This document shows positions 1 through 64,000 of a stretch of DNA of 64,000 nucleotides, piece by piece. Each line of letters starts with the position of its first letter. Position 1 is the first letter of the stretch. The translations under genes were made by a program, and so were the position numbers. The notes under the pieces are model-generated. The model did not search any database, had not been told where the DNA came from, and was given only the letters and a program-made list of their open reading frames with translations. The stretch lies in NCBI GenBank assembly GCA_950097015.1, contig CATNEN010000001.1, positions 4,836,001 to 4,900,000 on the forward strand. The letters are read 5' to 3'. The DNA is from Macrostomum hystrix. Taxonomy: Eukaryota > Animalia > Platyhelminthes.

Positions 1-767
1 ATATAGGTTATGGAGGCCATCAAAATATAGCAACTTCATAATAATATTCGCAAGAATTCTTTTGAACATTGCGTAGGGGTATAATTAGTAACTTTTTTTC
101 CAAGATTAGCAAAAGCTTGCCGGCTTTGAAAAAAATGGCTTTATCACTCCAAGCGACGCAGTTTATCGATAACTGGAGGTCTTTGTTCCGAATTTCAACC
201 CAATCTTTTCAAAGTGAGTGCAGGCGAAAAACGTTAGTGCGCAGAATGCTTGACCATATGGTAGAAAGAAAAAAGTATATAATCCTCAATTTCTGATATT
301 TATAGATGCATAACGACGGTAAGAATTTTATGTATCCCCAAAAAAATCCCACCTGCTTTCAAGTGTGTTGTGTAAAAGTTTAATCCCCCATCTCAGACTC
401 ATTCGTTCCCAACATAGTATTTCAAATTTCTTTGCAAAGCAAAATAAAGGCAAAATTGTGTACATTTTCTGTCCCAGATTTGGGATAAATTCCTCACACA
501 TGTTCTCATTCTTCTGTAGTGATTTTTCTTTAATCTTCTCTCCTTTTTAAACCAACAAGCATACGTAGCTAACTAGGCTATCCTAATTAAGTTACTCACT
601 TGCAGAATAAATAAAGTTTTTCCACCAGAAGAAAGATCTTGTTAACAATCTAAAATGTACAGCTTCAAAGCCACCTGGCGAAAAACAGCGACCGCAAACT
701 TTTCGTAAAACAAAGTGTCGAATTTTCGTTTTTGAATAAAATACTTACCAGTTAGACGAAGACTGGT

Positions 768-1115
768 CTGTTAGACAGGGATTTACCTGTTAGACAGGGA
801 TTTACCTGTTAGACAGAGATTTACCTGTTAGACAGGGATTTACCTGTTAGACAGGGATTTACCTGTTAGACAGGGTTTACCTGTTAGACAGGGATTTACC
901 TGTTAGACAGGTATTTACCTGTTAGACAGAGATTTACCTGTTATGCAGATATTTACCTGTTAGACAGGGATTTACCTGTTAGACAGGGATTTTCCTGTTA
1001 GACAGGGATTTACCTGTTAGACAGATATTTACCTGTTAGACAGTACAGATTTACTTGCTAGACAGAAATTTACCTGTTAGACAGTGATTTACCTGCTAGA
1101 CAGAGATTTACCTGT
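768..1115. repeat. Minisatellite, 19-bp unit TTTACCTGTTAGACAGGGA, about 18 copies
   Basis: Direct reading. Confidence 0.95.
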
Positions 1116-1674
1116 GACTTTGCACCTAATATTTTGTATCACTTTTATAAAAAGGCTACATTTATACAACCTGTTAAGTATTCTATTGTTACAGGTCTTT
1201 ACAGAATACACTAGATTATAATATGTCTGAGCATGCGAAGCCACATAGGCCAGGTGTAAAATTGCATATATCAATCTGCTCGTATGCACAGTTTAACCAA
1301 GCTGTTGGCAGACACCCTTTTAAAAGCGCTGTTTTGCGGTTAGCAACTATTTTTGGCCATTGTTTGAAAAAGCAATAAAATAAAAACTACCATAAGACAG
1401 CTCATATTGTTTGATGGCATTGTTGTGTGCTTGAGTTGCGGTTTGAGTCAAAGTCACACACACACACACATACTGTGAAACACCGGCTGTTTCACACTTC
1501 AACGGACAATATTTTGTTATAAATATACCTGTCTGTCACTAGGCGCGTTGGTTAACACATTATTATGCTTCAATATACCCCTAGTTGTAATTTTTTGGCT
1601 AACTAAATTAATCTGTAAGATACGATGGAAACGTTAGACATTGGGAGAATACGAGCAAACGTTTACTAAACTGC

Positions 1675-2366
1675 AGGGGAGATGGCACTGACAGATTTGG
1701 AGAAGGGGGGAGATGGCACTGACAGATTTTGGAGAAGGGGGGAGATGGCACTGATAGATTTGGAGAAGGGGGGAGATGGCAATGACAGATTTTGGAGAAG
1801 GGGGGAGATGGCACTGACAGATTTTGGAGAAGGGGGGAGATGGCACTGATAGACTTGAGAGAAGGGGGAGATGGCACTGATAGATTTGGAGAAGGGGGGA
1901 GATGGTACTGATAGATTTGGAGAAGGGGGAGATGGCACTGATAGACTTGAGAGAAGGGGGAGATGGCACTGATAGATTTGGAGAAGGGGGGAGATGGTAC
2001 TGATAGATTTGGAGAAGGGGGAGATGGCACTGATAGACTTGAGAGAAGGGGGAGATGGCACTGATAGATTTGGAGAAGGGGGGAGATGGTACTGATAGAT
2101 TTGGAGAAGGGGGAGATGGCACTGATAGATTTGGAGAAGGGGGGAGATGGCACTGATAGACTTGAGAGAAGGGGGAGATGGCACTGATAGACTTGAGAGA
2201 AGGGGGAGATGGCACTGATAGACTTGAGAGAAGGGGAGATGGCACTGATAGACTTGAGAGAAGGGGAGATGGCACTGATAGACTTGAGAGAAGGGGGGAG
2301 ATGGCACTGATAGACTTGAGAGAAGGGGAGATGGCACTGATAAACTTGAGAGAAGGGGGAGATGGC
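1675..2366. repeat. Minisatellite, about 31-bp unit GAGATGGCACTGATAGATTTGGAGAAGGGGG
   Basis: Direct reading; variable G run. Confidence 0.95.
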
Positions 2367-2967
2367 CCAGAAAGACATAAAACTCAATCAACCTTTAACT
2401 AAAGCACAATAAGTTGTTTAGGTCGTACAACTAAGGAGGTAAAAATGCAAAAAATGCCAACTACAATTATACGACTTGGAAAATACACAGAGCTAGTGTA
2501 CAATCGTAAACGCAGTTCTGTCTAAGAATGCTTTATTAATTATGGATAATAAAGCTAGGTATAACAGCTCAATTTCTTAGTCAAGTATTTAGCTTCGCAA
2601 AAGCACTATAAGCTTATATGGCTTTAACTATGCACAACAGGAATTTCCAATGCATTAATTTGACTTAGCTCAACCTAGCAATATAGCTACTTGCAGAGTG
2701 TTAATGAGATTTCTCTACTATGCAATGGTTGTAATTTATAGTAGTGCTGTATAACCAAGTGTGCAGCTGTGATGAAGTTTAACAGGCGTGAGAATAGAAT
2801 TATGATAAGTAAGGCGGCTGAGAACTAGAAAACTCAGAGTGAACCCTATGCGGGACACGGGTGACTCAGCAACAACTCACTGATTTAATTTCAGCTCATC
2901 TGCAACTACCGATGACGAATCCCTTCGGGCGTTTCTCCCGACCTTTTCGGGCTGAGAAGCGAACACC

Positions 2968-3740
2968 AGTAACCTGTTAGACAAGAACACCCGTAACCTG
3001 TTAGACAAGAACACCCGTAACGTGTTAGACAAGAGCACCCGTAAACTGTTAGACAAGAGCACCCGTAAACTGTTAGACAAGAGCACCCGTAAACTGTTAG
3101 ACAAGAGCACCCGTAAACTGTTAGACAAGAGAACCCGTAAACTGTTAGACAAGAGTACCCGTAACCTGTTAGACAAGAGCACCCGTAACCTTTTAGACAA
3201 GAGCACCCGTAACCTGTTAGACAAGAGCACCCGTAACCTGTTAGACAAGAACACCCGTAACCTGTTAGACAAGAGCACCCGTAACCTGTTAGACAAGAGC
3301 ACCCGTAACCTGTTAGACAAGAGCAGCCGTAAACTGTTAGACAAGAGCACCCGTAACCTGTTAGACAAGAACACCCGTAACCTGTTAGACAAGAGCAGCC
3401 GTAACCTGTTAGACAAGAGCAGCCGTAACCTGTTAGACAAGAGCACCCGTAGCCTGTTAGACAAGAACACCCGTAACCTGTTAGACAAGAACACCCGTAA
3501 CCTGTTAGACAAGAACACCCGTAACGTGTTAGACAAGAGCACCCATAACCTGTTAGACAAGAGCACCCGTAACCTGTTAGACAAGAGCACCCGTAACCTG
3601 TTAGACAAAAACACCCGTAACCTGTTAGACAAGAACACCCGTAACGTGTTAGACAAGAGCACCCATAACCTGTTAGACAAGAGCACCCGTAACCTGTTAG
3701 ACAAGAGCACCCGTAACCTGTTAGACAAAAACACCCGTAA
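2968..3740. repeat. Minisatellite, 24-bp unit AACCTGTTAGACAAGAGCACCCGT, about 32 copies
   Basis: Direct reading. Confidence 0.95.
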
Positions 3741-3996
3741 TACATAATCAACAATAAATGTCAATCACCTGTAAAGCAAGCTATGGAACATGGGTTTCAA
3801 ATTGGACTCAGGATTATGGGTTGGGGTAATGCCAGTCACCATGCAGTCTTCATTTTCTCTTCTCAAATCGCATGCATAACTTTCTCCAACTTATAACTAT
3901 ATGTTTAAGAACCACCCAACGTTCTCTTTGTCCCACCCCTGCATGCTGTGAGCATGAATACAAAGCATGAATTTAGCTTTTTTTGTTTGAGACCCT

Positions 3997-4027
<31 letters not shown>

Positions 4028-4564
4028 GAAACAACAGCAGGGGGGCTTTGGTAGGTCCGAATTTAAAAGCTACGAGACAAACTTTGCATACATAAAAAAG
4101 ACCCAATATTATCAGCAACTTCAACAATTATTGTGCTGTATGCATTCCTATAAATGTCCCGCATGATTCACATTGCTCTGAGAAAAATTTATTATATATA
4201 AATTACTAAAAACATCTTTTTTCCAGACACCATTTCACAAACGATTGAAAAGAAAATTAAAGAGGCATAGACAGAGAAAAAACGGAATAAAAAAGGAAAG
4301 CGACATAATTTACGGACAACAATGGAGTCATTGCATGTGGGAGTGTCTGGTTTTTATATCTTTTTTGTATGCATTTTTATATCCTGACAGTATATGGAAT
4401 GAGCATGCCATTCTAGACCATAGAATCTTGAATGTTTGAATCTAGAACGCCTTGCGTAGAAGACTAGATAGGAGGCTTATGTGGGTTAAGGTGTGTATAG
4501 ACGGCTATGTGGGTAACCAACTCGCTTACTCAGTGGCGTTGAGACAGGTGTAGTTGAGTCAGGT

Positions 4565-5415
4565 TAGAGATGAAACAGGGGAGAGATGAGACAGAGAGGG
4601 AGGTAAGACACGGTAGAGATGACACAGGGGAGACAGGGGAGAGATGAAAAAGGAGAGAGATAAGACGGGAGAGGTGAGACACGGGAGAGATGAGACACGG
4701 GAGAGATGTGACACGGGAGAGATGGGACACGGGAGATATGAGACACGGGACGGATGAGACACGGGAGAGATGTGACACGGGAGAGATAAGACACGGGAGA
4801 GATAAGACACAGGAGAGATGAGACACAGGAGAGATGAGACACAGGAGAGATAAGACACAGGAGAGATGAGACACGGGAGAGATGAGACACGGGAGAGATG
4901 AGACACGGGAGAGATGTGACACGGGAGAGATGGGACACGGGAGATATGAGACACGGGACGGATGAGACACGGGACGGATGAGACACGGGAGAGATGTGAC
5001 ACGGGCGAGATGTGACACGGGAGAGATGGGACACGGGAGATATGAGACACGGGACGGATGAGACACGGGACGGATGAGACACGGGAGAGATGTGACACGG
5101 GAGAGATGAGACACGGGAGAGATGAGACACGGGAGAGATGAGACACAGGAGATATGAGACACGGGACGGATGAGACACGGGAGAGATGAGACACAGGAGA
5201 GATGAGACACGGGAGAGATGAGACACAGGAGAGATGAGACACGGGAGAGATGAGACACGGGAGAGATGAGACACGGGAGAGATGAGACAGGGTAGAGATG
5301 AGACACGGGACAGATGAGACTCGGAAGAGATGAGACGGGGTAGAGATGAGACACGGGAGAGATGAGACACGGGAGAGATGAGACACGGGAGAGATGAGAC
5401 ACGGGGGAGATAAGG
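4565..5415. repeat. Minisatellite, 16-bp unit GAGACACGGGAGAGAT
   Basis: Direct reading; same unit at 33330-33510. Confidence 0.95.
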
Positions 5416-6199
5416 CACGAAGCTTCGTGGGTTGTCTGGTCGGTGGTCTAGAGTGCTGCTGTTTTAAAGTTTTTAGTGAAGAGTCATACATAGCGAGAAA
5501 AAATTGCCCGTTTACGAGTATTAATCATGGCCTATCATATCAATATTAGGAGTACTAATGTGTTGCATTTTTACTCTTTATGTTTGTTCTAGAATTTTGC
5601 ACTGCTCGACTAGTCTTAGCTATTATTCTAAAAGCGATTGTTGGAGTGGCTTGTCAAACGTTCAGTTATAAGTATTGTCGAGGAGCTTTAAGATTCTTTA
5701 TCTCTGCTGTAAAAGAGCACACAATGGGCGACAGAGTTGAGAATATGGCTAGTCTACTCTAACACTTAATATGGTTTAGCGATATTAAGCGAGCCATTTG
5801 GCAGCGAGTAGTTTAACGATCAAATGTCGCGCCAAGTTGTCAACTGGGGTTTATTTTTATTGTTCCTATTATAGTTATGTTGGACGGTTAAGCGCTTGAC
5901 AATGTGTTGTTTTTTGTTACAGAAGCGGGTGCGCTTCCAGTAAAGGGAGCGCCATCGAGACTGGAGGGGACAGGGTGGACAGTGGAGCGCAACATGGCAG
6001 AGTTTTTAAGTGTTGCGTTTTTAGAGCCCTAGTGCAGTCGCAGTGTGTGTGTGGGTGTCGCCAGCGTCGATAAGAAGCGCGTTTTATTAAATATGGGGGT
6101 GCCTGATGTTCGCGCCAATTCACGCTGGCCACTACTATAATAAATGTGTTGGTGGGCTAGTAATGCGCGCGTGCGGTAGGGTGAGGGTGTGGGGTATGG

Positions 6200-6410
6200 G
6201 GTGGGGCGGGGCCCAGACCAGACAGGCTGTCTGGAAAGAAGCGCAAAATCTCACGCGCTGGTGGGTGGGGTCCAAGGGGTGAAATGGTGGCGGGTCAAAA
6301 GGACTTAATAGCCACCGCTGAAGGGGAGGGGGGAGGCGAGAGAAAAAACTCGCAGTCCACGCTTCACCCTCGATTGGCTGGCAGTGAAATTGGCGTCAGC
6401 CAATAGTAAG
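6200..6410 (+). promoter_or_regulatory. Candidate anosmin promoter: GC box plus three CCAAT boxes
   Basis: GGGGCGGGGC at 6203-6212; ATTGG 6373, ATTGG 6389, CCAAT 6400; GC/CpG-richer region upstream of exon 1. Confidence 0.4.
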
Positions 6411-7059
6411 GCGAGGTTAGTCATACAACGTTTTAAGTTTGGGGGGCCCACGGGGCCTTTTCCTTCATCTCTTCAATTTTGTTGGCCAGCGGCACTGGAC
6501 AGGCACAGGAGACGACAGAGAGAGACGAGACGACAGAAGAAACTTTGAGACAAGAATCCACACCAGCGCGTGCTACGTTACAGAAATTTTTTTGGAAAAG
6601 CGTTTGCAGAACTTCTCTGCTAGTTAAGGATTGGAATAAAATTTTGCTGTCCTCATCGTTGGCATCGCCTCTGCATCACGCAATACAGCAGCTTCTGAGC
6701 ACGGGTGGAACTTTTAGGCCACTTCAGTTCTACCGCACTACCAAAATCCCTCACCCCAAGCACAGCACAGCACCCAGGCCGAGGAAGAAGGCAATCTTAA
6801 ACTATCTCCCTGCCGGATTTGGCAGCACCCACTAGTTCAGTGTCGCCATCAAATGACAACGACAAAGGAAAAGAGGAATCGTCGGCGGGTGCTTCTTCAA
6901 TAAAATAAACAAAAAGAGGCGGAAAAAAGAAGAGAGGCCTGAACTGTCACTCTTCTCTCTACCTTCTCCGCGTCTGCAACTGCTTGAATACAACAGAGAT
7001 TTTCCTAAATAGATTAGCCCTACGTAACCTCAACTAAACTCAGCCATTCTGGTGCGAGA

Positions 7060-7287
7060 ATGTCGCCACCGAGTCACCTGCTTCTACTGCAGCTCATTCT
7101 GCTACAGTGGACAGCAGCACCTTCTGCTGCCCTAGCGGCAGTGTCCTCTGCGGCCTCCGTGTCGAGCTCCGTGGCAAACAATCTGGACCTGTGGACCAAT
7201 GATTTTACATTCGCCCAGGCCCAGTCTAGAGCAGTCTGTCTGCACATGTACGTGGACGAGCTGACGGCTCAGAGTTCGTTGGATAAG
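7060..7287 (+). CDS. ANOS1: anosmin exon 1 (signal peptide and start of Cys box)
   Basis: MSPPSHLLLLQLILLQWTAAPSAALAA...AQSRAVCLHMY...LDK then AAG|GTGAGA donor, phase 0. Confidence 0.8.
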
Positions 7288-10200
7288 GTGAGAGTTATGT
7301 AAAGCTTTACTTTTAATATGCAATCCTGATACCTGTTTCACTTCAAAGCTAAAATTATTGGTGTCAAAAAGCACCCTCCGAAAGAAGTCTAAAACCCCAA
7401 ACTCGATGCTTCAGAAGTGACACCCGATTAGAATGAATCCCCAAACTCGATGCTGCAGAAGTGACACTCGGTTAGAATGAAACCCCGAACTCGATGCTGC
7501 AGAAGTGACACTCGGTTAGAATGAATCCCCAAACTCGATGCTGCAGAAGTGACACTCGGTTAGAATGAATCCCTAAACTCGATGCTTCAGAAGTGACACC
7601 CGGTTAGAATGAATCCCCAAACTCGATGCTGCAGAAGTGACACTCGGTTAGAATGAAACCCCGAACTCGATGCTGCAGAAGTGACACTCGGTTAGAATGA
7701 ATCCCCAAACTCGATGCTGCAGAAGTGACACTCGGTTAGAATGAATCCCCAAACTCGATGCTGCAGAAGTGACACCCGGTTAGAATGAATCCCCAAACTC
7801 GATGCTGCAGAAGTGACACCCGGTTAGAATGAATCCCCAAACTCGATGCTGCAGAAGTGACACCCGGTTAGAATGAATCCCCAAACTCGATGCTGCAGAA
7901 GTGACACCCGGTTAGAATGAAACCCCAAACTCGATGCTGCAGAAGTGACACCTGGTTAGAATGTAACTTCAGGCTTTGTACTTTTTAACGCTTCTTCTTA
8001 AAATTCAACGCTTTTATTACTCACATTAATTTATTACTAATCGAAAGGGATGAAAAGCTTTTGTGGAAGGAAAAAACTGTAAACCGACCGTATTTTTCTT
8101 TAAGTGCCTCTGCACTTGAGGTGTAATTCAATCCGGATGCGGCATTTAAAATGTTAGCTACTTAGCAGGCCCCCGCAAGCAGAGCTATAGCTAGTCAAAG
8201 TTAAACTGTCAGTATAAAGAAGGACTGCTTTATGTTATGCAGCCTTTGTTTATTTTTTTCAGAATTTATTCTGTACAGTACGTCTAGATTCAATATATAG
8301 TAATGAAACTTCTTGGATGTGCAGGTAGGCGGAAATATATTTCTTGCTAACTGGCACTAATGTCTCAGGTGCAAATGCATGAAGCGGAAATACTGAAACC
8401 AGGCCGCTAAATCTAATTTGGCATAGTTGCTACCATTTTATAATTTCCTCATTCGCCGAACAGAAAATTTATGTTTCATAGTTTACCGCGGAAAGTATAA
8501 ACGATGGAAATTCAAATTCCAGCATCTATAATTAAAGATCGCTTTCAATAAGTCTCGAATGCACCCAAATTAATTAAGGTAGGAGTTATACTATACAGTA
8601 ACGGTTTTACGATAGCTGCCAATCGCTCGTACAATATCGTGTGCATTGCATACTGGTTTAATTATGACAAAGACTTCAGGCGTTCCTGTACCGTCATAAA
8701 GCATTCTAGTCATAGTTCACGTCATAAAAGGCTATAGATTGTTAGCACCTGAAATGCACTTGAATTCTGAAATTTAAATGAACCATTTTTCTAATAAAAA
8801 TGGATGTAGAAGCTAAAGATCGTATTGTATATATAATTAGATAAATATTTAGCAATTAGAGAGAATAACTTCAGTATCACATTAGCTGAGTTCCGATATT
8901 GACAAATTATAATAAATCTTTTAACACCCCAGACAAGGCATATTTACCTTATCTTATCTATGAAATGAGCCGTGGCTATAAATCTTTGCTTCATATTAAC
9001 TTAGACTACTGTTAATGATGTTTGATAAGAAGATTGCTTAAAAAATTTTCCGTCTAGCGATAGTCTCCTCATTCACTTGAAGACCCCTCATCGAAAAGTC
9101 GCTATTTCGTGCGCTATAGTAATTATATTTTTTCATACTGCATTGTAAAAATGTAAAAAAATAATGGTCATATCGTAATCCACATTGTGAATGGCAGAAT
9201 TTCACATGAAACACTATGAAGATTGTGAAAAAAGTAGAACAGCAGCCTACTTTAGTATACTACTCAAATCTTTATAGCCACACCTCGTCACTAATTCATT
9301 CCGTGAAGTCCTATACCTGTACACAAAAATGAATCTGAACAAAAGAGATTTGAGACTTTGAGAGTGGAAGCTGCCATGCTGTTGAAGGAGTTATTTTGGA
9401 TTAGATTTTTTCAAGACGAGAGGCGACATTGCGTGAGAGTCTGCAATATTAACAAATTTTCGATTCTGCTCAAAGAGGTTTAGACAGAGCCAGTGGGTTA
9501 AGTGTGTATAGGAATTTTTAATTTTTAACCTCACCTACCTCGCGCGCAAGATCCACAATCCTAAACCCGATCCCTAATTCCTAATCCCTATTTCTCCCTT
9601 TCCCCCTGACCTCATACCCTCTCAGAGAATGCCGGCACCTGCTCTTTATAATATGGCAGGGGACTGCAGTGTTTGAGTCTATGCTCAAATGCGCGGTATA
9701 GAAAATCTAATTTTTCACGCTTGAGCTGCTGTTCATACCGTCCAATACGATAGCCTATCTCGTGATTATAGAGGCGAAAACTTCTCAGCAGATTCTAAGA
9801 TTTGAGAACCCGGAGCCCAGGCTATAGCTTCTGATTATTTTGAATTGAACGGAGCCAGAAGGGGAAGCGGGGAAGCGGGGAAGCGGTTCAGCTTTGTTGC
9901 GCAGTTTGAGCTTGAGATGAGAAGAGCTTTGGAGGGCTCGGTGTTTGTCAGGCGGTTTGTGGGTGAGAATTTGTGATGCAATACCTTAGCTGGCCGTCTT
10001 GAAAAATTGCTCACCAACCTCTGAGGGTGCTCGAGATGAAGGATTTGATTCTTCCTTTATTTTTATCCCCAGGTTTTCCCCTATGATCTTCATCCCCATG
10101 CTCCCTTCTCTCACCTTGCATCTCCCTTCTCTCTCACCTTGCATCTCCCTTCTCTCTCACCTTGCATCTCCCTTCTCTCTCACCTTGCATCTCCCTTCTC

Positions 10201-13200
10201 TCTCACCTTGCATCTCTCTTCTCTCACATTGCATCTCCCTTCTCTCTCACCTTGCATCTCTCTTCTCTCACCTTGCATCTCCCTTCTCTCTCACCTTGCA
10301 TCTCCCTTCTCTCACCTTGCATCTCCCTTCTCTCTCACCTTGCATCTCCCTTCTCTCTCACCTTGCATCTCCCTTCTCTCACCTTGCATCTCTCTTCTCT
10401 CTCACCTTGCATCTCCCTTCTCTCTCACCTTGCATCTCCCTTCTCTCACCTTGCATCTCTCTTCTCTCTCACCTTGCATCTCTCTTCTCTCTCACCTTGC
10501 ATCTTCCTTCTCTCTCACCTTGCATCTTCCTTCTCTCTCACCTTGCATCTCCCTTCTCTCTCACCTTGCATCTCCCTTCTCTCTCACCTTGCATCTCCCT
10601 TCTCTCGCCTTGCATCTCCCTTCTCTCACATTGCATCTCCCTTCTCTCGCCTTGCATCTCCCTTCTCTCACCTTGCATCTCCCTTCTCTCTCACCTTGCA
10701 TCTCCCTTCTCTCACATTGCATCTCCCTTCTCTCTCACCTTGCATCTCTCTTCTCTCACCTTGCATCTCCCTTCTCTCACCTTGCATCTCTCTTCTCTCT
10801 CACCTTGCATCTCTCTTCTCTCTCACCTTGCATCTTCCTTCTCTCTCACCTTGCATCTCTCTTCTCTCTCACCTTGCATCTTCCTTCTCTCTCACCTTGC
10901 ATCTCCCTTTTCTCTCACCTTGCATCTCCCTTCTCTCTCACCTTGCATCTCCCTTCTCTCGCCTTGCATCTCCCTTCTCTCTCACCTTGCATCTCTCTTC
11001 TCTCTCACCTTGCATCTCTCTTCTCTCTCACCTTGCATCTCTCTTCTCTCACCTTGCATCTCTCTTCTCTCACCTTGCATCTCTCTTCTCTCTCACCTTG
11101 CATCTCTCTTCTCTCACCTTGCATCTCTCTTCTCTCTAACACCTTGCATCTCCCTTCTCTAACTGACATTCCCCTATGACTAAAAATGTCTCGCTTTATA
11201 TTTTCTCCATCCAAGCCTTCATTATCTTTCTTAGTTTAAATTTATTATACAAACACTGACCCCAATTTCATCTCGATTTTGGGAATCAAATTATCTTGTC
11301 TAATTTAATTTATTACATGCGGACTTATGCAACTATGAGTACATACCTGTCCTCTCACCATCCAATCCAATTCAGACAAGATAGCTCAAACTGTTAGTTT
11401 TCCCCGTACATCTATCCAGAAGTCGGCTCTTCGCTTCTTTAGTTAGTCGTTGTTTTTTCTTTTCGTTCTAAGCCTCTGTATGACAAAACTCCCCTGTCCC
11501 TAGAATCCCTATATCTGATATACTTCGAATTGATGAACGCCTCGCTGACTACAAGACGGTCTCTAGGGGACTGATGGAGCTTCGGAGTGAGAACTATTGT
11601 GGGGGTTCAGAGGTAAGCTATATCACCCACGTATTTACAATACTAATTTGTAATGCCCCATCTCTCTCAAATCACCTGCATGAGTGCACTGTTGGAACTA
11701 TGGTCTATGGAACCCTGGGGGCTTGCAAAAAATAGTTTGTGGGGATAAGTGGTGTCGTGTTGGCTACGTCTTCTGTCTGTATAGGCGTTTTCGGTTGTAG
11801 GGTAAATCCTAATTAATCGGCTTCTTAAAATTCTTTTGATCAAATCGGTTCATTAGATTACAAAAGCTGACAATCCTCTTTAATAACTAAATTCTTCCTA
11901 TTCTTATGTCATAGTTTATCCCAAGACTCTCTTCTAGAAGGCCTACTTTGGGGATATTATGATCGCGCCAGTGCCTCAATTGTTTGTCATTCTAATTTAA
12001 GGGATTTATATAAATAGGAAATTCCCCCTATTGCCTTAATTTGCCGCAGGTGGTCCTAAATAGGTGCAATAAACGAAGAAGCTATTTTTCAAGACACTCG
12101 GTGGGTTTAAATGCGTTCCTTGTTTAATTTTCTATGGCAAAAATTTTCATTGTTAGCGTTCAGTGCAGGCATTGTGCGAATGACACAATCAAGCATTTTG
12201 ACTTTGATTTATTACTGCACTGCACACGGCACAGTAAGGCAATGCCTACTCCTTAGATCAATGTCCAAACATAGATCATTCCTATCAAGCTGCCTTATTC
12301 TCGGCTGTATTCTCTAGAGAATTTTTCCAAAAACCCTAAATGGGATTATTATCTGTGGTAGGGAGAGGGATAATTTTCTCATTGTCTCGCTGTCTGAATT
12401 CGATCGGCCCTGCAAAGCCAAAAGCAATCCTGCCTTCCAGGGCAAAAGAAAACAACAATAGGTAAAAGGGAAATTAGCTTCCATCGCAACAGAATCCACA
12501 GTGCTGCAAGGACAAAGACTTGCAAGATGTGGCGCATGGGTTTACCTGTGATTCACCGGCCTTACAATGCTAATTAAGAATTTACGTTAAACACGATTAT
12601 TTTCTTTTACTATACTACCTGGCTTAGATGATAAGACATCATCACACTTTTCACCTATCAATCCTTTTTTCTGTCTGCTTTCAGATCTTGCTATTCCCCT
12701 AAAACAGTCTGATTTTTAGTTGCCAAGCCAAGAAATTTAAATCCTATCTACAGTCTCTATCTTTCTTTCTTCACAATTGTCTCCTGGGCGAATGAAGACT
12801 GAAGACGTCACGTCAGAGTCAGTTTAAGGCGGAAAAAAACTCGATCTAGATTGAATCCTATGCTAAGAGGCATTGCCGCATATGCGAGAAGAATAAATGC
12901 AGAGACAGGTGAGAGATATATCGCCCTGGGGTACTGGAGGAAGAGAGGGACAGTTGAGACAGATTATAGAAAAAAAGAGCCAGGTGAAAGAGATTAGAGA
13001 AGAAGAAAGACAGGTGTGGGAGATTAGAGAATGAGGGAGAGACAGGTGAGGGAATTAGATTGCAGGAGATAAACAGGTGAGAGAGATTAGATTGCAGGAG
13101 ATAAACAGGTGAGAGAGATTAGATTGCAGGAGATAGACAGGTGAGAGAGATTAGATTGCGCAGGAGACAGACAGGTGAGAAAGATTAGATTGCAGGAGAT

Positions 13201-16200
13201 AAACAGGTGAGAGAGATTAGATTGCAGGAGACAGACCGGTGAGAAAGATTAGATTGCAGGAGATAGACAGGTGAGAGAGATTAGATTGCAGGAGATAGAC
13301 AGGTGAGAGAGATTAGATTGCAGGAGATAGACAGGTGAAATAGATTTGAAATTTTGTGAAACAGGGGTGAGACAGGTTAGAGAATTAAATACATATGATA
13401 AATATTAAAAGAGAGAAGAGACAGATTTAGGAAAAATACCTGGTTTAAAAAAAGTTGAATTTAACAAAAGCCATAGTGCCAGCTAAGCCAAAAACAAGTA
13501 GAAAACTGCTGCCAATAAAGGTAGCAAGCTGGGTTGTGTTGATGTCACACCCCAGAGAGACCCAGACGAACACTTTACCGGCGGAATTGTTAAGAAGAAA
13601 AAGGTAGATCGAGGTGATATAACACATCTCTGGATGATTGCTGGCTGTCCTTCTTTAGCTGGATGGAAGACTGCTGCCTGCTTTTCTAGCTGGTTCTTAG
13701 AGCCTTCATCTGATTGCATAGCAACATGAGGCAACAGGCAATATTTGCGACAGTTAATTGAAAACTTAACTGAGTTATGTTGCCTACAATTATGCCAACT
13801 GCGTATTAGTTCATGCTGCATGAAAATTAACTTTTATTTTGTCTATATAGTCGTCATTTTGAACTGTAGACTCGAGCTATGGATTCTTAAGTTGCTTTTA
13901 AATGATAGAAATCTTCCGAAAAAGCTAGGTCGGCATCTTTACCTGCATGTGTTCCTGATAGAGGTGAAAGAATAAGAAAAATGAACAGAGGGAAAGATCG
14001 AAAGATAGATTTGCACACTGAACGACAGAATAGACCAGGCAAAAACTTTTGACGATGAAGAAGTGAAAGTCGATTGAAAGAAAAAACGGTTGGCCACATA
14101 GGGCTGAGGCATAGAGACAAAGCGAATAGATAGTGAGGTACGGGAGGCGATATTAGGGTAGAGAGAGTTGATAGTGGGTTAGAGAGAGTAGATAGTAGTG
14201 CAGAGAGAGTAGACAGTGGGGTAGAGAGAGTAGACAGTGGTGTAGAGAGAGTAGATAGTGGGGTAGAGAGAGTAGATAGTAGGGTAGAAAGAGTGGATAG
14301 TAGGGTAGAGAGAGTAGACAGTAGTGCAGAGAGAGTAGACAGTGGGGTAGAGAGAGTAGACAGTGGTGTAGAGAGAGTAGATAGTGGGGTAGAGAGAGTA
14401 GATAGTGGGTTAGAGAGAGTAGATAGTAGGGTAGAAAGAGTGGATAGTAGGGTAGAGAGACTAGACAGTAGTGCAGAGAGAGTAGACAGTGGTGCAGAGA
14501 GAGTAGACAGTGGGGTAGAGAGAGTAGACAGTGGTGTAGAGAGAGTAGATAGTGGGGTAGAGAGAGTAGATAGTGGGTTAGAGAGAGTAGATAGTAGGGT
14601 AGAAAGAGTGGATAGTAGGGTAGAGAGACTAGACAGTAGTGCAGAGAGAGTAGACAGTGGTGCAGAGAGAGTAGACAGTGGGGTAGAGAAAGTAGATAGT
14701 GGGGTAGAGAGAGTAGATAGTGGGGTGGACAGAGTAGACAGTGGTGTAGAGAGAGAGTAGAGAAAGTAGTGGTTGTCTGGTAGAGTTTGATAACGAAGAT
14801 AATTACAGAAACTAATAAGTAATAGGTAAATTAATTTAATAACTAGCATACAATTTAGTTTAACTTCAGTATATAAAAGTCCGTTTAAATTTCTAAATAA
14901 TATCGCCAAAACTAATTTGTTCTTCATTCCAGAATTACTCTCCTATACTATATGGCCACTTTCGCTCATTTTCCCTGCCACGCAGTGTCTTGTCAATCAA
15001 ATCAGTCGCAGAGACAGATGCCTCCTTATTAAAGGTATGGCTCTCCCACCCAGTCTCGCGATCAATACTATATTGGACGCTAATTAGTTTGCGGAATTTT
15101 TAATTAGAGTTTACGGGGTACAGAAAAAGTGCCTCCCTTCACATCTTATAAATAACATTTTTCCCTCCTTCAACTCATATTAGCCAGATGGCTCCCTTCC
15201 ACTTGTTGCAAGAGAATGTCGAGGGATTTAGCATTTATACATTATATGCTGTATTGACTTGCAAGGCGTTAAGATGGCACTAATTGGATTTCGTTAGTGC
15301 AATATAAATTACAATACCAGACCTTGAGAATCTACTCAAGTCACTGGTTTGCATCTACTGTGATAGAATTTATTCATGTTCATGTTCGATTCCCAGCTTC
15401 AGTGGGACACATTGTGTCCTCTAGCAAGACACCCTAGACTGCGTTGCTTCAGTTTGGCGTCCCCCCCAGTCCATGGACTGAACAGCCGTACGCAGCCTTC
15501 AGATGCGCCGCGCAATAGCTGCGGCTGTGCTGTCGGCTGCACATCTGGCCCGAGAGGGGGCAGATGGAATTAATTATTACTACTATTACTATTATTACTA
15601 TTATTATTATTAATATTATTATTATTGTTATGGGTGAGAGAGTGATATTGGATGGATCGGAGAGTGAAGCTGTAGAGATCGAAGGAGACAATCGCATGGA
15701 GGATTATTTACGTGTCCTTTTCCCACTTCTTGAAGGATAAAAAGGACACAGGAAGACATTCCGCTGGCAAGGGAATTTCCCAAGAGAGAGAGAGAGAGAA
15801 GGGGCCGGTAGTAGAGAGCAGAGAGGCTGATAATGAGAAACGGGAATGAGGCCAAGACCTTGTCTAACCCAATCGAACTGATAGCTAGTTGAATACGGCC
15901 TTACAAACTCTCTATTCCCTTGATGGGCAAAACTTTGCAGAGCCGTGCAGAGCTCATAAAACAAAACAGGTACGCCATATGAAAGCGGGTGGATGGGTCA
16001 CGCGATGCTCATAAAATCTGAGAATTAACTAACTAATTATACGAGATTGTTAACAAACTAGGTAATTGATAACCCCATGACCTCTATGCGGATGCAATCA
16101 CAAGAAAATATGTTGAGCAAATATTTACGTTTATGTAGGGCCGGCAAGTTACTGACTTCTCACTGTCACAGAATGCATGGGTATGCCAACAGGTGTTGGG

Positions 16201-19200
16201 CACTTTGTTGCAGTTTTTTTTGCGAAATACTTACTCCGATATTTTTCTCGGAATATCGGCAATCAATAAGCTCTCGTGCTCAACTCATATAAGCTATATA
16301 CTCGTATATATAAGTTTCTCGGCGGGTACCATAAAAATATCCTTCATATATTTTTCCGCCTGAGCAAAAAGCCTGTTGATTTTCGCTTTGGGTTTGATTT
16401 TGAAGCCTTTTCGCCCGTTTCCAGTTTCTCGTGAGCTGGCCTCAAGAAATCGTTTGCTTCGAGTCGCAGTTTGTTTTTTAATCTATTCGGTCGGTCAGTC
16501 AACCGGCAACTCAAGCAGGATTCGGCGATAAAAACCATATTGGCTGCTTTCTAATATTCTCACATATGATTCTTCAATACAAGAGAGTTTCTATCTTGGG
16601 AGTTTTTGAAGGCTTCCAGCTTTCGGAGGCTTCCAGCTTTTGAAGGCTTCCAGCTTTTGAAGGCTTCCAGCTTTTGAAGGCTTCCAAGTTTTGAGGGCTT
16701 TCAGCTTTTGAAGGCTTCCAGCTTTCGGAGGCTTCCAGCTTTTGAAGTCTTCCAGCTTTTGAAGGCTTCCAGCTTTTGAAGTCTTCCAGCTTTTGAAGGC
16801 TTCCAGCTTTTGAAGTCTTCCAGCTTTTAAAGGCTTCCAGCTTTTTAAAGGCTTCCAGCTTTTGAAGCTTTTGAAGGCTTCCAAGTTTTGAAGGCTTCCA
16901 GCTTTTGATGGCTTCCAGCTTTTGATGGCTTCCAGCTTTTGATGGCTTCCAGCTTTTGAAAGCTTTTGAAGGCTTCCAGCTTTTGAAGGCTTCCAGCTTT
17001 TGAAAGCTTTTGAAGGCTTCCAGCTTTTGAAGGCTTCCAACTTTTGAAGGCTTCCAGCTTTTGAAAGCTTCCAGCTTTTGAAGGCTTCAGCCTTTTGAAA
17101 GCTTTTGAAGGCTTCCAGCTTTTGATGGCTTCAAGCATTTGAAGGCTTCCAGCTTTTGAAGGCTTCCAGCTTTTGAAAGCTTCCAGCTTTTGAAGGCTTC
17201 CAGCTTTCGAAGGCTTCCAGCTTTTGAAGGCTTCCAGCTTTTGAAGGCTTCTAGCTAGGTAAAATATGTAGGTAAAATATTGTATGGGTAAAAATGTCTA
17301 TAAATCCAGGCGATGCACACAAGTTTTCTGCTTCCCTGGAAGCAAACCAGAAACCTTTCGGCATAGTTTTGGATAAAAAACTACGAACTACAACACAAGG
17401 CCATTTTTCGCAACACCCTTCCTGTTCGGACATTGCTGATAGCCCTACAAAATATGGCAGCTACAAACGCCTCTCGCTACAAACGCCTTTTCCCCCGACT
17501 CCTATGGAAGGTGTGACACCCTCAGAAAGTTAGGTAATATAGAACGGAAAGGTAAAAGCAGATGACAGCAATTTGTTATACAGTTTCGCCACCATGCGCA
17601 CACTGCGAGGATTTCAAGATGGTTCTACCTCTTGGCTGTCATGACAAAGTGTAGCTGTAGAATATTTTGCGCCATTGGGGGGAATTTTGGGGGGATATTG
17701 AAATACGAGTGCCCATATAAGTCTACACATAGGTGCGAATGGATAGGAAAGGTGAAGATAAGACTAATGACTGTGTAATTTGTGTCACCAATTTTTTACT
17801 ATTCTGTTAAGTCCGACTTGCCTTCACAATCGATAATACTATACTAAGATTGAATTGAGATTCTGAAAGTTTCTAGGAAAGACTAAATTGCCTAAAAGTT
17901 TCTTGAATGAGTGAAACTTATAAAATGAAAAAACGTTTGGTAGATTCGGGTACAGCGGAGAGAATGTGTGGTAGAGGTGGTAGAGAGGGAAGAATGTATG
18001 GTAGAGAGGGAAGAATGTGTTGTAGAGAGGGAAGAATGTGTTGTAGAGAGGGAAGAGTGTTGGGTAGAGAGGGAAGAATTTGGGGTAGAGAGGGAAGAGT
18101 GTGTTGTAGAGAGGGAAGAATGTGTGGTAGAGAGGGAAGAATGTGTTGTAGAGAGGGAAGAATGTGTGGTAGAGAGGGAAGAATGTGTTGTAGAGAGGGA
18201 AGAATGTCGGGTAGAGATGGAAGAGTGTGTGGTAGAGAGGGAAGAATTTGGGGTAGAGAGAGAAGAATGTGGGGTAGAGAGGGAAGAATGTGTGGTAGAG
18301 AGGGAAGAATGTGTTGTAGAGAGGGAAGAATGTCGGGTAGAGATGGAAGAGTGTGTGGTAAAGAGGGAAGAATTTGGGGTAGAGAGGGAAGAGTGTGTTG
18401 TAGAGAGGGAAGAATGTGTGGTAGAGAGGGAAGAATGTGTTGTAGAGAGGGAAGAATGTGTGGTAGAGAGGGAAGAATGTGTTGTAAAGAGGGAAGAATG
18501 TCGGGTAGAGATGGAAGAGTGTGTGGTAGAGAGGGAAGAATTTGGGGTAGAGAGAGAAGAATGTGGGGTAGAGAGGGAAGAATGTGGGGTAGAGAGGAGG
18601 AGAGTGTGTGGTAGAGAGGGAAGAATGTGGGGTAGAGAGGGAAGAGTGTGGGGTAGAGAGAGAAGAATGTGGGGTAGAGAGGGAAGAATGTGGGGTAGAG
18701 AGGAGGAGAGTGTGTGGTAGAGAGGGAAGAATGTGGGGTAGAGAGGGAAGAGTGTGGGGTAGAGAGAGAAGAATGTGGGGTAGAGAGGGAAGAATGTGGG
18801 GTAGAGAGGGAAGAATGTGGGGTAGAGAGGGAAGAATGTGTTGTAGAGATGGAAGGATGTGGGGCAGAGAGGAGGAGAGTGTGGGGTAGAATGGCGGGAC
18901 AATGTGAGTTAGACTGGAAGAAGGTAATATGGAGTAGATGGTGGATTGGCCCGAAAAATGTGTTAGCTCAGAATCCAAGTCAGATTGGACGGAATAGAAT
19001 GGAAGCTGTAGACTTATTTGTTCACTCATACTTTCTGTCTACCTAACGCATTGATAAGTCACACAGGTCTCAGGTGTCTATTTACGCGTTAGTTTGACTT
19101 TAGGAAAGAAGACACCTTGTAAACTTCCCCTTGCCGATCGACGTGTTATGCAGGGTCATTGTGTGGAGCCGCGGCCACTTGAGCCATTGGTTAGTCATTT

Positions 19201-22200
19201 AGTCACAGCCCAGCTTTTTTTAGTCGCGTCAATATTTTACAAAACAGAAAGAATCGATTAATTCCCAGAGTCAAGTCTGCTTTTAAAAGGCCTCACTTTG
19301 ATACACTGCTCAAGCTCAGCAGAAAAAAATCGTGAGCACACAAAACTTTGGATGCCTCTGGCGGATGGGACGAGATGGGAGATCGGGAATGGAGAGGGTG
19401 GGATTATTCCGGAAGGGTTGCGGAGGAGAGGCAGGTGGAGAGGACAGAGGTGTGCCAGAGGGGACAATTTAGTTTTTGGGAGCCAATTTTTTAGCTCAAT
19501 CCTTTCTATAGAAGACCAGGTAGAAGGAAGTGAACTAAAAGTGAAGTGGGCCAGACTTAGGTGCGAATAAGCGAGTGGAGTCTGAGTTGAAGTGTGCTCT
19601 CGCATCAGTCATTCTCTGCGTTCCACTGCACAATTGACGTTGGCTTTGATTATTTTACCATAGTTTTTACTCTCTTTTCTATTCACAATTTTTTTGGTTT
19701 CGACTGGTCTTTGTGACTCTGCTCTCTCGTTATTCCTATCTGTTCGATTAAACATTGTCTAGTTCTACTCTTTCTGCTCTTTTCAGTTCTACTCCTCTCT
19801 GTTCTCTATAGTTCTACCCCTCCGTTCAATCTAGTTCTACCCATCTTTATCTAGTTCTACCCCTCTTTTATCTAGTTCTACCCCTCTTTTATCTAGTTCT
19901 ACCCCTCTTTTATCTAGTTCTACCCCCTGTTCTCTAGTTCCTGTTCGCCACTTTCGTTGTCATTGTGTATTTTTCATGTGTCCAGAGCACTTTACGTCAG
20001 TTTTTTACGGTTAATTTCGTTTTCCTCATAAACTCGTTGCTCATAAACATAGCCTAATTTAGCATTCGATTTTGCGATCTCACTTCCTATCCTACTCGTA
20101 TGTTAGATTATTTATTTTTTAGGTGAAAAGTCAGCCTAACTGATATGCTGGCAGTTTGTGTGATTTAGTTTCGCAAAACAGACAACAATAAAAAAGTCAA
20201 GCCACAGAAAAATGAGGGAAAATCGGTAAGCGCCTTGAAATTGTATATGACAACTCTAAGTGGCTTCCGTGCGCGCGTGTGACTAACTCAATCTGGGGGG
20301 AGCTGTACTCACTCACCGGGGCGGGTGCTAAAAGGAAAATTGTGAGCTCGGAATGACAAACGCTTCTTTTTGGCGTGTCTTGCTCAACAGGACTGCTCAA
20401 ACAATGACTTGAATTGAGCGCGCATATGAGAATTGAGCATCTGCATGAATGGAGGGCTGATTTCTCTTCCGGCCTCCATAGCTGTCACTTTGCTTATCCC
20501 CTCGGCTTAGACGGACCAAAAGGAACGAATTTAGATTCACACAAGAGGCGCAAGAAGAGAACAGAGTGAGAGAAAATAAGAGCAAGAGGAAGTGAGAAAG
20601 AAAATGAGCAGTTTTCGACGAATTTTTACAATAAAGGTTGGGATTATTCCATAGTGAGGGATTAAATATGCCGCCAAACCCCGCACAGTCGATTGGTACA
20701 GGGGATAAAGATTGAGACTATCGGAATGGATCTATTTTATTAAGGGGCCTAAGCAATAGATTTAGTTCCTGTCAAATTTTAGATCTTTAAGATTTCTTGA
20801 GGTACCTCTGGAAGCGGCAAAATTGACAGCAATGCACAAAGGAGCATTTTGTGCTCTCTGTCTTGGAATAATTAATCCGTGAGGTTTATTCATTTGACAC
20901 GAGTCTATTCTGATACCTTTACTGAAACAAATGAGAACTGTACGCTAACTATTGTGCTTAATAAATCTCCTTGGAGATTTAGGTCGCATCACGGATAAAA
21001 TAGACGATTTGGGATACAGACAGACAGAAAAACATAACCTCGTTCAAGTAATTTTATTTTTACCTGCCCAATTAACTCCGTTTTGTTCAACTTGACTTTG
21101 GTTTAACGCGAAAGAAATTGAGGTCAGATCCCAGAGGAACCACAGTGACACTCTAATCCAAGTTTGCCACCTGTGGGAATTAGCTGTCTACTAATTTGCA
21201 TGTATGGTATAGTATTCATATAGACCCAAGAGAATGCACAGGTATGAAGTATTCTTATTTAGTTTAGATTTAGTTTCGTCAACCTGCCTCGATACCGTCC
21301 ATAGCTGACTTGAAGATGGCTTTTAAGAAGGAGAACTGGACCAGTTTCAAGTGCCATTGGGGAAGGCAAGTCCAGGAAATTCTGGTCTTGAAAACTAAAA
21401 ATTGGAACCACGCCTAGAGATGGGAAGGGGAACGAGAGGGGAGAAGTTTAAAAGCTCGACGTTGCTATGCGGGCTTGATTACAGGCCTGGAGGCGGCCCG
21501 CTGTGTGGATCGCTCCCATCATTGTGTTGTATATAGGGGATATTGGAAGTAGGATTGGGAGAATCTCCTATGCGCGTGACTCAATCTGTAAACAAGAGAT
21601 AGCCAGAGAGGCTGGAGTGTGAACCCTCGGGGCAGTTCTGGCGATCCTCCTCTTGAAGAGAGAGAGAGAGAGTTGAAGGGGCCGGCGGAAGGTGCCAAAG
21701 CGCGCCGGCTGTCCTTAGTTGAAGATTCATATTTTCAAATAACACCCATGCGGCAATGCCTCATAACTTGCCCGTCACTTCTGTCTCTTTGGTCCTTGGC
21801 CGAAAAATCCCAGCCCTGCACGGGTGGAACAACTGACTCGCAGATCCTCAGAAATAGATGGCGACAAAGGCCTGCCCGGCTCCCATGCAAATTATAAAAT
21901 TTCTCGGCCGTGCTACCGTACAAGGCCCGAAACCAATTTGTGTGATTGTGGCCGATTCGAAAAAATTGTTAGGCATAAAAATCGCAATTAAAAAATAACA
22001 AAGACATACGGCGCTTGAAATCCTTCAATTTAAGTGAAATTAATAAGCGGCAGACTTTTCTATATGGAATTAATAAAGCAGTGGTAACAAAGACTAGCCA
22101 CGTTGAAACTCATTTTTGCGTTGGATTCAAGACAAAGACCTTGGGGCATATCAAAACAAGCCCAACCCTGGTAGTTGGACCAAGACCCGACTTCAATTAA

Positions 22201-22992
22201 AATTTCAGCTAATTTGTTCTGGCTCGCGAGATAGATTTTAATGTGATTTATTTTCGACAGTGATTTTTCATTCACAAAACTACTGACTTTTCTAAGCTTG
22301 CCAACAGGTAAACTAATACATTTCTATTTTATTACCTGTCAAACTGATCTAAAATTTCTAAAAAGCGAAAAATGTAATTATTTACAAATTTTAAGCATTT
22401 AAGAAACATTTCGAAAAATTTCGACGCTAAATTAAATTCGACATTTGAAAAAATTTCGACACATTTAACAAAATTCATAGACAAATTTCATCGCAATGTT
22501 TCTCTATTCTATATTGAATAAATTTGGACCATTTAAATAAACTCAGAAATACTATATCTCGATGGAAAATGTACACGCCATGATATCAGGAAATTTCGAC
22601 AGCACCGCTTTGTGATCAGTTCCCCTCTCAATTATTAGTTATTTTCCCTACACCCGAGAGCGCAAAAGCTTATCACAGCAGCATCATAGTAAGGCCTTAC
22701 TAAAAACTATCCCCAGGACCTTGATGCAAATCTGATTCACAGACCCGACCGAAAAAATTAGCATATTCATTATGGGTGCGCGCAGCAATGGGATTAACAG
22801 CTCTATGCGGAGCTCGCAGCTCACACGCAATGTCCATTCCCAAACTGTTAATGATGATGGTAATCTCGCCAGCGCATTATATAGTCGAATATATAAATCT
22901 AGTGCGTATGTATGTGAGTGAGCTTTGACAGTCTAAAATCAAATTGCCTGATCTCACGATTTGATTCTGTGAGTCAGTACAAATGGTATTAC

Positions 22993-23025
<33 letters not shown>

Positions 23026-26000
23026 CAGCTTCATAATAAGAATGTGAAGTCAACTTTATATATAAACAATAGTAGGATAATAATTGCTGATTTTTATTAT
23101 CGCACCTCTACTGTACCGGAAACCATTGCAGGCGTCCAATGCAGCGAGGGATCTGGCCAGCCTTCAGGGGCGACCCCAGCAACTCATGGACTTCTGCTCT
23201 AGGAGTGTCAGTTGTCGAGGGGTGAGTCAGCAAACTTTAGTCTGCTATTCTTCAGCTATCAGTTGTTCCTCTAGTTCAACGCAAAACAGTCTACCCCATA
23301 CAGTCTACCCCATCCAGTCTACCCCATCCAGTCTACCCCATACAGTCTACCCCATCCAGTCTACCCCATCCAGTCTACCCTATCCAGTCTGCCCCATGCA
23401 GTCTACCCCATGCAGTTTACCCCATACAGTCTGCCCCATACAGTCTACCCCATCCAGTCTACCCCATACAGTCTGCCCCATACAGTCTGCCCCATACAGT
23501 TTACCCATCCTGTCTGCCCCATCCAGTCTGCCCCATCCAGTCTACCCAATCCTTTCTCCTTTCTACCACATCCAGTCTACCCCATACAGTCTACCACATC
23601 CAGTCTACACCATACAGTCTGCCCCATACAGTCTACCCCATACAGTCTAACCCATCCAGTCTACTCAATCCTTTCTCCTTTCTACCCCATCCTGTCTACC
23701 TCATTAAGTCTACCCCATCCAATCTACCCCATCAAGTTACCCCATGCAGTCTGCCCCATACAGTCTGCCCCATACAGTCTGCCCCATCCTGTCTGCCCCA
23801 TCCAGTCTGCCCCATCCAGTCTACCCAATCCTTTCTCCTTTCTACCCGATCAAGTCAACCCCATCAAGTGTACCCCATCCTGTCTACCCCATCAAGTCTA
23901 CCCCATCCAATCTATCCCATCAAGTCTGCCCCATCCAGTCTACCCAATCCTTTCTCCTTTCTACCCCATCAAGTCTACCCCATCAAGTCTACCCCATCAA
24001 GTCTACCCCATCAAGTCTACCCCATCAAGTCTACCCCATCAAGTCTACCCCATCAAGTCTACCTCATTCAATCTAGCCCTACTTACTTAGACTTACTCTT
24101 TATTCTATGCTTGTACCCCATTCAAACATCGTTTCGTGAATAGAACAAGACAGATTCTCAAACGCACAGTCAGTAACTATGCGTAATTTTATTCGTGAAT
24201 TAAATTTCGTCACACTTTGTCGTCATGCAAGCAATTGCAAGAGTCTCAACTCTCATGAGAGGCCTTCGCACATTTTGAGTCCTATGCTGGACGCTATATA
24301 AGTGTATATAAGAAATTCGAGTTGGATAATATGCAAAAGAAATTCTGCGAAATTCATTACCGACCTGGGACCAGTTAAACGTTTTAAGCGCGTGGTCGTC
24401 AATTTATCCCCTGTGCCTGTTACATCATCGCCAGCCAGACAGGCCAGGCTTGAGACCTTCATCAGAGCTGTCCAATTAAGCAGGAATTGAAATATGAACC
24501 GAGAGAACCCACCCTGTGACTCTCTTATTGGTCAATTTTGCCCCAGCAACGCAGCTCAAAATTCGGTTTTTAATTTAGAAAATGTTGAAGATGACAGAGA
24601 GAAAAATTCAGGAAAGTGCTATAGACGACACGAACTTATATAGCCAAATCAATCATTTGGCTTCTTCTTCTGTACCAGTAATGCTGTCCTTGTCCCGGAG
24701 TGACCCGAGCCGCAGCCGCAGATAAAATTACTAGCCTGCCAAATCTTGCAGATTATGGGGAGAAAAAATAATTTATTACCATCAGGCATGATTGAAATGT
24801 CCAACGTGTACATTAACAGAGAATCTATGCATGCATGAGATTGATTGTGACATCGAAGCGCACATATCGACTCGTGTGATAAAGTGAGATCGAAGCGACA
24901 CCACAGGCGCTTTAGCGGCCACCTCTATATAGTCCAACACTGCATGCTGGATAAAAAATGGATTTCGCCTAGGGGTAACTCGCATGGCAACTGCAGAATG
25001 AGGCCAGTAATCACATTTTCTAGGCGGCTATGAAATCTCTCGCAGATTCGGGTGGAGCAGCACACACAAACACAGATCGGAGTTGACTAACTCTTAGGTC
25101 ATTTACACACCAACAGCTAAATGCTGTTTTCCCATGCGAATGACACTGATTTGAATTGACAGCTATAGATAAAAATGGACTTTTTATATGGGCTTCTATG
25201 TTTAAAAAACTGACAAAAACACCTTTCCATCAGAATGCAATGGACTTTGATTATTCTCGATTATCTTCCATCTTGAGATTGAGATTTCCATTTTAAGATT
25301 GAGATTTGATCACCATTTCGATTAAAGATAGGGGATGTGCGATTCAAGTGTGTACTTTAATGTTACAGCGAAGATGGCTTGTTTTCTTATCCTTTCATTA
25401 CCGTAATGGAAATGATTTGGCCAAAACAATCTAGAAAGCAATTTTAACTTTCTCTGTTTTATTCTGAAATTTTAGTGTCTGACGGCTACTTCGTTTCATC
25501 CAAGGCTGGCTGTTTGTCAGCACGATTGCAAGGTAAATTCTTTTGTTTTAACGCGCTCATATGTACTTTGGTAGCTTTTTATCGGACTACTCCGATTAAC
25601 TTAACTTGATAGTTAAGTAGGTTTTACCATAGACAATATCACAGAACTACTAACCTGAGCGAATTTTTGCTATAGTAAGTATCACACAAATACTAGCCTG
25701 AGGTAGATGAGGGTTGTGCCATAGACAATATCAGAGGAAGGCTAGCCTGAGGAAGATGAAGCTTGTGCCATAGACAATATCAGAGGAAGGCTAGCCTGAG
25801 GAAGATGAAGCTTGTGCCATAGACAATATCAGAGGAAGGCTAGCCTGAGGAAGATGAAGCTTGTGCCATAGACAATATCAGAGGAAGACTAGCCTGAGGT
25901 AGATGAGGGTTGTGCCATAGACTATATCAGAGGAAGACTAGCCTGAGGTAGATGAGGGTTGTGCCATAGACAATATCAGAGGAAGACTAGCCTGAGGTAG

Positions 26001-29000
26001 ATGAGGTTTGTGCCATAGACAATATCAGAGGAAGACTAGCCTGAGGAAGATGAAGCTTGTGCCATAGACAATATCAGAGGAAGACTAGCCTGAGGTAGAT
26101 GAGGCTTGTGCCATAGACAATATCAGAGGAAGGCTAGCCTGAGGTAGATGAGGGTTGTGCCATAGACAATCAGCTGAGTGGCTTTTTTGTGTGCCTAAAA
26201 GTTATGCTTTGGCTATTTTTGGAGCTTCAAAATGCATTGCATAGAGAACCGCTGACCTCAGGGAATTTGCATTAGAAAAAGAAATTTCAGGTGAAAGCCA
26301 ACTTCACTAACAGTAATTTCTTGGTACTAGCTCATTGCCCGGCCATTCCAATTGTAATATAGCATCGTTACCTTTCTGCACTTAGGCAGGAAACAGGAAA
26401 TGTGGTGAAAGGAAGAATCAGCTGCATCATTCGTTTCTTGCAAATTTTATCGATTAATCAAAATCCAATGATTATTACTGTCCGTCTCTCTCTTCCCTAA
26501 ACTCCGTCTGCTTGTCCTACTGTCATCTAATTTCGCTAGAAATTTTTACATGAGTAGATAGTGCGTAGATATTTAACGTAATCCCAAGCACTGATGACTT
26601 CCTATAATATTAGAATTCACTGATCCACCGAGGCTAAACTAGCAATCCATTCAAATTATTGATCCACCGAGGCTAGACTAGCAATCCATTCACATTATTG
26701 ATCCACCGAGGCTAGACTAGCAATCCATTCAAATTATTGATCCACCGAGGCTAGACTAGCAATCCATTCAAATTATTGATCCGCCGAGGCTAGACTAGCA
26801 ATCCAATCAAATTATTGATCCACCGAGGCTAGACTAGCAATCCATTCAAATTATTGATCCGCCGAGGCTAGACTAGCAATCCATTCAAATTATTGATCCA
26901 CCGAGGCTAGACTAGCAATCCATTCAAATTATTGATCCACCGAGGCTAGACTAGCAATCCATTCAAATTATTGATCCACCGAGGCTAGACTAGCAATCCA
27001 ATCAAATTATTGATCCACCGAGGCTAGACTAGCAATCCATTCAAATTATTGATCCACCGAGGCTAGACTAGCAATCCAATCAAATTATTGATCCACCGAG
27101 GCTAGACTAGCAATCCAATCAAATTATTGATCCACCGAGGCTAGACTAGCAATCCAATCAAATTATTGATCCGCCGAGGCTAGACTAGCAATCCATTCAA
27201 ATTATTGATCCACCGAGGCTAGACTAGCAATCCATTCAAATTATTGATCCACCGAGGCTAGACTAGCAATCCAATCAAATTATTGATCCACCGAGGCTAG
27301 ACTAGCAATCCAATCAAATTATTGATCCACCGAGGCTAGACTAGCAATCCATTCAAATTATTGATCCACCGAGGCTAGACTAGCAATCCAATCAAATTAT
27401 TGATCCACCGAGGCTAGACTAGCAATCCATTCAAATTATTGATCCGCCGAGGCTAGACTAGCAATCCATTCAAATTATTGATCCACCGAGGCTAGACTAG
27501 CAATCCATTCAAATTATTGATCCACCGAGGCTAGACTAGCAATCCATTCAAATTATTGATCCACCGAGGCTAGACTAGCAATCCAATCAAATTATTGATC
27601 CACCGAGGCTAGACTAGCAATCCATTCAAATTATTGATCCACCGAGGCTAGACTAGCAATCCAATCAAATTATTGATCCACCGAGGCTAGACTAGCAATC
27701 CAATCAAATTATTGATCCACCGAGGCTAGACTAGCAATCCAATCAAATTATTGATCCACCGAGGCTAGACTAGCAATCCATTCAAATTATTGATCCACCG
27801 AGGCTAGACTAGCAATCCAATCAAATTATTGATCCGCCGAGGCTAGACTAGCAATCCATTCAAATTATTGATCCACCGAGGCTAGACTAGCAATCCATTC
27901 AAATTATTGATCCACCGAGGCTAGACTAGCAATCCAATCAAATTATTGATCCACCGAGGCTAGACTAGCAATCCATTCAAATTATTGATCCACCGAGGCT
28001 AGACTAGCAATCCAATCAAATTATTGATCCGCCGAGGCTAGACTAGCAATCCATTCAAATTATTGATCCACCGAGGCTAGACTAGCAATCCAATCAAATT
28101 ATTGATCCACCGAGGCTAGACTAGCAATCCATTCAAATTATTGATCCACCGAGGCTAGACTAGCAATCCATTCAAATTATTGATCCGCCGAGGCTAGACT
28201 AGCAATCCAATCAAATTATTGATCCACCGAGGCTAGACTAGCAATCCAATCAAATTATTGATCCACCGAGGCTAGACTAGCAATCCAATCTATATTATAA
28301 TCCACGAAAGCTAAAATAGACTCAAGGTGCTTAGACTATATAAAACAAGCCGTACTATAAAGCTTAGTTCGTGCCTAATAATCCATATGAGAGGCTATGA
28401 GTATACTTCAGCATTAACTATGAGTAGATCGGAAGGAAATTAAAAAAAATGGGAACAGTCGCTAGACCACGCACGCAGTGGGCACTCCACATACATAGGT
28501 GTACAGTGACCGCATTGCACAAAAACCTCTTTGCCTCCATCATCCCAAACTCAAATGATTTCTCTCCGCCCAGTTTTTGTCATTTACTGAACAGTTTTGT
28601 CAAATAACTTCCTGATTGATCTAGTTGGGAAACTGCGCGTGTACCTGCCTCTCACTGAAGTCTAGTCTGGCAATCATTTTCTGAGAAACGCTAGCCAAAA
28701 CTGGCACGCGAGTCACTTGAGCAGTTTGGCTTTGAGCAAAAACTGCATCAAACTTTGTTCTAGTCTCTGTTGAATTGCACCTGTCTCTTTGTCCAGAAAA
28801 AAAACATATTTTACTGAACACAACAGCGGCTAAAATTACCTGTCGAATTAATTAGCCAAGTTGGCAGACTGAAAGAAATGGCAAGTATTTGATTGATATT
28901 CCTACGAGGAATTCCTACAGCTCGTAGCTGTCCGGTTTTGTAGTTCTGCCACATTTTGCAAACAATGGAAAAGGTGTGTGAGGACTCATATATTGCGAAT

Positions 29001-29742
29001 CTAGAGATCCTACCATAAATCTCTAGAGATCCATGAATTAATCTCTAGAGATCCTTCCGTTAATCTCTAGAGATCCATCAATTAATCTCTAGAGATCCTA
29101 CCATAAATCTCTAGAGATCCTACCATAAATCTCTAGAGTTCCTACCATAAATCTCTAGAGATCCTACCATAAATCTCTAGAGATCCTACCATAAATCTCT
29201 AGAGATCCTACCATAAATCTCTAGAGATCCTACCATAAATCTCTAGAGATCCTACCATAAATCTCTAAAGCTCCTACCATAAATCTCTAGAGATCCTACC
29301 ACCAATCTCTAGAGATCCTACCACCAATCTCTAAAGCTCCTACCATAAATCTCTCAGATTCTCACAGAAGTCTTTAGAGGTTCTCACAGAAATCTCTAGA
29401 GATTTGGGTAGAAGCGTAAAGATTTCTATATAGTTAGAGTGGAAGTACACAACTTAAAATATATTATAATTAAAACGGAACGAAGCAATATTAGAGAAAT
29501 GCGAAGACAAAGCAATAATTAAAGGTAAAAAAAATATTTTTACGCAGCGAGACGTAAAAAAATATATTCAAACCGTTTTTTTTCCAGGATTTTCAGGAAG
29601 AAAGTATTTTCTAGCAATAGAAAGGCCAGTCGTATTCGCAGCAGTTGTCCCCTGTCCTTGTCCACACTAATCCACAAAAAAGTGTTGCACCCCAAACGCA
29701 AAGCCTGTTTTGCACAATTTTTCGACCAGTTCACACAACATC

Positions 29743-29774
<32 letters not shown>

Positions 29775-32700
29775 TGCTGCTGGAACAATTTCATTTCGCA
29801 CCAAGCCTTTTCATCCCTGCTCGCTTCCTACCGCAAGCGGAAAACTGCCCCATTCCGTCCAGCCGGCGAAAGTTTAGTTCCCTGTTTTTTAACGCCTGTT
29901 TTGTTTTCGTGTCAATCAAACTCCGCCGGCCCCGACTAAACTGCTAGAGAGAGATTCTCTGTAAGCCTGCATTATGGAGGCCGAGTTGATGTCGATTCCA
30001 GAGTCCAACCCCCCCCCCCAGTCCAGTCCGCTACCGCCATTTGTCTTGTCCGTTTGTTGGGTGGCGGGCGACTTTTCGGTTTTTTGTTTAACTGGCTGCT
30101 CGCAAACTTCTGTGCGGGCCCTGACCAACACCCACGGACACCCCTTCATCAATTCACTTATTGAAATGCATATTGGCTAAATAGGCGCCTTTCATTGTCA
30201 CTGTTTGACTGTTTGATTGATGACTGCGGAATAGATCTATTCTATTCCCCGTCTCCCCGTCTACCCTTTCCCCTCCCTCTTCGCTCTCTCTAGCCTCTCC
30301 CCTTTCTCCCCATTTTCTCCAACAGTCTCTCCCTGCGTCATCTCTTAAACCGATTTTCTGTTTATCTTATCAACTATTTTTGGGATTCTGTTTTCTGTCT
30401 GGCTAACAAAATGAAAATGTGCAGATTGTGTAAAAAATCCCAAAATCAGACGGGTTGTTTAGCAGAAAAAATTGATACTTTAAGATTCCTATTCAGCAGC
30501 AGCGGCGGCACACAGAATCTCAACCCAAGAAATGAAGCAGGTTAAACCTGGAAGACAGAAATGAGAGACATATATTCTGCTTTCCTGGCGCTCTCTCTCC
30601 TCGATGGTGTCAAAAAACAGGCCCGCTACGACGACCTGTTTTCTGGACTGAAGGGGCCGTATTGTCTGCTCCTGTACTGTAGCCACATTATATTTACAAT
30701 AAGTATTACTTTTTTTTCGATCGGATCCCCATTTCACCAGGATTTATCCTCAACCAGCAGTTCTCACAGCTCCCAACTGAGCCACTGCTCACTTTTCATT
30801 TTCTTGCTCTCCTCACTCGGCCGACCCGTATCGGTCTGCTAAACAGAAAGAGAGAGAGCGAGGGGGGTTCTTCAATTTATTGGGACTCTCTCAGCTTAAC
30901 AAAAAACCAGCTGGCAATAGTAAACAATCCTAGATTAAATTTTGGATCGTAAAATATATAAATAAAAAGATCTGTGCAATTTGAGAGTGAAAGCGCCTTC
31001 AGAAAGACACTTGTTAACCTGTTAGCAGTTTACACATGATGTGTGAGTCATCGCGCTGAATTATCTATTTTGCTTTTGTACTGCTTGTTCATTGGTTGAG
31101 GCTCCGGGTTTGGTCGCCCACCCCATGCCGAATCTTCGTCTCTCGAGCAGCCACCCCACTCCACTACCACTGTACATTTTAGCGTCGGTTAAACAGTGCC
31201 AAAAATCGATCGACCAAAGTAGTCCATAGACTGAGTGGCTGTACACAGTCTCTACATTTTGAGCCAAACTGCATTGTTTAGTTATATATTTTTTTATCTA
31301 CAGATTATAATAATAAATATAATTGCCGAAGGGCAGCGGGCAATGGCGTATCATGGTGACACTAGACCCGCAGCAGGCAATTCTGCCCATTTCGGTGACT
31401 CCTGAGCACACACGCACACAGATATCGTACGCAGGCACACGCTCACACAGGTGTGTACATCTGCCCTGACTTTCTCATCGTCAGGAAGTGTACACTTCAC
31501 TGAGCCTTATAGGTTGGCCCTCAAGGGCGTAAATTGCACGAAAAGCCGCCAAGCCTTCTCTCCGCGGCTGCGCCCCAAATAAATGTGGCCTCGCCGCGGA
31601 ATCGAGCTCAGGGACCTTGGTGCGAAAGGCAGATGCGTTAGACCGCTCTGTCACTCACCCACAATCTACCAATAGATAATCCGAGACATCGTATAGGTGG
31701 CGCAGGAGGTGCTTACCTCCTTATTGACAAAGCCTCATTCTCAACCCATGCCGCATCGCAGGATCTGGTGTACTGTGAGCAGTCCTGCACCCGGCTGCGC
31801 TCGTTTGCTCTGAACCGGCCCGGCTCCTGTCCGGCTGCCACGGATCCGCGAACCATCGCCTGCAGCGCCGCCTGCTCAACAGACATGGACTGCGTCTACG
31901 CCGAGGGCTACAAGTGCTGCAACACCGGCCTCTGTCGGGCCTGCCGACCTCCGGCGCCGTCGCGACAGCCGCTCGCGCTGCCGAGGTCGCCGACGCCCAG
32001 CCTGGTGAAGGTTCCCGGCGGCAGCGGCCTACTGCTTACCTGGCCATACGCCAATGCGACTAATGAGCATAGACTCAAGGAGCCTATTGTGTACGCCGTG
32101 CAAGCTCGCTACATGGTTGGTCGCAGGTTCGAATCCGGCCGGGCCAGCAGCTGGCGCAACGTCAGCCTGGTTGCCAGCAACGAAGTGGCCGTTGAAGAGG
32201 TCCGGACTGGGCACAATTATCAGTTCCGCGTGGCCGCTGTCACCCGGCTGGGCACAATGGGATTTGGGCCGCCGTCCGAGCCCTACTTGAGCGGCTCCCA
32301 GCCTCAGGCGCCAGGTGCTCCCAGTCTGCTCAGCCAAGGCCAGCTGAGAATCAGCTACTCAAGCGGCCGGGTCAGCGTGTGGGTCCATTGGAAACCGCCC
32401 TCCCAGAGCGAACTGCCCGTGCAGCTGTACAAGGTGAGAGGGTATATTCTATGAAGTTTGGGATTTGAGTAGAGATATTCTTATTTAGGTTTGTCATTTG
32501 AGAAGGGTTGTTACTTTTCCAAAAAACATTTCTCCCACCCAATCTCAGATTCGTTGGACCAAGGATCTGGGATTCGTGAATTCGCACGGCTCAGTGTTGT
32601 CTGTGACTCGATTCAGCAACTCCAGGCCTGGGGTGAGTATACCAATTGCTGCTCAGTCACCTGGTCTCAATTTAAATCGATAATTAAGACACGAAACAAA

Positions 32701-35700
32701 AACAAATGCTTTCCAGAATGCTCGAAGCTATTTGATTGAAAATTTGGAGCGAGGAACTTCCTACAAGGTTGAGGTGAGAACAAAAACTATTTACAAACTA
32801 GAATTTTTTATCATTTTTCTCGCAGTTTTCTTTGCATTTTTCAACACATATCGGCTTGCTTTTCACTTCCTTCTCGTCAGATCCCATTTATTTATTGTTT
32901 TATTTCTCCCAATCTCTGTGGCATTCCCAGAGGCTCGTAAAATTAGTCATAGTATTTTTATTGCTTTGAGCCCTAAAAAGTCACGCCTGTGAATATCACT
33001 TTATATTTATTGGGGGGTTTCAATTGTATGACCGGTAAAGCTTCGGCAATTATGGCATGGTGCCTACGTTGGCATTGTAAAGCAGCTGGAATGCTTGGCG
33101 TGGGAGAAATAGTCATAATTACATAATTGGATGGATTATCTGGGCAGTTTGAAGTATATTTTTTATTCCTTGTAATATTTTTTATCTATCAAACTGAACT
33201 TTAGTTCTTAGCATCGAAATATGCCACTTATAGTAAGCAATTGAGAAACGTTTTTTATTAGCATTAAAAAAAATCAAAATGCCTTTCAAACTAGCGACCT
33301 TCTATTCATCAATTCGACGCATGACCCAGGATCTGAGACACAGGAAAAATGAGATGTTGGGGGAATGAGACACGGGATGAGACATGGGAGAGATGAGACA
33401 TGGGAGAGATGAGACATGGGAGAGATGAGACACGGGAGAGATGAGACACGGGAGAGATGGGACATGGGAGAGATGACACACGGGAGAGATGAGATACGGG
33501 AAAGATGAGACAGTACGGGTTAGTCATAGACAATGCTGAATCGAATCCACAACCTGTCAACAACTTCCAAAGATCCGCGCTGCTTCATTCTGGGGCGATG
33601 AGACGCTGCTGGGCCCGCCAAACAGCATCTATGTGAGCACGCCTCATCTTGAGTCCGGTGGCAATGCTCTGCAGCCTCAGCAGCCGCCTCATCCTGACTC
33701 AGCTGTCTCATCATCTCGGTCTTCGCTAAATAACAACGACGAGGCCTGCTCAACGGCTGCTTCAGCGTCCAGTTACGACGCTGCTGAGCCTCACGAAGGA
33801 CCTCAGCAGACGGCGCCTGCCGCCCCCGCCACGGCCACACCGCTGCACATTCAGCCGCCAATTTACGAGGACAGCCAGCTGACAATCCAGATGCTCATTC
33901 TGGGCGTGTCGGTTGGCAGCGAGGAGACACTGTACCGAGTGCAGTGGCGCCGCCGGGTCTGCATCGACACACCCGGAAATGGCAAACTGTTCACAATGAC
34001 TGTGGTGGCCCAGGTGAGACTGCCGCACCTGCCTACTTCTCTGATTCCATCGAATCCTCATTCTTCAGCCTCACACCATCCTAAATGCCCTGTCAATTCG
34101 GATTGAAAAAAACTAGACTATCGCTAACTCGCTTAATTCCCCATTGAATTATTCTCAGAGCGGCTACTTCAAACTCACTGAGCTGCAATTCAACTGCCGC
34201 TACTGGGTCAGGCTGACACCTATCGATTCAACGTCTGGCTACCGGCTGCGGAACATCACCGCCTGCTTCCGGACGCCCTCCTGCGACGAAGTGAAAGTTG
34301 CTGCCGGGTCAGTGCCACCGGAACAATGTCCCGCAGCTTTGGGTAAGCTTTGATTTTGATCTCGATTCCCATCCTTAATCCAATACTAAATCCCATCACT
34401 CAGTCCCGTCCTCAATCCCATCCTCATCTCAGCCTAAATCCCATATTTAATCCCATACTCAGTCCCATACTCAATCCCTTTCTCAACCCCATACTCAATC
34501 CCATGCTTAATACCGTACTCAATCCCGTCCTCAATCCCATCCTCATCTCAGCCTAAATCCCATATTTAATCCCATACTCAGTCCCATACTCAATCCCATC
34601 CTGAATCCCATACTCAATCCCATCCTGAATCCCATATTCAATCCTATCCTGAATCGAATACTCAATCCCATCCTGAATCCCATCCTGAATCCCATATTCA
34701 ATCCTATCCTGAATCGAATACTCAATCCCATCCTGAATCCCATCCTGAATCCTATACTCAATCCCATCCTGAATCCCATCCTGAATCCCATCCTGAATCC
34801 CATACTCAATCCCATCCTGAATCCCATCCTGAATCTCATCCTGAATCCCATCCTGAATCCCATACTCAATCCCATCCTGAATCCCATCCTGAATCCTATC
34901 CTCCAGCCCAAACTGTTTCCAACTTTCAGAGGCCCAAACACCCGAGCGGCCAGGCCGCATCCACGTGAGCCAACTCGGCGTTCAACCCGACGGTGGCGGC
35001 TTGAGCTATCGAATCGCCTGGACACCGGCTAGGCCATCGAAAATGCCGGCCTCTTTAACTGACGCGTCGTCATCCTATCCGAGGCATCGACAGCCGCCGA
35101 CCATCAGCGGCTACTGCATCGTCTGGGGTCCGCGACTTGACGAACCAGTCAGCCAGTCCAGCTATCTGACTGCCGGCGGCGGTAATGGAGCTCCGGGCGA
35201 GCCCATTCAGCTGGGCTCCGGCGCAGCTGTGCCTCCTGGCAGTCAGGCTGGCCCCGATAGAAGAGTCAGCGCTGGCTTATATCCGCAGATGGATCCTGAC
35301 AAGGCCATCACTAGGGTGCTGGGCCGGGTGAGTCGGCTGCTCTGGCTTCCAATTTCTGATGCAAAATAGATTTCAATGTTTTACCGCCTCCGTTAAACTC
35401 CTTCAGGCCAACACCAGCTTAGTCATTCGCGACCTACGCCCAGGCACTCTGTACATTGTCCAGGTGCACAGTCAGGCATTTCACAACGGCCAGCTATTAG
35501 TCAGTCCTAGCAGTTCCTATTTCTTTGCCACGCCGCCCGGCGTTGGAAACGATGGCAACGATGGCCAAAGTCAATCTTTTCCTAGCGGTGGAGCTAGCGG
35601 TGAGTCTTGTGACATTGGATTTCTTGAGAGATATCTCTAGATTTCTCGTGGGGAATCCCTAGATTTATTGAGGGAAATCTCTACTTTTCTTGAAGGGAAA

Positions 35701-36493
35701 TCTGTAGATTTCTCGAGGGGAATCCCTAAACTTCTTGAGTTAAATCTCTAGGTTTCTTGAGGGGAATCCCTAGATTTCTTTAGAGGAATCCCAAGATTTA
35801 TTGAGGGCAATCTCTACTTTTCTTGAAGGGAAATCTCTAGGTTTCTTGAAGGGAAATCTCTAGATTTCTTTAGAGGAATCCCAAGATTTATTGAGGGAAA
35901 TCTCTACTTTTCTTGAAGGGAAATCTCTAGGTTTCTCGAGGGGAATCCCTATATTTATTGAGGGAAATCTCTACTTTTATTGAAGGGAAATTTGTAGATT
36001 TCTCGAGGGGAATCCCTACACTTCTTGAGTTAAATCTCTAGGTTTCTTGAGGGGAATCCCTACACTTCTTGAGTTAAATCTCTAGGTTTCTCGAGAGGAA
36101 TCCCTACACTTCTTGAGTTAAATCTCTAGGTTTCTCGAGGGGAATCCCTACACTTCTTGAGTTAAATCTCTAGGTTTCTTGGGGGAATCCCTAGATTTCT
36201 TTAGAGGAATCCCAAGATTTATTGAGTGAAGCAGTCGATTTCTTCAAGGGAATCATTATATTTTTTGAGAGGAATGCCGAAATTTCTTGAAGTAAATATT
36301 TTGTTAAATTATTCCTAAATTATTATTCCTTTTAGCCGAGATAAGAAAATACGTACAGATAAACTCGGATCATCGGTTAACTTCCGCTAGCTCGGTAACA
36401 GCGGCACCCAGCTTAGCGACAACATCAGCTTTGCTACTAACAATGGCCTTGCTTAATAAATTGTCACTAGCTTTTCTCTACCACGGAGCATGA
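7060..36493 (+). CDS. ANOS1: Anosmin-1/KAL-1 homolog, 11 coding exons, about 853 aa (signal peptide, Cys-rich box, WAP, 4x FN3, hydrophobic C-terminus)
   Basis: join(7060..7287,23132..23221,25476..25532,31762..32433,32549..32632,32717..32773,33573..34013,34159..34342,34930..35327,35407..35599,36336..36493). All introns GT-AG with consistent phases; total 2562 nt. WAP (RPGSCP...KCCNTGLCRAC) followed by FN3 motifs EPIVYAVQ, YQFRVAAVTRLGTMGFGPPS, LPVQLYK match anosmin as recalled. Confidence 0.9.
7395..7962. repeat. Minisatellite, 44-bp unit CCCCAAACTCGATGCTGCAGAAGTGACACTCGGTTAGAATGAAT, about 13 copies
   Basis: Direct reading. Confidence 0.95.
10100..11160. repeat. Minisatellite, 21/23-bp unit CTCTCTCACCTTGCATCTCCCTT
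   Basis: Direct reading. Confidence 0.95.
13040..13340. repeat. Minisatellite, 32-bp unit GACAGGTGAGAGAGATTAGATTGCAGGAGATA
   Basis: Direct reading; degenerate copies back to about 12900. Confidence 0.9.
14155..14760. repeat. Minisatellite, 21-bp unit GTAGAGAGAGTAGACAGTGGG
   Basis: Direct reading. Confidence 0.95.
15335..15630 (+). mobile_element. Degenerate CORE-type SINE with (TTA/CTA)n tail
   Basis: B box GTTCGATTCC at 15384, then TGTGTCCTCTAGCAAGACAC resembling the CORE motif TGTGACCTTGGGCAAGTCAC; ends in a TTA microsatellite at 15571-15628. Confidence 0.45.
16600..17255. repeat. Minisatellite, 17-bp unit TTTTGAAGGCTTCCAGC
   Basis: Direct reading. Confidence 0.95.
17960..18890. repeat. 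Minisatellite, 21-bp unit GTAGAGAGGGAAGAATGTGTG
   Basis: Direct reading. Confidence 0.95.
19760..19940. repeat. Short minisatellite, about 21-bp unit TCTAGTTCTACCCCTCTTTTA
   Basis: Direct reading. Confidence 0.85.
22987..23023. repeat. (TAT)n microsatellite
   Basis: Direct reading. Confidence 0.9.
23132..23221 (+). CDS. ANOS1: anosmin exon 2 (90 nt)
   Basis: TTGCAG| ASNAARDLASLQGRPQQLMDFCSRSVSCRG |GTGAGT; C-x5-C spacing as in anosmin WCQNHKQC. Confidence 0.8.
23288..24065. repeat. Minisatellite, 14-bp unit CAGTCTACCCCATC
   Basis: Direct reading. Confidence 0.95.
25476..25532 (+). CDS. ANOS1: anosmin exon 3 (57 nt)
   Basis: TTTTAG| CLTATSFHPRLAVCQHDCK |GTAAAT; corresponds to CLEPC...CQSFCE. 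Confidence 0.75.
25690..26170. repeat. Minisatellite, 49-bp unit CTAGCCTGAGGAAGATGAAGCTTGTGCCATAGACAATATCAGAGGAAGG, about 10 copies
   Basis: Direct reading. Confidence 0.95.
26620..28300. repeat. Minisatellite, 39-bp unit TTATTGATCCACCGAGGCTAGACTAGCAATCCATTCAAA, about 43 copies
   Basis: Direct reading; highly homogeneous, no spacers. Confidence 0.97.
29000..29400. repeat. Minisatellite, 22-bp unit TCTCTAGAGATCCTACCATAAA
   Basis: Direct reading; contains palindrome ATCTCTAGAGAT. Confidence 0.95.
29743..29782. repeat. (GCT)n microsatellite
   Basis: Direct reading. Confidence 0.9.
31385..31660 (-). mobile_element. tRNA-derived SINE, copy A
   Basis: Minus strand starts GGGTGAGTGACAGAGCGG (A-box-like) ... 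GAGCTCGATTCC (B-box-like); aligns along its length with 51189-51425. Confidence 0.75.
31762..32433 (+). CDS. ANOS1: anosmin exon 4 (end of Cys box, WAP, FN3-1, start of FN3-2)
   Basis: CGCAG| DLVYCEQSC...8-Cys WAP...YQFRVAAV...WKPP...QLYK |GTGAGA. Confidence 0.95.
32549..32632 (+). CDS. ANOS1: anosmin exon 5
   Basis: CTCAG| IRWTKDLGFVNSHGSVLSVTRFSNSRPG |GTGAGT. Confidence 0.85.
32717..32773 (+). CDS. ANOS1: anosmin exon 6
   Basis: TTCCAG| NARSYLIENLERGTSYKVE |GTGAGA; FN3 LxxLxPxxxY-type motif. Confidence 0.9.
33330..33510. repeat. Minisatellite, 16-bp unit GAGACAYGGGAGAGAT
   Basis: Direct reading. Confidence 0.9.
33573..34013 (+). CDS. ANOS1: anosmin exon 7 (end of FN3-2, S/P/A-rich linker, start of FN3-3)
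   Basis: TCCAAAG| IRAASFWGDETLLG...YRVQWRRRVC...VVAQ |GTGAGA; acceptor is a weaker AAG. Confidence 0.85.
34159..34342 (+). CDS. ANOS1: anosmin exon 8
   Basis: TCTCAG| SGYFKLTELQFNCRYWVRL...FRTPSC...CPAAL G|GTAAGC, phase 1 exit. Confidence 0.9.
34360..34905. repeat. Minisatellite, 12-bp unit CTSAATCCCATM filling anosmin intron 8
   Basis: Direct reading. Confidence 0.9.
34930..35327 (+). CDS. ANOS1: anosmin exon 9 (FN3-4, N-terminal part)
   Basis: TTTCAG| (E)AQTPERPGRIHVS...YRIAWTP...ISGYCIVWG...TRVLGR |GTGAGT. Confidence 0.85.
35407..35599 (+). CDS. ANOS1: anosmin exon 10 (FN3-4, C-terminal part)
   Basis: CTTCAG| ANTSLVIRDLRPGTLYIVQV...FFATPP...GGAS G|GTGAGT. Confidence 0.9.
35630..36250. 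repeat. Degenerate about 22-bp minisatellite GAGGGAAATCTCTAGATTTCTT filling anosmin intron 10
   Basis: Direct reading. Confidence 0.85.
36336..36493 (+). CDS. ANOS1: anosmin exon 11 (terminal, hydrophobic tail)
   Basis: CCTTTTAG| (A)EIRKYVQINSDHRLTSASSVTAAPSLATTSALLLTMALLNKLSLAFLYHGA*; phase 1 matches exon 10. Confidence 0.75.
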
Positions 36494-37182
36494 GCACTCA
36501 ATTCCCCCGTCTCCCATTCTCTTACGTTGCCTGTTATCCGCCTATTGTGATAATCCCATCTTTGCACTCGTTACCGGCGAGGCTCCAACCAAAAAGAGTG
36601 CCAAAAATCGATCGAGAAATCTAAAAATAGCACGGGGAACCCCCCGGTACTTAATTTGTTATCGCTTGCAATCCATTTTGCCCATAAAAAACAAACTTGA
36701 TGCATGTTTCTCTACTTTACTCTTAGTAGTGCTGACGAGTCGCTTTTGCAATGCAGTTAGTTTGTAAATAATTTCACTGCTAATTTCCTTTTGCAACTAC
36801 TCATAGTAGATTAATCTGTCTTTTCGAACTAGAAAGTACCATTGATGTTTTGACAAGCTATCTTAGTTATTACCGGCTATTTACTGTATGCCTCGCGTTG
36901 TCTCAGGGCTTTCTCTGTTAAGTTTGTTAAGTCGTAATTTAAGAACTTTTTCACCAGCTTTCATTGCACATTTGACGACTTTCGCACTGACAGTGTGTCA
37001 AACTAGGAAGCCTAATTTTGAATTCCCTTTCTAGTACTCGTAGTATCTATGAGCAACTAGTAAACATGAGTTTGTTTTCGTTTTCTCCTGCTTCATTATT
37101 TTACTTGTGCAATGCAGCTTGTTGCATTATGTCATCCATGGGCAGTGCTCCCCATGCCCTCTGTAACTGCTGCGACAGTCTG

Positions 37183-37812
37183 TTCTCTTCTCCCCTCTCT
37201 TCTCCCCTCTCTTCTCCCCTCTCTTCTCCCCTCTCCATTTCCCTCTCTTCTCCCCTCTCTTCTCCCTTCTCTTCTCCCCTCTCTTCTCCCCTCTCTTCTC
37301 CCCTCTCTTCTCCCCTCTCTTCTCCCCTCTCCATTTCCCTCTCTTCTCCCCTCTCTTCTCCCTTCTCTTCTCCCCTCTCTTCTCCCCTCTCTTCTCCCCT
37401 CTCTTCTCCCCTCTCTTCTCCCCTCTCCATTTCCATCTCTTCTCCCCTCTCTTCTCCCCTCTCCATTTCCCTCTCTTCTCCCCTCTCTATTTCCCTCTCT
37501 TCTCCCCTCTCTTCTCCCCTCTCTTCTCCCCTCTCTTCTCCCCTCTCTTCTCCCCTCTCTATTTCCCTCTCTTCTCCCCTCTCTTCTCCCCTCTCTATTT
37601 CCCTCTCTTCTCCCCTCTCTTCTCCCCTCTCTATTTCCCTCTCTTCTCCCCTCTCTTCTCCCCTCTCTTCTCCCCTCTCTATTTCCCTCTCTTCTCCCCT
37701 CTCTTCTCCCCTCTCTATTTCCCTCTCTTCTCCCCTCTCTTCTCCCCTCTCTATTTCCCTCTCTTCTCCCCTCTCCATTTCCCTCTCTTCTCCCTTCTCT
37801 TCTCCCCTCTCT
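37183..37812. repeat. Polypyrimidine 12-bp unit CTCTTCTCCCCT
   Basis: Direct reading. Confidence 0.95.
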
Positions 37813-38227
37813 ACCACTATCTGCCCAGTCTCTCAAAATCTATCAATAACAGTCTGGTACAATTGTCTACCTCCGACTAATTGTTTTCTTATGTAGCAAA
37901 ATTAATTGGGGAACATGTTTTTTGTCGCATCGCACGTACCTGATTGCGAAAATCATATCAAATATTTTTATGTACTGCTGAATATTTTGACAAATTGCTG
38001 CTCTCGTAAGAACTGAAACACACTTCATTTTGGCATCTGAACTGTTTAGTTATTGTTTTATTAATTATGTCAACAATTCGTTTCCGATATTGTTTTTCCA
38101 GTCTTTGTTTATTGCGTTTCTTAAAAGAGCTGTACAAAGTAATTCAAACGCCATTTAATGTGTAGTTCTGCAAAATTAAATGTAAACAATTAATGTACAA
38201 TGCAATTTCTTAATTTTCTTGTCCCAG

Positions 38228-38253
38228 AATAAATCTTTATTTAATTAAATAAA
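38228..38253 (+). terminator. Candidate polyadenylation signals for anosmin
   Basis: Two AATAAA hexamers (38228, 38248) at the end of an AT-rich UTR-like stretch; other sites not excluded. Confidence 0.35.
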
Positions 38254-38364
38254 CAAACAAACAATCAGAGTCTAAGCTCAGTTTTTAAGAGCAGTCAGAC
38301 TAACTCAAAAAGAAAAAAACGATACATGGGATTTGACTTCCCGTGGGATTTCAGAGTGCCTACA

Positions 38365-40120
38365 TTGTGGGATTAGTGAGTGACTTCCCCTAACCTACCC
38401 TGTGGGATTAGTGAGTGACTTCCCCTAACCTACCCTGTGGGATTAGTGAGTGACTTCCCCTACCTACCCTGTGGGATTAGTGAGTGACTTCCCCTAACCT
38501 ACCCTGTGGGATTAGTGAGTGACTTCCCCTAACCTACCATGTGGGATTAGTGAGTGACTTCCCCTACCTATCTGTGGGATTAGTGAGTGACTTCCCTAAC
38601 CTACCTGTGGGATTAGTGAGTGACTTCCCCTACCTACCCTGTGGGATTAGTGAGTGACTTCCCCTAACCTACCCTGTGGGATTAGTGAGTGACTTCCCCT
38701 AACCTACCCTGTGGGATTAGTGAGTGACTTCCCCTAACCTACCTGTGGGATTAGTGAGTGACTTCCCTAACCTACCTGTGGGATTAGTGAGTGACTTTCC
38801 CTACCTATCTATGGGATTAGTGAGTGACTTCCCCTACCTATCTGTGGGATTAGTGAGTGACTTCCCCTACCTATCTGTGGGATTAGTGAGTGACTTCCCC
38901 TAACCTACCCTGTGGGATTAGTGAGTGACTTCCCCTACCTACCTGTGGGATTAGTGAGTGACTTCCCCTAACTACCTGTGGGATTTGTGAGTGACTTCCC
39001 CTAACCTACCTGTGGGATTAGTGAGTGACTTCCCCTACCTATCTATGGGATTAGTGAGTGACTTCCCCTACCTATCTGTGGGATTAGTGAGTGACTTCCC
39101 CTACCTATCTGTGGGATTAGTGAGTGACTTCCCCTAACCTACCCTGTGGGATTAGTGAGTGACTTCCCCTACCTATCTGTGGGATTAGTGAGTGACTTCC
39201 CCTAACCGACCTGTGGGATTAGTGAGTGACTTCCCCTACCTACCCTGTGGGATTAGTGAGTGACTTCCCCTAACCTATCTGTGGGATTAGTGAGTGACTT
39301 CCCCTAACCTACCCTGTGGGATTAGCGAGTGACTTCCCCTAACCTACCTGTGGGATTAGTGAGTGACTTCCCCTAACCTACCTGTGGATTAGTGAGTGAC
39401 TTCCCCTACCTACCTGTGGGATTAGTGAGTGACTTCCCCTAACTACCCTGTGGGATTAGTGAGTGACTTCCCCTAACCTACCCTGTGGGATTAGTGAGTG
39501 ACTTCCCCTAACCTACCCTGTGGGATTAGTGAGTGACTTCCCCTACCTACCCTGTGGGATTAGTGAGTGACTTCCCCTACCTACCCTGTGGGATTAGTGA
39601 GTGACTTCCCCTAACCTACCCTGTGGGATTAGCGAGTGACTTCCCCTAACCTACCTGTGGGATTAGTGAGTGACTTCCCCTAACCTACCTGTGGATTAGT
39701 GAGTGACTTCCCCTACCTACCCTGTGGGATTAGTGAGTGACTTCCCCTAACCTATCTGTGGGATTTGTGAGTGACTTCCCCTAACCTACCCTGTGGGATT
39801 AGCGAGTGACTTCCCCTAACCTACCTGTGGGATTAGTGAGTGACTTCCCCTAACCTACCTGTGGATTAGTGAGTGACTTCCCCTACCTACCTGTGGGATT
39901 AGCGAGTGACTTCCCCTAACCTACCTGTGGGATTAGTGAGTGACTTCCCCTAACCTACCTGTGGGATTAGTTAGTGACTTCCCCTACCTACCTGTGGGAT
40001 TAGCGAGTGACTTCTCCTAACCTACCCTGTGGGATTAGCGAGTGACTTCCCCTAACTACCTGTGGGATTAGTGAGTGACTTCCCCTAATCTACCTGTGGG
40101 ATTAGTGAGTGACTTCCCTT
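38365..40120. repeat. Minisatellite, 33-35-bp unit TGTGGGATTAGTGAGTGACTTCCCCTAACCTACCC, about 50 copies
   Basis: Direct reading. Confidence 0.97.
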
Positions 40121-40579
40121 CCCTTATCCACAATATTTTGGATGTCAATTAGACAGGCGTATAGTCATAGGGGCTTCTTTGTAGTCTGTCTAGATTCCAG
40201 AACATTTTTTGGGAACACAGTTTCAAGTTAGTATTAACCGCTAGCTATTAATCATTTCTGAAGCACACGCAAGTTCCTACCAGATTTTGTCCAGTGCTTT
40301 TTAGAGCCAATCTATTGCGTGTTCCATGTTTCTCACCCTACTTAGGTGATTTATCACTAGCAGAAGCCTTGCATTGCCGATTCAACCAATCGGGACTGGA
40401 GTTTGTCAATAATCTGGATCACTTTTCTGCGATTGAGTTTGTCTTCTTTTAAAGTTTAAAAGCAAAGCAGAGTTTGAGTGCTACAAGCGCTGAGCATAAA
40501 TTTTACACCTGTTTGTTGTAGTTTTGCTAGAGCTCAGGACTAATATATCCGTGCGTAGATTGTCCAGTTAATTTCTGTG

Positions 40580-41445
40580 GTAAGTGAGTTCAAAACTTTG
40601 TTTGCAATTTCTGAAAACAGAAATTCCCCGTTTCCCAGTTCTCAAAGTCTTCCCCGTTTCCCAGTTCTCAAAATCTTCCCCATTTCCCAGTTCTCAAAGT
40701 CTTCCCCATTTCCCAATTCACAAAGTTTCCACATTTCCCAGTTCTCAAAGTCTTCCCCATTTCCCAGTTCTCAAAGTCTTCCCCATTTACCAGTTCTCAA
40801 AATCTTCCCCATTTCCCAGTTCTCAAAGTCTTCCCCATTTCCCAGTTCTCAAAATCTTCCCCATTTCCCAATTCTCAAAGTCTTCCCCAGTTCCCAGTTA
40901 TCAAAATCTTCCCCATTTCCCAATTCTCAAAGTTTCCCCATTTCCCAGTTATCAAAATCTCCCCCACTTCCTAGTTCTCAAAGTTCTCCCCATTTTCAGT
41001 TCTCAAAATCTTCCCCATTTCCCAATTCACAAAGTTTCCCCATTTCCCAGCTCTCAAAGTCTTCCCCATTTACCAGTTTTCAACATCTTCCCCATTTACC
41101 AGTTTTCAACATCTTCCCCATTTCCCAGTTCTCAAAGTTTTCCCAATTTCCCAGTTCTCAAAGTCTTCCCCATTTCCCAATTCTTCCCGTTTACCACTTG
41201 TCTAACTCCTCTGCCATACCTACAATCCATCGCCATGCAACCATACAATCAGTTGGTCTAAAAATGCCGATTGTAGCAAAAAAAGAAAAGAAATAACAAA
41301 GCATGACAAAATTGTGGGAATATATAACTTAAGTAACTCTATTCAACAACTTGTACTCAGTCTTAATGGACCAAAATTTGAGTTACTAAGTGCTTTATAC
41401 CAGTAAATTAACGATACAGTTAAACTAATATGCTCATATTTTTAG
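40580..41445 (+). other. Probable 5'UTR intron of FADF precursor gene
   Basis: GTAAGT donor at 40580; CTAAT branch at 41425 and TTTTTAG acceptor ending 41445; TATA-like TAATATAT at 40541. Confidence 0.5.
40620..41185. repeat. Minisatellite, 26-bp unit TCTTCCCCATTTCCCAGTTCTCAAAG
   Basis: Direct reading. Confidence 0.95.
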
Positions 41446-41527
41446 CAGCAAGGACTGCTAACAGACACGCGAATTCTCAACGCAGCTGCTAAGAAACACG
41501 GCTCAAACACAGCTGAGCTTAATTAAG

Positions 41528-41603
41528 ATGGGGCTGATTTCTAACAGCATCTTCGTGTCGGCTTTGCTGTTTGTTTTGCTGGCTCTGACGACTAACGCGA
41601 ACG
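41528..41603 (+). CDS. Signal-peptide exon of FADF precursor
   Basis: ATG, hydrophobic core IFVSALLFVLLAL, T-N-A cleavage-like site, consensus G|GTGAGT donor (phase 1). Confidence 0.8.
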
Positions 41604-43816
41604 GTGAGTTCCAACAATTATTGAAACTCAACTGCAGATGCGGAGAAAACTGGGTGGGAAAAATAGAGTGGGATAAAGAGAGTGGGACAAAGAGAGTGGG
41701 ATAAAGAGAGTATATAAATAGAGTGGGATAAAGAGAGTGGGATAAAGAGAGTGGGATAAAGAGAGTGGGACAAAGAGAGTGTGATAAAGAGAGTATATAA
41801 ATAGAGTGGGATAAAGAGAGTGGGATAAAGAGAGTGGGATAAAGAGAGTGGGATAAAGAGAGTGGGATAAAGAGAGTGGGATAAATAGAGTGGGATAAAG
41901 AGAGTGGGATAAAGAGAGTGGGATAAAGAGAGTGGGATAAAGAGAGTGGGATAAAGAGAGTGGGACAAAGAGAGTGGGATAAAGAGAGTATATAAATAGA
42001 GTGGGATAAAGAGAGTGGGATAAAGAGAGTGGGATAAAGAGAGTGGGACAAAGAGAGTGGGATAAAGAGAGTATATAAATAGAGTGGGATAAATAGAGTG
42101 GGATAAAGAGAGTGGGATAAATAGAGTGGGATAAATAGAGTGGGATAAAGAGAGTGGGACAAAGAGAGTGGGATAAAGAGAGTATATAAATAGAGTGGGA
42201 TAAAGAGAGTGGGATAAAGAGAGTGGGATAAAGAGAGTGGGATAAATAGAGTGGGATAAATAGGGTGGGATAAAGAGAGTGGGATAAATAGAGTGGGATA
42301 AATAGAGTGGAGAGTGAGATAAATAGAGTGGGATAAAGAGAGTGGGATAAATAGAGTGGGATAAAGAGATTGGGATAAAGAGAGTGGGATAAATAGAGTG
42401 GGATAAAGAGAGTGGGATAAATAGAGTGGGATAAAGAGAGTGGGATAAATAGAGTGGGATAAAGAGAGTGGGACGAATACAGAGGGATAAAAAGAGAGAG
42501 AGACAAATAGAGTGGGGAAGAGATGGGGTAGAAATAGAGGATAGAAAGAAAGGGTAGAAAAAGAGTTGAAAGAAACAGGGGGAGAGAAACCGAGGGGGAG
42601 AAACAAAGGGTAGAAAGAGGAGAATTGGTGGGGTGAGAAGGAGACACAGTGCGGCACAGTGTGACAGTGATTTTGTGCATAAACTGTCACTTCAATAAAG
42701 ATCACAAGGGGGCTGGTGCACCTGAGAGAGTTTTGTCTTCGGCAAGTTAAACGAACCGAATCCGTGACTTTCGAGTTGAAAATTTTGATCAGGTAGGCTT
42801 TAGGGCTCTCTGTTTTCAACATGTTGGTCTTATCAAATTAACCAGTTAAATCAGGGAAAGCATGCAGTCATGCCCAGTCTGCTTTAAAAAATAATCTAAT
42901 TTTTTCAAGTTTTCGTCTTGTTGGCGTCTAAATTGGGACATTTTGGTTCGCCGTTCAATTTACAGAGTCAGAACTGCTGGAATCTCATGCCAAGAAGCAG
43001 CAAGAACTTCTATCTGCACTTTCTTCAAAGAGATTCGCCGATTTTAACACGAAGAGATTCGCCGATTTCAAGAAAAAGAAATTCACCGATTTAAAAAAAA
43101 AGAGATTCGCAGATTTCAAGAAAAAAAGATTCACAGATTTCAAGAAAAAGAGATTCGCCGATTTCAAGAAAAAGAAATTCACCGATTTCAAGAAGAAGAG
43201 ATTCGCCGATTTCAAGAAGAAGAGATTCGCCGATTTCAAGAAGAAGAGATTCGCCGATTTCAAGAAAAAGAGATTCGCCAATTTTAAGGAGAGATTCGCC
43301 GATTTCAAGAAGAAGAGATTCGCCGATTTCAAGAAAAAGAGATTCGCCAATTTTAAGGAGAGATTCGCCGATTTCAAGAAGAAGAGATTCGCCGATTTCA
43401 AGAAGAAGAGATTCGCCGATTTCAAGAAAAAGAGATTCGCCAATTTTAAGGAGAGATTCGCCGATTTCAAGAAAAGATTCGCCGATTTCAAGAAGAGATT
43501 CGCCGATTTCAAGAAAAGATATGCCGATTTCAAGAAAAAAAGATTTGCTGATTTCAAGAAGAGATTCGCCGATTTCAAGAAAAAAAGATTCGCCGATTTC
43601 AAGAAAAAGAGATTCGCTGATTTTAAGAAAAAGAGATTCGCCGATTTAAAGGAGAGATTCGCCGATTTCAATTCGAAAAGAGTCGCCGCTTTTAGGAAGA
43701 GATTCGCCGATTTCAAGAAGAGATTCGCCGATGTAAAGAAGAGATTCGACGATTTTAAGAAAAAAAGAACAAACGATTCCATGAGAAAAAAAACCGCAGA
43801 TTTTTTCAGAATTTAG
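41528..43816 (+). CDS. Secreted multicopy FADF-peptide precursor, isoform a (308 aa)
   Basis: join(41528..41603,42966..43816), 927 nt. MGLISNSIFVSALLFVLLALTTNAN G|GTGAGT ... TTTACAG|AG gives ESELLESHAKKQQELLSALSSKR-FADFNT-KR-FADF-KKKK... about 32 units. Frame stays open, indels are multiples of 3, many synonymous variants; TAG at 43814, AATAAA at 43914. Confidence 0.8.
41660..42480. repeat. Minisatellite, 14-bp unit AGAGTGGGATAAAG (intron of FADF gene)
   Basis: Direct reading. Confidence 0.95.
42966..43816 (+). CDS. Terminal exon 2a: (KKKR-FADF)n coding repeat
   Basis: Phase-1 acceptor TTTACAG; unique spacer, then 24/21-bp coding repeats with no in-frame stop until 43814. Confidence 0.8.
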
Positions 43817-44029
43817 AGTTCTAGTTGAGCATAAATTAACGGATGATTTTGCCTACGTCAAACTTCTGCAACAAGAGATTTCGATTGTTTCAATTCTAAC
43901 TTTTACGAAGTTAAATAAATAATTTCTGAAAGATAAGAAATATGAAATACATACAGCCAGTTTTCATTTTCTATTATTGGTGCTAATTCTAAAAGAAATC
44001 TGCGATTTATAAAAACGCGGCTAGAGAGA

Positions 44030-45050
44030 GAGAGAGAAAAGGGTGAGACCATGAGAGAAGGGGTGAGACTGAGGGAAAGGGTGAGACAGCTAGGGAGAGA
44101 AATGGTGAGACAGTGAGAGAAAGGGTGAGACCATGAGAGAAAGGGTGAGACAGTGAGAGAGAAAGGGTGAGACAGCTAGGAAGAGAAAGGGTGAGACAGT
44201 GAGAGAAAGGGTGAGACCATTAGAGAAAGGGTGAGACAGTGAGAGAGAAAGGGTGAAACAGTGAGAGAAAGGGTGAGACAGCTAGGGTGAGAAAGGGTGA
44301 GACAGTGAGAGAAAGGGTGAGAAAGTGAGAGAGAAAGGGTGAGACAGCTAGGGAGAGAAAGGGTGAGACAGTGAGAGAGAAAGGGTGAGACAGCTAGGGA
44401 GAGAAAGGGTGAGACCGTGAGAGAGAAAGGGTGAGACAGCTAGGGAGAGAAAGGGTGAGACCATGAGAGAAAGGGTGAGACAGCGGGAGAGAAAGGGTGA
44501 GACAGTAAGAGAGAAAGGGTGAGACAGTGAGCGAGAAAGGGTGAGAAAGTGAGAGAGAAAGGGTGAGACCATGAGAGAAATGGTGAGACAGCGGGAGAGA
44601 AAGGGTGAGACAGTGAGAGAGAAAGGGTGAAACAGTGAGAGAAAGGGTGAGACAGCTAGGGTGAGAAAGGGTGAGACAGTGAGAGAAAGGGTGAGAAAGT
44701 GAGAGAGAAAGGGTGAGACAGCTAGGGAGAGAAAGGGTGAGACAGTGAGAGAGAAAGGGTGAGACAGCTAGGGAGAGAAAGGGTGAGACCGTGAGAGAGA
44801 AAGGGTGAGACAGCTAGGGAGAGAAAGGGTGAGACCATGAGAGAAAGGGTGAGACAGCGGGAGAGAAAGGGTGAGACAGTGAGAGAGAAAGGGTGAGACA
44901 GTGAGAGAGAAAGGGTGAGACAGTGAGAGAAAGGTTGAGACAATGAGAGAAAGGGTGAGACAGCGGGAGAGAAAGGGTGAGAGAGAAAGGGTGAGACAGT
45001 GAGAGAGAAAGGGTGAGACAGTGAGAGAAAGGGTGAGACAGTAAGAGAAG
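44030..45050. repeat. Minisatellite, about 20-24-bp unit GAGAGAAAGGGTGAGACAGT with a 374-bp higher-order duplication
   Basis: Direct reading; matching ORF-track peptides ending at 44348 and 44722. Confidence 0.95.
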
Positions 45051-45099
45051 AGGGTGTTAAAAAGAGATTTGAAAGCAGAGATTGGGATCAAGAGATTAG

Positions 45100-45260
45100 G
45101 AGGGGAGATTTCTAAGGGGTGATTTGGAAGGGGAGATTTGGAAGGGGAGATTTGGAAGGGGAGATTTGGAAGGGCAGATTTGGAAGGGGAGATTTGAAGG
45201 GGAGATTTGAAGGGGAGATTTGGAAGGGGAGATTGGAATGCGGAGATGGGGAAGACGATA
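45100..45260. repeat. Minisatellite, 14-bp unit GGGGAGATTTGGAA
   Basis: Direct reading. Confidence 0.85.
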
Positions 45261-45443
45261 TTGGAAAGGGGGGAAATTTGAAGATGAGTTTGGGAACAAG
45301 CGATTTTGAAGAGATTATCGGGAAGATATTGGGATTATAATATATTTGTTCTCAGTGGAAGATTAGGAAGACGACTTTCTAGGAAAAGTATCTAAGAAGA
45401 ACTTCTGCGCAGAACAATGTGCCCTGACACTGTTGTCCCCCAG

Positions 45444-45673
45444 GATTTGACACTGACGAATCAACTTCCGAAGTAGATCTTCAGCGGGTGACATCGCCTG
45501 AATCGAAGAGATTCACCGACTTCAAAAAGAAGAGATTCGCCGACTTCAAAAAGAAGAGATTCGCCGACTTCAAAAAGAAGAGATTCGCCGACTTCAAAAA
45601 GAAGAGATTCGCCGACTTCAAAAAGAAGAGATTCGCCGACTTTAAAAAGAAGAGATTCGCCGACTTCAAATAG
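45444..45673 (+). CDS. Alternative terminal exon 2b, open part (isoform b, about 101 aa, 7 peptide copies)
   Basis: TGTTGTCCCCCAG| (G)FDTDESTSEVDLQRVTSPESKR-FTDF-KKKR-(FADF-KKKR)5-FADFK*; phase 1, compatible with the 41603 donor. Confidence 0.6.
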
Positions 45674-48112
45674 AAGAGATTCGCCGACTTCAAAAAGAAG
45701 AGATTCGCCGACTTCAGAAAGAAGAGATTCGCCGACTTCAGAAGAAGAGATTCGCCGACTTCAAAAAGAAGAGATTCGCCGACTTCAAATAGAAGAGATT
45801 CGCCGACTTTAAAAAGAAGAGATTCGCCGACTTCAAATAGAAGAGATTCGCCGACTTCAAAAAGAAGAGATTCGCCGACTTCAGAAAGAAGAGATTCGCC
45901 GACTTCAGAAGAAGAGATTCGCCGACTTCAAAAAGAAGAGATTCGCCGACTTTAAAAAGAAGAGATTCGCCGACTTCAAATAGAAGAGATTCGCCGACTT
46001 CAAAAAGAAGAGATTCGCCGACTTCAGAAAGAAGAGATTCGCCGACTTCAAAAAGAAGAGATTCGCCGACTTCAAAAAGAAGAGATTCGCCGACTTTAAA
46101 AAGAAGAGATTCGCCGACTTCAAAAAGAAGAGATTCGCCGACTTCAAAAAGAAGAGATTCGCCGACTTTAAAAAGAAGAGATTCGCCGACTTCAAATAGA
46201 AGAGATTCGCCGACTTCAAAAAGAAGAGATTCGCCGACTTTAAAAAGAAGAGATTCGCCGACTTCAAATAGAAGAGATTCGCCGACTTCAAAAAGAAGAG
46301 ATTCGCCGACTTCAGAAAGAAGAGATTCGCCGACTTCAGAAGAAGAGATTCGCCGACTTCAAAAAGAAGAGATTCGCCGACTTCAAATAGAAGAGATTCG
46401 CCGACTTCAAATAGAAGAGACTCGCCGACTTCAAATAGAAGAGACTCGCCGACTTCAAAAAGAAGAGATTCGCCGACTTCAAATAGAAGAGATTCGCCGA
46501 CTTCAAAAAGAAGAGATTCGCCGACTTCAAAAAGAAGAGATTCGCCGACTTCAAAAAGAAGAGATTCGCCGACTTTAAAAAGAAGAGATTCGCCGACTTC
46601 AAATAGAAGAGATTCGCCGACTTCAAAAAGAAGAGATTCGCCGACTTCAGAAAGAAGAGATTCGCCGACTTCAAAAAGAAGAGATTCGCCGACTTCAAAT
46701 AGAAGAGACTCGCCGACTTCAAATAGAAGAGATTCGCCGACTTCAAAAAGAAGAGATTCGCCGACTTTAAAAAGAAGAGATTCGCCGACTTCAAATAGAA
46801 GAGATTCGCCGACTTCAGAAGAAGAGATTCGCCGACTTCAAAAAGAAGAGATTCGCCGACTTCAAATAGAAGAGATTCGCCGACTTCAAATAGAAGAGAT
46901 TCGCCGACTTCAAATAGAAGAGACTCGCCGACTTCAAAAAGAAGAGATTCGCCGACTTCAAATAGAAGAGATTCGCCGACTTCAGAAAGAAGAGATTCAC
47001 CGACTTCAGAAAGAAGAGATTCGCCGACTTCAAATAGAAAAGATTCGCCGACTTCAAAAAGAAGAGATTCGCCGAATTCAAATAGAGAAGATTCGCCGAC
47101 TTCAAATAGAAAAGATTCGCCGACTTCAAAAAGAAGAGATTCGCCGAATTCAAATAGAAAAGATTCGCCGACTTCAAATAGAAGAGATTCGCCGAATTCA
47201 AATAGAAGAGATTCGCCGACTTTAGAAGAAGAGATTCGCCGACTTCAAATAGAAAAGATTCGCCGACTTTAAATAGAAGAGATTCGCCGACTTTAAATAG
47301 AAGAGATTCGCCGACTTCAAATAGAAGAGATTCGCCGACTTTAAATAGAAGAGATTCGCCGACTTCAAATAGAAAAGATTCGCCGACTTCAAATAGAAGA
47401 GATTCGCCGAATTCAAATAGAAGAGATTCGCCGAATTCAAATAGAAGAGATTCGCCGACTTCAAAAAGAAGAGATTCGCCGACTTTAAATAGAAGAGATT
47501 CGCCGACTTCAGAAAGAAGAGATTCGCCGACTTTAAATAGAAGAGATTCGCCGACTTCAAATAGAAAAGATTCGCCGACTTCAAAAAGAAGAGATTCGCC
47601 GAATTCAAATAGAAAAGATTCGCCGACTTCAAATAGAAAAGATTCGCCGACTTCAAAAAGAAGAGATTCGCCGAATTCAAATAGAAAAGATTCGCCGACT
47701 TCAAATAGAAGAGATTCGCCGAATTCAAATAGAAGAGATTCGCCGACTTTAGAAGAAGAGATTCGCCGACTTCAAATAGAAAAGATTCGCCGACTTTAAA
47801 TAGAAGAGATTCGCCGACTTTAAATAGAAGAGATTCGCCGACTTCAAATAGAAGAGATTCGCCGACTTTAAATAGAAGAGATTCGCCGACTTCAAATAGA
47901 AAAGATTCGCCGACTTCAAATAGAAGAGATTCGCCGAATTCAAATAGAAGAGATTCGCCGAATTCAAATAGAAGAGATTCGCCGACTTCAAAAAGAAGAG
48001 ATTCACCGACTTTAAATAGAAGAGATTCGCCGACTTCAGAAAGAAGAGATTCGCCGACTTTAAATAGAAGAGATTCGCCGACTTCAGAAAGAAGAGATTC
48101 GCCGATTTTTAG
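45674..48112 (+). pseudogene. Expanded, stop- and frameshift-interrupted remainder of exon 2b (about 100 x 24-bp units)
   Basis: Unit AGATTCGCCGACTTCAAAAAGAAG with frequent AAATAGAAG variant and occasional 22-bp units; ends GCC GAT TTT TAG at 48112; AATAAA at 48377. Confidence 0.6.
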
Positions 48113-48518
48113 TCCAATAATCAAAACGTTATACAGGTTTCTTCTTTCGAAAAATCCTAATGAAATGCGACTTTTTTTCTCGACCTGAACAACAATTTTA
48201 AATCGAACCTTGTGATTAGAGAGTTGAAAAATTACTTCTAATATTTTGTCTGCCATAAAAGCGATTGGTGAACGAGCTAAACACAAGTGATTCGGATATT
48301 AGCTGTAAGCTACGAGTACTTACTCTAGTAACATCGAACGGATATAAATATTATAATGTAAATGTAACAGTCTTTAAATAAATGATCTAAAAACAACAAA
48401 ACGACGGATTTTTTTGCGATAAAATTGCACTACTTAGCAGCCATTAATTTTCTCTCCTAGTTAAAAACATGTCTTAATTCTAATTTGGCAAGTCTTACTT
48501 TACGAGCTGTAACTCAAC

Positions 48519-49118
48519 TTCAGATCATCTCCCCTTCAGATCATCTCCCCTTCAGATCATCTCCCCATCAGATCATCTCCCCTTCAGATTATCTCCCCTT
48601 CAGATCATCTCCCCTTCAGATCATCTCCCCTTCAGATCATCTCCCCTTCAGATCATCTCCCCATCAGATCATCTCCCCTTCAGATCATCTCCCCTTCAGA
48701 TCATCTCCCCTTCAGATCATCTCCCCTTCAGATCATCTCCCCTTCAGATCATCTCCCCTTCAGATCATCTCCCCTTCAGATCATCTCCCCATCAGATCAT
48801 CTCCCCTTCAGATTATCTCCCCTTCAGATCATCTCCCCTTCAGATCATCTCCCCTTCAGATCATCTCCCCTTCAGATCATCTCCCCATCAGATCATCTCC
48901 CCTTCAGATCATCTCCCCTTCAGATCATCTCCCCTTCAGATCATCTCCCCTTCAGATCATCTCCCCTTCAGATCATCTCCCCTTCAGATCATCTCCCCTT
49001 CAGATCATCTCCCCTTCAGATCATCTCCCCTTCAGATCATCTCCCCTTCAGATCATCTCCCCTTCAGATCATCTCCCCTTCAGATCATCTCCCATTCTGA
49101 TCATCTCCCCTTCAGATT
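48519..49118 (+). repeat. Minisatellite, 16-bp unit CAGATCATCTCCCCTT (left arm of inverted pair)
   Basis: Direct reading. Confidence 0.95.
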
Positions 49119-49357
49119 AGCTAAACGAACTAGCGCATGCTTTGTGCCACAGAGCTACTGTAAACATTTTATTAGGAAATGTGTTCCCAAATCTGCAAGT
49201 GCCGAGCTAATATCAGTTGTAACTCCATGTCGCCGTCCTGTTTGATAAGGCCAGCGTGGTGTGACTTTTACAGGCCCGAAATCTGAGCTTTCGGCCTGCT
49301 TGCAACCTTCCAACTTTCCAGGAATGTGCGACGTCTGCTGGAGCAACTGTTGCTGCC

Positions 49358-50334
49358 GGAACAGGATGTGTTAGACACAGTAGGAACTGCTGGAACAGGG
49401 TGACTGTGTTAGACACAGTAGGGACTGCTGGAACAGGGTGTGTTAGACACAGTAGGGACTGCTGGAACAGGGTGGCAGTGTTAGACACAGTAGGGACTGC
49501 TGGAACAGGGTGACTGTGTTAGACACAGTAGGGACTGCTGGAACAGGGTGACTGTGTTAGACACAGTAGGGACTGCTGGAACAGGGTGACTGTGTTAGAC
49601 ACAGTAGGGACTGCTGGAACAGGGTTACTGTGTTAGACACAGTAGGGACTGCTGGAACAGGGTGACTGTGTTAGACACAGTAGGGACTGCTGGAACAGGG
49701 TGACTGTGTTAGACACAGTAGGGACTGCTGGAACAGGGTGACTGTGTTAGACACAGTAGGGACTGCTGGAACAGGGTGGCAGTGTTAGACACAGTAGGGA
49801 CTGCTGGAACAGGGTGGCAGTGTTAGGCACAGTAGGGACTGCTGGAACAGGGTGTGTTAGACACAGTAGGGACTGCTGGAACAGGGTGGCAGTGTTAGAC
49901 ACAGTAGGGACTGCTGGAACAGGATGTGTTAGACACAGTAGGGACTGCTGGAACAGGATGTGTTAGACACAGTAGGGACTGCTGGAACAGGATGTGTTAG
50001 ACACAGTAGGGACTGCTGGAACAGGATGTGTTAGACACAGTAGGGACTGCTGGAACAGGATGTGTTAGACACAGTAGGGACTGCTGGAACAGGGTGGCAG
50101 TGTTAGACACAGTAGGGACTGCTGGAACAGGGTGACTGTGTTAGACACAGTAGGGACTGCTGGAACAGGGTAGCAGTGTTAGACACAGTAGGGACCGCTG
50201 GAACAGGGTGGCAGTGTTAGACACATAAGGGACTGCTGGAACAGGGTGGCAGTGTTAGACACATAAGGGACTGCTGGAACAGGGTGGCAGTGTTAGGCAC
50301 AGTAGGGACTGCTGGAACAGGGTAGCAGTGTTAG
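49358..50334. repeat. Minisatellite, 34/38-bp unit TGTGTTAGACACAGTAGGGACTGCTGGAACAGGGTGAC
   Basis: Direct reading. Confidence 0.95.
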
Positions 50335-50827
50335 AAACGGGTGCATTTTTGAAATGTGTCAAACCAAATCTCAGCCAGATGAATAGATAAGGTTGAATAA
50401 ACAGAGTTGAGGCAAAGTGAGGATTTGGCTTCCGAATCGGGAAAGCTATCAGATCCTATCAGATGTATAAAGAATGTGTTTACTAGATACGCTGCAAAAT
50501 GTCGTTGCATTTTTGCCAGGTTTATTCTGTCATACTTTCCGGCTTCCCGTTGGTGGCATTTATTTTGATGCCCACCGACAAAAAATCGCGTCAGTGATTG
50601 CCGTTCCAGGCCAACATTCTGATGCCGAAAAATCCTATAAAAAGCGATGGAAATGTCGGCAGCGCAATGTCGTGCGGTCCACAATGTAAACTAAGGAATT
50701 GGATTGGTGCCAATACAAATACCAAACACGGCAGGTCTTAATTGGGATTTCCTGCCATCCAATAATCATAATCCTCTTTCAGAAAGTACATTTCTGTGGG
50801 AAATACTTACCTACTGTGAAAAAACAT

Positions 50828-51181
50828 GATCTGAAGGGTAGATGATCAGAAAGGGAAGATGATCTGAAGGGGAGATGATCAGAAGGGGAGATTATAAGAA
50901 GGGGAGATGACCTGAGGGGGAGATGACCTGAAGGGGAGATGACCTGAAGGGGAGATGACCTGAAGGGGAGATGACCTGAAGGGGAGATGACCTGAAGGGG
51001 AGATGATCTGAAGGGGAGATGACCTGAAGGGGAGATGATCTGAAGGGGAGATGACCTGAAGGGGAGATGACCTGAAGGGGAGATGACCTGAAGGGGAGAT
51101 GACCTGAAGGGGAGATGACCTGAAGGGGAGATGACCTGAAGGGGAGATGATCTGAAGGGGAGATGACCTGAAGGGGAGATT
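50828..51181 (-). repeat. Minisatellite, 16-bp unit AAGGGGAGATGAYCTG (reverse complement of the 48519 array)
   Basis: Direct reading. Confidence 0.95.
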
Positions 51182-51188
51182 ATCTTGG

Positions 51189-51425
51189 GGGATGAGTGGC
51201 AGAGTTTTCCTATTACACCAAGGTTGTGAGCTCGATTCCACGGCGAAGCCGCAATTATTTAGGGCGCAGCTGTAGATAAAAAAGTTGGTGACTTGTCGTG
51301 CAATTTACGACCTCTAGGGCGAACCTCCATGGCACAGCGAGAGTGTACACTGCCTGACGATGAGAAAGTCGGGGCAGATGTACACACCTGTGTGATTGTG
51401 TGTTTAGGAGTCAGCGAAATGGACA
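51189..51425 (+). mobile_element. tRNA-derived SINE, copy B
   Basis: GGATGAGTGGCAGAG...GAGCTCGATTCC...TCGTGCAATTTACG...CCTGACGATGAGAAAGTC...TGTACACACCTGTGTGA shared with copy A. Confidence 0.75.
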
Positions 51426-51954
51426 AAGCACAAGAACTTTCTTAACACAGGTGTAAGTTATTTGCAAACGAGCGATGCGTTCACCTGTAAATTTATTAGA
51501 TGTATTAGATATGTAGATGTGTCTACTATTGATATATTTATTTATTTTACTTAATGGTCCACATCCACACACACAGAGAGAGATTGCAGACACTGCAAAA
51601 CAGACAGCATGAAAAGATTGCAGATGGAAGCTAGGCACATACACACAGCACAGCACAGCACAGTTAAGGCACTGACACATAGAACAGGTTATACACAAAA
51701 AACTCATATGTTATTATAGTTAAGGTAAATTTAACGGTAAGGTAGAAAAAAATTATCACTGGCTAGAAAAAATAGTGTTTGATGATTTTATTCAAATCAG
51801 GTTTTTTCTACTGTGGAAGACAGTGAACAAGCAGTAAAATGTAGAATAGCAAATCAGTTGGGGCGTAGAAAATTAAATAGATATGGACAGAAAATATAGG
51901 ATTATCAAGATTATTGAATGATTTGTAAATACGTCACGCACCGCTGATTGATGC

Positions 51955-52710
51955 ATCTATAGATCCACAAACAATGTCTAGACAGATCTACGGACAATCA
52001 CTAGATAGATCTATGAAAAATTGTAGATAGATCTACAGACACTTCTGAATAGATCTACAGACAATTCTAAATAGATCTACGGACAATGCATAGATAGATC
52101 TATGGAAAATTGTACATAGATCTACAGACACTTCTGAATAGATCTACAGACATTCTGAATAGATCTACAGATAATTCTGAATAGATCTACAGACAATTCT
52201 GAATAGATCTACAGATAATTCTGAATAGATCGACAGACAATTCTGAATAGATCTACGGACAATTCTGATCAGATCTACAGACAATTCTGAATAGATCTAC
52301 AGACAATTCTGAATAGATCTACAGACAATTCTGAATAGATCTACAGACAATTCTGAATAGATCTACAGACAATTCTGAATAGATCTACAGACAATTCTGA
52401 ATAGATCTACAGACAATTCTGAATAGATCTACAGACAATTCTGAATAGATCTACAGACAATTCTGATCAGATCTACAGACAATTCTGAATAGATCTACAG
52501 ACAATTCTGAATAGATCTACAGACAATTCTGAATAGATCTACAGACAATTCTGATCAGATCTACAGACAATTCTGAATAGATCTACAGACAATTCTGATC
52601 AGATCTACAGACAATTCTGAATAGATCTACGGACGATGGCAAGATAGATCTATGGAAAAATTGTAGATAGATCTACAGCGAATTCTAAATAGACCTATAG
52701 ATCTAGAGAC
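51955..52710. repeat. Minisatellite, 22-bp unit AATAGATCTACAGACAATTCTG
   Basis: Direct reading; palindrome TAGATCTA; degenerate edges. Confidence 0.95.
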
Positions 52711-54194
52711 AATTTCTGGACATATCTATAGATAATACTGCAGAAACTGCAGAAAAAAACACGCGAAAGAGAACCTTTCTTTATAAAGTGATAAAACAGA
52801 ATTAAACAATCCGTGATAAAATGACAACCAGCGATTGATTGTACAACTGGATACAATTGAATCTTTAAATAAAACAATAGCACAACCCTTGGAAATATTA
52901 TACAGTTGAACAAAAATACCAACTTTAAATTGGCGCCTTCGGGTAAGATATTTTAGATAGTAAAAAACTAATGTTGTACTATTCAAAATATCTTTCTCCA
53001 ATCCATGAAAAAGTATAGAATTGAGATTTGGTTCCATGTGGGTGGTAGAAACAACATTAACAAGAATCACAATTAGCAATGAGCAGTAGAAACTCAGTTT
53101 GGTCAATAAAAAGGCTCACAAACATCCTACAGAACTGTAATCACAATTTATCAAGAAAAGCTTCAGCGAAAAAAACTGCAACAACAACAATTAAAAAAAG
53201 CATTTTCAAAATCAAGTCAAAAATGTAAAGTGAGTTGGGCCGATTTAGTAACTAATCGAAAATATTATTAACGATTCAACGATTACAAAGACGAAAACGT
53301 TAACGGAAGTGTTGTGATGCTGAGGTTTATAGAATAAAAGAGCAACTTTCTTAGAAAGCAAGACGAAAGTTTCCTAGAAAAATCAGAATTTAGTTTTCTA
53401 AAAAAGCGCACATTGTTTTTTCCCAAGAAATTGAGGAAGACTCCAAATTTAAACGTAGAAAAGTTTCTGTTGAAGCCGAGACTTTTCCTAGAAACATAGG
53501 ATACTTCTTTCCTATAAATCACGATAACTTTCAAAGAAATCAATACGTTTTCTTTAAACACAGAGTGTTCCTGAAACTGAAATTTATTTCCTAGAAGCAG
53601 AAATTTAGTTTTTCAGATATAGAATAGAATTTTCCTAGAAATGTACTCTTTCTAGAGACCCAATGTAATAATTTCTTAAAATACCAAAGCTATATTTTCC
53701 TAGAAATCCAATTATTATAACAACCACGAGGCGATTTTCTTAGAAAGTTATACTTCTTTCTTAGAATAGCAAATTTCAAAAAAAATTAATTTTCGTATAA
53801 AAAAACTGAAGGGATTTTTTACAAAAGTTATTTTAATCATCCAAAAACTCCAAAAAGCAACCTTGATCAATTCGAAAACGAGGCGAATCATAAATGGTCA
53901 TTAAAAGTGTTTTTTTTAAGGCACGAAAAAATCACAATTCAATAGACTGTGAGTCAGTCAGTCAGACAGACAACAAAGTCAAAGTTTTGTTAAAAGCAGG
54001 AAAATGAATATATGATTATACAACAAAACAGTAATAACACAGGCTTGCAAAAAACGTGGGGTAGTTAAAGAAAATACGATTTTCAAAGGCGCATTCAAAG
54101 CAGATTAAATGATTACCGACGGCAGAAGACGCTTTTGATAAAAGCGGCACAGAGAGAATAAAACAGAAAAGGATAATTTTCTAACAAATCATTT

Positions 54195-54376
54195 TCAGAT
54201 GGATTCCTGAAAATCTTGCCGAAAAGTGGATTGCATCTCAACGTCAACTCCGCAGTCATTGTTTCCGCCGCATAGGAGGAGATCCGAGTCATTCAGACTG
54301 GACAGTAGGCAGTCGACGCTTGTGTCCGCCTCTGCCGTACTGGCGACAAGCTGACCTGGGTTCTGAGCGTAACCGT
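54195..54376 (-). CDS. yki: YAP-like terminal exon (acidic tail)
   Basis: CCCACAG| (N)[59 protein letters not shown]; phase 1 matches the previous exon. Confidence 0.75.
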
Positions 54377-57300
54377 CTGTGGGATGATGAGGCGTGAGCT
54401 GGAGATCTAGGTGTCCGGTGTCTAGGTGTGATCTAGATGATGCTCTAGAGGTGTGATCTAGATGATGCTCTAGACTAGAGGTGTGATCTAGATGATGCTC
54501 TAGAGGTGTGATCTAGATGATACTCTAGACTAGAGGTGTGATCTAGATGATGCTCTAGAGGTGTGATCTAGATGATGCTCTAGACTAGAGGTGTGATCTA
54601 GATGATGCTCTAGAGGTGTGATCTAGATGATGCTCTAGAGGTGTGATCTAGATGATGCTCTAGACTAGAGGTGTGATCTAGATGATGCTCTAGAGGTGTG
54701 ATCTAGATGATGCTCTAGAGGTGTGATCTAGATGATGCTCTAGAGGTGTGATCTAGATGATGCTCTAGAGGTGTGATCTAGATGATGCTCTAGAGGTGTG
54801 ATCTAGATGATGCTCTAGAGGTGTGATCTAGATGATGCTCTAGAGGTGTGATCTAGATGATGCTCTAGAGGTGTGATCTAGATGATGCTCTAGAGGTGTG
54901 ATCTAGATGACGCTCTGCTCAAGAATTTACGGCAAAGCAATAGGGATCTCAAGAACTCACTGATCTCAAGAATTGGCGGAGTAACAACAGGCTCAGAGGC
55001 CAGGCCTGAGTCCGATGATTCCTGCCTCCTGTGATCCGCTGCTGCGACCTGCTGCTGCTGCTGCTGCATGGCACAATTTGAGGGCCCGCCCTGCATTGTG
55101 AAAACCTCCTGCCGCATCAGAAACTCCTGAAATTTTGCAGTTTGAAAACATTCTAAAACAGATCCCAAAGCAGAATCTAGAACAGATCCCAAAACAGAAT
55201 CTAGAACAGATCCCAAACCAGAATCTAGAACAGATCCCAAAGCAGAATCTAGAACAGATCCCAAACCAGAATCTAGAACAGATTCCAAACCAGAATCTAG
55301 AACAGATCCCAAAGCAGAATCCAGAACAGATCCCAAAGCAGAATCCAGAACAGATCCCAAAGCAGAATCTAGAACAGATCCCAAAGCTACAACAGATTTC
55401 AAAGAAAGAAACGGTCTAAAACTAGAAGCATTGCGTATAAAATGAGCCAATGCCACTAAACAGTGTTTCCATTCTTAATAGAATTGCTAACGAAGGCAGG
55501 GACGTAAGAAGAGAAAAAGGCAAATTTTGAAGAAAAAAACCAGAGAAGCAAAGCTAAAGAAAAAAAGACAGTAAGTCACGTAGTGTTTAACCTGTCCAAC
55601 ACGCGTGCATTCAAACAAATATTCTATTTTTGTCCACTTAGTAGATACATATTAGAGGTAGTATGAGTATGTGTGTGTGTGTGTGTGTATTTCTGTGACT
55701 GAGCCACAGTGGAAGAGGCGAAATTATACAGAATGCTATTCATAGAAACCAGATTTCTTATTTAATTTATCTAGCCAACTCCAAACCCACACTCTGTATA
55801 AATAGACGAAAAAACACAGAAAAATGAATATGAAAGGCCTTATAAAGGCTTTAGAGTTTTGCACTAGTAAAACATAATCCTAATGTATTAGGACTAATAT
55901 GCTATCCTTAACAGCTGCCCTAAAGCAACTAATATAAAATAATTTTTCATCTAGATGATAATCTTCCAATTTCCTGCTTACTTTTATCCCATTCCCATTT
56001 TCTGTCTACTTTTATCCCATTCCTATTTTCTGTCTACTTTTATCCCACTCCTATTTTCTGTCTACTTTTATTCCATTCCCATTTTCTGTCTATTTAATCC
56101 CATTCTTATTTTCTGTCTAGACTTTTATCCCATTCCTATTTTCTGTCTACTTTTATCCCATTCCCATTTTCTGTCTACTTTTATTCCATTCCCATTTTCT
56201 GTCTATTTTATCCCGTTCCAATTTTCTGTCTACTTTTATCCCATTCTTATTTTCTGTCTAGACTTTTATCCCATTCCTATTTTCTGTCTACTTTTATCCC
56301 ATTCCCATTTTCTGTCTACTTTTATCCCATTCCTATTTTCTGTCTACTTTTATTCCATTCCCATTTTCTGTCTACCTTTATCCCATTCCTATTTTCTGTC
56401 TACTTTTATCCCATTCCTCTTTTCTGTCTGCCTTTATCCCATTCCTATTTTCTGTCTTCTTTTATCCCATTCCCATTTTCTGTCTACTTTTATCCCATTC
56501 CTATTTTCTGTCTACTTTTATCCCATTCCTATTTTCTGTCTGCCTTTATCCCATTCCTATTTTCTGTCTTCTTTTATCCCATTCCCATTTTCTGTCTACT
56601 TTTATCCCATTCCCATTTTCTGTCTACTTTTATCCCATTCCTATTTTCTGTCTACTTTTATCCCATTCCTATTTTCTGTCTACTTTTATCCCATTCCTAT
56701 TTTCTGTCTTCTTTTATCCCATTCCTATTTTCTGTCTACTTTTATTCCATTCCCATTTTCTGTCTATTTTATCCCATTCCAATTTTCTGTCTACTTTTAT
56801 CCCATTCTTATTTTCTGTCTAGACTTTTATCCCATTCCTATTTTCTGTCTACTTTTATCCCATTCCCATTTTCTGTCTACTTTTATCCCATTCCTATTTT
56901 CTGTCTACTTTTATTCCATTCCCATTTTCTGTCTACCTTTATCCCATTCCCATTTTCTGTCTACTTTTATCCCATTCCTATTTTCTGTCTTCTTTTATCC
57001 CATTCCCATTTTCTGTCTACTTTTATCCCATTCCTATTTTCTGTCTACTTTTATCCCATTCCTATTTTCTGTCTACCTTTATCCCATTCCTATTTTCTGT
57101 CTACCTTTATCCCATTCCTATTTTCTGTCTACCTTTATCCCATTCCTATTTTCTGTCTGCCTTTATCCCATTCCTATTTTCTGTCTGCCTTTATCCCATT
57201 CCTATTTTCTGTCTACTTTTATCCCGTTCCAATTTTCTGTCTATTTTATCCCATACCTATTTTCTGTCTACTTTTATCCCATTCCTATTTTCTGTCTACC

Positions 57301-59166
57301 TTTATCCCATTCCTATTTTCTGTCTACTTTTATCCCATTCCTATTTTCTGTCTACTTTTATCCCATTCCTATTTTGTCTACTTTTATCCCAATCCCGTTA
57401 GGTGTCTCAAAAGAACTACGCGATAACAGCTCTCCCACCGACCCCCCAACCCTTCAATACTGACTGAGTGTAGACTAAGGAGCTAGGCACATGTAGCTAA
57501 TCGCAGGTAGTTAGTTTTGAAATATGGTAAATAATTAAGAACTTTTTGCAGTTTCTGCTTTAATAAGCTGCTACAGCAGAGGGAGAAAATAAAGTTAAAT
57601 TTGAGAATAGCCAACAGAACCCTGGTTAGAAGAAGTGTTCGCAAAAAAGGCCAATGTATAAATGCAGCGAAATGTGCAGCAAGCAGTGTACTGTGTAAGC
57701 TCGCAGAAACCATTGAAAGTGAAGACCGTACCGTGGCATTGGAATTTTATATATGCACAACATAATTAATTAGCCAATAAACTGCTAGCCTAAATAAGAA
57801 TATCATTTTACTGAAATCATTCATGCATTCAGCACTAGCAAATTAAGCGAGCAATTTCAAATAACTGTTTAGAACTGTGCATTAAATAACTGAATATTAC
57901 ACTGTGCCACATTAGCTCCAGCCTAGATAGTTAGATAGGCTAGATACTATTGTTATGGATTGATGCACTCACTCATTCACTCACTGACTCACTCATTCAC
58001 TCAGTCAGTCAGTCAGTCAGTCAGTCAGTCACTAACTTACTCACTCACTCACTGACTCACATTCACTCACTCACTCACTTACATTCACTCACTCACTCAC
58101 TTACATTCACTCACTCACTCACTCACTCACTCACATTCACTCACTCACTCACATTCACTCACTCACTCACTCACTCACTCACTCACTCACTCACTCACTC
58201 ACTCACTCACATTCACTCACTCACTCACTCACATTCACTCACTCACTCACTCACTCACTCACTCACTCACTCACTCACTCACATTCACTCACTCACTCAC
58301 TCACTCACATTCACTCACTCACTCACTCACTCACTCACTCACTCACTCACTCACTCACTCACTCACTCACTCACTCACTCACTCACTCACTCACTCACTC
58401 ACTCACTCACTCACTCACTCACTCACTCACTCACTCACTCACTCACATTCACTCACTCACTCACTCACTCACTCACTCACTCACATTCACTCACTCACTC
58501 ACTCACTCACATTCACTCACTCACTCACTCACTCACTCACATTCACTCACTCACTCACTCACTCACATTCACTCACTCACTCACATTCACTCACTCACTC
58601 ACTCACTCACATTCACTCACTCACTCACATTCACTCACTCACTCACTCACTCACTCACTCACTCACTCACATTCACTCACTCACTCACTCACTCACTCAC
58701 ATTCACTCACTCACTCACTCACTCACATTCACTCACTCACTCACTCACTCACATTCACTCACTCACTCACTCACTCACTCACTCACTCACTCACATTCAC
58801 TCACTCACTCACTCACTCACTCACTCACATTCACTCACTCACTCACTCACTCACAATATGGTCAGATAAAAACTCACATTTCTAGTGGTAGCCTCCAGCT
58901 GTCGCCTGAGCAGTTCCTTCTGAGCTGTTAGGCTGGTGAGCTTGCGATAGGCGCTACACCTTGAGCACTTGTTAGAGTGCAGCTGATTTATCTCCGCAGC
59001 CGTGTGGCCCCAGCCGCTCTGCAATTCGGGCGCTATTCTCGGATCCAACCAGCTCGTGGACTTGCTGTTGTGATCCACAAAGTAGATCTTAGCCTCCTGA
59101 TCGCTGTAGGCCATCTCCCATCCTGGCGGCAGTGGGCAGGCGTCCATGAGAGGCTGCAGTGAGGCG
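54195..59166 (-). CDS. yki: YAP/Yorkie-like transcriptional coactivator, last three exons (5' exons not found, probably beyond 64000)
   Basis: complement(join(54195..54376,54961..55126,58878..59166)). WW domain [11 protein letters not shown]...[17 protein letters not shown], coiled coil [15 protein letters not shown]|EFLMRQE, LATS site plus degron [13 protein letters not shown], acidic tail. Confidence 0.85.
54421..54910. repeat. Minisatellite, 25/30-bp unit TCTAGAGGTGTGATCTAGATGATGC filling the last YAP intron
   Basis: Direct reading. Confidence 0.95.
54961..55126 (-). CDS. yki: YAP-like phosphodegron exon
   Basis: TTTCAG| [56 protein letters not shown]|GTGAGT. Confidence 0.85.
55150..55390. 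repeat. Minisatellite, 24-bp unit CTAGAACAGATCCCAAAGCAGAAT
   Basis: Direct reading. Confidence 0.9.
55975..57390. repeat. Minisatellite, 28-bp unit CTTTTATCCCATTCCTATTTTCTGTCTA, about 50 copies
   Basis: Direct reading. Confidence 0.95.
57965..58852. repeat. (CACT)n microsatellite with CACATT interruptions
   Basis: Direct reading. Confidence 0.97.
58878..59166 (-). CDS. yki: YAP-like WW plus coiled-coil exon
   Basis: Acceptor CCGCAG| at 59166 (alternative CTGCAG| at 59153); donor AAT|GTGAGT at 58877, phase 0. Confidence 0.85.
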
Positions 59167-59282
59167 CTGCGGTTCAGCGATTGTGGAAGATTATTAGTTC
59201 ACGGTCTCATTGTTATTTGTTAAAATAGTATTGTTTTCCTAGCTTAATAATTATAGAGTCAACTGCCTTAATTTAGCTTAGC

Positions 59283-60665
59283 TCTAGGATCTAGAGTATT
59301 CTAGGCTAGGGCTAGGATCTATCTAGGGTATTCTAGGCTAGGGCTAGGATCTATCTAGGGTATTTTAGGCTAGGTGTAGGATCTATCTAGGGTATTCTAG
59401 GCTAGGTGTAGGAGCAATCTAGGGTATTCTAGGCTAGGGCTAGGATCTATCTAGGGTATTCTAGGCTAGGGCTAGGATCTATCTAGGGTATTTTAGGCTA
59501 GGTGTAGGATCTATCTAGGGTATTCTAGGCTAGGTGTAGGAGCAATCTAGGGTATTCTAGGCTAGGGCTAGGATCTATCTAGGGTATTCTAGGCTAGGGC
59601 TAGGATCTATCTAGGGTATTCTAGGCTAGGGCTAGGATCTATCTAGGGTATTCTAGGCTAGGGCTAGGATCTATCTAGGGTATTTTAGGCTAGGTGTAGG
59701 ATCTATCTAGGGTATTCTAGGCTAGGTGTAGGAGCAATCTAGGGTATTCTAGGCTAGGTGTAGGAGCAATCTAGGGTATTCTAGGCTAGGGCTAGGATCT
59801 ATCTAGGGTATTCTAGGCTAGGTGTAGGATGAATCTCGGGTATTTTAGGCTAGGTGTAGGATCTATCTAGGGTATTTTAGGCTAGGGCTAGGATCAATCT
59901 CGGGTATTCTAGGCTAGGTGTAGGATCAATCTCGGGTATTCTAGGCTAGGTGTAGGATCAATCTCGGGTATTCTAGGCTAGGGCTAGGATCTATCTAGGG
60001 TATTTTAGGCTAGGTGTAGGATCTATCTAGGGTATTCTAGGCTAGGTGTAGGATCAATCTCGGGTATTCTAGGCTAGGGCTAGGATCTATCTAGGGTATT
60101 CTAGGCTAGGGCTAGGATCTATCTAGGGTATTCTAGGCTAGGGCTAGGATCTATCTAGGGTATTCTAGGCTAGGGCTAGGATCTATCTAGGGTATTCTAG
60201 GCTAGGGCTAGGATCTATCTAGGGTATTTTAGGCTAGGTGTAGGATCTATCTAGGGTATTCTAGGCTAGGTGTAGGAGCAATCTAGGGTATTCTAGGCTA
60301 GGTGTAGGAGCAATCTAGGGTATTCTAGGCTAGGGCTAGGATCTATCTAGGGTATTCTAGGCTAGGTGTAGGATGAATCTCGGGTATTTTAGGCTAGGTG
60401 TAGGATCTATCTAGGGTATTTTAGGCTAGGGCTAGGATCAATCTCGGGTATTCTAGGCTAGGTGTAGGATCAATCTCGGGTATTCTAGGCTAGGTGTAGG
60501 ATCAATCTCGGGTATTTTATGCTAGGTGTAGGAGCAATCTAGGGTATTTTAGGCTAGGTGTAGGATCAATCTCGGGTATTTTATGCTAGGTGTAGGATCA
60601 ATCTCGGGTATTTTAGGCTAGGTGTAGGATCAATCTCGGGTATTTTATGCTAGGTGTAGGATCAA
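59283..60665. repeat. Minisatellite, 32-bp unit TCTAGGGTATTCTAGGCTAGGGCTAGGATCTA
   Basis: Direct reading. Confidence 0.95.
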
Positions 60666-61539
60666 GAGTACTTTAGGAAATTATTTGTTCATTTTCTATG
60701 ATTTTCAGGCCAGCTTTGGAATGTAGAGGCTCCGCTAGATCAGATTTAGACTCCGACGATCTTTTAAAGTCAGTTTTTAAGAGGCTTCCACTGGATAAAA
60801 ACAGTCATAGCAAGTTAGCATTCCAGTCTATCAAAAAAGTGCAGCTTATTCGCCTCATAAATAACAGGTCCGCAGAAATAGCTATCAAGGAAACAGGGAT
60901 TTGGTCGATGAAACTTTAATATCTGCAACTGCAACGCAATGCAATTTCTCTAACGGGACTATTTATGCTATGAGGGTTTTTATAACGTGCAATCTACAAA
61001 ACTCTGTACAACGTAAAAATACATAATCCAATTTCCATTCCTATGACTCAAGCTAGTGACGCTGTCTTAGCTAGAAGATTATTCTTCTGCGAGTGCACGC
61101 GTGCGCCAATTTCTTTCAAGACAGAAAATAGAAAGGTCAAGTATAAGCGAAGGTCAGCAACCTACCTAGCTAAGCTTAGCTTTGATCTATATACTAAAAG
61201 AGAAAGAAGAATTACTTGTTTCTTTTTACTTCTGCGTACAGGGAGAAAGGGTTTGCTAAAAAACCTGGCTTGACTTTGTCTTTGCAACAAACTAACAGTG
61301 AACTTAGACAGCTGTGCGATAACCACTTAGCCAGTCTTTTTTAATACTTTTATTTAGTCTGCAGCAAACTAATAAGGCAGATAAGATTGTAAAACCTCAG
61401 AGACGCTTTTAAGCTTCGAAAGGTGATATTGTTATTTATAGCTAGTTTAAAAGCGCTCAACCAAGCAAAGAAAAAGCGAGCGGGACCATGACCGCCTACG
61501 CTAAATGGCTTGCCTGTTGTCGGATCTAGTAGCTGTGCT

Positions 61540-61850
61540 TTCTCACCTTTCTCCCCCCTCACCTTTCTCCCCCCGCACCTTTCTCCCCCCTCACCTTTCT
61601 CCTCCGCACCTTTCTCCTCCTCACCTTTCTTCCCCCCCGCACCTTTCTCCCCTCCACACCTATCTCTCCCCCCCCCGCACCTTTCTCCTCTCCGGACCTT
61701 TCTCCCCTCCACACATTTCTCCACTCCACACTTTTCTCCCCCCGCACCTTTCTCCCCTCCACGCCTTTCTACCCTCCGCACATTTCTCCCTTCCGCACAT
61801 TTCTCCCCTCCGCACTTTTCTCCCCTCCGAACTTTTCTCCCCTCCATACC
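61540..61850. repeat. Degenerate pyrimidine-rich repeat CACCTTTCTCCCCCCG
   Basis: Direct reading. Confidence 0.8.
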
Positions 61851-62599
61851 TTTGTACCTTTAACCCTTTTCTCCTCCGAAGTGGTAAAAACCTTTTTCCC
61901 ATTATTGTTACTTTGCATCTAGCAACGAAGCTTAAATTTGCAGATTTTAAGGACAGGGTTGATATTAAATTTTTAGAGATAGAAATTTAAATCCGACGAG
62001 GAAATAATAAAACCAAGATTAGAGATAACAATAACTAGTACAGGGTAGTCTTGTAAATGTTAGGGCACAGTAAATAGGTCAATAAAGATGCTAGAGGGCA
62101 TGGTGGACTTGTTTGACATTATTAGATAATTCTAAAGTAACAACAGTCAGGTGCCCAACAACTGGATCAAGCAACCTTTCAACCTTTATTGCTTTCATAT
62201 TGCTACCCATAGTGAGGAAATGTTGACAAAATTTCCATAAAACTTTTTAACTAGCCAGCAAGACTGGATGGTTTTATAAGAGGACATTTGGCTTTCGACA
62301 AACCCCAACTAGCTAGCGACGATAAACAAAACAGATACACAGAATTTCAATTGTAACTAAGTAGCTAAGATAAACGAAAAATCGCAGGATTGCATTTCTT
62401 TGTGACCATTGAGTGAGTTATGTAGCTAGCAAACTCAACTCGTAGCTAGATTTTATAATATATAACAGCAACACAATTCACCGATATTCACCGTTACAAT
62501 TTTCAATTTCAATTATAAAATTTTTAACTAACTTTAAAACAAAAATTACAGAGTGATAAATTGAGATGGTTTAAAGAGAAAGGAATAAGAGGAGAGACA

Positions 62600-64000
62600 G
62601 AAAAATAGAGGGCGTGAGAGGTCTAGAGGATGATGACAGAAGGGGAGAGAGGGCTATGGGAGAGAAGGAAGAAAGAGAGGGGAGATGGAAGAAAGAGAAG
62701 AGATTGCAAGGGGAGAAAGAGAGGAGGGGAGAAAGAGAGGAGGGGAGAAAGAGAGGAGGGGAGAGAGGGCTAGGGGAGAGAAGGAAGAGAGGGGAGAGAA
62801 GGAAGAAAGAGAGGGGAGAGAAGGAAGAAAGAGAGGGGAGAGAAGGAAGAAAGAGAGGGGAGAGAAGGAAGAAAGAGAGAGAAGGAAGAAAGAGAGGGGA
62901 GAGAAGGAAGAAAGAGAGAGAAGGAAGAAAGAGAGGGGAGAGAAGGAAGAAAGAGAGAGAAGGAAGAAAGAGAGGGGAGAGAAGGAAGAAAGAGAGGGGA
63001 GAGAAGAAAGAGAGGGGAAATGGAAGAAAGAGAGGGGAGAGAAGAAAGAGAGGGGAGATGGAAGAAAGAGAGGGGAGAGAAGGAAGAAAGAGAGGGGAGA
63101 GAGGAAAGAGAGGGGAGAGAAGGAAGAAAGAGAGGGGAGAGAAGAAAGAGAGGGGAAATGGAAGAAAGAGAGGTCTGAGAGGAGAGATGGAAGAAAGAGA
63201 GGGGAGATAGAAGAAAGAAAGGGGAGAGAAGGAAGAGAGGGGAGAGAAGAAAGAGAGGGGAGATGGAAGAAAGAGAGGGGAGAGAAGGAAGAGAGGGGAG
63301 AGAAGAAAGAGAGGGGAGATAGAAGAAAGAGAGGGGAGAAGGAAGAAAGAGAGGGGAGATGGAAGAAAGAGAGGGGAGAGAAGGAAGAAAGAGAGGGGAG
63401 AGAAGAAAGAGAGGGGAAATGGAAGAAAGAGAGGTCTGAGAGGAGAGATGGAAGAAAGAGAGGGGAGATAGAAGAAAGAGAGGGGAGAGAAGGAAGAGAG
63501 GGGAGAGAAGAAAGAGAGGGGAGAGAAGAAAGAGGGGAGAGAAGAAAGAGAGGGGAGATAGAAGGAAGAGAGGGGAGAGAAGAAAGAGAGGGGAGAGAAG
63601 AAAGAGAGGGGAAATGGAAGAAAGAGAGGGGAGAAGGAAGAAAGAGAGGGGAGATGGAAGAAAGAGAGGGGAGAGAAGAAAGAGAGGGGAAATGGAAGAA
63701 AGAGAGGGGAGAGAAGAAAGAGAGGGGAGATAGAAGAAAGAGAGGGGAGAAGGAAGAAAGAGAGGAGAGATGGAAGAAAGAGAGGGGAGAGAAGGAGGAA
63801 AGAGAGGGGAGAGAAGGAAGAAAGAGAGGGGAAATGGAAGAAAGAGAGGTCTGAGAGGAGAGATGGAAGAAAGAGAGGGGAGATAGAAGAAAGAGAGGGG
63901 AGAGAAGGAAGAGAGGGGAGAGAAGAAAGAGAGGGGAGAGAAGAAAGAGAGGGGAGAGAAGAAAGAGAGGGGAAATGGAAGAAAGAGAGGGGAAATGGAA
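62600..64000. repeat. Polypurine repeat GAAGAAAGAGAGGGGAGA running off the window end
   Basis: Direct reading. Confidence 0.95.

Follow-up and report, generated by a model that had tools for sequence, protein, structure and literature searches.

Within a 64-kb window of Macrostomum hystrix DNA (the whole stretch analyzed, 64,000 nucleotides), one tandem repeat reads in a single forward frame as FADF-type tetrapeptides set between runs of basic residues. The question raised by this locus is whether the repeat belongs to a gene and, if so, what kind of secreted product that gene encodes. We are highly confident that the locus is a real, coding gene, and its features are best explained by a lineage-restricted protein-coding gene whose first exon encodes a signal peptide and whose second exon consists of a coding minisatellite.

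A spliced and expressed two-exon gene

The gene consists of two exons on the forward (+) strand, as are all features given below; it is spliced and expressed and encodes a secreted, very basic protein. A TATA-like motif at 41321-41327, the putative core promoter, lies approximately 40 nt 5′ of the starts of the RNA contigs, if these are collinear with the genome. The contigs start 85, 83, and 68 letters before position 41450, giving a 5′ untranslated region (UTR) that extends at minimum over 41365-41527 and contains ATGs at 41366 and 41430, which open two short upstream open reading frames (ORFs). The main ATG at 41528 stands in a good Kozak context, with A at −3 and G at +4. From here, the coding part of exon 1 (41528-41603, 76 nt), which is single copy in the genome, encodes 25 residues and the first base of codon 26, ending in phase 1 at AACG/gtgagt with the donor at 41604. 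The intron delimited by the junction contigs (41604-42965, 1362 nt, GT..AG) carries a 14-nt minisatellite of about 62 copies at 41654-42516 (TRF) and closes with the acceptor ttacag/AG at 42965/42966.

The whole coding part of exon 2 (42966-43816) is joined to exon 1 in phase 1. By translation, it begins with a spacer or propeptide that leads from the signal peptide to the first KR (42966-43027), within the span covered by junction contigs (42965-43081). The coding array proper follows at 43028-43768, where each of 32 FADF-type units comprises a tetrapeptide and a 3- to 4-residue basic spacer and where RNA contigs tile the repeat. A degenerate C-terminal tail ending in a TAG stop (43814-43816) occupies 43769-43816 and is crossed at the stop by an X1 contig (43703-43846). 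The 3′ UTR would run from 43817 through the AATAAA signal at 43914-43919, with a poly(A) site predicted from the sequence and RNA contigs reaching as far as 43846. The stop at 43814 and an AATAAA about 100 nt further on had both been called in the initial annotation; the distance is 98 nt. Joined, the coding sequence has 927 nt, corresponding to 308 codons plus TAG.

Transcript evidence comes from four runs of one study (X1 to X4), the contigs of which are of RNA type, with a run record that carries no statement that the material is RNA. The exact junction from 41603 to 42966 (GT..AG, cut +1, skipping 1362 letters) is present in one contig in each of the four runs, its shorter flank spanning 117 letters or more, and the sole joint leading from 41602/3 in these contigs goes to 42965/6. 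This agrees with the earlier proposal that a transcript splices the signal exon to the array exon in phase 1. Depth in all four runs is zero at 41738-42889 and over the unique part of the intron. A genomic retrocopy as the source of the joined form is ruled out by the single-copy state of exon 1.

Purifying selection in the FADF frame

Purifying selection acts on the array in its FADF frame; as no orthologue was found in other species, this constraint is shown within the array only. Among the + frames of exon 2, the FADF frame alone is open (the other two have 4 and 9 stops), and the splice phase from exon 1 matches this one open frame. Synonymous changes make up 29 of the 55 differences from the unit consensus and 22 of the 43 differences among distinct units, compared with an expected 15.5 to 22.6% (P = 4e-5 to 2e-10 across counts), counts that are not independent events because unit variants also spread by duplication. 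The excess is absent in the other two frames of the coding array, and differences at codon positions 3, 1, and 2 number 34, 13, and 8, respectively. The initial annotation had called the unit variation largely synonymous, which is roughly right, and had named a neutral ratio of synonymous to nonsynonymous changes among units as the observation that would count against coding; what we find is an excess specific to one frame. AAG/AAA exchanges within Lys runs account for many of the “synonymous” differences.

The coding array is also the most diverged in its neighborhood (82% matches, 8% indels), and all 32 units are without stop or frameshift. Unit lengths are solely 24 nt (21 units) or 21 nt (11 units), that is, they differ by whole codons, as had been noted from the letters at the outset. 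The independent 3-nt indels behind these lengths may number as few as 1 to 3, and (AAG)n slippage favors 3-nt steps anyway. A noncoding minisatellite is expected to display no preference for whole-codon indels, no avoidance of stops, and no frame-specific synonymous excess; the coding array departs from this pattern on all three counts and therefore behaves as coding.

The encoded protein and its possible processing

Residues 1 to 25 comprise a 13-residue uncharged hydrophobic core (best 12-residue Kyte-Doolittle mean, 3.04) and a motif of small residues ahead of the predicted cleavage position, by inspection the makeup of a signal peptide. The tetrapeptides number 32, the figure approximated in the initial annotation, and are represented by FADF (21 units), FANF (3), FTDF (2), and FTDL, YADF, FADL, VAAF, FADV, and FDDF (1 each), such that the non-FADF cores in 11 of 32 units are one- or two-residue variants. 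They are separated by the spacers KKKR (17), KKR (6), KER (4), KKKK (2), and NTKR, NSKR, and RKR (1 each). The P1 residue before the unit is R in 30 of 32 cases and K in 2, itself preceded by K in 28 and by E in 4. The mature protein of 284 residues contains 83 K, 61 F, 34 R, 32 A, and 31 D (29% Lys, 21% Phe) and has a net charge of +78, with acidic spacers nearly absent. It is strongly cationic, as first described, with a K+R content of 41%, for which the original figure of roughly 50% was somewhat high.

Homology searches were run on the exons separately, not on the joined protein. In a search of 5.8 billion proteins, exon 2 obtained one match, a spurious metagenomic repeat protein, and its first 46 residues, searched in the same way, had no match. 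A phmmer search against 1.84 billion representatives gave 238 matches; those inspected share the 8-residue period but are otherwise unrelated repeats, none of them containing K/R-flanked FADF. Pfam returned no family above its cut-off and a single sub-threshold chance match, the best ESM Atlas score (0.81) was at noise level, and in the literature searched nothing relevant was found on FADF as a neuropeptide, including basic-flanked FADF strings. The initial annotation did not recognize FADF as a described family, and its judgment is borne out across the two very large protein searches, Pfam, ESM Atlas, and the literature: by sequence comparison, no known relative of the FADF protein was found, nor any named precursor family that it matches exactly or otherwise.

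We give an even chance to the precursor being processed into FADF peptides. The 308-aa precursor would enter the endoplasmic reticulum and lose its signal peptide near residues 23 to 25, after which subtilisin-like proprotein convertases would cut after KR, KKR, KKKR, or KKKK in the secretory pathway and a carboxypeptidase E/D-type enzyme would trim the basic tails. The predicted products are about 32 free, nonamidated tetrapeptides (21 FADF together with FANF, FTDF, and single variants), plus a few longer peptides left by uncut KER sites. Once released, the peptides would act as extracellular signals, be they neuropeptide, hormone, or pheromone-like, and the very high copy number may be a by-product of the strong tendency of this genome to expand 24-nt repeats. 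The proprotein-convertase P domain, P_proprotein (PF01483), is found at at least 6 genome loci above the Pfam cut-off. The locus thereby combines the hallmarks of a prohormone-type precursor, namely, a signal peptide, a multi-copy basic-flanked peptide, a spliced and constrained ORF, and convertases present in the genome.

Orphan “multi-copy peptide” (MCP) precursors have reportedly been catalogued in spiralian and xenacoelomorph neuropeptidomes. With these and with FMRFamide-type precursors, the FADF protein shares a signal peptide, a spacer, and tandem short peptides bounded by mono-, di-, and polybasic sites, as well as degenerate terminal copies and a small gene with few exons. In contrast to them, it is without an amidation Gly, has mostly tetrabasic spacers, no acidic balancing, and a charge of +78, and has no known orthologue. 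The spacer before the first KR and the degenerate C-terminal units, as in multi-copy precursors, speak for processing. The charge, the tetrabasic spacers, and the near-absence of acidic ones are unusual for prohormones and speak against it, as does the missing amidation Gly; flatworm neuropeptides are mostly amidated. Fungal Kex2-processed repeat proteins, such as the Ustilago Rep1 repellents and yeast alpha-factor, yield many small secreted peptides whose function need not be neural. They also share a signal peptide and many short KR-separated repeats with the FADF protein, a likeness by analogy and not by homology.

Achatin (GFAD in Achatina) and the spiralian G-aromatic-x-D peptides carry a D-amino acid at position 2. 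Tetrapeptide size, lack of amidation, the string F-A-D, and a multi-copy precursor with basic sites are common to achatin and FADF. However, FADF units start with Phe (or Tyr/Val) right after Arg/Lys and never with Gly, and they have Asp at position 3, followed by Phe or Leu. The F-A-D in shifted register, pointed out in the initial annotation, is real, while the defining N-terminal Gly is absent; with Gly at position 1 in 0 of 32 units, we reject the FADF protein as a member of the achatin family. No homology to achatin-type precursors emerged in the 5.8-billion and 1.84-billion protein searches, an approach by which short-peptide precursors are hard to detect. By analogy with achatin or dermorphin, FADF may contain a D-amino acid at its position 2.

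More tentatively, FADF (with FANF and FTDF) could be a new, Macrostomum-restricted signaling tetrapeptide with its own receptor, present in about 32 copies per precursor and encoded by a minisatellite whose origin or expansion would be owed to the repeat-generating machinery of the genome. If FADF peptides are made, they would constitute an undescribed nonamidated peptide messenger in Macrostomum, a genus that serves as a model in work on regeneration, adhesion, and sexual selection and for which RNAi and in situ tools exist.

Nearly as likely as peptide processing is that the protein is secreted essentially uncut, as a Lys/Phe-rich polycation in which the basic runs are functional and are not cleavage sites, a serious possibility that we hold at somewhat short of an even chance. 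Such a polycation could act as a gland glue or coacervate (adhesive, rhabdite, seminal, or egg-shell) or be membrane-active or antimicrobial. The net charge and the Lys and Phe counts of the mature protein are extreme for a prohormone, and Lys together with aromatic residues makes for a cation-pi adhesive composition. However, the tetrapeptide core is kept at the amino acid level with synonymous variation, which selection on composition alone would not need, and the P1 Arg directly before the core in 30 of 32 units is the signature of a cleavage site and not of a random K/R mix. An AlphaFold2 single-sequence model predicts two long helices (pLDDT 79, pTM 0.22), a typical outcome for charged repeats that we judge uninformative, or at most weak evidence for the uncut form.

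Giant size, multiple domains (vWD, TIL, EGF, lectin), and Gly-Arg-Lys repeats characterize the Macrostomum adhesive proteins ap2 and ap1, the latter a protein of temporary adhesion (PMC8621496). The genus, secretion, and strongly cationic low-complexity repeats are shared between Mlig-ap1 and the FADF protein, and the Lys/Arg-rich repetitive region that makes up about two-thirds of Mlig-ap1 (PMC8621496) argues for an uncut polycation here. In contrast, the FADF product, at 308 aa, is far below the size of ap1/ap2 and has basic runs that flank a conserved FADF core. It is also domain-free, with no vWD, TIL, C8, EGF, lectin, or TSP-1 domain above the Pfam cut-off. Finally, 32 good convertase sites would be unlikely to escape cutting in a convertase-bearing secretory pathway, which again points to processing into FADF peptides.

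A second array in a repeat-rich setting

A related second array, built from the same 24-nt unit, is located at 45444-48105, where a phase-1 acceptor (45442-45443) is followed by an acidic spacer, 7 in-frame units, a TAG at 45671-45673, and then approximately 100 more units. The array proper (45505-48105, 108 units) lies 1.7 kb downstream of the coding array. TAG occurs in about 52 of its 108 units, six units are 23 nt long, and frameshifts are present; 6 of 23 differences are synonymous, which is not significant. On each of these points the second array follows the pattern of a noncoding minisatellite and, judging by its letters, represents either a copy that has decayed or a minisatellite that has expanded. 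A segmental duplication of exon 2 was considered and is unsupported, as the flanks of the two arrays are not homologous.

It is improbable that the two arrays serve as alternative terminal exons, with the exon at 45444 giving a 7-unit isoform and maybe being the main source of the functional product. Its acceptor is in phase 1, like the exon 1 donor, and opens onto the acidic spacer, a KR, and 7 units that end at the TAG at 45671. However, exon 1 is joined in the four runs to exon 2 alone, the flanks do not resemble those of exon 2, and no contig or depth was found at 45338-45750 in X1 to X4, where contigs, from which rare isoforms drop out, cannot prove absence.

Tandem arrays account for 45% of the 64-kb window, and 24-nt minisatellites in the M. 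hystrix genome can be read without a stop over 455 to 2,749 codons, in several frames; because these repeats stay open for so long, the openness of a frame cannot by itself count as evidence of coding. The minus strand of the coding array is itself open, for 265 codons. This setting, together with the obviously noncoding array that the FADF unit forms next door, an orthologue not being known, and the upstream ORFs in the 5′ UTR, would suit a minisatellite that is transcribed without yielding a functional protein. On this reading, a chance promoter and pair of splice sites would drive transcription of an array with no stop in its consensus unit, the ORF being young or accidental and the RNA noncoding or noise. 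We regard this as very unlikely given that the synonymous excess is confined to the FADF frame and not shared by the second array, that the splice phase of an ATG exon with a hydrophobic core and good Kozak context selects the one + frame that is open, and that the most diverged array nearby has nevertheless kept 32 units free of stops and frameshifts.

Whatever the function of the protein, the locus offers a natural experiment in the form of two arrays of one 24-nt unit 1.7 kb apart, one joined by splicing to a signal-peptide exon and held in frame, the other undergoing the decay and expansion of an ordinary minisatellite. The locus illustrates how a repeat-prone genome can enlarge, and possibly give rise to, multi-copy genes for secreted peptides, which repeat masking hides from annotation; conversely, long open frames through M. 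hystrix repeats are untrustworthy without RNA and substitution-pattern evidence. Should the signaling-tetrapeptide reading be true, the decayed sister array would show a birth-and-death cycle of peptide-encoding repeats. Protein-level matches elsewhere in the genome were rejected as family members, being unrelated minisatellites open in several frames. At the DNA level, a genome search places the FADF unit in only the two arrays described here, both within the window.

Structure, transcription and splicing of the FADF gene

The FADF gene is a two-exon gene on the + strand at 41528-43816, in which a short first exon is followed by an exon carrying an array of FADF-type repeats (array 1, 43028-43768). 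Rereading the sequence reproduced each element of the gene model proposed in the initial annotation: the start codon ATG at 41528, a first-exon coding part of 76 bases (41528-41603) ending in AACG before the donor gtgagt, an acceptor ttacag followed by AG at 42965/42966, the stop codon TAG at 43814-43816, closing a 308-codon ORF, and AATAAA at 43914-43919, all on the + strand. The gene occupies a gap of ~2.8 kb between tandem arrays, and a 14-nt minisatellite (41654-42516) makes up most of its intron.

We observe that the FADF gene is transcribed and spliced. The 41603/42966 splice predicted earlier is found exactly in four contig-form sequencing runs (X1-X4; one study dated 2020, one organism, up to four samples, recorded without a data type) placed on 41450-45750. 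In one contig of each run, 41602/3 is joined to 42965/6 with zero mismatches and 117 letters on the shorter side, skipping 1362 bases whose ends are GT..AG. Depth is zero across 41738-42889, including ~350 bases of unique intron sequence, and X1-X4 are therefore RNA-type assemblies, not DNA. A genome search found exon 1 in single copy, which excludes a retrocopy as the source of the joined form. Array 1 is tiled by additional contigs, and an X1 contig (43703-43846) spans the stop.

Three junction contigs reach 68-85 letters upstream of 41450; if they are collinear with the genome, a TATA-like motif (41321-41327) would lie ~40 nt upstream of the contig 5' ends. The apparent 5' UTR holds two upstream ORFs on the + strand, at 41366-41389 (8 codons including the stop) and 41430-41492 (21 codons including the stop). 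An acceptor-like ttttag followed by CA is seen at 41444-41445, with an X3 contig beginning at 41448, and could alternatively be a trans-splice or upstream-exon junction. Within array 1, a joint in one X1 contig goes back 90 (window 43609-43698), being either a repeat-caused assembly-graph artefact or an array copy-number variant in the sequenced animals.

Coding constraint in array 1 and apparent decay in array 2

The window is repeat-rich, with 36 tandem arrays of 4- to 49-nt periods covering ~45% of its 64,000 nt (TRF scores of 200 or more). When exon 2 was searched against the assembly at the protein level, matches came up at dozens of loci, and we rejected these as relatives because they are unrelated minisatellites with stop-free units. 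Those inspected, among them C12:2622000-2631999 and C5:2012000-2021999, are of 24-nt type and lack stops over 455 to 2,749 codons, frequently in more than one frame (two or three) and on both strands. Such 24-nt-type minisatellites score strongly as false "homologues" when the M. hystrix genome is searched in six frames with a protein query, and in this genome an open frame by itself carries no meaning. The minus strand of array 1 is likewise open for 265 codons (42985-43782; a Leu/Phe/Ser/Ala/Asn-rich repeat), a frame that probably has no meaning, since the GT..AG ends of the intron show the gene to be transcribed from the + strand.

On the + strand, exon 2 is open only in the frame set by splice phase from the ATG exon, the other two containing 4 and 9 stops. 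Its 32 units comprise 21 FADF, three FANF and two FTDF tetrapeptides, with FTDL, YADF, FADL, VAAF, FADV and FDDF present once each, separated by the spacers KKKR (17 units), KKR (6), KER (4), KKKK (2), and NTKR, NSKR and RKR (1 each). That unit variation is largely synonymous, with whole-codon indels, was an early observation that roughly holds: read in the FADF frame, 29 of 55 differences from the unit consensus leave the amino acid unchanged (22 of 43 with identical units counted once), many of them AAG/AAA changes within Lys runs, and only 24-nt (21/32) and 21-nt (11/32) units occur, although the 3-nt indels may represent only 1-3 events and (AAG)n slippage favors 3-nt steps. The differences fall at codon positions 3, 1 and 2 in 34, 13 and 8 cases. 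Against a neutral synonymous expectation of 15.5% (kappa 1) or 22.6% (kappa 3), the excess has a binomial P between 4e-5 and 2e-10, with the counts not being independent events because unit duplication, seen in a 69-nt higher-order repeat, spreads variants. No such excess appears in the other two frames of array 1 (10/55 and 8/55); the proposed dN/dS check on the units thus yields an excess confined to the FADF frame, not a neutral ratio, with an approximate dN/dS of 0.2.

Array 2 (45505-48105) consists of 108 copies of the same 24-nt unit, with GAC instead of GAT as the Asp codon, and is more homogeneous (match rate of 93% versus 82% in array 1). Approximately 52 of the 108 units contain an in-frame TAG, six are 23 nt long, and the synonymous excess is not significant (6 of 23 distinct differences). 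The arrays share unit, locus and mutational environment, but array 1 is intact in 32 of 32 units and array 2 is not; the signal-peptide-spliced, expressed copy is therefore the one kept intact. This side-by-side presence of coding and decayed arrays is the added value of the locus, and we consider the FADF gene very probably real and coding.

By appearance, the region of array 2 (45444-48105) is a decayed or expanded sister of array 1 and a useful neutral control. A separate early proposal, in which the FADF gene uses array 2 as an alternative terminal exon, is only structurally plausible: a phase-1 acceptor at 45442-45443 is followed by an acidic spacer, seven in-frame units and a TAG at 45671, but no contig or joint of X1-X4 backs this exon within 41450-45750, and the array 2 flanks lack homology to those of exon 2.

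Relatives of the FADF protein

Searches for relatives were run on the separate exon sequences, not the joined protein. Homologous-protein searches returned one chance repeat match with exon 2 and none with its unique first 46 residues, while phmmer against 1.84 billion representatives gave 238 low-complexity matches of 8-residue period, with basic-flanked FADF in none of those inspected. A Pfam search found no family, the ESM Atlas gave only noise-level scores, and full-text literature searches pairing FADF with "neuropeptide", or seeking basic-flanked FADF strings, retrieved nothing relevant. By DNA search, the 24-nt FADF unit occurs in the genome only in arrays 1 and 2. These results agree with the initial annotation, which did not recognize FADF as a described family, and by such comparisons the predicted peptide is new. 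Membership in the achatin (GFAD) family was rejected because none of the 32 units carries the N-terminal Gly that defines this family and the register is not the same, and an adhesive of the Macrostomum ap1/ap2 type was rejected because the FADF protein has no domains.

Predicted processing and rival readings

The N-terminus, with a 13-residue uncharged hydrophobic core followed by small residues (best 12-mer Kyte-Doolittle mean, 3.04), appears signal-peptide-like by inspection. The FADF gene shows every sequence-level feature tested of prohormone-type multi-copy peptide precursors and would work like one. Processing by convertases is the best-supported reading, to which we give about an even chance. 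Signal peptidase would act first, a convertase would then cut after the basic runs, and carboxypeptidase trimming would leave free, non-amidated FADF-type tetrapeptides. Immediately before the tetrapeptide (P1), 30 of 32 units have Arg, and 28 have Lys one position earlier (P2); at the KER sites, Arg occupies P8, in agreement with monobasic cleavage rules. Proprotein-convertase P domains were found at several M. hystrix loci by genome search. A four-residue core kept at the amino acid level with silent DNA variation is a prediction of a released peptide, and a new peptide signaling system is a plausible reading of the predicted products.

The main rival, a Lys/Phe-rich gland-secretion polycation that stays uncut or is cut in part, is a possibility we hold with some doubt. 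The 284 residues after the signal peptide (K 83, F 61, R 34, A 32, D 31) are 41% K+R with a net charge of +78, and this extreme charge, the near absence of acidic spacers and the glue-like combination of Lys and aromatic residues fit such a protein, as does the precedent of large Lys/Arg-rich repeat regions in Macrostomum ap1 adhesives (PMC8621496); the regularity of the cleavage sites, the small size and the lack of an adhesive-type domain argue against it. A single-sequence AlphaFold2 model (two long helices; pTM, 0.22) is regarded as uninformative. Finally, a transcribed repeat without function is very improbable in view of the frame-specific constraint.

What the first reader, a model, noticed from the sequence alone, without database searches (positions are those of the whole stretch)
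45444..48382. Second, alternative terminal exon of the FADF precursor
Seen: an independent phase-1 acceptor (TGTTGTCCCCCAG|) leads into a different acidic spacer GFDTDESTSEVDLQRVTSPES-KR-FTDF-KKKR-FADF..., followed by about 108 units ending GCC GAT TTT TAG (48112) and its own AATAAA (48377). I found no intact signal-peptide exon between 43919 and 45444. Inference: one signal exon serves two mutually exclusive last exons (exon duplication plus alternative polyadenylation), giving isoforms with about 32 versus 7 peptide copies, a possible dosage switch.
Basis: partly seen in the sequence, partly recalled or inferred. Interest (0 to 1): 0.78.

Follow-up and report, generated by a model that had tools for sequence, protein, structure and literature searches.

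The report
Flatworm peptide gene's decaying spare exon
A Macrostomum flatworm gene for a likely neuropeptide precursor carries a second, likely ancient, copy of its last exon, but only the first copy is seen spliced in public data and about half of the second copy's 109 repeats hold stop codons, so it is likely a minor or unused alternative and not a dosage switch.

Summary
The sequence features are real. The window is from a Macrostomum flatworm. The gene has a 5' non-coding exon, a signal-peptide exon, exon A (32 FADF-type units) and exon B (45444).

Exon B looks like an old duplicate of exon A. Both have a phase-1 acceptor exactly 62 nt before the first KR-F, and their spacers differ as coding DNA does (identity 8, 11 and 4 of 20 by codon position).

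In 4 of 4 public runs (one study) contigs join the signal exon to exon A. No join to B appears, but contigs cannot show absence.

B's array is mostly broken: 52 of 109 units carry TAG and 6 are frameshifted, leaving 7 coding units. It looks recently amplified, like the window's other minisatellites. Its AATAAA is no better than chance.

Duplication is supported; use of B and the 'dosage switch' are unshown. A shared first exon with duplicated last exons is known in neuropeptide genes. My paper searches did not find the FADF peptide, and the scan had not noted it on other DNA.

The parts
40499..40579 (+). Exon 1 (5' non-coding), 3' part.
   Evidence: loose ends before the signal exon in 4 of 4 runs; the 30 letters shown map to 40549-40578.
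41446..41603 (+). Exon 2: 82 nt of UTR plus ATG 41528 and a predicted 25-residue signal peptide; phase-1 donor after 41603.
   Evidence: covered exactly by one contig in each of 4 runs, 0 other letters. Hydrophobic core mean hydropathy 3.15 over 11 residues. No dedicated signal-peptide predictor was available.
42966..43919 (+). Exon A, the last exon seen spliced: 62-nt spacer, 32 FADF-type units (16 flanked by basic pairs on both sides), stop 43814-43816, AATAAA 43914. Predicted precursor 308 aa.
   Evidence: join 41603/42966 in 4 of 4 runs (3 of 4 with 31 or more letters on both sides).
44030..45056 (.). Purine-rich 22-nt minisatellite filling most of the gap between exons A and B; no signal-exon remnant.
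45444..45505 (+). Exon B acceptor and 62-nt acidic spacer, likely the diverged homologue of exon A's spacer.
   Evidence: same length and phase; 23 of 62 nt identical ungapped (shuffle p 0.026); codon positions 1, 2, 3 match at 8, 11, 4 of 20.
45506..45673 (+). Open part of exon B: 7 units (FTDF, then 6 FADF) ending at the first TAG. Predicted precursor 101 aa if spliced.
45674..48112 (+). Rest of the 24-nt array: stop-bearing and frameshifted units, internal block duplications, last unit ending in an in-frame TAG (likely the original stop).
   Evidence: 50 intact, 52 TAG, 6 short, 1 end, of 109. (390-nt exact repeat at lag 527). (1 singleton change in 2448 nt against 8 in 480 nt for exon A).
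48113..48382 (+). AT-rich tail with AATAAA at 48377; candidate 3' end of exon B.
   Evidence: Chance-level. No detectable similarity to exon A's tail.

Best explanation
Exon B is likely an old duplicate of the last exon of a Macrostomum gene for a predicted secreted multi-copy peptide precursor; exon A is the form seen spliced, and B is likely a minor or lately silenced alternative whose repeat array has likely turned into a minisatellite behind a new stop codon. Shown: exon 1 joins exon 2 and exon 2 joins exon A; B has an intact phase-1 acceptor and 7 open units. Inferred steps: (1) A signal peptide sends the precursor into the secretory path, where convertases and a carboxypeptidase would cut at the Lys/Arg runs and release unamidated FADF. 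(2) The last exon was duplicated long ago and both copies stayed coding while their spacers diverged. (3) An AAG-to-TAG change arose in one B unit and spread by unequal exchange, so that everything past the first stop became free to expand and shift frame. I put 'still spliced at a low level' and 'no longer used' at about even odds within this reading.
For: Same 62-nt distance and phase in A and B. Spacer identity 19 of 40 at codon positions 1+2 against 4 of 20 at position 3 (Fisher p 0.035; codon-shuffle p 0.015). In a substitution-only simulation at that divergence the AG and an open frame both survive in 3.6% of 50000 trials. Intact B units encode the same 8 residues as A's commonest unit and differ from it at synonymous sites. 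B's last unit ends in an in-frame TAG. Signal exon joined to A in 4 of 4 runs; in 3 of 4 the contig runs 116-127 letters into A without a break. From how such contigs are built (my own knowledge) this argues against a B branch of similar abundance in those samples; it is a weak inference. 58 of 109 B units are broken and the array is nearly free of singleton changes, in a window where TRF lists 73 rows of tandem repeats. A congener has a near-identical 24-nt-period array, and M. lignano has precursors with 8-residue KR-AALADF/AALSDF repeats, so the peptide type is not a one-off.
Against: The homology statistics are modest: p 0.015-0.035, spacer protein score p 0.077, and slid alignments reach 21-22 matches against 23. 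Introns and 3' tails of A and B show no similarity. B has no lesion in its acceptor, spacer or first 6 units. Six intact units at the start has p 0.009 against the whole array, though only 0.09-0.17 against the 5' part where stops are rarer, so B may be alive and selected. All four runs come from one study at depth 4-12, and they are not on record as RNA; I infer RNA because the contigs skip GT-AG introns. Peptide processing and neural expression were not tested.
Confidence: 0.6

Rival explanations
1. B is a live, regulated alternative last exon: some cells splice the signal exon to B and make a short precursor with a different N-terminal spacer peptide and about a third as many FADF copies.
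For: Intact acceptor, phase and spacer frame after long divergence. First 6 units intact. The layout is known in other neuropeptide genes (PMC6585902, passages), and that paper notes that low read numbers often hide such splice forms.
Against: Only the join to A was seen. Both exons give the same peptide, so there is little to switch. The AATAAA is chance-level. The position of the first stop fits array turnover.
Confidence: 0.22
2. B is what remains of a whole-gene tandem duplicate that had its own promoter and signal exon and lost them, so it never shared exon 2 and is now a pseudogene.
For: A and B flanks share no detectable similarity, as for long-separate paralogues. A hydrophobic patch with an upstream, out-of-frame ATG lies at 43942-44010.
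Against: The patch is matched by 6% of 326 non-repeat tiles (10% of the 110 AT-rich ones). It has a stop before any donor, and its likeness to the real signal peptide is reached by 19% of tiles. No remnant of exon 1 or 2 stands above shuffles. Only about 0.5 kb of non-repeat DNA lies between A's AATAAA and B.
Confidence: 0.14
3. B is an ordinary minisatellite seeded from exon A's repeat, or an assembly artefact, and its acceptor and spacer are chance.
For: The window is full of tandem arrays. The spacer statistics are modest.
Against: A and B arrays share 0 31-mers (528 and 578 distinct). B has its own recurring variants and block duplications. The exact 62-nt match, phase, codon-position pattern and in-frame final stop would all have to be coincidence.
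Confidence: 0.04

Closest known systems
Beetle DH37/DH47 gene (PMC6585902, passages read)
   Same: A first coding exon is spliced to either of two later exons thought to have arisen by exon duplication. The same paper describes phase-1 introns easing such splicing in the periviscerokinin genes.
   Different: There both forms are shown and give different hormones. Here only one join is seen, both exons give the same tetrapeptide, and the second is mostly a stop-laden repeat array. No sequence relationship is claimed.
Lymnaea FMRFamide gene (titles seen in the reference list of PMC8172996; details recalled, paper not held)
   Same: Mutually exclusive, alternatively spliced transcripts of a multi-copy peptide gene.
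   Different: Different, amidated peptides from each exon, with neuron-specific use shown. Here the peptide is the same, has no amidation glycine, and use of the second exon is not shown.
M. lignano precursors A0A1I8G648 and A0A1I8IA06
   Same: Same genus; hydrophobic leader-like stretch; 8-residue repeat ending in ADF or SDF before Lys-Arg; no amidation glycine; no Pfam family.
   Different: Peptides are AALADF/AALSDF, not FADF, and the flanks are His-rich. Similarity is confined to the low-complexity repeat, so kinship is a lead only.
Achatin precursors (PMC6188537, passages and supplement part 6 read)
   Same: Unamidated tetrapeptides in long uniform tandem arrays between Lys-Arg pairs. FAD occurs in mollusc GFAD.
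   Different: Achatins start Gly-Phe and FADF does not. M. lignano already has a separate achatin precursor with GFIN repeats (PAA66935.1).
Acoelomorph AWDF and LWDY multi-copy peptides (PMC6188537, passages)
   Same: Short unamidated, evenly spaced copies ending Asp plus an aromatic residue; confirmed there by mass spectrometry.
   Different: Defined by Trp-Asp, which FADF lacks; different phylum; no homology tested.

Membership tests
Multi-copy neuropeptide precursor | N-terminal signal peptide | tested here: met
   25-residue leader with an 11-residue core of mean hydropathy 3.15; judged by hydropathy only.
Multi-copy neuropeptide precursor | Repeated short peptides between dibasic cleavage sites | tested here: met
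   16 FADF copies flanked on both sides in exon A and 5 in exon B.
Multi-copy neuropeptide precursor | Spliced transcript exists | tested here: met
   Exon 1, exon 2 and exon A joined in contigs of 4 of 4 runs, one study.
Multi-copy neuropeptide precursor | Processed peptide, neural or secretory-cell expression, receptor | not testable with these tools
   Needs peptidomics, in situ hybridisation and receptor assays.
Alternative last exon sharing a signal exon (DH37/DH47 type) | Two same-phase acceptors downstream of one donor, each giving an open frame | tested here: met
Alternative last exon sharing a signal exon (DH37/DH47 type) | The two exons are homologous duplicates | tested here: met
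   Same 62-nt spacer and codon-position pattern; modest statistics.
Alternative last exon sharing a signal exon (DH37/DH47 type) | Both junctions occur in RNA | tested here: inconclusive
   Junction to A in 4 of 4 runs and to B in 0 of 4; contigs show presence, not absence.
Alternative last exon sharing a signal exon (DH37/DH47 type) | Each exon has its own working poly(A) site | tested here: inconclusive
   AATAAA present after both, but at chance level: 33% and 54% of shuffles.
Alternative last exon sharing a signal exon (DH37/DH47 type) | Two-exon layout conserved in relatives | tested here: inconclusive
   One congener has an array on a 1443-nt contig; the alignment did not extend into exon A's spacer and no sequence was returned. 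The B-spacer query could not be run.
Achatin | Tetrapeptide beginning Gly-Phe (GFGN, GFAD, GFIN) | tested here: not met
   Units read Arg-Phe-Ala-Asp-Phe-Lys, with no Gly.
AWDF/LWDY peptides | Trp-Asp followed by an aromatic residue | tested here: not met
   No Trp in either array's open frame (definition).

The most novel reading that the evidence does not exclude
Exon B is a live alternative last exon in which a stop-bearing repeat unit is interleaved with coding units inside a fast-changing minisatellite. Each unequal crossover would move the first stop and reset how many FADF peptides the short precursor yields: a heritable, length-mutable dial on peptide dose, in a peptide family my searches did not find described.
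Probability: 0.1. Interest if true: 0.6.

Novelty: new member of a known kind. Interest (0 to 1): 0.3.

Why it matters
The architecture is known, so the finding as framed is of modest interest. Two things are worth keeping. First, an expressed Macrostomum precursor for an unamidated tetrapeptide, with look-alike ADF/SDF precursors in M. lignano, is a candidate signalling family in a lab flatworm genus where RNAi and in situ work are routine (PMC4490696, passages). Second, exon B is a clear snapshot of a coding repeat turning into a minisatellite once a stop codon frees it, with the likely original stop still in frame at its far end. If B is still spliced and the first stop varies between animals, it would be a simple, testable case of repeat turnover setting peptide copy number.

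Tried and rejected
RNA for exon B: laying runs X1-X4 on B's tail (48092-48517) gave no cover in 4 of 4. By the tool's own terms this is no evidence. None of the 4 listed holders is on record as RNA.

Genome resources: no whole genome is held for this window. DNA searches of the genome index with the signal exon (only 26-40-nt matches) and with the start of exon B (no match shown) found no orthologue. The B-spacer protein query against the congener B11 did not complete.

Protein searches: exon A gave one unrelated low-complexity hit and exon B none. Of 115 representative hits, 2 turned out to be M. lignano ADF/SDF repeat precursors. One more (P0055) is a different multi-copy precursor; most of the rest look like compositional matches, judged from the 45 rows printed and 8 sequences read. 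The Pfam hit of exon A to Exonuc_VII_L (18.6 bits, cut-off 35.9) was rejected. The Atlas did not take exon A and gave only a 0.76 lead for P0102. A repeat pattern scan of metagenome contigs found 0.

Readings rejected: stop-codon readthrough or a changed genetic code, because six 23-nt units break the frame anyway. A second signal exon at 43942. A third peptide exon near 61934, which is a single chance motif. B as part of the downstream minus-strand gene; unlikely, because a minus-strand AATAAA at 49173 lies beyond B, though that gene's end was not mapped. Achatin or AWDF membership.

Literature: 'FADF' with 'neuropeptide precursor' gave 0 papers. With 'neuropeptide' it gave 2 unrelated listings. 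AALADF/AALSDF/RFADF/FADFK gave 13 listings, none on flatworms by title; one passage read shows AALSDF inside an Aplysia peptide. The main flatworm neuropeptide survey (PMC2749192) is not held, so a prior description there, or in supplements I could not see, is not excluded.

Full report
Organism. The gene upstream carries WAP and fibronectin III domains. Its only two hits among longer proteins are Macrostomum lignano proteins at 72% and 51% identity, and one member of that cluster is named Anosmin-1. The window is therefore from a Macrostomum flatworm. It is packed with minisatellites: TRF lists 73 rows in 64 kb.

Gene structure shown by data. Four public runs from one study hold the signal exon. 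In each of the 4, one contig covers 41445-41603 with no other letters. Its loose ends map upstream to an exon ending at 40579 and downstream to the start of exon A at 42966. The contigs skip two GT-AG introns, so I read these runs as spliced RNA although they are not on record as such. In 3 of 4 the contig runs 116-127 letters into exon A; in the fourth only 25. So the gene is expressed, the signal exon is exon 2, and the A form (predicted 308 aa) is real. No loose end pointed to exon B. Contigs drop rare forms and depth was only 4-12, so this limits how common B can be in these samples but does not exclude it.

The observation. The acceptor at 45444, the acidic spacer, the 109-unit array, the in-frame final TAG and the AATAAA are all as described. 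The acceptor has the best pyrimidine tract of the 21 AG sites in the 260 nt before the array. The AATAAA is not informative: 54% of shuffles contain one. No second signal exon was found. A hydrophobic patch at 43959 is matched by 6% of 326 control tiles and is out of frame with the nearby ATG.

Is B a duplicate of A? Likely yes. In both exons the first Lys-Arg-Phe codons begin exactly 62 nt after a phase-1 acceptor. Ungapped, the spacers match at 23 of 62 nt (shuffle mean 15.6, p 0.026), split 8, 11 and 4 of 20 across codon positions; positions 1+2 against 3 give p 0.035 and a codon shuffle p 0.015. That is the pattern of coding DNA diverged to saturation at third positions. In a substitution-only simulation the AG and an open frame both survive such divergence 3.6% of the time. 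Intact B units encode the same eight residues as A's commonest unit with different synonymous codons, and the arrays share no 31-mer. Against this, the p-values are modest, slid alignments score nearly as well (21-22 matches), and introns and tails show no similarity. I conclude that the duplication is old and that B was coding for most of its history.

What B is now. Of its 109 units 52 carry TAG in place of a lysine codon, 6 lack a base, 50 are intact and 1 is the end unit; stops rise from 14 of the first 54 units to 38 of the last 55. The first stop comes in unit 7, so a spliced B message would give a 101-aa precursor with 5 fully flanked FADF copies against 16 from A, followed by about 2.7 kb of mostly repeat tail. 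The array has block duplications (390 nt exact at lag 527) and 1 singleton change in 2448 nt against 8 in 480 nt for A, so it was likely amplified recently. The simplest account is that a stop arose in one unit, spread by unequal exchange, and left the downstream units free of coding constraint. The last unit, still ending in an in-frame TAG, likely marks the original end. Six intact units at the start is unlikely against the whole array (p 0.009) but not against its 5' part (p 0.09-0.17), so selection on the open part is neither shown nor excluded.

Relatives. A congener (handle B11) has an array at 82-88% protein identity with 24-nt period over about 17 units, running to the end of a 1443-nt contig. 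The alignment starts at the first Lys-Arg and does not include A's spacer, and no sequence was returned. Whether it is an A-type or B-type exon is open. M. lignano has two precursors with 8-residue KR-AALADF/AALSDF repeats. Their likeness is confined to the repeat, so they are a lead for a shared family, not proof.

How it would work. Inferred from the general biology of such precursors (my own knowledge, with the role of a PC2-type convertase in M. lignano from PMC4490696, passages): the signal peptide routes the precursor to secretory granules, convertases cut after Lys-Arg, and trimming of trailing lysines frees unamidated FADF. None of this was tested. Target cell and receptor are unknown; a gland peptide is as possible as a neuropeptide.

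Comparison with known systems. A first coding exon spliced to either of two duplicated exons is described for beetle DH37/DH47 (PMC6585902, passages). Mutually exclusive FMRFamide transcripts in Lymnaea are known to me from recall and from titles in a reference list. In those cases the exons give different peptides; here they give the same one. FADF fails the defining motif of achatins, and M. lignano has its own achatin precursor (PMC6188537, passages and supplement part 6). It also lacks the Trp of AWDF/LWDY peptides. Searches for the peptide in the paper library found no description, but the main flatworm survey was not held. Earlier notes of this scan hold nothing on this locus or peptide.

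Verdict. Observation confirmed; interpretation partly supported. Old duplicated last exon with A dominant and B minor or silent: 0.60. Regulated live alternative: 0.22. Orphaned paralogue: 0.14. Chance or artefact: 0.04. New member of a known kind; interest 0.3.

Noticed in passing
window 31642-35369 (+): Exons of an anosmin-1 (KAL1)-like gene with WAP and fibronectin III domains; best hits are M. lignano proteins. A useful synteny anchor for finding the peptide gene in relatives.
   Followed up: partly
window 58854-59198 (-): Exon with a WW domain (PF00397, E 2.4e-09) of a minus-strand gene. A minus-strand AATAAA at 49173 may be its end, which would make it converge on the peptide gene; its other exons were not mapped.
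   Followed up: partly
window 43942-44030 (+): Just after exon A's AATAAA, an ATG and an out-of-frame hydrophobic run resemble a broken signal exon, but 6-10% of control tiles do as well.
   Followed up: yes
P0102 and P0044 (M. lignano A0A1I8G648, A0A1I8IA06): Apparent multi-copy precursors with AALADF/AALSDF repeats and His-rich flanks, no Pfam family. AALSDF also occurs inside a peptide of the Aplysia ALNP precursor, which also yields GdFFD (PMC11277431, one passage); chance or kinship untested.
   Followed up: partly
window 43028-43780 (+): Exon A's array mixes 24-nt and 21-nt units and includes FANFKE units that lose a cleavage site, giving longer predicted peptides; both ends of the array are more degenerate.
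   Followed up: partly
whole window: Much of the non-coding DNA consists of minisatellites, each with its own unit of roughly 12-49 nt; at 2.6 kb exon B's array is the longest listed.
   Followed up: no
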